Assembly: GCA_964432405.1 (NCBI GenBank)
Contig: CAYSNH010000001.1
Coordinates: forward strand, 90,001-122,000
DNA length: 32,000 nt
From: an uncultured Candidatus Saccharibacteria bacterium
Lineage (GTDB): Bacteria; Patescibacteriota; Minisyncoccia; UBA6257; UBA11618
Reading direction: 5' to 3'
Shown here: positions 1 through 32,000 of the stretch, piece by piece
Numbering within the stretch: the stretch's first letter is position 1
Layout of the letters: each line of letters begins with the position of its first letter
Made by a program: the position numbers and the translations under genes
Notes under the pieces: generated by a model
What the model was told of the DNA's origin: nothing
What the model saw: the letters and a program-made list of their open reading frames with translations, nothing else
Databases searched by the model: none

Positions 1-1089
1 ATGAATCTCGTATTTTTCTTTTAGCCCTCGTAAAATAGCTGTTGTATCTTCTAACGTAGGCTCTTCAGCTATAATAGGTTGAAAACGTCGCTCTAATGCC
101 GAATCTTTTTCTATATAACGCTGATATTCTTTTAGGGTAGTAGCTCCAATTGCATGCAGCTCACCACGAGCCAACGAAGGCTTTAATAGATTGGAAGCAT
201 CAATAGCTCCCTCAGCTGCTCCAGCTCCAACAATAGTGTGCAGCTCATCGATAAATAAAATCATCCTACCAGATGAATTTTTAATTTCTTTAATAAAAGC
301 TTTAAGACGATCTTCAAATTCCCCTCTGAATTTTGTTCCAGCTACCAAAGATCCTAAGTCCAGCATTATTATTTCTTTCTCTTTAAGAGTCTCTGGAATA
401 TCACCATCAACAATTCTTTGGGCTAGGCCCTCTACAATAGCCGTCTTACCTACTCCTGGTTCTCCTATAAGGACTGGATTGTTTTTAGTGCGTCGAGACA
501 AGACCTGCACCAAGCGTCGTAATTCATCTTCTCGACCAATAACTGGATCTAACTTACCTTCCTTAGCTTTTTGAGTTAAATTAACTGCGTATTTTTCTAA
601 AACCTGAAACTTACTCTCCGGCATCTCGTCAGTCACCCTCATCGAACCTCTTAAATGAGCTAGAGTTCTTAATAGATTGTCTCTTCGCACGCCTAGTTTT
701 TCTAAAATACCCTGAGCGCTTGATCGAGTGTCAACAATACTTAATAACAAATGCTCGCAAGAAATAAACTCATCTTTTTGAGCTAAAGCAATCTTAGCGG
801 CTCTATCAAGCATCTGAATCACCTCATGAGATAAATAAAGCTGCCCTACTGAAGCAGCAGAAAAAATCTTCGGCATCTTTTCTAACTCTTCTTCTATTTT
901 TTGATGGAGATCCTCAAAATCAATGCCAGACTTCAATAACATTGGTTGAGTTAAAGACTGACTGTCAGATAATAGGCTGTGTAATAAGTGGATAGCCTTA
1001 AACTCGCCATGATTTCGCTTTGTAGCTAAATCTTGGGCGTTCTGTAAAGCTTCCTGCGCTTTGATGGTAAAGCGATGAAATGATTTCAT
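1..1089 (-). CDS. clpB: ClpB AAA+ disaggregase, N-terminal part (gene runs off the window start)
   Basis: This ORF is absent from the supplied track because it is open at the window edge. The reverse complement from ATG at 1089..1087 reads [22 protein letters not shown]...[70 protein letters not shown]...RGEFEDRLK...[14 protein letters not shown]...ALERRFQ. That is a Clp N-domain followed by the NBD1 Walker A/B motifs, in the same order as E. coli ClpB as I recall it. The + strand ORF 191..574 is its antisense shadow. Confidence 0.9.
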
Positions 1090-1146
1090 ATAGCACTTTA
1101 AAAGTAATATAAAATAACCGCCTAGTCAATTAAAAAACCCTCTATT

Positions 1147-2292
1147 TTATTTACCAAATCGTTGCTTAAAAATCTTCAAAGCCGAGACTATTTCCGCTTT
1201 GGTAGTATATCTTCCTAAAGAAATCCTCAAACTGCTAAAAGCTCTATCTTCTGAGCCTCCTAAAGCCTCAATTACATAAGACGGCTTAATACTCCGAGCC
1301 GAGCAAGCTGTACCAGAAGAAACAGCTAAACCCCAAATATCTAACTCGATACAAAGATCAGAAGCCGGTCGGCCTGGAAAATAAATATTAATATTATTAG
1401 GTAGTCGATTTTTAAGAGAGCCGTTCATCTCTATATCAGAAACAACATCTTTCATCTCCTTCCAAAAATAATCTCGTAGCTCACCAACTCTCCTTAACTC
1501 TTTGTTCCTATTTTTTTCCACCAACTCCATCGCCTTAGCTAAACCAATAATATAAGGAACGTTCTCCGTACCCGATCGCAAACCACTCTCCTGACCACCG
1601 CCAGTGATGATAGGAGCCAACAAACCCTTATCCTTAACGCAAAGCAAGCCGATACCCTTAGGACCATAAATCTTATGAGCCGATAAGGTTAATAGATCAG
1701 CCCCTAGTTTTTTTATTGAACAAGGTAAATATTGAAAAGCTTGTACCGCATCAGTATGAAATAATGGATAATTATCCTCGCCTTTATATTTTTTAATTAA
1801 CTCCCCAATTTTTTTAACCGGTTGAATAGTACCAATCTCATTATTAGCGTACATTATAGAAACTAGGATGGTTCTCTTATTAAGAGCTCTTTCTACCTCC
1901 TTACAATCAACAATACCCTCTTTATTAACTGGAATATAAACAACCTCAACCCCTTCTTTTTCTAAATCTCGACAAGTTTCCAAAATAGACTCGTGCTCAA
2001 TAGCCGAAACAACAATCCGAGGATTTTTTTGTTTAGATTTTTTTAAAACACCCCTTAAAGCTAAATTATTAGCTTCTGTTGCTGAACTGGTAAATAAAAT
2101 GTCTTTATAATCAACATCTAAGAAAGAGGCTATCGTTTGACGAGCCTTAAAAACCGCCCCTGAAGCTTGCTGACCAAACCAATGAGTTGAGCCTGGATTA
2201 CCAAACGTATCACTCCAATGTGATTCCATGACCTTAACCACCTCTGTAGCTATAGGTGTTGAAGATGCGTAATCTAAATAAATATTTTTCAT
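1147..2292 (-). CDS. nifS: Cysteine desulfurase (NifS/IscS family, PLP-dependent)
   Basis: The product has the N-terminus IYLDYASSTP, the PLP-lysine motif SAHKIYGPKG and the active-site Cys loop SSGTACSA. The ORF track starts at GTG 2304. ATG at 2292 (MKNIYLDYASSTP) matches the usual family N-terminus better. Confidence 0.9.
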   Translation of the reverse strand: MKNIYLDYASSTPIATEVVKVMESHWSDTFGNPGSTHWFGQQASGAVFKARQTIASFLDVDYKDILFTSSATEANNLALRGVLKKSKQKNPRIVVSAIEHESILETCRDLEKEGVEVVYIPVNKEGIVDCKEVERALNKRTILVSIMYANNEIGTIQPVKKIGELIKKYKGEDNYPLFHTDAVQAFQYLPCSIKKLGADLLTLSAHKIYGPKGIGLLCVKDKGLLAPIITGGGQESGLRSGTENVPYIIGLAKAMELVEKNRNKELRRVGELRDYFWKEMKDVVSDIEMNGSLKNRLPNNINIYFPGRPASDLCIELDIWGLAVSSGTACSARSIKPSYVIEALGGSEDRAFSSLRISLGRYTTKAEIVSALKIFKQRFGK

Positions 2293-2329
2293 TAAATAAA
2301 TCACAACACTTTATTATTAACGAGTCAAT

Positions 2330-2359
2330 AAAAAAACCCCCGGAAATTTTCCGGGGGGG
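2330..2359 (-). terminator. Rho-independent terminator of the 161-aa secreted-protein gene
   Basis: The stem cccccgga/tccggggg (2337..2357) is followed on the minus strand by a run of seven T (2336..2330). Confidence 0.7.
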
Positions 2360-2397
2360 TGTTCTACTTAAAGAACTGGTTGATGACATTGAAAAGC

Positions 2398-2883
2398 TCA
2401 ATGTCTGTAGGGTTGAGTCATCGCCTTGAGATGACTCCAATTCCTGGGTTGATACCCGGAACCCCTGTTGAAGCCGCCATAGCTGCCGCCACGATAGCCG
2501 CCGCCATAGTATTGACCGTACGTTTGGAATCGCGGCTGAAAGCCACCACTCCAAACACCGCCCGACACCGACATCACTGGAACGTTCATAATCCGAACGT
2601 TCGGATTAGAACATCCGAAAAACGTTCCAGATCCAGACTCCCAGAGATTAATCCCTAGGATTTTACAGCCTCCAACCGTCAGTTGCGGTCCGAAACGCTG
2701 ATAGGACACACTCCTACTTGGAGGAATGTGGTGGTAAATGTGGCGATGCTCCACCACATCTGCCGTCTGTTGCGACTGTTGCGACTGCGCTTGCCTCGCC
2801 TGCCACTGTGGCTGCTGAGCACTTGCCGTCTGGCAAATAACTGGCGTTAACAACAACGCCATGATCATCAGTAAGCACTTCAT
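2398..2883 (-). CDS. Small secreted protein, Gln-rich N-terminal region and Gly/Tyr/Arg-rich C-terminal region, unknown family
   Basis: It begins with a signal-peptide-like MKCLLMIMALLLTPVICQTASA, then QQPQWQARQAQSQQSQQ. It has two Cys (GGCKIL, FGCSN) and a C-terminal GQYYGGGYRGGSYGGFNRGSGY. An AAGGAG SD (2895..2890) lies 6 nt upstream of the ATG. It has its own consensus promoter and terminator. Confidence 0.7.
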   Translation of the reverse strand: MKCLLMIMALLLTPVICQTASAQQPQWQARQAQSQQSQQTADVVEHRHIYHHIPPSRSVSYQRFGPQLTVGGCKILGINLWESGSGTFFGCSNPNVRIMNVPVMSVSGGVWSGGFQPRFQTYGQYYGGGYRGGSYGGFNRGSGYQPRNWSHLKAMTQPYRH

Positions 2884-2924
2884 CTGCTTCTCCTTTAAAA
2901 AAACTTTGTTTAAGTTCTGCGGTA

Positions 2925-2953
2925 ATTATAGTATATATAATGAGATATGTCAA
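2925..2953 (-). promoter_or_regulatory. Perfect consensus sigma-70 promoter TTGACA-17-TATAAT for the 161-aa gene
   Basis: The minus strand reads TTGACA (2953..2948), a 17-nt spacer, then TATAAT (2930..2925). This is followed by a leader of about 35 nt carrying the AAGGAG SD. Confidence 0.6.
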
Positions 2954-2999
2954 GGGCCAACCCTTAAGCTAAACCCTATAAAACCTATCAAAATTAATT

Positions 3000-3028
3000 T
3001 TGACAAATAATAACAATAACGATACTCT
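3000..3028 (+). promoter_or_regulatory. Putative promoter TTGACA-17-TACTCT for the DUF458/exonuclease pair
   Basis: TTGACA is at 3000..3005 and TACTCT at 3023..3028, with the ATG 9 nt downstream and no SD. Confidence 0.4.
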
Positions 3029-3037
3029 CAGAATACA

Positions 3038-3550
3038 ATGAAAGCGACATTTAAGACCTCTAACGGTCAGCAAATAGAATCTGAGGAAATGATTAAAGAA
3101 ATCAAAGATTATATGGAGGCTGACTCTAAAAGAGAGTATAAAATAACAATTGGTACTGATTCTGAAGAACTCGGCAATAACCGAGCCGATTTTGTGACAG
3201 CCATCGTTATTCACCGAGTTGGTAATGGAGGTCGCTACTTTTGGCATCGATCTGAATTTGATAAACTTCATACTATCCGTGATCGTATTTGGCAAGAAGT
3301 ACTAACCTCTCTAGATGTAGCTAAAGATTTTATCAGCACTACCAAAAAATCTAATTTGCCTAAATATAAATTCGAGATTCACGTTGATGTTAGTGAGAAT
3401 GGTAAAACTGGTTCTATGATTCAAGAACTAGTTGGTATTATTAGAGCTAACAATTTTGAGGCTCGCACCAAGCCAAATAGCTTTGCAGCCAGTACAGTCG
3501 CTGATAAACATAATTATAATTATCGTAATCTAATAAAAAATAATGGATAA
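3038..3550 (+). CDS. DUF458 / YkuK-family protein (predicted RNase H-fold)
   Basis: The motifs YKITIGTDSE, FVTAIVIHRVGNGG, EIHVDVSENGKT and KPNSFAASTVADK match my recollection of B. subtilis YkuK (COG1978). Confidence 0.75.
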   Translation: MKATFKTSNGQQIESEEMIKEIKDYMEADSKREYKITIGTDSEELGNNRADFVTAIVIHRVGNGGRYFWHRSEFDKLHTIRDRIWQEVLTSLDVAKDFISTTKKSNLPKYKFEIHVDVSENGKTGSMIQELVGIIRANNFEARTKPNSFAASTVADKHNYNYRNLIKNNG

Positions 3551-4112
3551 AGATAAAATAGTATTTGATATTGAAACCAAAAACACCTTTGCTGATGTTG
3601 GTGGTCAAAAAAACATTGCCAAATTAGACACTTCTTTTATTGGTGCTTACTCATATAATCAAGACAAATACCTATCTTTTCATGAAAAAGATATTGATAA
3701 ATTTGGTCCTATTCTTCAAAACGCTGGCCTGGTAATTGGTTTTGCTAGTAACCGATTCGATATCCCAGCCCTTCAAAGATATTACAACTTTAATCTTATG
3801 GCTCTACCAAGACTTGATCTACTTGAGGAGATAGAACTAGCCTACGGACATAGAGTTGGCTTAGGAGTTTTAGCCGAAGCTAACCTTGGCATAGGAAAAA
3901 GTGGTCACGGATTGGATGCTATTAAATATTATAATGAAGGTGATTTTAAAGCTTTAGAAGATTACTGCATTCAAGATGTTAGAGTAACTAGAAAGCTTTA
4001 CGAATTTATTAAGGATAAAGAATATCTCATGATCCCAAAGAAATTTACTAACGAAATAGTAAAAGTACCTATTTCTCTTAAAGAAGCTGAATTGCCTGCG
4101 ACTCTCTTTTAG
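3543..4112 (+). CDS. DEDDy-type 3'-5' exonuclease, RNase H-like superfamily (PolB-exonuclease-like/YprB-like)
   Basis: Exo I is VFDIET, Exo II is ASNRFDIPAL and Exo III is YCIQDV. The gene overlaps the upstream gene by 8 nt (ATGGATAA). Confidence 0.75.
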   Translation: MDKDKIVFDIETKNTFADVGGQKNIAKLDTSFIGAYSYNQDKYLSFHEKDIDKFGPILQNAGLVIGFASNRFDIPALQRYYNFNLMALPRLDLLEEIELAYGHRVGLGVLAEANLGIGKSGHGLDAIKYYNEGDFKALEDYCIQDVRVTRKLYEFIKDKEYLMIPKKFTNEIVKVPISLKEAELPATLF

Positions 4113-4132
4113 GTATACAATATAATCACGTT

Positions 4133-6214
4133 ATGCCTAGAAAAAAGAAGTTAGAAGAAAAAGAAAAAAAGCCTAGCGCTATTAGTGGCGAAACTAAAAA
4201 AAGTGTTGCTGCTGTTTTATTAATCGGCTTTGCTTTAATTCTAATTTTAGCTGCCTTCAAAAAAGCTGGCCCTATAGGCGAAATGCTTCATCAAGGCCTT
4301 GATAGCCTGGTAGGCTGGGGGTATTATCTCTTCCCTGTTATCTCCATCGCTATCGCCTCAGTCTTTCTTGTAGCTCAAGAAAAAAGATTTCTTAGTCCAA
4401 CATTTATTGGTGCAGCTATTTTAGTTATAGCCTCTCTTAGTTTTATTGATATTGTCTTTCCAGAAAGAGCCGGTCTATTAGGTAATGTTTTAGGATTAAT
4501 TGAAGAACCTTTTGGATTTGTTGCTGGATTGGTCGTGGTAGCTGTTTTGATAATCGCCTCCGCCCTTATCACGCTCAATGTCCCTCTACGAATAGACAAG
4601 CTCATCAAAAAGAAAAAGGATGATAATGAAGATGATGATTTAGATATTAAAGAGGGCGGCGTCTCCATTAGTGAAAATGAAATAACTAAAGAGAAAGATC
4701 TACAAATTAAAGAGGCCATGGGCAAAAAAACCCCTCCAGATAAGGGTGATAAAAAAGATTTTGCTGCTATCTTAGCTGCGGCTAATCAAAACTATAAATT
4801 CCCTCCTGTTTCTCTTTTAAAAACCAATATCGAACGCCCAACCGCGGGAGATTTAAGAGCTAATGCGAATATCATTAAAAGAACTCTGGAAAGTTTTGGT
4901 ATTCCTGTTGAAATGGGAGAGATCAGCATCGGTCCTAAGGTCACCCGCTACACACTAAAACCAGCCGAGGGAATAAAACTAACTCGTATTATCGCTCTTA
5001 ACCAAGACCTATCCCTCGCTCTTGCCGCTCATCCTTTACGCATAGAAGCCCCTATTCCTGGCAAATCACTAGTTGGAATAGAGGTTCCTAATAAGGCGGC
5101 TGCCATTGTTCGCCTAGGAAGCTTAATGTCATACCCAGAATTTAACAAAACCGGCCCATTAGAAGTTGTTTTAGGAAGAGATGTAGATGGAGAGCCTATC
5201 TCTACCAATATTGAAAAAATGCCTCACCTCTTGGTTTCTGGTGCCACTGGGTCTGGTAAGTCGATTGTAATTCATTCTCTGGTCACCTCCTTATTATATA
5301 AAAACTCTCCTGAAACTCTTCGTTTTATTTTTATTGATCCCAAGAGAGTTGAATTATCAATTTACCAAGACATTCCTCACCTAGTCTCTCCTGTAATAGT
5401 GGAAGGGAAAAAGGCCATCAACGTCTTCCGCTGGGGTATTAATGAAATGGAACAACGATACGAAACTCTTCTTAAGGCCGGTGCTAGAGATATCACCAGT
5501 TACAATAAAAAAGGGAAAGAGATAATGCCTTATATAGTTATTGTTGTAGACGAACTTGCTGATCTTATGGCTGCTCATGGCAGAGAGATAGAAGCCTCTA
5601 TTGTCCGTCTGGCTCAAATGGCTCGAGCCACCGGCATCCACCTTATTCTTGCCACTCAAAGACCATCAGTAGAAGTCATCACTGGCTTAATTAAAGCCAA
5701 TATTCCTGCTCGTATAGCCCTGCAAGTTGCTAGTCAAATAGATTCTCGAACCATTCTAGATTCAGCGGGCGCTGAAAAACTTCTTGGTGGTGGTGATATG
5801 CTTTTCATTTCTTCTGAATTTTCTAAGCCAAAAAGAATTCAAGGCTCTTTTCTTTCTGAGGTAGAAATAAAAAAAGTGGCTGACTTTATAAGAAAAAATA
5901 ATGAGATAGTGAGTCCAGAAGAAGATAAGGCTTTAAATACAAAAGATCTCCCCGAAGCTAAAACCTCTATTGATTTTGAAAACTTCTCTCCCGAAGAACA
6001 ACCTGATGATTTATTTAATGAAGCAGTTGAAGTAGTTCGGCAAGCTCAAAAGGCCTCCGCCTCATTACTCCAACGTCGTCTCAAAGTTGGCTACGCTCGA
6101 GCAGCGCGCCTTCTAGATATAATGGAAGAAAAAGGTCTAATAGGTCCTGGTGTAGGGGCTAAGGCTCGAGAAGTTTACGTTGAGGGTGTACAAGACGACT
6201 CTGCATCTGTATAA
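4133..6214 (+). CDS. ftsK: DNA translocase FtsK/SpoIIIE
   Basis: It has N-terminal TM helices, an acidic/Lys-rich linker, Walker A GATGSGKS and Walker B VVDELADL. The C-terminal gamma winged helix reads LLQRRLKVGYARAARLLDIMEEKGLIG. Confidence 0.95.
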   Translation: MPRKKKLEEKEKKPSAISGETKKSVAAVLLIGFALILILAAFKKAGPIGEMLHQGLDSLVGWGYYLFPVISIAIASVFLVAQEKRFLSPTFIGAAILVIASLSFIDIVFPERAGLLGNVLGLIEEPFGFVAGLVVVAVLIIASALITLNVPLRIDKLIKKKKDDNEDDDLDIKEGGVSISENEITKEKDLQIKEAMGKKTPPDKGDKKDFAAILAAANQNYKFPPVSLLKTNIERPTAGDLRANANIIKRTLESFGIPVEMGEISIGPKVTRYTLKPAEGIKLTRIIALNQDLSLALAAHPLRIEAPIPGKSLVGIEVPNKAAAIVRLGSLMSYPEFNKTGPLEVVLGRDVDGEPISTNIEKMPHLLVSGATGSGKSIVIHSLVTSLLYKNSPETLRFIFIDPKRVELSIYQDIPHLVSPVIVEGKKAINVFRWGINEMEQRYETLLKAGARDITSYNKKGKEIMPYIVIVVDELADLMAAHGREIEASIVRLAQMARATGIHLILATQRPSVEVITGLIKANIPARIALQVASQIDSRTILDSAGAEKLLGGGDMLFISSEFSKPKRIQGSFLSEVEIKKVADFIRKNNEIVSPEEDKALNTKDLPEAKTSIDFENFSPEEQPDDLFNEAVEVVRQAQKASASLLQRRLKVGYARAARLLDIMEEKGLIGPGVGAKAREVYVEGVQDDSASV

Positions 6215-6223
6215 TGATGGCAA

Positions 6224-6886
6224 ATGGAGAACGCTACCTTCAGAGATTTCCTTCAAGAATACATCGACATTAAAGGTTTTAGCACTAAGAAGTTGTGTGA
6301 TGCTACTGGCATTCCTGAACGCTACCTAGAAGCTCTTCTAGAGGGCAACAACGATGCTCTACCACCCGCTCCCTACATCAGAGGCTACATCGGTAAATTA
6401 GCTAATGTTTTAGATTTTAATAAAGAAGAAATGTGGCGTTTATATAAAAAAGAAATCGCCTTCTTGTCCTCTGGAGCTAACGATCATCTTCCTGGTAATA
6501 GATTTGCTATCAAAAAAATAAATAAAAGATCTGTAATTACCGGTGCTTGTGGTATCTTGTTATTAATATATGTAAGTATAAATTTTAATAAATTATTAGG
6601 AGCCCCCCAGTTAGAAATAATATATCCAACAACTAATAATCTGATCATCCATCAACCTCTTATCTCCATTGAAGGAAAAGCTGGTACTGATAACAAACTG
6701 ACAATCAATGAAGAAGAATTACTCGTTGATGATGATGGTCGTTTTAAAAAAGAACTCAACTTAGATCCTGGGATAAATACCATAACTATTGTTAGTAAAA
6801 AATTTTTGGGCAGAGAAAAAAAGGTTACCAAAAAAATAATTTACGAACCTCCTCGTAAAATAAAAACAAACAATAAGGAGGAATAA
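6224..6886 (+). CDS. RodZ-like protein: N-terminal HTH, one TM helix, extracytoplasmic beta-rich domain
   Basis: The N-terminus resembles an XRE-type HTH ([23 protein letters not shown]...PAPYIRGYI). A TM segment ([16 protein letters not shown]) follows, then a C-terminal domain. Confidence 0.6.
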
Positions 6887-6890
6887 AAAT

Positions 6891-7931
6891 ATGGCTATTA
6901 AAAAAACTAATACAAAAGAAAAGGAGGTTGATAAAAAGACTTTAAAAGCCGGGCGTGATGAAGAGATTAATAAACTCTTATCATCTCTTCAAGATAAGTT
7001 TGGAACAGGGTCTATCATGAAAATGGGAGATTTAAAAAAAGTGGATGTAGCCATCATCCCCACCGGATCATTCTCGCTCGATCTTGCGCTAGGCGTTAAT
7101 GGCATTCCCAAAGGCCGAGTGGTAGAAATTTTTGGCCCTGAATCGTCAGGCAAAACTACCCTCGCTCTCAATGTCCTGGCTCAATCTCAAAAATCTGGCG
7201 GTCGCTGCGCTTTTATAGACGCCGAGCACGCTATGGATCCAGAATATGCTAAAAAATTAGGTGTGAAGATTAAAGAATTGCTTATATCTCAACCTGATAG
7301 CGGTGAAGAGGCTCTAAGCATTCTAGATGACCTAGTTCGTTCAGCAATCATTGATGTGGTAGTAATCGACTCAGTAGCTGCTCTTACCCCCAAAGCCGAA
7401 TTAGAGGGAGAAATGGGCAAAACTCATGTTGGTCTTCAAGCTCGCATGATGTCCCAAGCACTAAGAAAAATAACTGCTACTGCTGCCAAAACAGGAACTC
7501 TTGTTATCTTTATTAATCAACTCAGAGAAAAAATTGGGGTTATGTTTGGTAGTCCAATAACTACACCTGGTGGCAGGGCTCTAAAATTTTATTCTTCAGT
7601 TAGAATAGACATTCGCCGCATTGCGCAAATTAAAAAAGGTGAAGCTGTTGTTGGTAGTCGTGTTAAAGCCAAGGTAGTTAAAAACAAAGTCGCTCCCCCA
7701 TTTCGGGTAGCTGGTTTTGATATTATGTATGGCGAAGGCGTCTCTTATGAAGCCGATGTTCTCAATACTGCGCTTGATAATAAAGTGGTTACCAAAGCTG
7801 GAGCTAGCTATAGCTTCGGTGATATCAAGCTAGGCGTTGGCTTTGATAATGTTCGTCTCAAACTTAAAGACGAAGTTAAATTATTAAAAGACATTAAAAA
7901 TAAGACTTTAGAAGTGTTATCTGAGGCTTAA
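6891..7931 (+). CDS. recA: Recombinase RecA
   Basis: Walker A is [12 protein letters not shown], with AFIDAEHA and the L2 region [29 protein letters not shown] strong SD AAGGAGG (6875..6881) lies inside the end of the upstream gene. Confidence 0.97.
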
Positions 7932-8699
7932 TAAATTATAAAAATTTTTAAAAAGTTCCGCTACTAAAACAGGCCCCGTGCCTCCAGGAGTCGGAGTATA
8001 AAAAGTTAGCTGCTCGCTACTTAAATCAAAGTCAGCTGGATAACCAAAATCGATAATTCTCGCTCCTTCTTTAAGCCACTGAGAGCTTATTAACCTTTCC
8101 TTGCCCACCCCACTAATAACTAAATCAACATCATTCAAAAAAGTCTTTAAATCTTCTGTTTCAATATCAGCTGTCTTTATTTTCAACCCACCAACTCTTA
8201 AACTCTGATCACCAAGCCAACGCACGATAGGCTGGCCAACTAAAAAACCCTCGCTTCCCACCACCGCTACTATTTTATTTGATAAGTCAAAATCAGCTTC
8301 TTTTAAAATATCTTGCACCACCCCCACTGCTGGTGCTGACACAACAGCCTCTCCAGTTAAATTATCAACATCTTTATTTAAACTTATTTTAGATATTACA
8401 GCAGAACGATTTAAGTGATCTGGTAAAGGCAATTGAATAATAATACCTCCCACAACATCATCATCTGATAATCTCGTTATCTCTCCCTCTAACTCCTCCT
8501 GAGTTATTGACTCTTCAAACTCTCTCAATTGAAAATCAATTGCTAATTCTTTAGCAATCATTTCTTTTCTCTTTATAAAAGATTTAGCAGATTGATTATC
8601 TCCTATTAAAATAACTACCAATCTTTTTACTGGTTGAGATTGTTTTTTAAGCTCATCAATAATCTGCTGAGCTATTCTATTGCCATCAATCTTTTTCAT
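7917..8699 (-). CDS. folD: Bifunctional methylene-THF dehydrogenase / methenyl-THF cyclohydrolase
   Basis: The motifs are [32 protein letters not shown] and PTPGGTGPV. Its start overlaps the glyA stop in a TAATG arrangement. Confidence 0.88.
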
Positions 8700-9916
8700 T
8701 AATATTCTAGAGGAAATTTATTACACAAATCCTCAACTTGATTTTTAATCGCAGTCGGCTTAGATTTTTTCAATAATAATTCAGCAATCCATTTTGCTAC
8801 CTGCCTTACTTCCACCTCCTTCATTCCTCTGGTAGTTATAGCTGGAGTTCCCAATCTGATACCTGATGGATTCTGAGGTGACATATCGCCAGGAACTGAG
8901 TTTCTGTTAGCGGTAATGCCAGCTTTTTCTAATAATTTTTCAGTCTCTTTTCCATCTAAACCAAGCGGCCTAAGATCAATAATCATTAAGTGATTATCTG
9001 TTCCATTAGTTACCAACTTAATCCCCTCGTCTTTTAAGGTTTCAGCCAAAACCTCAGCATTCTTCAAGACCTGTTTCTGATAACTCTTAAAACCCCCCTG
9101 AGAATTTTGAAAAGCCATTAAAGCTATAGCTGCAATCTGATTATTATGAGGCCCGCCCTGTATACCAGGAAAAACAGAACGATCTATTCTATCAGCCAAG
9201 TCTTCCCGACAAATAATAACCGCTGCCCTAGGACCTCTTAAGGTTTTATGAGTCGTAAATGTAACAACGTCACAATCAGCAAAAGGACTAGCATGTACTC
9301 CTGCTGATATTAGACCAGCTGTATGAGAAATATCAGCAACATGATAAGACCCTATTCTTCGAGCGATCCGGCCCATTCTTTTAAAATCTATTTCCCGAGG
9401 ATAAGCCGTAGCACCTGAGACAATTACTTTTGGCTGACGCAATTCCGCTAATCGTTCAATCTCATCATAATTTAACAACTCATCACCTAAATCAACACCA
9501 TATTGAATTGATTTATAAGCTCTACCAGAAAAATTAACCCGATGACCATGAGTTAAATGCCCACCAGCATCCAATCTCATGCCCATGATAGATTCTCCAA
9601 AATCAATCAAAGAAAAATAAACTGCTAAATTAGCTGGTGATCCAGAATAAGGCTGAACATTAACATGCCAATTTTTTCCTAAATTAAATAATTTTTTTAT
9701 TCTTTCTTGAGCTAATAGTTCTATCTCATCATAAATCTTATTACCCGGATAATATCTTTTATCTGGATAACCCTCAGAATATTTATTTATTAAAACAGAC
9801 CCCATAACCTCCATTATTTCAGAAGAGGCGTAGTTCTCTGACGGAATAAGATTAATAGTTTTTTGTTGACGCTTAATCTCTCCCTTAATTAATTTATCTA
9901 AAACCTTATCTTTCAT
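8699..9916 (-). CDS. glyA: Serine hydroxymethyltransferase
   Basis: The motifs are INLIPSENY, YSEGYPDKRYY, VQPYSGSPAN and the PLP-lysine TFTTHKTLRGPR. Confidence 0.96.
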   Translation of the reverse strand: MKDKVLDKLIKGEIKRQQKTINLIPSENYASSEIMEVMGSVLINKYSEGYPDKRYYPGNKIYDEIELLAQERIKKLFNLGKNWHVNVQPYSGSPANLAVYFSLIDFGESIMGMRLDAGGHLTHGHRVNFSGRAYKSIQYGVDLGDELLNYDEIERLAELRQPKVIVSGATAYPREIDFKRMGRIARRIGSYHVADISHTAGLISAGVHASPFADCDVVTFTTHKTLRGPRAAVIICREDLADRIDRSVFPGIQGGPHNNQIAAIALMAFQNSQGGFKSYQKQVLKNAEVLAETLKDEGIKLVTNGTDNHLMIIDLRPLGLDGKETEKLLEKAGITANRNSVPGDMSPQNPSGIRLGTPAITTRGMKEVEVRQVAKWIAELLLKKSKPTAIKNQVEDLCNKFPLEY

Positions 9917-9990
9917 CGTTAATGACCTTTTAACATATAGCTCCTCTAAAGCACAAATTTTCCTCCTATCTTTTAAATTAAAAAGAGTTA

Positions 9991-11217
9991 TTAGGATCTA
10001 TACCCTTTGAATTTATCAGGGGTAAAAGCCATCTTCTTTTGAGCTACTGGCTCTATCTTAGCTAACAAGATAAAGGCCGCTATCAAAATCCAAACCGAAC
10101 TCAAAACAAAAGGCCAAACAGCTCCAAACAACTGCCAAACCAATCCTCCCAACAAGTTACCAACCAAGGTCGCTAAGCCGATTGTGGTGTGATAGATACC
10201 AAAGGCCTCTCCTTGATGTTCTCGAGCTGCTAAGTCGCTAATAAAGGCCTTAAACACCCCATCAGTTAATCCTATAAACAAACCGTATAATGCAAATAGA
10301 ATCCAAACCGTTAAACTGTCGATCATAAAAGCAAAGCCTAAATTAACTAAAGCAAATAAAATAAAGGCCGCCAATAACAAAGGCCTTCTTCCCACCTTGT
10401 CCGACAACCTTCCTGCAGGATAAACACTAACAGCATAAAAAATATTATAAATTAAATAAACAACCGGGATTAAGAAAAGCAACATACCAATGTCATCAGC
10501 TCTTAAAATATAGAAAGCGTAACTATAATTAGCTAATCCAAAAAGAGAAGCTACTATTAAAACTTTTTTAAATCTAAGAGATAGAGTTCCAAAATCAAAT
10601 AATTTATGAGCATTAAATGACTTGGGCTTAGCAGAAACAACCTCTTTAACTGGTAATAACAATAGGACTGATAAAGCAGCCGGGATAAAAGAAATGAGAA
10701 GGATGGTTCTCAAAGTATTAGAAATGTCATTTTCTAATACATATAAGATAGCTATGGCAATGATAGTTCCTAATACAGCTCCAGCCGTATCAGAAGCTCG
10801 ATGAATACCAAAATACTTTCCCCTCTCCTTAGGATCAACCGACTCAGCAATCAAAGCATCCCTTGGCGCAGTTCTAATGCCTTTTCCAGTTCTATCTAAT
10901 GTTCGAGCTACTAAAACAACCAAAGAGCTATTGGCAACTGCAAACACAAACTTAGAAAATGCGCTTAAAGCATAACCGATAACCGTGAGACCTTTTCTCT
11001 TTCTTATCTTATCTGATAAATAACCAGAAAAATATTTAAGGACAGAACCCAAACCCTCAGCAACTCCTTCTATCAATCCGATAACTATAAAAGGTGCTCC
11101 CAAAACGCTCTTTAAAAAGATTGGCAAAATAGGAAAGATCATCTCTGAACTCACATCAGTGAGAAAAGATGTGGCTGATAACCACCAAATATTTTTTCTT
11201 GTTTTTTTATTAGCCAT
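9991..11217 (-). CDS. MFS transporter
   Basis: It has about 12 hydrophobic segments and the loop motif DKIRKRKG / DKVGRRP typical of MFS loop 2-3. Confidence 0.8.
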   Translation of the reverse strand: MANKKTRKNIWWLSATSFLTDVSSEMIFPILPIFLKSVLGAPFIVIGLIEGVAEGLGSVLKYFSGYLSDKIRKRKGLTVIGYALSAFSKFVFAVANSSLVVLVARTLDRTGKGIRTAPRDALIAESVDPKERGKYFGIHRASDTAGAVLGTIIAIAILYVLENDISNTLRTILLISFIPAALSVLLLLPVKEVVSAKPKSFNAHKLFDFGTLSLRFKKVLIVASLFGLANYSYAFYILRADDIGMLLFLIPVVYLIYNIFYAVSVYPAGRLSDKVGRRPLLLAAFILFALVNLGFAFMIDSLTVWILFALYGLFIGLTDGVFKAFISDLAAREHQGEAFGIYHTTIGLATLVGNLLGGLVWQLFGAVWPFVLSSVWILIAAFILLAKIEPVAQKKMAFTPDKFKGYRS

Positions 11218-11860
11218 TTATTTTTTTATTCCTCTTAGCGACAAAATAATAATAGAATGCGACTAACAATAAAATTCCTAAGCCAATAGTGCCGTACAAC
11301 TCTAGCTCTTCAAAGCGCCCTCCTATCAACTTATAAGCCGACCCCACATACCACCCAGTCATTCCTGTAATAGCAACTCTAATAATCGTTCCTAAAAAAG
11401 TATAAATGGCAAAAGTCTTCCAAGGAATTCTCACCACCCCACAAAAAACCGACACTACTGTTATGGGTAAAATAGGAGTTGCTCTAAAAAACAAAATGCC
11501 CAGTTCATCAATCTTAGTTCTAGAATATTGATTTTCTATTCTTTCCACCTTATTCCAAGATACCCCGATAAACTTTCCATATTTTTCAATCAAAGGCTTG
11601 CCACCCCAATAAGCAAGTCCGTAAATTAAAAAAGAACCGATGGTAATACCCAAAGCTCCCCAAATAGCCATCTTGGTTAAAACCATTAAAAGAGCTGGCC
11701 AAAAAGAAAGTGAAGCTGGGATCATAAAAAATCCAACGGCCACAAATAATGGACTCGAGGGAATTATAAAAAATATCTCCTCAACTAATCCAGATAAAAA
11801 AACAGCTAGTGAACCGTAACTTGTTAAAAAATCCTGCGTAATAAATAAAAATCCTTCCAT
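11210..11860 (-). CDS. DedA/VTT (SNARE-associated) family membrane protein
   Basis: It is a multi-TM protein with the DedA-like core FFRATPILPITVVSVFCGVVRIPWKTF. It overlaps the MFS start by 8 nt. Confidence 0.7.
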   Translation of the reverse strand: MEGFLFITQDFLTSYGSLAVFLSGLVEEIFFIIPSSPLFVAVGFFMIPASLSFWPALLMVLTKMAIWGALGITIGSFLIYGLAYWGGKPLIEKYGKFIGVSWNKVERIENQYSRTKIDELGILFFRATPILPITVVSVFCGVVRIPWKTFAIYTFLGTIIRVAITGMTGWYVGSAYKLIGGRFEELELYGTIGLGILLLVAFYYYFVAKRNKKING

Positions 11861-11861
11861 A

Positions 11862-14519
11862 TTATTTTTTCATTGTTAAACGATAAAAAAATTTTCTAGT
11901 CTCCTCCACCACAACAATTAATAACGAGACCCCTAATGCCAAAAGCCAATCTGATAAAGTCAGAGGCACCGTTTGAAAAATCGATTGAAAAGGCTTCCAA
12001 TAAACGACTACTAACTGAAGCATTATCACAACAAAAGTTGCTCCTAGCAAAACCTTGTTACTCAAAGGATTGGTCATAAAAATAGATTTACTCTCTGAGC
12101 GAACATTCCATGCATTAAACCATTGCATAATAGCTAACGTGGTCAATGACATGGTCAATGCCTTAGGCAAATTATCTTGATAGTTTAAACTAAAAACAAT
12201 AAGAGCACCAATCATCATCGAAGTCCCCATAAGAAAGCTTCGTAAAACCGTTGTCTTATCAATAAAATATTTTCTCGAATGTTCAAAAGTGCCCTTTAAT
12301 AACTCCTTACCTCTTGGCTCCCAAGCAAAAGAAATATCCAAAAATCCATCGGTAACTAAGTTAAGCCAAATAATTTGAGTAGGAACCAACAACAAAGGCC
12401 ATCCCAACAAAATTGATCCAAAAATAGCCATCACCTCACCGATACTCGTAGAAAATAAATAAAGAATAGTCTTCTTAATCGTCTGATAAACATGTCTCCC
12501 TTCTTCAACGGCGGCAACAATTGTACCAAAATTATCGTCCAGCAAAATAATATCGCTCGCATCCTTAGAAACACTAGTGCCGATACCTCCCATAGCCACT
12601 CCTAAGTCAGCCGCTACTAGCGAAGGAGCATCATTAACTCCATCACCCGTCATAGCCACAATCTCTCCTTTGCTTCTATAAGCATCAATGATAGTAGTCT
12701 TGTTTCTAGGGCTAATACGAGCAAAAACCGTTACCTTGTCGATAACTCTACTTAACTCCCTCTTGCTCATCCTCTCCAACTCCCTATCAGTCAATACCAG
12801 GTCTCCTTCTTTATAAATTCCAGCCTGCCTAGCGATAGCTATGGCTGTTAATTTATGATCCCCTGTAATCATAATGGTTCTCATCCCCGCTTTTTTAACT
12901 CTCTTAACCGCACTCACCACCTCCTTACGAATTGCATCCTCCATAGCATAAAAACCTGCAAAAACCATCTCCGGAATACCTTTTCTAGATTTCAAATCGG
13001 CATTAGCAAAACTAAAAGCCAATATACGCAAGCCATTTTGAGAAAGTTGATTAACAATCTCTTTCATACGTTCTTTTTCCTTATCGCTAAAAACAACAAC
13101 TTTTCCATCTCTCCAAATCTTTGCACAAGCATTCAAAACTGTTTCTGGAGCTCCAACGACAGTAGTGTATTTATTATCATTCATTTGATGGACGGTTACA
13201 TGATATTTACTCACATGATCAAATGGAATTTCTGCTACCTGCGGATATTTATTCTCCAAAACATCTTTAGGTAAGCCTAACTTCTTACCCAATACCAACA
13301 TCGCCACCTCGGTTGGATCACCAATAACACGACCCTTGCTCAAACGAGCGCTAGCACAAAAAGAAGCTATCTGAGCTGCTATATACAAATCAGAATTTTG
13401 ACTAGCTTTAACCTCCCTGCCTCCCAACAAAGCCTTACCCTTAAATTTAAAACCTTCGCCGGTAATTTCAAAAAAATGATTATTAATAAAAACCTTGCGA
13501 ATCACCATTTCATTACGAGTAATAGTTCCTGTCTTATCTACCGCAATCACCCGCGCCTGACCCAAAGCCTCAACCGCCTGCAATCTTTTAACTAGAGCGT
13601 TACGACGCGCCATTCTCATAACACCAAAAGCTAAGATCAAAGTACTAACAATTGGTAATCCCTCAGGAATAACAGAAACCGCTAATGTGACTGCTACCAA
13701 AAACATATCTTGCAACCCATCCCCCTTAGCAGCTGCGATGCCCAAAAGAGCCAAGGAAACTACTATCACCGCCCCAATAACCAAATGAGAAAGCTCTCTT
13801 AAATTGGCTTGAAAAGGAATTTCTGTATCAATGTCAGCAATCAAACTGCTGATCTTACCAATCTCAGTATTTAGACCAGTTCCCACTACCAAAGCCTTCG
13901 CATTACCACCAACAACATTAGTTCCCTTAAAAACCATATTACTCCTCTCTACCACTGGCACTCTTTTTTTACTAAAATAACCTACAATTTTCTTTACAGG
14001 AGTAGACTCACCAGTTAAGGAGGCTTCATCAATTCTAAGATTATTAGCAATAATTAAACGACAGTCAGCTGACACCTTATCTCCCTCCATAAGAACTATA
14101 ACGTCTCCCGGTACCAAAACCTTATCAGACATCAAAGACTCCTTACCATCTCTCAAAACAGTCGCAAAAGTCTCTACAAAATTCTGTAAAGCAATTAAAG
14201 CGCTTTGAGCACGTCCTTCCTGAATAGACCCCACTATCGCGTTAAACGCCAAAACAAACAGAATAACCCCACCATCAACATATTCACCCAACCAAAAAAC
14301 AATTGCGGCAGCAATTAACAATATATAAATAAGAGAGTTTTTAAATTGACGAAAAAAAATAATCCACCAGCTATCAATTTCTGGCTTTGGCAATTCATTA
14401 GGGCCAAAGGATTGGAGACGCTTTTCCGCCCATTCACCAGTTAGACCCTTCTCTGATGTATTAAGTTTTTTATAGACTTCTTTTAAAGGAAGACGATGCC
14501 AAGCGGTATTATTCGCCAT
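11862..14519 (-). CDS. P2-type cation-transporting ATPase (Ca2+-ATPase-like)
   Basis: The motifs are TGES (LTGESTPV), PEGLP in TM4, the phosphorylation site DKTGTIT, and MITGDH and TGDGVNDAPSL. Confidence 0.93.
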   Translation of the reverse strand: MANNTAWHRLPLKEVYKKLNTSEKGLTGEWAEKRLQSFGPNELPKPEIDSWWIIFFRQFKNSLIYILLIAAAIVFWLGEYVDGGVILFVLAFNAIVGSIQEGRAQSALIALQNFVETFATVLRDGKESLMSDKVLVPGDVIVLMEGDKVSADCRLIIANNLRIDEASLTGESTPVKKIVGYFSKKRVPVVERSNMVFKGTNVVGGNAKALVVGTGLNTEIGKISSLIADIDTEIPFQANLRELSHLVIGAVIVVSLALLGIAAAKGDGLQDMFLVAVTLAVSVIPEGLPIVSTLILAFGVMRMARRNALVKRLQAVEALGQARVIAVDKTGTITRNEMVIRKVFINNHFFEITGEGFKFKGKALLGGREVKASQNSDLYIAAQIASFCASARLSKGRVIGDPTEVAMLVLGKKLGLPKDVLENKYPQVAEIPFDHVSKYHVTVHQMNDNKYTTVVGAPETVLNACAKIWRDGKVVVFSDKEKERMKEIVNQLSQNGLRILAFSFANADLKSRKGIPEMVFAGFYAMEDAIRKEVVSAVKRVKKAGMRTIMITGDHKLTAIAIARQAGIYKEGDLVLTDRELERMSKRELSRVIDKVTVFARISPRNKTTIIDAYRSKGEIVAMTGDGVNDAPSLVAADLGVAMGGIGTSVSKDASDIILLDDNFGTIVAAVEEGRHVYQTIKKTILYLFSTSIGEVMAIFGSILLGWPLLLVPTQIIWLNLVTDGFLDISFAWEPRGKELLKGTFEHSRKYFIDKTTVLRSFLMGTSMMIGALIVFSLNYQDNLPKALTMSLTTLAIMQWFNAWNVRSESKSIFMTNPLSNKVLLGATFVVIMLQLVVVYWKPFQSIFQTVPLTLSDWLLALGVSLLIVVVEETRKFFYRLTMKK

Positions 14520-14526
14520 CCTATAA

Positions 14527-14535
14527 ATTTTACCA
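14527..14535 (-). promoter_or_regulatory. Possible extended -10 element TGgTAAAAT, 7 nt upstream of the ATPase ATG
   Basis: The minus strand reads TGGTAAAAT-ttatagg-ATG within the 20-nt gap after the upstream gene. Confidence 0.3.
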
Positions 14536-14539
14536 CAGG

Positions 14540-15232
14540 TTAAGAAACACGTTCACCTAAAACTCTTTCAATCTTAATTAAATCCTCAGGAGAAGATGTT
14601 GGCTGCCAAAAAGCCAACTGCTCCACAAACACCTTATGATCAGCTGCTAATTTAGTAACCATCTTAGGTAAATAATATTCTCCGTTAGATTCTGCCTCCA
14701 CCTCGTATTTAGTATCAAAAATTTTTTCATTTAAAAGCCAAATTCCCGTACTAACTAAATTAGATTCTGGTTGAGCAGGTTTTTCAATAATTTTTTCTAT
14801 ACTCCCATCTTCTTTAGTATAAACAACTCCAAACCTTTCAGGATTTTCATGCTCCTTAACCAATAAACATAAATCATGTTTTAAAGAATTCTCTAAGCTC
14901 AACTTATCAAATAAATCATCAGCATTGAGTACAAAAAACTTTTCTTTATTTATATATGACTGACAAAGTTTTAAAGCGTGCCCTGTTCCTAGCGACCCTT
15001 CCTGCTCCACATAAGTTATTGATCTTCCATAAAGACTATCGCCACAAAAATCTTTAATTTGACCTCCTAAATAACCGACGATAATAAAAAGCTCGTTCAC
15101 CTGATCAGGTAACGAGCTAATTATATGTTCAATCAATGGCTTGCCAGCCACTGACAACATGGGCTTAGGGGTGTTAGAGGTAAGAGATTGCATTCTTTTA
15201 CCTCTTCCTGCAGCAATAATTATAGCTTTCAT
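14540..15232 (-). CDS. Sugar-phosphate nucleotidyltransferase (short G1P thymidylyl/uridylyltransferase-like)
   Basis: The N-terminus MKAIIIAAGRGKRM...PKPML carries the GxGxR signature, followed by GTGHAL and NADDL. Confidence 0.85.
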   Translation of the reverse strand: MKAIIIAAGRGKRMQSLTSNTPKPMLSVAGKPLIEHIISSLPDQVNELFIIVGYLGGQIKDFCGDSLYGRSITYVEQEGSLGTGHALKLCQSYINKEKFFVLNADDLFDKLSLENSLKHDLCLLVKEHENPERFGVVYTKEDGSIEKIIEKPAQPESNLVSTGIWLLNEKIFDTKYEVEAESNGEYYLPKMVTKLAADHKVFVEQLAFWQPTSSPEDLIKIERVLGERVS

Positions 15233-15236
15233 TTTG

Positions 15237-15308
15237 GGTGCCTAACGGGACTCGAACCCGCATCGCCACTGCCACAGAGTGGAGCTCTGCCCTTGAGCTA
15301 TAGGCACC
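15237..15308 (-). tRNA. tRNA-His (anticodon GTG), encoded G-1:C73, no encoded CCA
   Basis: Manual cloverleaf: G-1, GTGCCTA, TA, GCTC-AAGGGCA-GAGC, T, CCACT-CTGTGGC-AGTGG, CGAT, GCGGG-TTCGAGT-CCCGT, TAGGCAC, C. Confidence 0.9.
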
Positions 15309-15311
15309 ATG

Positions 15312-15383
15312 TGCCGCGGGGCGGAATCGAACCACCGACGCTCGCCTCTTCAGGGCGACGCTCTACCACTGAGCTACCGCGGC
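15312..15383 (-). tRNA. tRNA-Phe (anticodon GAA), no encoded CCA
   Basis: Manual cloverleaf: GCCGCGG, TA, GCTC-AGTGGTA-GAGC, G, TCGCC-CTGAAGA-GGCGA, GCGTC, GGTGG-TTCGATT-CCGCC, CCGCGGC, A. It lies 3 nt from tRNA-His. Confidence 0.9.
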
Positions 15384-15393
15384 TAATGGCCCT

Positions 15394-15422
15394 ATTATAC
15401 GTTAATAGAGCCTTTCAGTCAA
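15394..15422 (-). promoter_or_regulatory. Near-consensus promoter TTGACT-17-TATAAT driving tRNA-Phe/tRNA-His and the downstream operon
   Basis: The minus strand reads TTGACT (15422..15417), a 17-nt spacer, then TATAAT (15399..15394). The tRNA-Phe 5' end is 10 nt downstream. Confidence 0.6.
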
Positions 15423-15863
15423 TTAAAAACTCCCTTCTAAAACATGAGCTTCAGGATTATTATCCAACCCTAAAGACTTAGTTTCTTGAGTAATGACGAC
15501 CTTATTATAATTAGAATAATCTTCATTAGAAGAAAACTCCAATACATAACTACCATCAACACTCTTATTTAATTGACCTGTAGAAATAAATTTAAATGGC
15601 AATGACCTCACTATCCACCCTTCGTAAAACTTATCAGCCGATGGGTCAGCTAGCTGAGCGGTAACAGTGTGAACATAATTACCATCATCATAATTTCTAG
15701 TTGCTATTCCAGAACCAGAAAAATCACCTACCGACTCTAAAGAAGTTTCTTCCATTTGATTTTCAGATTCTCTCGGCATTACATCCATTCCTGACTGCAT
15801 AAACCACCAACCAAAAACTCCTACAATCACTACAACTAAGATCCAAATCCAAACTTTATTCAT
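15423..15863 (-). CDS. Membrane-anchored hypothetical protein (N-terminal TM plus extracytoplasmic domain, possibly RskA-C-like)
   Basis: The TM helix is VWIWILVVVIVGVFGWWF. The segment DKFYEGWIVRSLPFKFISTGQL recalls the Y-x-W-hydrophobic core of anti-sigma-K RskA C-terminal domains, from memory only. Confidence 0.55.
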   Translation of the reverse strand: MNKVWIWILVVVIVGVFGWWFMQSGMDVMPRESENQMEETSLESVGDFSGSGIATRNYDDGNYVHTVTAQLADPSADKFYEGWIVRSLPFKFISTGQLNKSVDGSYVLEFSSNEDYSNYNKVVITQETKSLGLDNNPEAHVLEGSF

Positions 15864-15915
15864 ATTTATGTATCTAGTTAATATTTCGACCTTAATTACT
15901 AATCTTTCTTAATTG

Positions 15916-15987
15916 TACCCCCTGAAGGAATCGAACCCTCATAAACGGGGTAGAAACCCGTTACTTTATCCATTAAGCTAAGGGGGC
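15916..15987 (-). tRNA. tRNA-Arg (anticodon TCT), no encoded CCA
   Basis: Manual cloverleaf: GCCCCCT, TA, GCTT-AATGGATA-AAGT, A, ACGGG-TTTCTAC-CCCGT, TTAT, GAGGG-TTCGATT-CCTTC, AGGGGGT, A. Confidence 0.85.
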
Positions 15988-15991
15988 ATAT

Positions 15992-16065
15992 TGGTCGGGC
16001 TGCTGAGAATCGAACTCAGACTACAGACTCCCAAAGTCCGCGTACTACCACTATACTACAGCCCG
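15992..16065 (-). tRNA. tRNA-Pro (anticodon TGG), CCA encoded
   Basis: Manual cloverleaf: CGGGCTG, TA, GTAT-AGTGGTA-GTAC, G, CGGAC-TTTGGGA-GTCTG, TAGT, CTGAG-TTCGATT-CTCAG, CAGCCCG, A, CCA. Confidence 0.9.
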
Positions 16066-16073
16066 TGAACCCT

Positions 16074-16102
16074 ATAATACCCTAAAATGTCTAATATTTC
16101 AA
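16074..16102 (-). promoter_or_regulatory. Promoter TTGAAA-17-TATTAT upstream of tRNA-Pro/tRNA-Arg
   Basis: The minus strand reads TTGAAA (16102..16097), a 17-nt spacer, then TATTAT (16079..16074). The tRNA-Pro 5' end is 8 nt downstream. Confidence 0.5.
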
Positions 16103-16110
16103 TGATAAAC

Positions 16111-16713
16111 CTAGTCAAAATACTTATCAAACTTATTCATTGAAGAGTCAAAGTTTTGATTAAGCTTATTAATCATTTTAATAGACTCGTTGATCTCTGT
16201 CACCAGCTTTTTCACTTTATGCTCACTATTATGAATACGTCCTTCAAACTTCCCTCTTAATAATTCAAAAAGCTCGTTCAAGGTTTCATGATATAAGATC
16301 AGATGATTCACTAACTGAACCTCATAACCAACGGCTTCTGTTGCTAATGTTCGTGCTCGAGATGGCTCAATAGAAGACAATAAGGTAGCCATTGTTCCTA
16401 GCTGACTTGATAAGACCACTGCCTCCTGACGAGCCTCACCATTCCTCTCTAGTTCTTGAACTACTAATTTTAAAGCCGAGCTATAATTTTTCTTTTCATC
16501 AAACTGACTAATCTGTTCTAAGCCAGCTAAAGATTGGTGAGCTAAAAATACTATTTTTCTTGCTGTAACTGCACCATTAACTCGAGCTTCAATAAACTCT
16601 TCCGGAACATTTTCATCCCCCAACCAAAAGCCCTGGGCTAAAAAATATACCGCTATAGCAGCTATTAAAATTGTTAGAGTTGTTAAAGCAACTCTTGTAT
16701 TACGTGTAATCAT
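16111..16713 (-). CDS. Membrane-anchored all-alpha hypothetical protein
   Basis: It is a 200-aa ORF with one N-terminal TM helix (VALTTLTILIAAIAVYFLAQGFW). The rest is helical and charged, and I recognise no motif. Confidence 0.55.
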   Translation of the reverse strand: MITRNTRVALTTLTILIAAIAVYFLAQGFWLGDENVPEEFIEARVNGAVTARKIVFLAHQSLAGLEQISQFDEKKNYSSALKLVVQELERNGEARQEAVVLSSQLGTMATLLSSIEPSRARTLATEAVGYEVQLVNHLILYHETLNELFELLRGKFEGRIHNSEHKVKKLVTEINESIKMINKLNQNFDSSMNKFDKYFD

Positions 16714-16786
16714 TAGATAAACTATTTTGCCTCAAATACTAGTAAAAATCAAGATTTTTATGTATCTTATTAATTATATCTAACAA

Positions 16787-16860
16787 GCGGGAGTAGCACA
16801 GTGGTAGTGCATCTGCCTTCCAAGCAGAAGACGCGGGTTCGATTCCCGTCTCCCGCTCCA
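16787..16860 (+). tRNA. tRNA-Gly (anticodon TCC), CCA encoded
   Basis: Manual cloverleaf: GCGGGAG, TA, GCAC-AGTGGTA-GTGC, A, TCTGC-CTTCCAA-GCAGA, AGAC, GCGGG-TTCGATT-CCCGT, CTCCCGC, T, CCA. Confidence 0.9.
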
Positions 16861-16899
16861 TCTTTTTTGACTTATCCCTTATCTTTCGCTACTTATTAA

Positions 16900-16926
16900 G
16901 TAACTAAAGCGTTATTTTTTCGTTTA
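16900..16926 (+). promoter_or_regulatory. ECF-type promoter-like motif GTAAC-N16-CGTTTA directly upstream of the ECF sigma gene
   Basis: GTAAC is at 16900..16904, followed by a 16-nt spacer and CGT at 16921..16923. It resembles the B. subtilis SigW/SigX/SigM-type (T)G(A/T)AAC-N16/17-CGT(A/C) promoters. Confidence 0.3.
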
Positions 16927-16928
16927 CT

Positions 16929-17477
16929 ATGTTAGATGATGAGCAAAAAATTATCTTAAAAGCTCAAAAAGGTGAAGCTGAATGTTTTGGTCAATTATAT
17001 GATCATTACGTTTCTCAGATATACCGTTTTGTTTTAATTAAAGTTAGCCATCATCAAGAGGCTGAAGACATTACCCACGAAGTATTTCTTAAGGCCTGGC
17101 AGAATATTAACAATTTCAATCAACGAGGCTTTCCTTTTTCTAGTTGGTTATATCGAATTGCGCGCAATAGAGTGATCGACTACTATCGCACCAAAAAAGA
17201 AGCAACATCGATTGACGAAGTAAGTGAGCATAAATTTAAATTAGCTGCCAACTTCGATCAAGAGCTAGATCATCAATCTAGCCTAGATAGTGTTAAGGAC
17301 GCCATTAAGAAATTAAACGATGAGCAACAAAACATTATTATTCTTCGTTTTGTTGAAGATCTTAGTACTACCGAAATAGCTCAAATAACTAATAAAAGTG
17401 AGGGAGCAGTTCGCTTAATGCAATATAGAGCTATTAGAAATCTAAAAAATATTTTAAATAATGAAGAATCTAATTAA
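16929..17477 (+). CDS. ECF (group 4) sigma-70 family RNA polymerase sigma factor
   Basis: Region 2 reads YDHYVSQIYRFVLIKV...AEDITHEVFLKAWQNINNF...SWLYRIARNRVIDYYR. Region 4.2 reads LSTTEIAQITNKSEGAVRLMQYRAIRNLK. Confidence 0.9.
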   Translation: MLDDEQKIILKAQKGEAECFGQLYDHYVSQIYRFVLIKVSHHQEAEDITHEVFLKAWQNINNFNQRGFPFSSWLYRIARNRVIDYYRTKKEATSIDEVSEHKFKLAANFDQELDHQSSLDSVKDAIKKLNDEQQNIIILRFVEDLSTTEIAQITNKSEGAVRLMQYRAIRNLKNILNNEESN

Positions 17478-17853
17478 AAATTTAGAGAGACTAAAAAAGA
17501 TTGAGCCTGGTCCTGAGTTCCTACACCACTCCAAAACGCAAATTTTAACTACTCATCACAATAACTCTTCTACTAATTTTAGATTATCTCAATTTAAGAA
17601 TCGCTTTATTGAAAGCGCTAGTTTTGCTGCAGCCTTAGGATTAGCCTCTCTTTTATTCTATCTAACTACCAACGGTCTCTCTGGCTCTTCTTCCGCTGTT
17701 ATAACTCAACAAGACAAACCAACATTTGATATACATTTACGTGATGCCAAATATTATAAAGAAGTGGCGCCAAATGTTTATGTGGTAGTTCTCAATGAAA
17801 ATATAGAGGAAGAAGAATTTAAAGAAAAATTAGGTAATCTATTAGACAAATAA
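17461..17853 (+). CDS. Putative single-pass anti-sigma factor (by position only)
   Basis: It overlaps the sigma gene by 17 nt. It has a roughly 50-aa cytoplasmic N-terminus, the TM helix ASFAAALGLASLLFYLTT and a short external tail. There is no HxxxCxxC zinc anti-sigma motif. Confidence 0.5.
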   Translation: MKNLIKNLERLKKIEPGPEFLHHSKTQILTTHHNNSSTNFRLSQFKNRFIESASFAAALGLASLLFYLTTNGLSGSSSAVITQQDKPTFDIHLRDAKYYKEVAPNVYVVVLNENIEEEEFKEKLGNLLDK

Positions 17854-17877
17854 ATAAACCCCTTTCGGGGTTTATTT
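17852..17877. terminator. Bidirectional rho-independent terminator between the anti-sigma gene and hup
   Basis: A perfect 11-bp stem aaataaacccc/ggggtttattt with loop tttc is flanked by A/T runs, so it reads as hairpin plus U-tract on both strands. Confidence 0.7.
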
Positions 17878-17897
17878 ATTAAAGGAAACAATTCAGT

Positions 17898-18170
17898 TTA
17901 CTGGACGGCTTCTTTCATTAGCTTTCCAGGACGGAATTTAGGCTTTATAGCAGCAGCGATTTTGATCTTTTCACCTGTAGCAGGGTTTCGACCCCATCTT
18001 TCTGCTCTATTATAAACACGGAAGGTTCCAAAACCAGTAAGAGCAACATCTTCACCTGTGCCCATGGTTTTTAAAATAGTGTCAAAAACAGCTTCAACAG
18101 CATCTTGAGCTTCCTTTTTTTGCATGCCAGTTGCTTCAGCAACGGCTTCTACTAAACCACTCTTTTTCAT
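17898..18170 (-). CDS. hup: HU-family DNA-binding protein
   Basis: It is 90 aa, with LTGFGTFRVYNRAERWGRNPATGEKIKIAAAIKPKFRPGK as the beta-arm with RNP. Confidence 0.95.
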   Translation of the reverse strand: MKKSGLVEAVAEATGMQKKEAQDAVEAVFDTILKTMGTGEDVALTGFGTFRVYNRAERWGRNPATGEKIKIAAAIKPKFRPGKLMKEAVQ

Positions 18171-18238
18171 AAATCTTAAAGTTATCTTTTATTCTTACAT
18201 CAACGAACCGACCTTTTAGGTTATACTATAATCTTTAT

Positions 18239-18247
18239 ATTATAGCA
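18239..18247 (-). promoter_or_regulatory. Extended -10 promoter TGCTATAAT for hup
   Basis: The minus strand reads TGCTATAAT about 70 nt upstream of the hup ATG. Confidence 0.4.
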
Positions 18248-18270
18248 GGTTTTATGTCAATAATTAAGTA

Positions 18271-19791
18271 TTAGCGAGCGTATTCAATAGCTCTCATCTC
18301 TCTGATGACATTAACCTTAACTTCTCCTGGATATTTCATTTCAGATTGAATCCTACCGGAAATATCTTTAGCTAATTGCAAGGCGCTAAAATCATCAACT
18401 CTCTCTGGAATAACAAAGACCCTAATCTCCCTACCACCAGAAACAGCAAAAGCTGATTTAACTCCCTCAAAATCAAGAGCTATTTTTTCTAAGCCATCAA
18501 GACGCTTAACATAATTCTCAACACTATCTCGTCTAGCTCCTGGTCGAGCTCCTGAAAGAATATCAGCGGTAGTCACAATAAACGCCTCTGGAGTTGTGTG
18601 AGGATAATCATCATGATGAGCCTCCATAGCTCTAATAACCAGCTCATCTACCCCATACTTTTTCAAAAGCTTTCTTCCTAACTCAATATGAGTCCCCTCA
18701 ACCTCATGATCAATAGCCTTACCGATATCATGCACCAAGGCCGCTTTCTTAGCCACCTCAACATTAGCTCCTAACTCAGAAGCTATCATGCCAGCAATAT
18801 GACCCATCTCCACTGAGTGATGAAGTACATTCTGACCATAACTAGTACGAAAATGTAATTGGCCCAATAATTGAACTATTTCTTTAGGAAAATCTACAAT
18901 CCCTAACTCATAAACAGCTTCTTCACCCAACTCCATTACCCGTTTATCAGTCTCTCTTTGAGCCTCATCAACCTTTTCTTCTATTTTAGCTGGTTGAATA
19001 CGACCATCTTTAATTAGCTTGTCTAAGGCCAATCGAGCGATCTCTCTTCTCATTGGATTAAAAGAAGAGATAACGATAGTTTCTGGAGTTTCATCAACAA
19101 TTATCTCTACACCCGTTAATCGTTCTAACGCTCTAATGTTTCTTCCTTCGCGACCAATAATCTTACCCTTCAAATCCTCATCAGGTAAATTAAATGTAGT
19201 GGTAGTCATTTCAGAAATGTGGGAGCGAGCGTAACGTTGTAGGGCGGTGGTAATGATACTAAGTGATTTCTTTTCTATCTCTTCACGACGATCATTTTCT
19301 AATTTTCTAATAGAGTCTATAAGATCTTTCTGATAATCTTTTTTAACCATTTCCAAAAGACTTTCTTTAGCCTCTCCCACTCTCATGTCAGCTAGCTTCT
19401 CTAATTTTTCTACCGCTTGCTTACGCAACTCATCCACATCAGCTTTGGAGCTACTAATCTTTACCAACTCCTCACTAGCCCTTTTTTGCTTATTTTCTAT
19501 ATCTTGATTCTGTTTATTAAGTAAGTCTTCTTTTTTAATTAAATGATTCTCTAGACGATTTAACTTAGTACCTCTCTCTGATTCTTCTTTTTTAAATTCA
19601 TCATAAAGAGCGGCTGCTTTGTCTTGAGCCTTTAAGATAATCTCTCGCGCCTGAGTTTGCGCCTCCTCTACTTGAGATTTAATTTTTTGTTCTAGAGAGT
19701 TAGTTTTGCGAACAGAAATCGCTTGCCGAATAAAATAACCGGCTACTAAACCAAAGATAATCCCGCCCAAAACTAAGATGTTTAATTCCAT
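18271..19791 (-). CDS. rny: Ribonuclease Y
   Basis: It has an N-terminal TM helix, a coiled coil, a KH domain (GKIIGREGRNIRALERLTGVEIIVD) and an HD domain (HHSVEMGHIAG...LVHDIGKA). Confidence 0.95.
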   Translation of the reverse strand: MELNILVLGGIIFGLVAGYFIRQAISVRKTNSLEQKIKSQVEEAQTQAREIILKAQDKAAALYDEFKKEESERGTKLNRLENHLIKKEDLLNKQNQDIENKQKRASEELVKISSSKADVDELRKQAVEKLEKLADMRVGEAKESLLEMVKKDYQKDLIDSIRKLENDRREEIEKKSLSIITTALQRYARSHISEMTTTTFNLPDEDLKGKIIGREGRNIRALERLTGVEIIVDETPETIVISSFNPMRREIARLALDKLIKDGRIQPAKIEEKVDEAQRETDKRVMELGEEAVYELGIVDFPKEIVQLLGQLHFRTSYGQNVLHHSVEMGHIAGMIASELGANVEVAKKAALVHDIGKAIDHEVEGTHIELGRKLLKKYGVDELVIRAMEAHHDDYPHTTPEAFIVTTADILSGARPGARRDSVENYVKRLDGLEKIALDFEGVKSAFAVSGGREIRVFVIPERVDDFSALQLAKDISGRIQSEMKYPGEVKVNVIREMRAIEYAR

Positions 19792-19836
19792 AAATTTTAT
19801 AGATCACTAGTGATTTCATGAAAGGAGTAATTAGTG

Positions 19837-19905
19837 ATGATTGTTAGGACTTTAGAATATCGTTTATTATTAATAATGACTACCGCCATTATACAAAAAA
19901 ACTAA
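19837..19905 (+). CDS. Candidate 22-codon small ORF (MIVRTLEYRLLLIMTTAIIQKN) immediately upstream of gpmI
   Basis: A strong SD AAAGGAG (19821..19827) lies 9 nt upstream of the ATG. The TAA stop at 19903..19905 is 4 nt before the gpmI ATG, which has no SD. There is no homology evidence. Confidence 0.25.
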   Translation: MIVRTLEYRLLLIMTTAIIQKN

Positions 19906-19909
19906 TGAT

Positions 19910-21469
19910 ATGTCAAAACGATCTACTATATTAATAATTACCGATGGTTGGGGTATAGGTCGAAACGACCCTACTAACCCCGTTTACATTGCTAAGCCAA
20001 AAACCATCAATCACATTAAAGCAAATTATCTTAGCGGTTCTCTTCAGGCCTCTGGTATTGCTGTTGGCTTACCCTGGAACGAAGAAGGCAATAGTGAGGT
20101 TGGTCATTTAACTATTGGAGCTGGCAAAGTTCTCTACCAACACTATCCTCGCATCACCCTCTCTATTGAGGATAAGTCCTTCTTAAAAAATAAAGCCCTG
20201 ATAGCTGCCTTTAATCACGCCATTAAAAATAAATCAGCCGTCAACTTAATTGGCATTCTCTCAGAAGGTAATATTCACGCTTCCTCAGAACATTTAGTAG
20301 CATTGATAGATTTTGCTAAAAAGAAAAAAGCACCTCTTGTTAAACTTCATTTGTTTGCCGACAGCAAAGACAGCCCCCCTAAAGGATTCCTTAATCTATT
20401 AAATGACCTCTATCAACAAATCGGGAAAAGTCCGACCGTTAAACTAGCTAGCCTCTCCGGTCGTTATTTCTCTATGGATCGCGATCATCATTGGGATCGC
20501 ACCAAAGAAGCATACAATGCACTTTTGGGTAAAAAAGAACTGATCAAAGATTTAAAAGCTTACATCGACTATCAATACAAGAGAGGTTTGAAAGATGACT
20601 TCATTACTCCTGTTTGCTTAGGAGAAGAACTGGATTCTATTAAAGATAATGAATCTATTATTTTCTTTAATTATAGAGAAGACAGCATTAGGCAGATTGC
20701 TGCTCCTTTCGTCCAAAAAGATTTCAAAGAATTTAAAACTCTCTCCTTAAAAAATATTCATCTGGTAACAATGACTAATTATTCCGATAGCTTTGATGCC
20801 AAAGTCGCCTTCCCTGCTAAAAAAGTCGTCAACTCTTTAGGAAAGGTTTTAGCTGATAATAATAAAATTCAATTAAGAGTGGCTGAAACAGAAAAATATG
20901 CTCACGTCACATACTTCTTCAACGGCTTTAAAGACAAGCCTTTTAAAAATGAATTTAGAATTTTAATTCCTTCTCGTAACATAGCCCGTCATGACGAGCA
21001 TCCAGAAATGATGGCTAGCGAGATATCCAATCGCATTATTCAAGCCATTGAAGAAAAAGAGGTTGATTTTATTGTTGGTAATTTTGCTAGTCCTGATATT
21101 ATTGCTCATACTGGCAATTTCGATGCTGCTATCGAAGCTATTAAAGTTGTTGATGATCAATTAGATAAAATTGTGAAAGCAGCTCTAGCCCATGATGCTA
21201 CTCTAATCATCACCGCTGATCATGGTAACGTGGAACGTATGATTCACCCTATGACTGGCAAAATAGAAACTAAGCATGATATCAGCCCCGTTCCTTTTTA
21301 TTTGATTGGTAATAAATTTAAAAAACCAAAAACTCCAGCGGTTGTAAAAAGAATTGAAAATGAAACTATTGGCATGCTCTCTGATATTGCTCCTACTATT
21401 CTCGGTTTAATGAAAATAAAAAAACCTTCTGAGATGACTGGTCAAAATTTAATTGATAGATTACAATAA
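19910..21469 (+). CDS. gpmI: 2,3-bisphosphoglycerate-independent phosphoglycerate mutase
   Basis: The motifs are ILIITDGWG, GNSEVGHLTIGAG, ETEKYAHVTYFFNGF and ITADHGN. Confidence 0.93.
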   Translation: MSKRSTILIITDGWGIGRNDPTNPVYIAKPKTINHIKANYLSGSLQASGIAVGLPWNEEGNSEVGHLTIGAGKVLYQHYPRITLSIEDKSFLKNKALIAAFNHAIKNKSAVNLIGILSEGNIHASSEHLVALIDFAKKKKAPLVKLHLFADSKDSPPKGFLNLLNDLYQQIGKSPTVKLASLSGRYFSMDRDHHWDRTKEAYNALLGKKELIKDLKAYIDYQYKRGLKDDFITPVCLGEELDSIKDNESIIFFNYREDSIRQIAAPFVQKDFKEFKTLSLKNIHLVTMTNYSDSFDAKVAFPAKKVVNSLGKVLADNNKIQLRVAETEKYAHVTYFFNGFKDKPFKNEFRILIPSRNIARHDEHPEMMASEISNRIIQAIEEKEVDFIVGNFASPDIIAHTGNFDAAIEAIKVVDDQLDKIVKAALAHDATLIITADHGNVERMIHPMTGKIETKHDISPVPFYLIGNKFKKPKTPAVVKRIENETIGMLSDIAPTILGLMKIKKPSEMTGQNLIDRLQ

Positions 21470-21510
21470 TCGCAATGAGGTCCTCGTTTGTGAGAGAGCG
21501 AGGGTCGTTG

Positions 21511-21556
21511 GGCGGCGGTAGTTCAACGAGACCACCGAACTACTGCCGCCTTTTTT
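21511..21556 (+). terminator. Rho-independent terminator after gpmI
   Basis: A 13-bp G+C-rich stem ggcggcggtagtt/aactactgccgcc (one G-T pair) is followed by TTTTTT at 21551..21556. Confidence 0.75.
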
Positions 21557-21580
21557 ATACAAAAAATACAAAATCTTTAA

Positions 21581-21609
21581 TTGACCGATCTTTAAAAAAG
21601 CTTTATTTT
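21581..21609 (+). promoter_or_regulatory. Putative promoter TTGACC-17-TATTTT for uvrC
   Basis: TTGACC is at 21581..21586 and TATTTT at 21604..21609, with ATG 21620 lying 10 nt downstream. Confidence 0.4.
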
Positions 21610-21619
21610 ATTGAGGCTT

Positions 21620-22771
21620 ATGAAAGCTTCTATTATAAAAAAAATAAAGTCCTCTCCTAAAACACCCGGTGTCTACATTTTTTATAAAAACAAAGAGGTC
21701 TTATATATAGGTAAAGCAGTCAACCTATGCAATCGTCTCAAAAACTACCTAAGAATAACAGATCTCAAAACAAAACTACTTCACCAAGAAACCACTAATA
21801 TAAAATGGCTGGAACTTTCTTCTCCTATCGAAGCCCTTATTAAAGAATCCTCCTTAATTAAAACCCTTAAACCAAAACTCAATGTTTATTGGCAGGATGA
21901 TAAGAATCATTTTTTTGTTTCTTTTACTAAAGACGATTTTCCTAAAGTTAAGATCACTCATCAACCCAAAGACCAAAGGGCTCTTGGACCTTTTACTGAC
22001 GGCAAGGCCTTGCGTCTAGTGCTTAAAATAATTCGTCGTCACTTTCCATATTGTACCTGTCGAGAAAATCATCTTCGCATTTGCCTTAATAGCCAAATAG
22101 ATAACTGTTTTGGTTTTTGCTGCCAAAAGAAAAACATTATTACTGTTGAGCAGAAAAAAATCTACAACCAAAGTCTCAAAACTATTAAAGATATTCTTAA
22201 TGGCAAAAAGAAAAATCTATTAAAAAGAATTACCCGAGACTCTGATCTCTGGGCTATCGATAATATTCTTAGTCACAGTGAGTTTTTAAATGATAGTAAG
22301 TGGCAAAGAATTGAATGCTATGATATCTCCAATCTATCTGGAAAGGAAGCTGTTGGTGCTATGACGGTTTTAAAGAATGATGCTGGTCATTGGCAGTCTG
22401 AGATAAGAGAATTCAGGAAATTTAAAATTAAAAACTCTCCTACGCAAGACGATCCCCGAATGATTGCTGAAATATTAACTCGACGCCTTAATCACCCAGA
22501 ATGGTCTTATCCTGATCTAATTGTTATTGATGGTGGTATTACTCAGTACAATGCTGCTCAAAAAGCATTAGATAAAACTAAGACTGCTATTAAGCTTATT
22601 TCTTTTGCTAAGCCTCAAAAGAAAATCTTAGGTCTAAGCAAATTAACTACTGCTGACAAAAAAATAATTAAAGGGTTAAAAGAAGAAAGGATTATTGAGA
22701 GAATTATTAAACAAACTCATAATTACGCTATTAACTATCACCGTCAATTGCGTGATAAAATAAGAGCGTAA
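21620..22771 (+). CDS. uvrC: Short UvrC-like excinuclease subunit (GIY-YIG plus Cys-rich region plus RNase H-like endonuclease domain; no C-terminal HhH2)
   Basis: The GIY-YIG domain reads PGVYIFYKNKEVLYIGKAVNLCNRLKNY. The Cys-rich segment is CTCRENHLRICLNSQIDNCFGFCC and the endonuclease core is IECYDISNLSGKEAVGAMTV...PDLIVIDGGITQ. The ORF track starts at TTG 21611. ATG 21620 is preferred because of the promoter position. Confidence 0.8.
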   Translation: MKASIIKKIKSSPKTPGVYIFYKNKEVLYIGKAVNLCNRLKNYLRITDLKTKLLHQETTNIKWLELSSPIEALIKESSLIKTLKPKLNVYWQDDKNHFFVSFTKDDFPKVKITHQPKDQRALGPFTDGKALRLVLKIIRRHFPYCTCRENHLRICLNSQIDNCFGFCCQKKNIITVEQKKIYNQSLKTIKDILNGKKKNLLKRITRDSDLWAIDNILSHSEFLNDSKWQRIECYDISNLSGKEAVGAMTVLKNDAGHWQSEIREFRKFKIKNSPTQDDPRMIAEILTRRLNHPEWSYPDLIVIDGGITQYNAAQKALDKTKTAIKLISFAKPQKKILGLSKLTTADKKIIKGLKEERIIERIIKQTHNYAINYHRQLRDKIRA

Positions 22772-23136
22772 TGATTATTATACGCCTCATATTCTTCTTT
22801 TTAGTTAATCTCATTGCTTTATTAGTCATTAGCCAGCTAGTACCAGGGGTGGAATTGGTAACCGAGACCTCCGTATTATTAACTACAGCCTTAATATTTA
22901 CCGCTCTAAATAGCTACCTTAGACCTCTAGTTAAATACTTTTTAACTACCTTTATTATTCTCACGCTTGGCTTACTAGGCTTTCTTATTAATGCTGGAAC
23001 ACTTTATTTACTTGACTTTATTACCAAAAATATTAGTATTAATGGACTACAGCCCTTATTACTATCTACCGTAATAATTACTATCTTTAATGTTGTTAGT
23101 AGTTTTTTCGGTTGGGCATTACTAAAGAAAAAATAA
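22771..23136 (+). CDS. DUF360 / holin-superfamily-IV-like 4-TM membrane protein
   Basis: It is 121 aa with four hydrophobic segments, in the YvlD/DUF360 style. It is start-coupled to the uvrC stop (TAATG). Confidence 0.6.
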   Translation: MIIIRLIFFFLVNLIALLVISQLVPGVELVTETSVLLTTALIFTALNSYLRPLVKYFLTTFIILTLGLLGFLINAGTLYLLDFITKNISINGLQPLLLSTVIITIFNVVSSFFGWALLKKK

Positions 23137-23138
23137 AA

Positions 23139-23366
23139 ATGGAAAACTTTATTACATTTCTTCAAATTGTCGTTTCTATCATTTTGGTAGCGCTTATTCT
23201 AATGCAAGAAAGATCCTCTGGAGCAGGAGGTGCTTTTGGCGGTGGTGGCGGTGGTGGCCTTTATCAGGCTCGCCGCGGATTAGAAAAAGTAGTTTTTATT
23301 AGCACAATAGTTTTTGTTATTCTATTTGCTGGTCTAGCATTACTTAACCTTGTTTTACCTATTTAA
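23139..23366 (+). CDS. secG: Preprotein translocase subunit SecG
   Basis: The product reads MENFITFLQIVVSIILVALILMQERSSGAGGAFGGGGGGG...FISTIVFVILFAGLALLN, which is two TM helices and a Gly-rich loop. ATG 23139 is preferred over the track start at 23112. Confidence 0.85.
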   Translation: MENFITFLQIVVSIILVALILMQERSSGAGGAFGGGGGGGLYQARRGLEKVVFISTIVFVILFAGLALLNLVLPI

Positions 23367-25008
23367 TAAAATCTTCTCTCATCTATCTCAATTAGAACGC
23401 CGAACATTAATCGGCGCTACTCTAATTTTTATAGTCTCTTTATTCTTCATCAGTGTTAATAGTTATTACAAAAATACTGTAGAGCTACCTGTGCGTGGCG
23501 GCTCTTATGTTGAAGGTCTAATTGGGCAGCCTTCTTTTATCAACCCTTTGATAAGTAATGCTAGTGACGTAGATAGAGACCTAATTGAGATAATCTACAG
23601 CGATCTTGATGATCTAGTTGATAAATATCAAATCAGTGAAGACAATAAATCTTGGACGATTATTCTAAAGAAAGATCTAAAATGGAGTGATGGCGAACCA
23701 TTAACTGCTAATGACGTCTTGTTTACCATCAGAGCCATTCAAGATTCTAATAACAATCACCCTCTTTATTCCACTTGGCGTGGTGTGGTGGTAGAAAGAT
23801 TAAATCAAGATGAAATTCGCTTTACTCTCAAAACTCCTTATGTTTTCTTAATCGACAACTTTAAAGAACTAAAAATCGCTCCCGAACATATCTTTGGAAA
23901 TATTCCAACTGCCAACCTGCGCCTTTCTCAGTATAATATCGAACCAGTTAGTAGTGGGCCTTATAAGTTCGGGACAATGGAAATTCGTCGTGACGGCTTT
24001 ATTACCCACTATCGCTTAACTAGTAACGAACTCTATCATGATGAGCTGCCTTATATTGAAAATTTCGCTTTCCGTTTCTATGACAACAATGGCGATCTAA
24101 TTAAAGGGTTTAATAGAAAAGAAATTGATGGTGTCGGTGCCCTTACTCAAAATCATCTCCAGCATATTAAAGTTGGCCATAAGGTTGTTACCATCAACCT
24201 TCCTCGCTATTACGCTATCTTTCTTAACTCAAATACTACCCCTGCCCTTCAATCACCGTCTGTCAGAAAAGCTTTAGACTTGGCTACTGATAAAAATAAA
24301 TTGGTTAAGGAGATATTTGATGATCAAACTATTGTTATGCAAGGACCTCTTCCACCTAATATACGTGGCTACGATCAAGAACTATTTGCTAATGAAAACT
24401 TCAATTTAAAAAAGGCTGCTCAGCTTTTAGATAAAGCTGGGTGGACAATTAATGAAGAAAATGTCAGAATTAAAAACAATAAGAAGGAACAGCTGCGATT
24501 AGAGTTTGATATTATTGTTCCTGAAATTCCTTTCTTAACAAAAACCGTTGAACTTATCAAAGAAGACTGGGCTCGAATTGGTATTGTGCTCAATCCGATT
24601 ATCCTTAACACAAATGATATTAGTAATAATGTAATTAAGACACGTAATTATCAGATGCTTGTCTTTGGCAACATCTTGAAGAAGAATCCTGATATTTTCT
24701 CTTTTTGGCATTCTTCAGAAAGATTTTATCCGGGCCGCAACCTTGCTTTATACGAAGACAAACAGGTCGATCGATTGCTATCAAGCATTCGACAAGATTT
24801 TAATAATCATTCTCGCAATAAAAAACTAAGTCAACTACAACAGATTATTAATGATGATAAGCCGGCTATATTCCTTTATAGTCCTAACTATTTATATATA
24901 GCGCCTAAAAATCTAAAAGGTTTTTATTCTTACTTCATTACTACCCCTGCCCAACGATTTGAAAAAATAAATCAGTGGCATCTAAGAACATACAGAAAAT
25001 TCCAATAA
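23350..25008 (+). CDS. Family-5 (OppA/DppA-like) solute-binding protein with N-terminal membrane anchor
   Basis: The start is TTG and the TM anchor is LIGATLIFIVSLFFISV. SBP_bac_5-like blocks are GGSYVEGLIGQPSFINPL, KWSDGEPLTANDV and GPYKF. No ABC permease or ATPase lies nearby. Confidence 0.75.
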   Translation: MFYLFNKIFSHLSQLERRTLIGATLIFIVSLFFISVNSYYKNTVELPVRGGSYVEGLIGQPSFINPLISNASDVDRDLIEIIYSDLDDLVDKYQISEDNKSWTIILKKDLKWSDGEPLTANDVLFTIRAIQDSNNNHPLYSTWRGVVVERLNQDEIRFTLKTPYVFLIDNFKELKIAPEHIFGNIPTANLRLSQYNIEPVSSGPYKFGTMEIRRDGFITHYRLTSNELYHDELPYIENFAFRFYDNNGDLIKGFNRKEIDGVGALTQNHLQHIKVGHKVVTINLPRYYAIFLNSNTTPALQSPSVRKALDLATDKNKLVKEIFDDQTIVMQGPLPPNIRGYDQELFANENFNLKKAAQLLDKAGWTINEENVRIKNNKKEQLRLEFDIIVPEIPFLTKTVELIKEDWARIGIVLNPIILNTNDISNNVIKTRNYQMLVFGNILKKNPDIFSFWHSSERFYPGRNLALYEDKQVDRLLSSIRQDFNNHSRNKKLSQLQQIINDDKPAIFLYSPNYLYIAPKNLKGFYSYFITTPAQRFEKINQWHLRTYRKFQ

Positions 25009-25012
25009 AAAA

Positions 25013-26749
25013 ATGCAAAAAAAAGAAACTATAAAAAAATCTACTAGAAAAACTCCTGTTAAAAAAACGGTCTCTTCATCCACGAGTAAAGAACCTAAAC
25101 TAAAAATAATCCCCCTAGGAGGATTAGAGGAGGTTGGTAAGAACATGCTCTTTCTCGAGTATGAAGATGAGATCGTGATTGTAGACGCCGGCTTACAATT
25201 CCCTGAAGAAACAACCCCGGGTATCGACTTTATAATCCCTAATATTAGCTACCTAGAAAAAAACAAGCATAAGGTCAAAGGCCTTATCATTACTCACGGC
25301 CACTATGACCATACCGGTGCTATCCCTTATATAATTGATAAGATTGGCAATCCAACTGTATACTGCGCTCCTATCACTAAAGCGATGATTGTAAAGAGAC
25401 ATGAGGAATTTCGTAATCTTCCTAGGCTAGATGTTGAAGTGGTTGGTCCTGGTGACAAAGTTAAATTTGGCAAGCATCTTCAGGCTGAGTTTTTTGAACT
25501 TGATCACACTGTACCTGATACAGTTGGAACTATTTTCACCACTCCAATTGGTAACGTGGTTCACTTTACCGACTTTAAACTTGATTATGATCATGCTGGC
25601 AAGCCAATTGGCATGGATGCATTCAAAAAAATTGGGGAAAGCAAAGTTCACACTCTAATGATCGACAGCACAAACGCTGAAGTTAGTGGTCGAACAGTTT
25701 CCGAAAGATTAGTGGAAGAAAATCTAGAAAGTCTTTTTGAAAAAGCCGAGGGACGCATTGTCGTCGCTACCTTTGCCTCTCTATTAACCAGGTTAAGAGA
25801 AATCATCAATATAGGTATTAAATTAAAAAGAAAGATATTTATTAGTGGTTACTCAATGAAATCTAACCTAGAGATTGCTCAAAATCTCGGTTTCATCAAA
25901 GTTCCTAAAGGAACTATTCTGCCATTAGAGGAGATGAAAAAATATGATGATGATAAAATCATGGTTCTTAGCACTGGCGCCCAAGGAGAGTCTAACGCCA
26001 GCTTAATGAGAATCGCTAACGGTGAGCATAAATTTTTTGAAACAAAACCTGGCGATAGCTTCATCCTCTCCTCTTCTATCATCCCCGGCAACGAACGTGG
26101 AGTGCAAATCCTCAAAGACAACCTTACGCGCCAAGGAGCGAAGGTTTTTCAATCAAGAGATATTGACATTCACTCCAGTGGCCACGCTCCCCAAGACGAA
26201 CTCCGTGATGTTATTAAGCTTATAAAACCAAAATTCTTAATTCCCACCCATGGCTACTATTTCATGAGAGCAGCTAATAGAGAAAATGCTGTTGAGTGTG
26301 GTGTTAAAAGAGAGAACGTAATATTACTAGACAACGGAGATGTTGCTGAAATAAGTAAAGAAGCTATTAAAGTTAACATCCAACAAGTTGAAGCTAGTCG
26401 GATATTAGTTGATGGATTAGGCGTTGGTGATGTAGGAGAGATAGTTCTTCGTGACCGACGCGTTCTCTCTCAAGAAGGAATGATTGTTGTTATTGCTACT
26501 CTTAGCAAACATAACGGCCGATTATTAAAAAACCCGGACATTATATCCAGAGGATTCATTTATCTTAAAGAAAATCGTGAAATGCTAAATGAGGTGCGTA
26601 AACGATTGCGTCGTATTGTTGAAAGAACAAAGAATCAACATTCAGACGCTGATTATACCAAGTCATTAATCAGAGATCAGATTAGCGAATTCTTATATCG
26701 AAAAACCAAACGCCGACCCATAGTTCTTCCAGTGATCATTGAGGTTTAA
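25013..26749 (+). CDS. rnj: Ribonuclease J
   Basis: It has a metallo-beta-lactamase/beta-CASP fold with IIPLGGLEEVGKNM, HGHYDHTGA, STGAQGE and HSSGHA, plus a Lys-rich N-terminal tail. Confidence 0.93.
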   Translation: MQKKETIKKSTRKTPVKKTVSSSTSKEPKLKIIPLGGLEEVGKNMLFLEYEDEIVIVDAGLQFPEETTPGIDFIIPNISYLEKNKHKVKGLIITHGHYDHTGAIPYIIDKIGNPTVYCAPITKAMIVKRHEEFRNLPRLDVEVVGPGDKVKFGKHLQAEFFELDHTVPDTVGTIFTTPIGNVVHFTDFKLDYDHAGKPIGMDAFKKIGESKVHTLMIDSTNAEVSGRTVSERLVEENLESLFEKAEGRIVVATFASLLTRLREIINIGIKLKRKIFISGYSMKSNLEIAQNLGFIKVPKGTILPLEEMKKYDDDKIMVLSTGAQGESNASLMRIANGEHKFFETKPGDSFILSSSIIPGNERGVQILKDNLTRQGAKVFQSRDIDIHSSGHAPQDELRDVIKLIKPKFLIPTHGYYFMRAANRENAVECGVKRENVILLDNGDVAEISKEAIKVNIQQVEASRILVDGLGVGDVGEIVLRDRRVLSQEGMIVVIATLSKHNGRLLKNPDIISRGFIYLKENREMLNEVRKRLRRIVERTKNQHSDADYTKSLIRDQISEFLYRKTKRRPIVLPVIIEV

Positions 26750-26760
26750 AAACCTCTTTA
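26741..26760 (+). terminator. Weak hairpin at the rnj stop (possible attenuating terminator)
   Basis: The 6-bp stem gaggtt-taaa-aacctc is followed by ttta, and the stop codon sits in the loop. Confidence 0.2.
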
Positions 26761-26775
26761 AGACCAAGATAAGTT

Positions 26776-26804
26776 TTTACAATTCCCTCCACTTATCGTA
26801 TATT
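26776..26804 (+). promoter_or_regulatory. Promoter TTTACA-17-TATATT, 7 nt upstream of the trpS ATG
   Basis: TTTACA is at 26776..26781 and TATATT at 26799..26804. The ATG is at 26812 and there is no SD. Confidence 0.5.
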
Positions 26805-26811
26805 TAAATCA

Positions 26812-27795
26812 ATGAAACCCAATCTACTTTCAGGAATTCAACCTACCGGACGACTTCACTTAGGAAATTATTTAGGGGCTCTTGATAACTTTGTAAAGCT
26901 TCAAAACTCTGGCCGCTACAACTGCCTTTTTTTTATTGCCGATCTGCACTCGCTAACTGAAGATTTCAAACCCAAAGACAAGACCAAGCAGATTATTAAT
27001 TTAATGGCTGATTATCTAGCTGCCGGTCTTAACCCAAAAAAATCTACCATCTTCATTCAGTCACAAATACCAGCAAACTCAGAACTTGCTTGGATTTTAA
27101 ATACTATTACTCCTTTTGGTGAATTAAGTCGGATGACTCAATTTAAAGATAAGTCAAAAGACCAGTCTTCTAATATTAACGTTGGTCTTTTCTCCTACCC
27201 TATTCTTATGACTGCGGATGTAATTCTCTACGATGCTCACTTTGTTCCAGTGGGAGAAGACCAGATTCAACATCTAGAACTATCAAGAATCTTAACTAGA
27301 AAGTTTAATAAAAAGTTTGGTAAGACATTTATAGAACCTCAACCCCTACTCACTGAAGTACCTCGTCTCATGAGCTTAAATAATCCTCATAACAAGATGT
27401 CTAAATCAAGACCTCAGGAATGTATTTTTGTTGATGACTCTCCAGCTATCATTAAGAAAAAAGTCATGACCGCCACTACCGATTCTGGAAAAGAAATTAA
27501 ATACGATCTTAAAAAGAAGGCTGGTGTCAGCAACCTTATAACCATTTACGCCTCTCTTTCGGGCAAAAGCATAAAGGGAGTCGAGAAAGAATTTAAAGAA
27601 GAGAATTATGCTAGTTTTAAAAAATCACTAGCCGATCTAATCAATCAGCACTTCTCTGATTATCGTAAAAAGAAAAAGCAACTCTTAGCTAATCCTGAAA
27701 AATTAAAAAAGATAGCGGCTCAAGGAGCCAAAAAGGTTAATAAGATAGCTAATTCTAAAATAACCAAGGTTAGAAATCGCTTAGGACTTCTTTAA
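26812..27795 (+). CDS. trpS: Tryptophan--tRNA ligase
   Basis: The motifs are GIQPTGRLHLGNYLGA (HIGH-type), GEDQIQHLELSR and KMSKS. Confidence 0.95.
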   Translation: MKPNLLSGIQPTGRLHLGNYLGALDNFVKLQNSGRYNCLFFIADLHSLTEDFKPKDKTKQIINLMADYLAAGLNPKKSTIFIQSQIPANSELAWILNTITPFGELSRMTQFKDKSKDQSSNINVGLFSYPILMTADVILYDAHFVPVGEDQIQHLELSRILTRKFNKKFGKTFIEPQPLLTEVPRLMSLNNPHNKMSKSRPQECIFVDDSPAIIKKKVMTATTDSGKEIKYDLKKKAGVSNLITIYASLSGKSIKGVEKEFKEENYASFKKSLADLINQHFSDYRKKKKQLLANPEKLKKIAAQGAKKVNKIANSKITKVRNRLGLL

Positions 27796-30700
27796 ACCCA
27801 ACCAAACTTCTTGATTACCTATTTTAGTAGAAAGGCCGGCCTCGGCCTTTTCTGATTTTTTAAAATAAATATCTGTCGCATTAATATCAACAGCAAACTG
27901 CTTGTCACTCTCAACAGCTGACTTCAACGCAGTTGGAACATTCAGAAAAAGACCGATTTTGTCATGAGGTCTTAAACCAGCATCCTGTCGTAATCCTTGA
28001 ACAGAACGCACCAAGTCTCTTACCCACCCTTCTTTTTGTAAGGCAGGAGTTATTTTAATATCAAGCATCAATTCCTCATCTAAACCATCATCCTTTTTAA
28101 TAGCCTTTACATTAATCTCATCAGCCAAAATAGCCAACAACTCCTTGTTCTTAATTTGAAGATCTTTCACCATTAAGCTAGCTAATGGCTGACGAACTTT
28201 AATACCCGCTGATGCTCTTTTTGCTAATGCCAAACTGGCTAACTGCCTAACCTCTGCCATCTCATCAATTAATTTTTCATCAATAAGTTTTTTATTAGCT
28301 TTTGGCCAATCCTCTAAATGAATTGATAAGCTCAAATCCAATCCTTTAATTTTTTTTCTAAAAGACTGATGTAATGCTTCAGCAAAAAATGGAGCAAAAG
28401 GAGCTACTAATTTATTAACCACCAAAATGGTCTCTTGAAGAATTGGTAAAGCCTCCGGTCTTTTACGAGATCGCCTAATATACCATCGAGACAAATCATC
28501 AATAAACGACTCCACCTCTTTTGCGGCATCTACCACCTGATAATTTTCTATATGATTAGTAACCTTGATGACCGTATCATTAAGACGAGCCTTAACCCAT
28601 TTATCTAATACACTCTCCTTACCATCACTAGCATGGTTCTTGTTATTATAAGTTTCGAGAAAAACATATGAGTTATATAACAACATTAAAGAACGTCTTA
28701 AAGCCTTACCAACATCATGCTCATCAAACTTTTTTACATCCCCTGGTTGATTAACTGTAAAGAAGTACCAGCGCAAAGCATCAACTCCATGCTTATTAAT
28801 TAAATCCCAAGGATCAACAACATTGCCTTTTGACTTAGACATCTTCTGACCCCTCTTATCTAAAATCAATCCCAAAGAAATAACATTTTTGTAACAAAGC
28901 TTCTTATCCAATAATGTAGCTATGGCTAATAATGTATAAAACCAACCTCGAGTCTGGTCCATAGCCTCGCAAATATAATCAGCCGGAAACTGACCTCCTT
29001 TATTAATCAATTCTTTATTTTCAAAAGGATAATGCCATTGAGCAAAAGGCATTGACCCAGAATCAAACCAAACATCCGCCACCTCACTAACTCTCTTCAT
29101 CTTTCCATCACACTTTGAACACTGCAAAATAATATTATCAATATAAGGCCGATGAAGATCTAGCTCTCCTTTATCATCAAGAGGCCAATTATTAGCTCTA
29201 ACCTGAACCTTGCCAGCAGTCTCCAAAGACCCCTTATCTAAAGCCTCCTCATCAGACCAACCCTCTAAAGAGCTTTGCAACATCCACAAAGGATCGCCAT
29301 GACTAATAATGATAATGTTTTTATTCTTATGTTTTTTATTAGACTTTTGAAAAAAATCTAACATTCTCTTCTTTACATCATTTAAATTCTCACCTTTATC
29401 AGGCGTTTTATTAAAATGCTCTAAAGAATCATCAAAGAACTTATGATAATCTTCGATCTTGCCACCATTAAAGACCCCGCTATTTAACTCCACTAATTGA
29501 TCATCGTAAACGACAGGCACTCCCACAGCCTCGCTAATAATATCAGCCACCTGCTTAGTTCTCTGATAAGGAGAGGCATAAATTACATCTATTTTTTTAG
29601 CTTTAAAAAACTTCGCTAACTTATTAGCCTCCTTGACCCCTTTTTCAGTTAGTTTAGATTTTTTATCCGCTCTCTTACCTGAAGAAATCCAACCCTCTTC
29701 ATTATGAGTCGCCTCTGGATGACGAACTAGCCAGAAATTGTTCTCATTATTCTTAGAGTGTTTATTTAAATCGTCTAAACCGCCAACCACTTGATAGTGA
29801 TCGCATTTCTGACACTCCCAAATAGGTAGCGGAGTTCCCCAGTAACGATCTCTAGAGATAGCCCAGTCCTTTGCTTCTTTAATCCAATTACCAAACCTTC
29901 CTTCTTTAATATGATCCGGCACCCAATTAATCTGCTCATTACTTTTTATTAACTCCTTCCTCAATCGACTCATTTCAAAGAACCAAGATTGACGAGCTAG
30001 ATACATTAAGGGTTGAGAACAACGCCAACAGAAAGGATATTCATGCTCAATAGTTGTTTGATGATATAAAAACCCTCTCTTTTGAAGATCCTCCTTAATA
30101 TCATCATCAGCTTGCTTAATAAACTTGCCAGCTCCCGGCAAGCCTTTTTTCATAATACCGTCTTCACTAACAGTTACTGGAATATCACCCTCTTCCATCT
30201 CTTCCTTCATTATATTCAAATCCTCCTCACCAAAAGCCGGCGCCATGTGAACTAGACCAGTACCATCCTCGGCAGAAACAAATTCAGCTCCCACTACCTT
30301 ATGAGGTCCTTTATTCTTATAAAGCGCCTCGTATTCTTTTCCTATCAAATCCTTACCCTTAACCTTATCTACAACCTCACTATCAACTTCTGGAGGAGCA
30401 TTAACAGACCACAGATAATCCTTACCTACTTTATATTTGTTGTATATAAGATCTGGCTGGACTGCTATTGCAACGTTAGCTGGCAAAGTCCAAGGCGTAG
30501 TAGTCCACACCAGCAAATACTCATTCTTAGCACCTTTAATTTTAAATTTTATATAAACAGAAGGGTCTTCGGTAAGCTTGTAAACTCCTGGCTGCCCCAT
30601 TTCATGACTAGAAAGAGGTGTCTGACAACGCATGCAAAAAGGAACTACCTTATAAAATTTCTTCAAATACCCCTTCTTATCAACTTGCTGAAAAATCCAC

Positions 30701-31173
30701 CAAAGAGTTTCTAAATATTTATTATCATAAGTAATGTAAGCTTGATCAAAGTCTAACCAAAAGCCAATTCTTTCAGTTAACTTCTCCCACTCATCTTTAT
30801 ACTTCCAAACAGACTCTTTAGCCTTCTTATTAAACTTATCAATTCCATAGTCCTCAATCGCCTGTCTATTTTTTAAGCCTAATTTTTTTTCTACCTCAAT
30901 CTCCACCGGTAAGCCTTGTGTATCCCAACCAGCTCGTCGAGAAATATAATAGCCTTGCATCGTTTTATAACGCAAAACCACATCCTTAAAAACACGTGCT
31001 AACACGTGATGAGTACCAGGTCGCCCATTAGCAGTCGGTGGGCCCTCATAAAAAACAAAGCTTTTCTTTTTATCTCTTTCTAGACTTTTTTCAAAGATTT
31101 TATTTTTCTTCCAAAACTCAAGAACCTTCTCTTCAATTTCTGGCAAGTTAAATCTTTCAGAGCCTTTAAGCAT
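27781..31173 (-). CDS. ileS: Isoleucine--tRNA ligase (type 2) carrying an inserted histidine-phosphatase-superfamily domain
   Basis: The motifs are GPPTANGRPGTHH, editing-domain WTTTPWTLPAN and GTGLVHMAPAFGEED, then WAISRDRYWGTPLPIW, DVWFDSGSMP and KMSKSKGN. Residues about 480-660 form an extra domain with the motifs LVRHPEATHN / SPYQRTKQ / ELNSGVFNG / ISHGDP. Confidence 0.95.
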   Translation of the reverse strand: MLKGSERFNLPEIEEKVLEFWKKNKIFEKSLERDKKKSFVFYEGPPTANGRPGTHHVLARVFKDVVLRYKTMQGYYISRRAGWDTQGLPVEIEVEKKLGLKNRQAIEDYGIDKFNKKAKESVWKYKDEWEKLTERIGFWLDFDQAYITYDNKYLETLWWIFQQVDKKGYLKKFYKVVPFCMRCQTPLSSHEMGQPGVYKLTEDPSVYIKFKIKGAKNEYLLVWTTTPWTLPANVAIAVQPDLIYNKYKVGKDYLWSVNAPPEVDSEVVDKVKGKDLIGKEYEALYKNKGPHKVVGAEFVSAEDGTGLVHMAPAFGEEDLNIMKEEMEEGDIPVTVSEDGIMKKGLPGAGKFIKQADDDIKEDLQKRGFLYHQTTIEHEYPFCWRCSQPLMYLARQSWFFEMSRLRKELIKSNEQINWVPDHIKEGRFGNWIKEAKDWAISRDRYWGTPLPIWECQKCDHYQVVGGLDDLNKHSKNNENNFWLVRHPEATHNEEGWISSGKRADKKSKLTEKGVKEANKLAKFFKAKKIDVIYASPYQRTKQVADIISEAVGVPVVYDDQLVELNSGVFNGGKIEDYHKFFDDSLEHFNKTPDKGENLNDVKKRMLDFFQKSNKKHKNKNIIIISHGDPLWMLQSSLEGWSDEEALDKGSLETAGKVQVRANNWPLDDKGELDLHRPYIDNIILQCSKCDGKMKRVSEVADVWFDSGSMPFAQWHYPFENKELINKGGQFPADYICEAMDQTRGWFYTLLAIATLLDKKLCYKNVISLGLILDKRGQKMSKSKGNVVDPWDLINKHGVDALRWYFFTVNQPGDVKKFDEHDVGKALRRSLMLLYNSYVFLETYNNKNHASDGKESVLDKWVKARLNDTVIKVTNHIENYQVVDAAKEVESFIDDLSRWYIRRSRKRPEALPILQETILVVNKLVAPFAPFFAEALHQSFRKKIKGLDLSLSIHLEDWPKANKKLIDEKLIDEMAEVRQLASLALAKRASAGIKVRQPLASLMVKDLQIKNKELLAILADEINVKAIKKDDGLDEELMLDIKITPALQKEGWVRDLVRSVQGLRQDAGLRPHDKIGLFLNVPTALKSAVESDKQFAVDINATDIYFKKSEKAEAGLSTKIGNQEVWLGLKKS

Positions 31174-31196
31174 ATATTCAAAATAAAATAAAAGAG

Positions 31197-31859
31197 CTAA
31201 TCAGTCAAAAAATCTACACCCCAGGAACAAAAGCCGCACTCACTATGTGCTCGTGGCATTGGCCCTTGAATTAGCTCCGCTGCAGCTCGTACTACCCGAC
31301 GAGCTTTTTCAGAATCAGTAGCTACCTTCTTAACAACAACGTCAAACCTGGTCATCCCTCCCTCGCTAACTTCTTTAGAAATCCAATAGATAAGAAAAGC
31401 ATGACCAATATCAGGCATGTTATTTTCTTTAAGCATTAAGGCGTAACAATTCATCTGATTGAAATAATAATGCTCTCCACCCGGCTTTACATCATAACCT
31501 CGCGTCTTGTAATCAGCTGGTATATACAAGTCACCTTTGACCATCAAGTCATCTAAAGCGCCACTCAAAGTAGCCCCGCTCTCTGGATCGTTCCAAGTTA
31601 AACCAGTGCGCCAATTACGCCACCTATTCAAAGCCTCAACATCAGAAAACAACTCTGCCCCTTCAACCTCCCCCTCTATCTCCGGCGGCAACTTTCCTAC
31701 CGCTCGATATTTATCAAAATAAGTTTTAATTAAACCATCCATACCACCAGGCAAAGAAGGAAAAGGACCCATAGGTCGATGAACACCCATTTTCATTCGT
31801 AACCAAAAACATTTAGGACATTCGAGAAATAAATTTAAAGATGAGGGAGATAATCGCAT
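31197..31859 (-). CDS. PD-(D/E)XK nuclease superfamily protein (Cas4/RecB-like fold) with N- and C-terminal CxxC pairs
   Basis: The N-terminus has CPKC and the core reads GALDDL...IPADYKTRGY...QMNCYALML (D...D-x-K...Q-x3-Y). The C-terminus has CGFC. Its G+C content is visibly higher than its neighbours. It lies 23 nt upstream of ileS on the same strand. Confidence 0.7.
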   Translation of the reverse strand: MRLSPSSLNLFLECPKCFWLRMKMGVHRPMGPFPSLPGGMDGLIKTYFDKYRAVGKLPPEIEGEVEGAELFSDVEALNRWRNWRTGLTWNDPESGATLSGALDDLMVKGDLYIPADYKTRGYDVKPGGEHYYFNQMNCYALMLKENNMPDIGHAFLIYWISKEVSEGGMTRFDVVVKKVATDSEKARRVVRAAAELIQGPMPRAHSECGFCSWGVDFLTD

Positions 31860-31866
31860 GGCAGTA

Positions 31867-31896
31867 ATTATAACTTATGCCTCCACTTATTTCCAA
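31867..31896 (-). promoter_or_regulatory. Promoter TTGGAA-18-TATAAT, 7 nt upstream of the nuclease ATG
   Basis: The minus strand reads TTGGAA (31896..31891), an 18-nt spacer, TATAAT (31872..31867), then tactgcc and ATG (31859). Confidence 0.45.
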
Positions 31897-32000
31897 ATAA
31901 AAGGCTTGACTTTTAAATCTATATATACTATTTTAATGTGAATTGTTTAGCCTTAGTTCAAAGAACAAAGGTTGAGCAAAAGGTACTTTGTCAATTTCAG

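Follow-up and report, generated by a model that had tools for sequence, protein, structure and literature searches.

On balance, we regard it as probable that the window (the whole 32,000-nucleotide stretch of DNA analysed here) encodes a working type-2 isoleucyl-tRNA synthetase (IleRS) with an autonomous PhoE/PspA-like histidine phosphatase lodged in the distal zinc-knuckle loop of its CP3 subdomain and coupled to the synthetase. A sequence-only reading of the same DNA had already proposed a phosphatase nested in this loop, and had known of no described aminoacyl-tRNA synthetase (aaRS) of such architecture; the family match and the insertion point found against the solved IleRS2 8c8w (Table 1) bear out the former, and our literature search agrees with the latter, as it found no description of a phosphatase nested in IleRS, an architecture that appears undescribed. 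The phylogenomic papers on IleRS that were consulted (among them PMC10485003) mention neither a phosphatase nor the Patescibacteria.

Table 1. Coordinates of the synthetase, of the nested phosphatase and of a further gene in the window.
Feature	Position	Strand	Basis
ileS ORF, 1130 aa, type-2 isoleucyl-tRNA synthetase with predicted nested phosphatase	27781..31173	-	ORF call
IleRS N-terminal part, aa 1-475: first Rossmann half, CP core, CP1 editing domain, CP2, start of CP3	29749..31173	-	alignment to 8c8w
Class I signature, swapped G53-T-H-H56 (GXHH for HXGH)	31006..31017	-	ORF sequence
CP3 zinc knuckle, first Cys pair C454-x-x-C457 in WECQKCDH	29803..29814	-	sequence and homologue alignment
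Inserted segment, aa 476-669: histidine-phosphatase domain and short linkers	29167..29748	-	boundaries from 8c8w
His_Phos_1 (PF00300) core, aa 480-644	29242..29736	-	Pfam E=2.6e-34
Catalytic R484-H485, phospho-accepting His of RHG motif (here RHP)	29719..29724	-	122/122 nested homologues
Second active-site Arg R538	29560..29562	-	122/122 nested homologues
Acid/base residue E562	29488..29490	-	E in 119, D in 3 of 122 nested homologues
Second catalytic His H625, in SHGDPLW	29299..29301	-	122/122 nested homologues
IleRS C-terminal part, aa 670-1130: remaining CP3, second Rossmann half, KMSKS, anticodon-binding domain, DUF5915 C-terminal domains	27781..29166	-	alignment to 8c8w and Pfam
CP3 zinc knuckle, second Cys pair C685-x-x-C688	29110..29121	-	homologue alignment
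KMSKS motif, aa 777-781	28831..28845	-	homologue alignment
Cofactor-independent PGM (iPGM) gene	19910..21469		

The host protein scores 846.5 bits against TIGR00392 ileS (cutoff 621.4), in a match broken into two stretches by the insert, and the Pfam scan likewise returned tRNA-synt_1 in two pieces (aa 17-481, then from ~670), together with Anticodon_1 at aa 857-997 (E=2.6e-25) and DUF5915 at aa 1009-1129. In the PDB comparison two isolated editing domains of IleRS, 1wk8 and 1ue0, were matched by aa 198-380, while the whole protein is closest to 8c8w and 1ile (E ~1e-230), with the type-1 enzyme of S. aureus (1ffy) at 1e-83; these closest structures, which are IleRS2, and the DUF5915 C-terminus, in keeping with the type-2 organisation that has no zinc-binding domain at the C-terminal end, assign it to type 2. 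Over its whole length it is colinear with the IleRS2 of Priestia megaterium (8C8U/8C8W) and of Thermus thermophilus (1ILE), sharing with them the CP1 editing domain, CP3 zinc knuckle, KMSKS, anticodon domain and DUF5915-type C-terminus, and it falls far under the 1900-bit cutoffs of the exception models for MupA and MupB resistance. K777, M778, S779 and K780 are invariant among the homologues aligned, as is the second Cys pair, while the first pair varies in the clade (CxxC in about half, C-x5-H in about a quarter of the sequences); around the class I signature P52 and H56 do not vary, and H55 hardly does (alignment A2). The GXHH form is documented as functional in IleRS2, including the mupirocin-hyper-resistant IleRS2 (PMC10485003), and in Thermus IleRS the zinc motif lies in the CP3 subdomain (PMC7191050). 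The full-length AF2 model has a pLDDT of 89.2 and a pTM of 0.81, with well predicted linkers. With the TIGR00392 score above cutoff and the KMSKS, editing and anticodon domains all present, the host IleRS is, as its predicted protein reads, intact.

Aligned to 8c8w (1032 aa), aa 9-475 of the window IleRS correspond to residues 9-480 and aa 670-1044 to residues 485-868; ~194 residues thus stand for ~4 in the CP3 zinc-knuckle loop of 8c8w. Ordinary type-2 IleRS of solved structure lacks the segment, which in the window IleRS is predicted to form a complete second enzyme domain. GC level is steady over both junctions, with a slight dip to 0.32 inside the insert. His_Phos_1 matches the full protein at 119 bits (cutoff 21.7; model positions 1-166 of 194) and the insert scanned alone at 123.9 bits (E=8.5e-36), in agreement with the 29194-29736 span given by the sequence-only reading, and each motif which that reading had listed is present in the order it gave: R484-H485 in LVRHPEATHN, LTEKG at 508, R538 in ASPYQRTKQ, E562 in ELNSGVFNG and H625 in ISHGDP.

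The AF2 model of the domain (pLDDT 92.9) adopts the expected alpha/beta fold of histidine phosphatase branch 1, and Foldseek matched it at E<=1e-3 to 289 PDB chains, headed by 4ij6, 4ij5, 9mmh, 6s2q and 1h2e (TM 0.75-0.80; PspA, PhoE, GpgP and CobC structures) at sequence identities of 18-26% to solved relatives. With PhoE/PspA-type phosphatases (1H2E, 4IJ5; CobC 6NRU, GpgP 4PZ9) it has in common the fold, the R-H...R...E...H set and a similar size and cap length, colinear over ~160 residues. It differs from them in a signature of its own subfamily, nested or free (RHxEAxHN with H490, SPY, SHGDPLW), and whereas the known enzymes are stand-alone and metabolic, the subfamily of the window was seen only in IleRS or beside ileS. 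By sequence and model the nested domain is thus a histidine phosphatase of branch 1 that is complete, retains its catalytic residues in full, has a confidently predicted fold and is apparently active.

The same architecture was carried, with a PF00300 domain, by 120/120 of the best 120 full-length homologues, all Parcubacteria metagenome-assembled genomes at 52-88% identity; it recurs in frame in >120 independent assemblies (NCBI, JGI, ENA, Logan) and in a syntenic locus (L001) at 83% identity, with carriers including Harrisonbacteria, Colwellbacteria, Liptonbacteria, Minisyncoccota and the GW2011 genomes of 2015. Judged by these homologous sequences, nesting is a clade-wide trait of the Parcubacteria (Patescibacteria/CPR). 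Besides the residues listed in Table 1, E595 and R603 are kept in 122/122 nested sequences and N491 in 102, so that the sequence pattern places every catalytic residue of the nested domain under purifying selection. In the RHG motif the replacement of G by P that the sequence-only reading pointed out is real, but P occurs in just 4/122 nested homologues, with G in 75 and C, T or A in the others; the change is a genuine but local quirk of the window and its closest relatives. Insert length ranges from 192 to 209 aa across the 122 homologues, both linkers are conserved among the homologues aligned, and mean pairwise identity is much alike in the insert (0.50) and in the IleRS C-terminal domain (0.48). 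In NCBI annotation the phosphatase-bearing IleRS has no closer name than 'class I tRNA ligase family protein', a downgrade of these ileS genes that the nested phosphatase would explain; no matching curated NCBIfam model was found for this form, in contrast to the GNAT form, for which NF040702 exists.

The most informative evidence on the nested phosphatase comes from its free gene form, the argS-phosphatase-ileS cluster and the multi-copy variants. In other Parcubacteria the same subfamily is a free gene of ~190 aa between argS and ileS, directly upstream of an insert-less ileS and often overlapping it by a few nt; these forms have D at the position of E562 and otherwise keep the catalytic set. 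A survey with the free-form profile found 80 metagenome loci, 39 with the phosphatase upstream of ileS, 36 nested and three with a convergent ileS less than 1 kb away. Linkage to ileS was hence seen in 78/80, the remaining two contigs being too short to tell, and it spans IleRS lineages just ~40% identical to one another. The gene directly upstream of the phosphatase was argS in 30 of the 35 informative upstream-type loci, and the phosphatase remained beside argS where ileS was displaced (L037/L041, L052/L055), which suggests that its partnership may be with aaRS genes generally and not with IleRS alone. No end-to-end fusion of phosphatase and IleRS was seen in 39 loci, though stops and starts abut or overlap, nor one of ArgRS and phosphatase in 44 loci, nor an ArgRS-nested phosphatase in the loci surveyed; the only fusions seen were nested ones.

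In a neighbour-joining (not maximum-likelihood) IleRS tree (838 columns, 100 bootstraps) separate-gene lineages fall within nested ones with 95-100% support. With only nodes supported at 95% or more accepted as switches, and no direction claimed for any of them, the tree indicates that nested and separate forms have switched at least twice, with good support. A single origin of nesting was rejected, as the two forms interleave both in the neighbour-joining tree of the phosphatase domain and in the bootstrapped IleRS tree. A second IleRS lineage, which lies in the same infC-smpB-argS-ileS-recO gene order, holds between one and three nested His_Phos_1 domains per protein, and four different insertion sites are used; the RH..R..E..H motifs are intact in every copy, and the copies are 27-37% identical among themselves. 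This lineage is provisionally placed in the Parcubacteria, from shared synteny only. One of its proteins, P0474, is the single example in which a kinase-like P-loop domain is nested as well (AAA_18 at 32.8 bits, cutoff 29.4; AAA_33 at 27.7, cutoff 27). Many proteins of 540-770 aa with the phosphatase at residue 2-30 or ~75 were considered as 'split IleRS' intermediates and discarded; they were not counted as split genes because they start at a conserved internal Met (EMSxLR, MRHGE) or V, and starts of this kind are expected from contig-edge or broken gene calls.

Could the insert be an artefact, joined chimerically in assembly, or a selfish element of mobile or intein-like nature that is taken out before the protein functions? 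It is discrete, self-folding and sharp-edged, with the slight GC dip noted above, but the recurrence of the same in-frame architecture in independent assemblies and in L001, the conserved and well predicted linkers and a segment wholly of the His_Phos_1 fold, at which Pfam and Foldseek returned no intein/HINT family or splicing motif, leave a negligible probability for this, and the assembly chimera that the sequence-only reading had considered is set aside with it. A weak intein match in a P-type ATPase at 11862..14519 (20 bits against 35.8) was judged noise. It is likewise highly improbable that the domain is simply the CobC, the cofactor-dependent phosphoglycerate mutase or the PspA-type phosphoserine phosphatase of the organism. 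PspA, dPGM_arch and CobC are indeed its best-scoring NCBIfam subfamilies and PDB relatives, yet membership fails for each, at 86.5-90.9 bits against 350 (PspA type, NF045917), 80-84 against 225 (dPGM_arch, NF038349) and 74-78 against 162.9 (CobC alpha-ribazole phosphatase, TIGR03162), as it does for pgm_1 (TIGR01258, 34-40 against 81.7) and SixA (TIGR00249, 37.9 against 74.5, with the N-terminal 70 residues matched only), and identity to solved members is low. The 'CobC-like' label of the sequence-only reading therefore holds as a resemblance but not as subfamily membership. Cofactor-dependent mutases have an extra insertion and a C-terminal tail (230-250 aa), both absent from the nested domain of ~190 aa, and to our knowledge cobalamin synthesis is not expected in such reduced genomes. 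As the window encodes an iPGM, the glycolytic mutase is not lacking, and the domain was rejected as supplier of a missing phosphoglycerate mutase on this ground and on the failing dPGM models. A non-catalytic module, either sensing phosphate or a metabolite or propping up CP3 structurally, and acting allosterically on IleRS with no turnover, is quite improbable: the altered glycine of the RHG motif would fit it, and so would the often degenerate first Cys pair, for which the insert might compensate structurally, but R, H, R, E/D and H (and mostly N491) are conserved in nested, free and multi-copy forms, and retention of the full set argues against mere binding because binding needs neither the acid/base residue nor both histidines; an intramolecular prop is, moreover, impossible for the free-standing form.

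It is, in our estimate, rather unlikely that the phosphatase is a housekeeping enzyme of independent function, acting on small molecules, that its gene lay by chance between argS and ileS in a Parcubacterial ancestor and that its nesting in permissive IleRS loops brings co-expression and stability with no mechanistic tie to aminoacylation. Such an enzyme would be at home among the nearest relatives, which are broad-specificity or metabolic (PspA, PhoE, GpgP, CobC, the HFP of the riboflavin pathway), and would agree with a separate protein in many lineages, with differing insertion sites, with a gene that keeps beside argS where ileS has moved and with other foreign domains in IleRS (the GNAT of NF040702, the AAA_18 of P0474). 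Conserved gene order may be non-functional, ribF-ileS-lspA in Proteobacteria being a familiar case. What a chance neighbour explains poorly is linkage to ileS in 78/78 informative loci across such distant IleRS lineages, repeated independent insertion into IleRS, involving four sites and as many as three copies per protein, the absence of trivially reachable end-to-end fusions although the genes abut, and the lack of an ArgRS-nested form among the loci seen. Linkage, absent fusions, repeated switches and multi-site nesting favour functional coupling over hitch-hiking, and we consider it quite likely that the phosphatase is functionally coupled to IleRS as an accessory hydrolase, in cis when nested or in trans as the product of the adjacent gene. 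By analogy, this coupling would parallel that of INS, YbaK and ProXp with ProRS, both nested and free-standing.

As to what a coupled phosphatase would do, our favoured mechanism, put forward tentatively as one possibility, is that it clears a phosphate block from a tRNA or nucleotide end. The His485 nucleophile would take off a phosphomonoester that hinders productive aminoacylation, most likely the 2'/3'-phosphate or pyrophosphate of a blocked tRNA-Ile end; such ends may be made by toxSAS or RNA-cleaving toxins, and removal of the block would bring a chargeable 3'-OH back beside the synthetic site. Phosphate blocks on the CCA end that are specific to tRNA have a precedent in the toxSAS FaRel2 (PMC11559606). 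The fuller version, a phospho-editing or end-healing aaRS domain that clears 2'/3'-phosphate or pyrophosphate or heals cleaved tRNA-Ile ends as an anti-toxin function recruited repeatedly in cis and in trans, is more doubtful. Against the favoured mechanism, the closest relatives in sequence and structure are all small-molecule phosphatases, with a normal-sized cap, and insertions scattered over several sites about the catalytic core speak against any one precise geometry being required. We know of no histidine phosphatase that acts on RNA ends. Among other coupled roles, removal of AMP or PPi as products of the reaction is unlikely, while dephosphorylation of IleRS itself and hydrolysis of a phosphorylated antimetabolite directed at IleRS both appear improbable.

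Several known systems offer partial likenesses. The editing modules of aaRS occur nested or free, as CP1 of IleRS, ValRS and LeuRS, the INS of ProRS versus YbaK/ProXp, and AlaX; as with the phosphatase, a hydrolase sits in a connective region, separate trans genes exist elsewhere and both architectures are met in one clade, but editing modules cleave aminoacyl esters on tRNA, whereas the nested domain has a phosphomonoesterase fold. NF040702 ileS_w_GNAT is another curated IleRS with an extra enzymatic domain, there of the GNAT fold; the window IleRS scores 266 bits against its cutoff of 1999 and shows no GNAT domain in the Pfam scan. RNA end-healing joins a phosphatase to other activities in the Pnkp kinase-phosphatase and in the HD phosphatase/2',3'-cyclic phosphodiesterase of the bacterial CCA-adding enzyme. 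As in the nested IleRS, a phosphatase is there joined to a tRNA-handling enzyme, and P0474 pairs its nested phosphatase with the AAA_33/AAA_18 kinase-like domain as Pnkp pairs its activities (with a weak match to Pnkp1, 4XRP); the likeness is functional speculation only, and the folds differ, being HAD, calcineurin-like or HD in end-healing phosphatases and histidine phosphatase here, with no ligase partner seen. The RNase H/acid phosphatase of the Rv2228c type (NF005567) is a CobC-like His_Phos_1 domain fused to a nucleic-acid enzyme; the nested domain matches its phosphatase half at E=1.9e-19 but is not a member (70 bits against 326), and that fusion is end-to-end with RNase H, while the phosphatase of the window is nested in IleRS.

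Accessory domains of aaRS are a classic source of new biology, from editing to regulation and signalling, and here an essential synthetase, throughout a class of ultra-small bacteria that depend on hosts, is predicted to hold, intact, another catalytic centre whose kind is not known to have been linked with aminoacylation. Its repeated recruitment, into four nesting sites, as many as three times in one protein, or as a neighbour gene, may be read as that of a phosphatase that serves IleRS indispensably. Were AMP or PPi its substrate, it would represent a new product clearance in energy-poor cells, and were it IleRS itself, a built-in phospho-switch. If the tRNA end is the substrate, a new mechanism of tRNA quality control or toxin resistance would be at hand, and should the phospho-editing or end-healing reading be true, IleRS would be a joint machine for tRNA repair and charging. 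For experiments, nested and split forms make a natural pair.

The sequence-only reading had placed a complete histidine-phosphatase domain inside isoleucyl-tRNA synthetase (IleRS), and a Pfam scan of the window protein agreed: His_Phos_1 (PF00300) matched aa 480-644, between the two halves of the split class I synthetase catalytic domain (E=2.6e-34; E=8.5e-36 when the insert segment was scanned alone), with Anticodon_1 and DUF5915 C-terminal of the second half. All the phosphatase motifs that it had listed were found in the order given. The host protein is ileS according to NCBIfam (TIGR00392, 846.5 bits vs. a cutoff of 621.4), and its top matches among solved structures were the type-2 IleRS of P. 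megaterium (8c8w, 8c8u) and T. thermophilus (1ile), with E of about 1e-230. Residues 9-475 aligned to 8c8w 9-480 and residues 670-1044 to 8c8w 485-868, which bears out the proposed insertion point. The insert is flanked by C454-x-x-C457 and C685-x-x-C688, and so lies in the CP3 subdomain, where Thermus IleRS has its zinc motif (PMC7191050).

Features of the window and of related loci (L-numbers, metagenome loci; P-numbers, homologous proteins found by search)
Feature	Location	Strand	Remark
ileS ORF, 1130 aa	27781..31173	minus	ORF translation
Insert, ~194 residues, aa 476-669	29167..29748	minus	Replaces ~4 residues of solved enzyme 8c8w
First CP3 Cys pair region, aa 452-457	29803..29820		Window and homologues compared
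Class I signature motif GTHH, aa 53-56	31006..31017	minus	GXHH, swapped, vs. HXGH
trpS ORF	26812..27795	plus	3'-end overlap with ileS, 27781..27795
PD-(D/E)XK nuclease-family protein, 220 aa	31197..31859	minus	C-terminal Cys cluster
Cofactor-independent phosphoglycerate mutase ORF	19910..21469	plus	Domain match (Metalloenzyme + iPGM_N, E ~1e-60)
Five clustered tRNA genes	15236..16860		His-GTG, Phe-GAA, Arg-TCT, Pro-TGG, Gly-TCC
Restriction-modification cassette between phosphatase gene and ileS	L041:3078-5157, also L037		Weak N6_Mtase match + Tsp45I/DpnII-like endonuclease
P0378, 1419 aa	L091:1932-6191		Two nested His_Phos_1: in CP3; between catalytic core and anticodon domain
P0414	L092:1711-4974; L093:1570-4833		Three nested His_Phos_1 domains
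In-frame TAA in P0414	L092:4972-4974; L093:4831-4833		Interrupts third phosphatase domain
P0474, 1395 aa	L090:5238-9425		CP3 phosphatase + nested P-loop kinase-like domain, aa ~735-900

A search with the whole protein listed at least 120 full-length homologues (52-88% identity, 1119-1219 aa, full coverage) from NCBI, JGI, ENA and Logan assemblies, under the names Parcubacteria, Paceibacterota, Harrisonbacteria, Colwellbacteria, Liptonbacteria and Minisyncoccota, 2015 GW2011 genomes included. PF00133, PF00300, PF08264 and PF19302 are present in each of the 120 listed, so that the insertion recurs in related genomes. GC content is level across both insert junctions, and a chimeric assembly is ruled out by this common architecture in independently sourced homologues and by the syntenic locus of a Patescibacteria UBA11618 genome (L001), which carries the same gene with an 83% identical insert. 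IleRS was often called as at least two ORFs (615+326 aa; 572+215 aa; KKP93841/KKP93840 of GW2011_GWA1_36_12; the contig of the homologue P0013; many matches of 540-770 aa). Most of these have the appearance of broken gene calls that begin at an internal Met; some may be genuinely split ileS genes.

Among 122 aligned nested proteins, R484, H485, R538, H625, E595 and R603 are invariant, position 562 holds E (119 sequences) or D (three), and N491 and H490 are retained in 102 and 113, respectively. The G-to-P change in the RHG motif had been called unusual, and rightly, P occurring in only four of the 122, the window included, and G in 75. Insert length is confined to 192-209 aa; mean pairwise identity is 0.50 for the insert, 0.66-0.71 for the catalytic parts and 0.48 for the C-terminal domain. 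Being complete and conserved, the phosphatase is very probably active. In the host, KMSKS and both the editing and anticodon domains are retained, and the full-length model (pLDDT 89.2, pTM 0.81) predicts the linkers confidently. From these domains, the confident models and the conserved phosphatase motifs we conclude that synthetase and phosphatase are both, as predicted, intact enzymes. The consensus of the signature motif in the nested clade is GIHH, and the GXHH motif is reported to confer mupirocin hyper-resistance on IleRS2 (PMC10485003). The second zinc-knuckle Cys pair of CP3 is invariant across the clade and the first is variable (about half CxxC, about a quarter C-x5-H, ECxKDxxH); zinc binding may be changed in synthetases that carry the phosphatase insert.

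The model of the domain (pLDDT 92.9) superposes on PspA phosphoserine phosphatase, the riboflavin-pathway histidine phosphatase, PhoE, GpgP and CobC with TM of 0.75-0.80, at an identity of only 18-26%; with PspA and PhoE it is colinear over ~160 residues, its cap being near normal size. The likeness to CobC noted at first reading held for the fold but not for the subfamily, as the NCBIfam CobC model gave 74-78 bits vs. a cutoff of 162.9. PspA (86-91 vs. 350), archaeal dPGM (80-84 vs. 225) and SixA (38 vs. 74.5) also fell below their cutoffs, and on these scores the phosphatase belongs to no characterised subfamily. The window protein also falls outside the curated ileS_w_GNAT class. Judged from sequence, it belongs to IleRS (type 2, GXHH motif) and to the His_Phos_1 superfamily.

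The nearest free-standing homologues are ~190 aa long and 36-46% identical to the insert, and in four of four loci inspected the next gene downstream is a type-2 ileS that lacks the insert; in one of them (L005) the two genes share four bases. A profile of the free form recovered 80 metagenome loci, whose arrangement was classified by tblastn: in 39 a separate phosphatase gene precedes a co-directional ileS, usually with a spacing of -12 to +30 nt; in 36 the phosphatase is nested in CP3 at the same position, parting the two IleRS halves; and in three it is within 1 kb of a convergent ileS, two contigs being too short for judging. The free gene stands between two class Ia synthetase genes; of 35 informative loci, 30 have argS as its immediate upstream neighbour. 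Where the phosphatase is nested, argS immediately precedes ileS in 13/30 loci and lies within 4 kb in 8/30. The ancestral gene order is therefore argS-HP-ileS (HP, histidine phosphatase). This cluster can be broken, as shown by the restriction-modification cassette between phosphatase gene and ileS; when the cassette (L037/L041) or an inversion (L052/L055) parts the genes the phosphatase keeps argS as neighbour, and where a HicAB pair is inserted (L005) it keeps ileS. Split-form IleRS are Parcubacterial too (Nealsonbacteria, Pacebacteria, GW2011_GWC1_38_6).

The wider Parcubacterial cluster, infC-smpB-...-argS-(His_Phos)-ileS-recO-...-class II aaRS, is conserved in L005, L009, L041, L055, L094 and most of L010-L089. 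The PD-(D/E)XK protein lies directly upstream of ileS in the window and in L001, a place held by argS in other lineages. The convergent trpS, with its 15-nt overlap, recurs in L001. No tRNA-Ile gene lies within the 32-kb window.

In a bootstrapped neighbour-joining (not maximum likelihood) tree of IleRS (838 columns, 53 taxa), all members of one deep clade have the phosphatase as a separate gene (100% support). Both forms occur in a second clade: separate-gene L039/L064/L052/L055/L077 are sister to nested L075/L087/L078/L084 (100%), and this pairing falls within further nested lineages (95-99%). Nested L047 stands among separate-gene L010/L027/L034 (98%). At least two switches between nested and separate forms, undirected, are well supported by this tree.

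An exhaustive search with the phosphatase domain (11,589 matches at E<=1e-3, 26 at <=1e-30) uncovered a second IleRS lineage, with a canonical HYGH motif and the infC-smpB-argS-ileS-recO synteny (L094), to which the multi-domain proteins belong. In P0414 one domain closely follows the second Cys pair of a zinc knuckle that is otherwise short and normal, another lies between 'HYPFxN' and 'FIAEGLDQTRGWF', and the third comes after 'YANIDNW'. The kinase-like domain of P0474, the single example of such a pairing, is inserted between 'SMPYA' and 'FIAEGLDQTRGWF'; it has a Walker A GACGAGKTT, scores 32.8 bits vs. 29.4 for AAA_18 and 27.7 vs. 27 for AAA_33, and shows weak PDB similarity to APS kinase, shikimate kinase and Pnkp1. 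Every phosphatase copy of P0378, P0414 and P0474 retains the RH..R..E..H motifs, and the low identity between copies within one protein (only 27-37%) points to old or independent acquisitions rather than recent duplications. Beyond the TAA of P0414, present in two records possibly from one sample, a normal His_Phos_1 reading frame continues; nonsense mutation, readthrough and recoding are candidates.

Functional coupling of the phosphatase to IleRS is probable, since a neutral hitch-hiker should yield simple end-to-end fusions, and its independent insertion at four sites, in up to three copies, would be unexpected. Despite abutting or overlapping stops and starts, HP-IleRS end-to-end fusions were found in none of 39 loci and ArgRS-HP fusions in none of 44, nesting being the sole covalent HP-IleRS form among the loci inspected. 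An independent enzyme seems unlikely. Editing modules of aaRS occur nested in some lineages and free-standing elsewhere (CP1, ProRS INS vs. YbaK/ProXp, AlaX), and the IleRS phosphatase follows a like pattern.

As to mechanism, our leading but tentative proposal is that the phosphatase would strip a phosphate or pyrophosphate block from the tRNA-Ile end. Such a block would be akin to the pyrophosphate that toxSAS toxins place specifically on the 3'-CCA of tRNA (PMC11559606). The pairing of phosphatase and kinase-like domain in P0474 echoes Pnkp-type end healing, but the closest relatives of the phosphatase are small-molecule enzymes and the diverse insertion sites speak against strict geometry. 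Nor do we know of any histidine phosphatase acting on RNA, which also counts against action on the tRNA end. Clearance of AMP or PPi is a rather doubtful alternative; dephosphorylation of IleRS itself and detoxification of a phosphorylated IleRS inhibitor both appear improbable, and a non-catalytic sensor very improbable. A glycolytic mutase role is unnecessary because the window encodes a cofactor-independent phosphoglycerate mutase.

Phosphatase-bearing IleRS sequences have been public since 2015 with automatic Pfam labels, and a full-text literature search, recent IleRS phylogenomics work included, found no mention of them. The NCBI pipeline names the nested form 'class I tRNA ligase family protein' and insert-less relatives 'isoleucine--tRNA ligase', a downgrade that appears to be caused by the insert. 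The window IleRS is an aaRS with an accessory catalytic domain, and the phosphatase is a clade-wide trait of Parcubacterial IleRS, recruited into the enzyme repeatedly and alternating between nested and neighbouring-gene forms.
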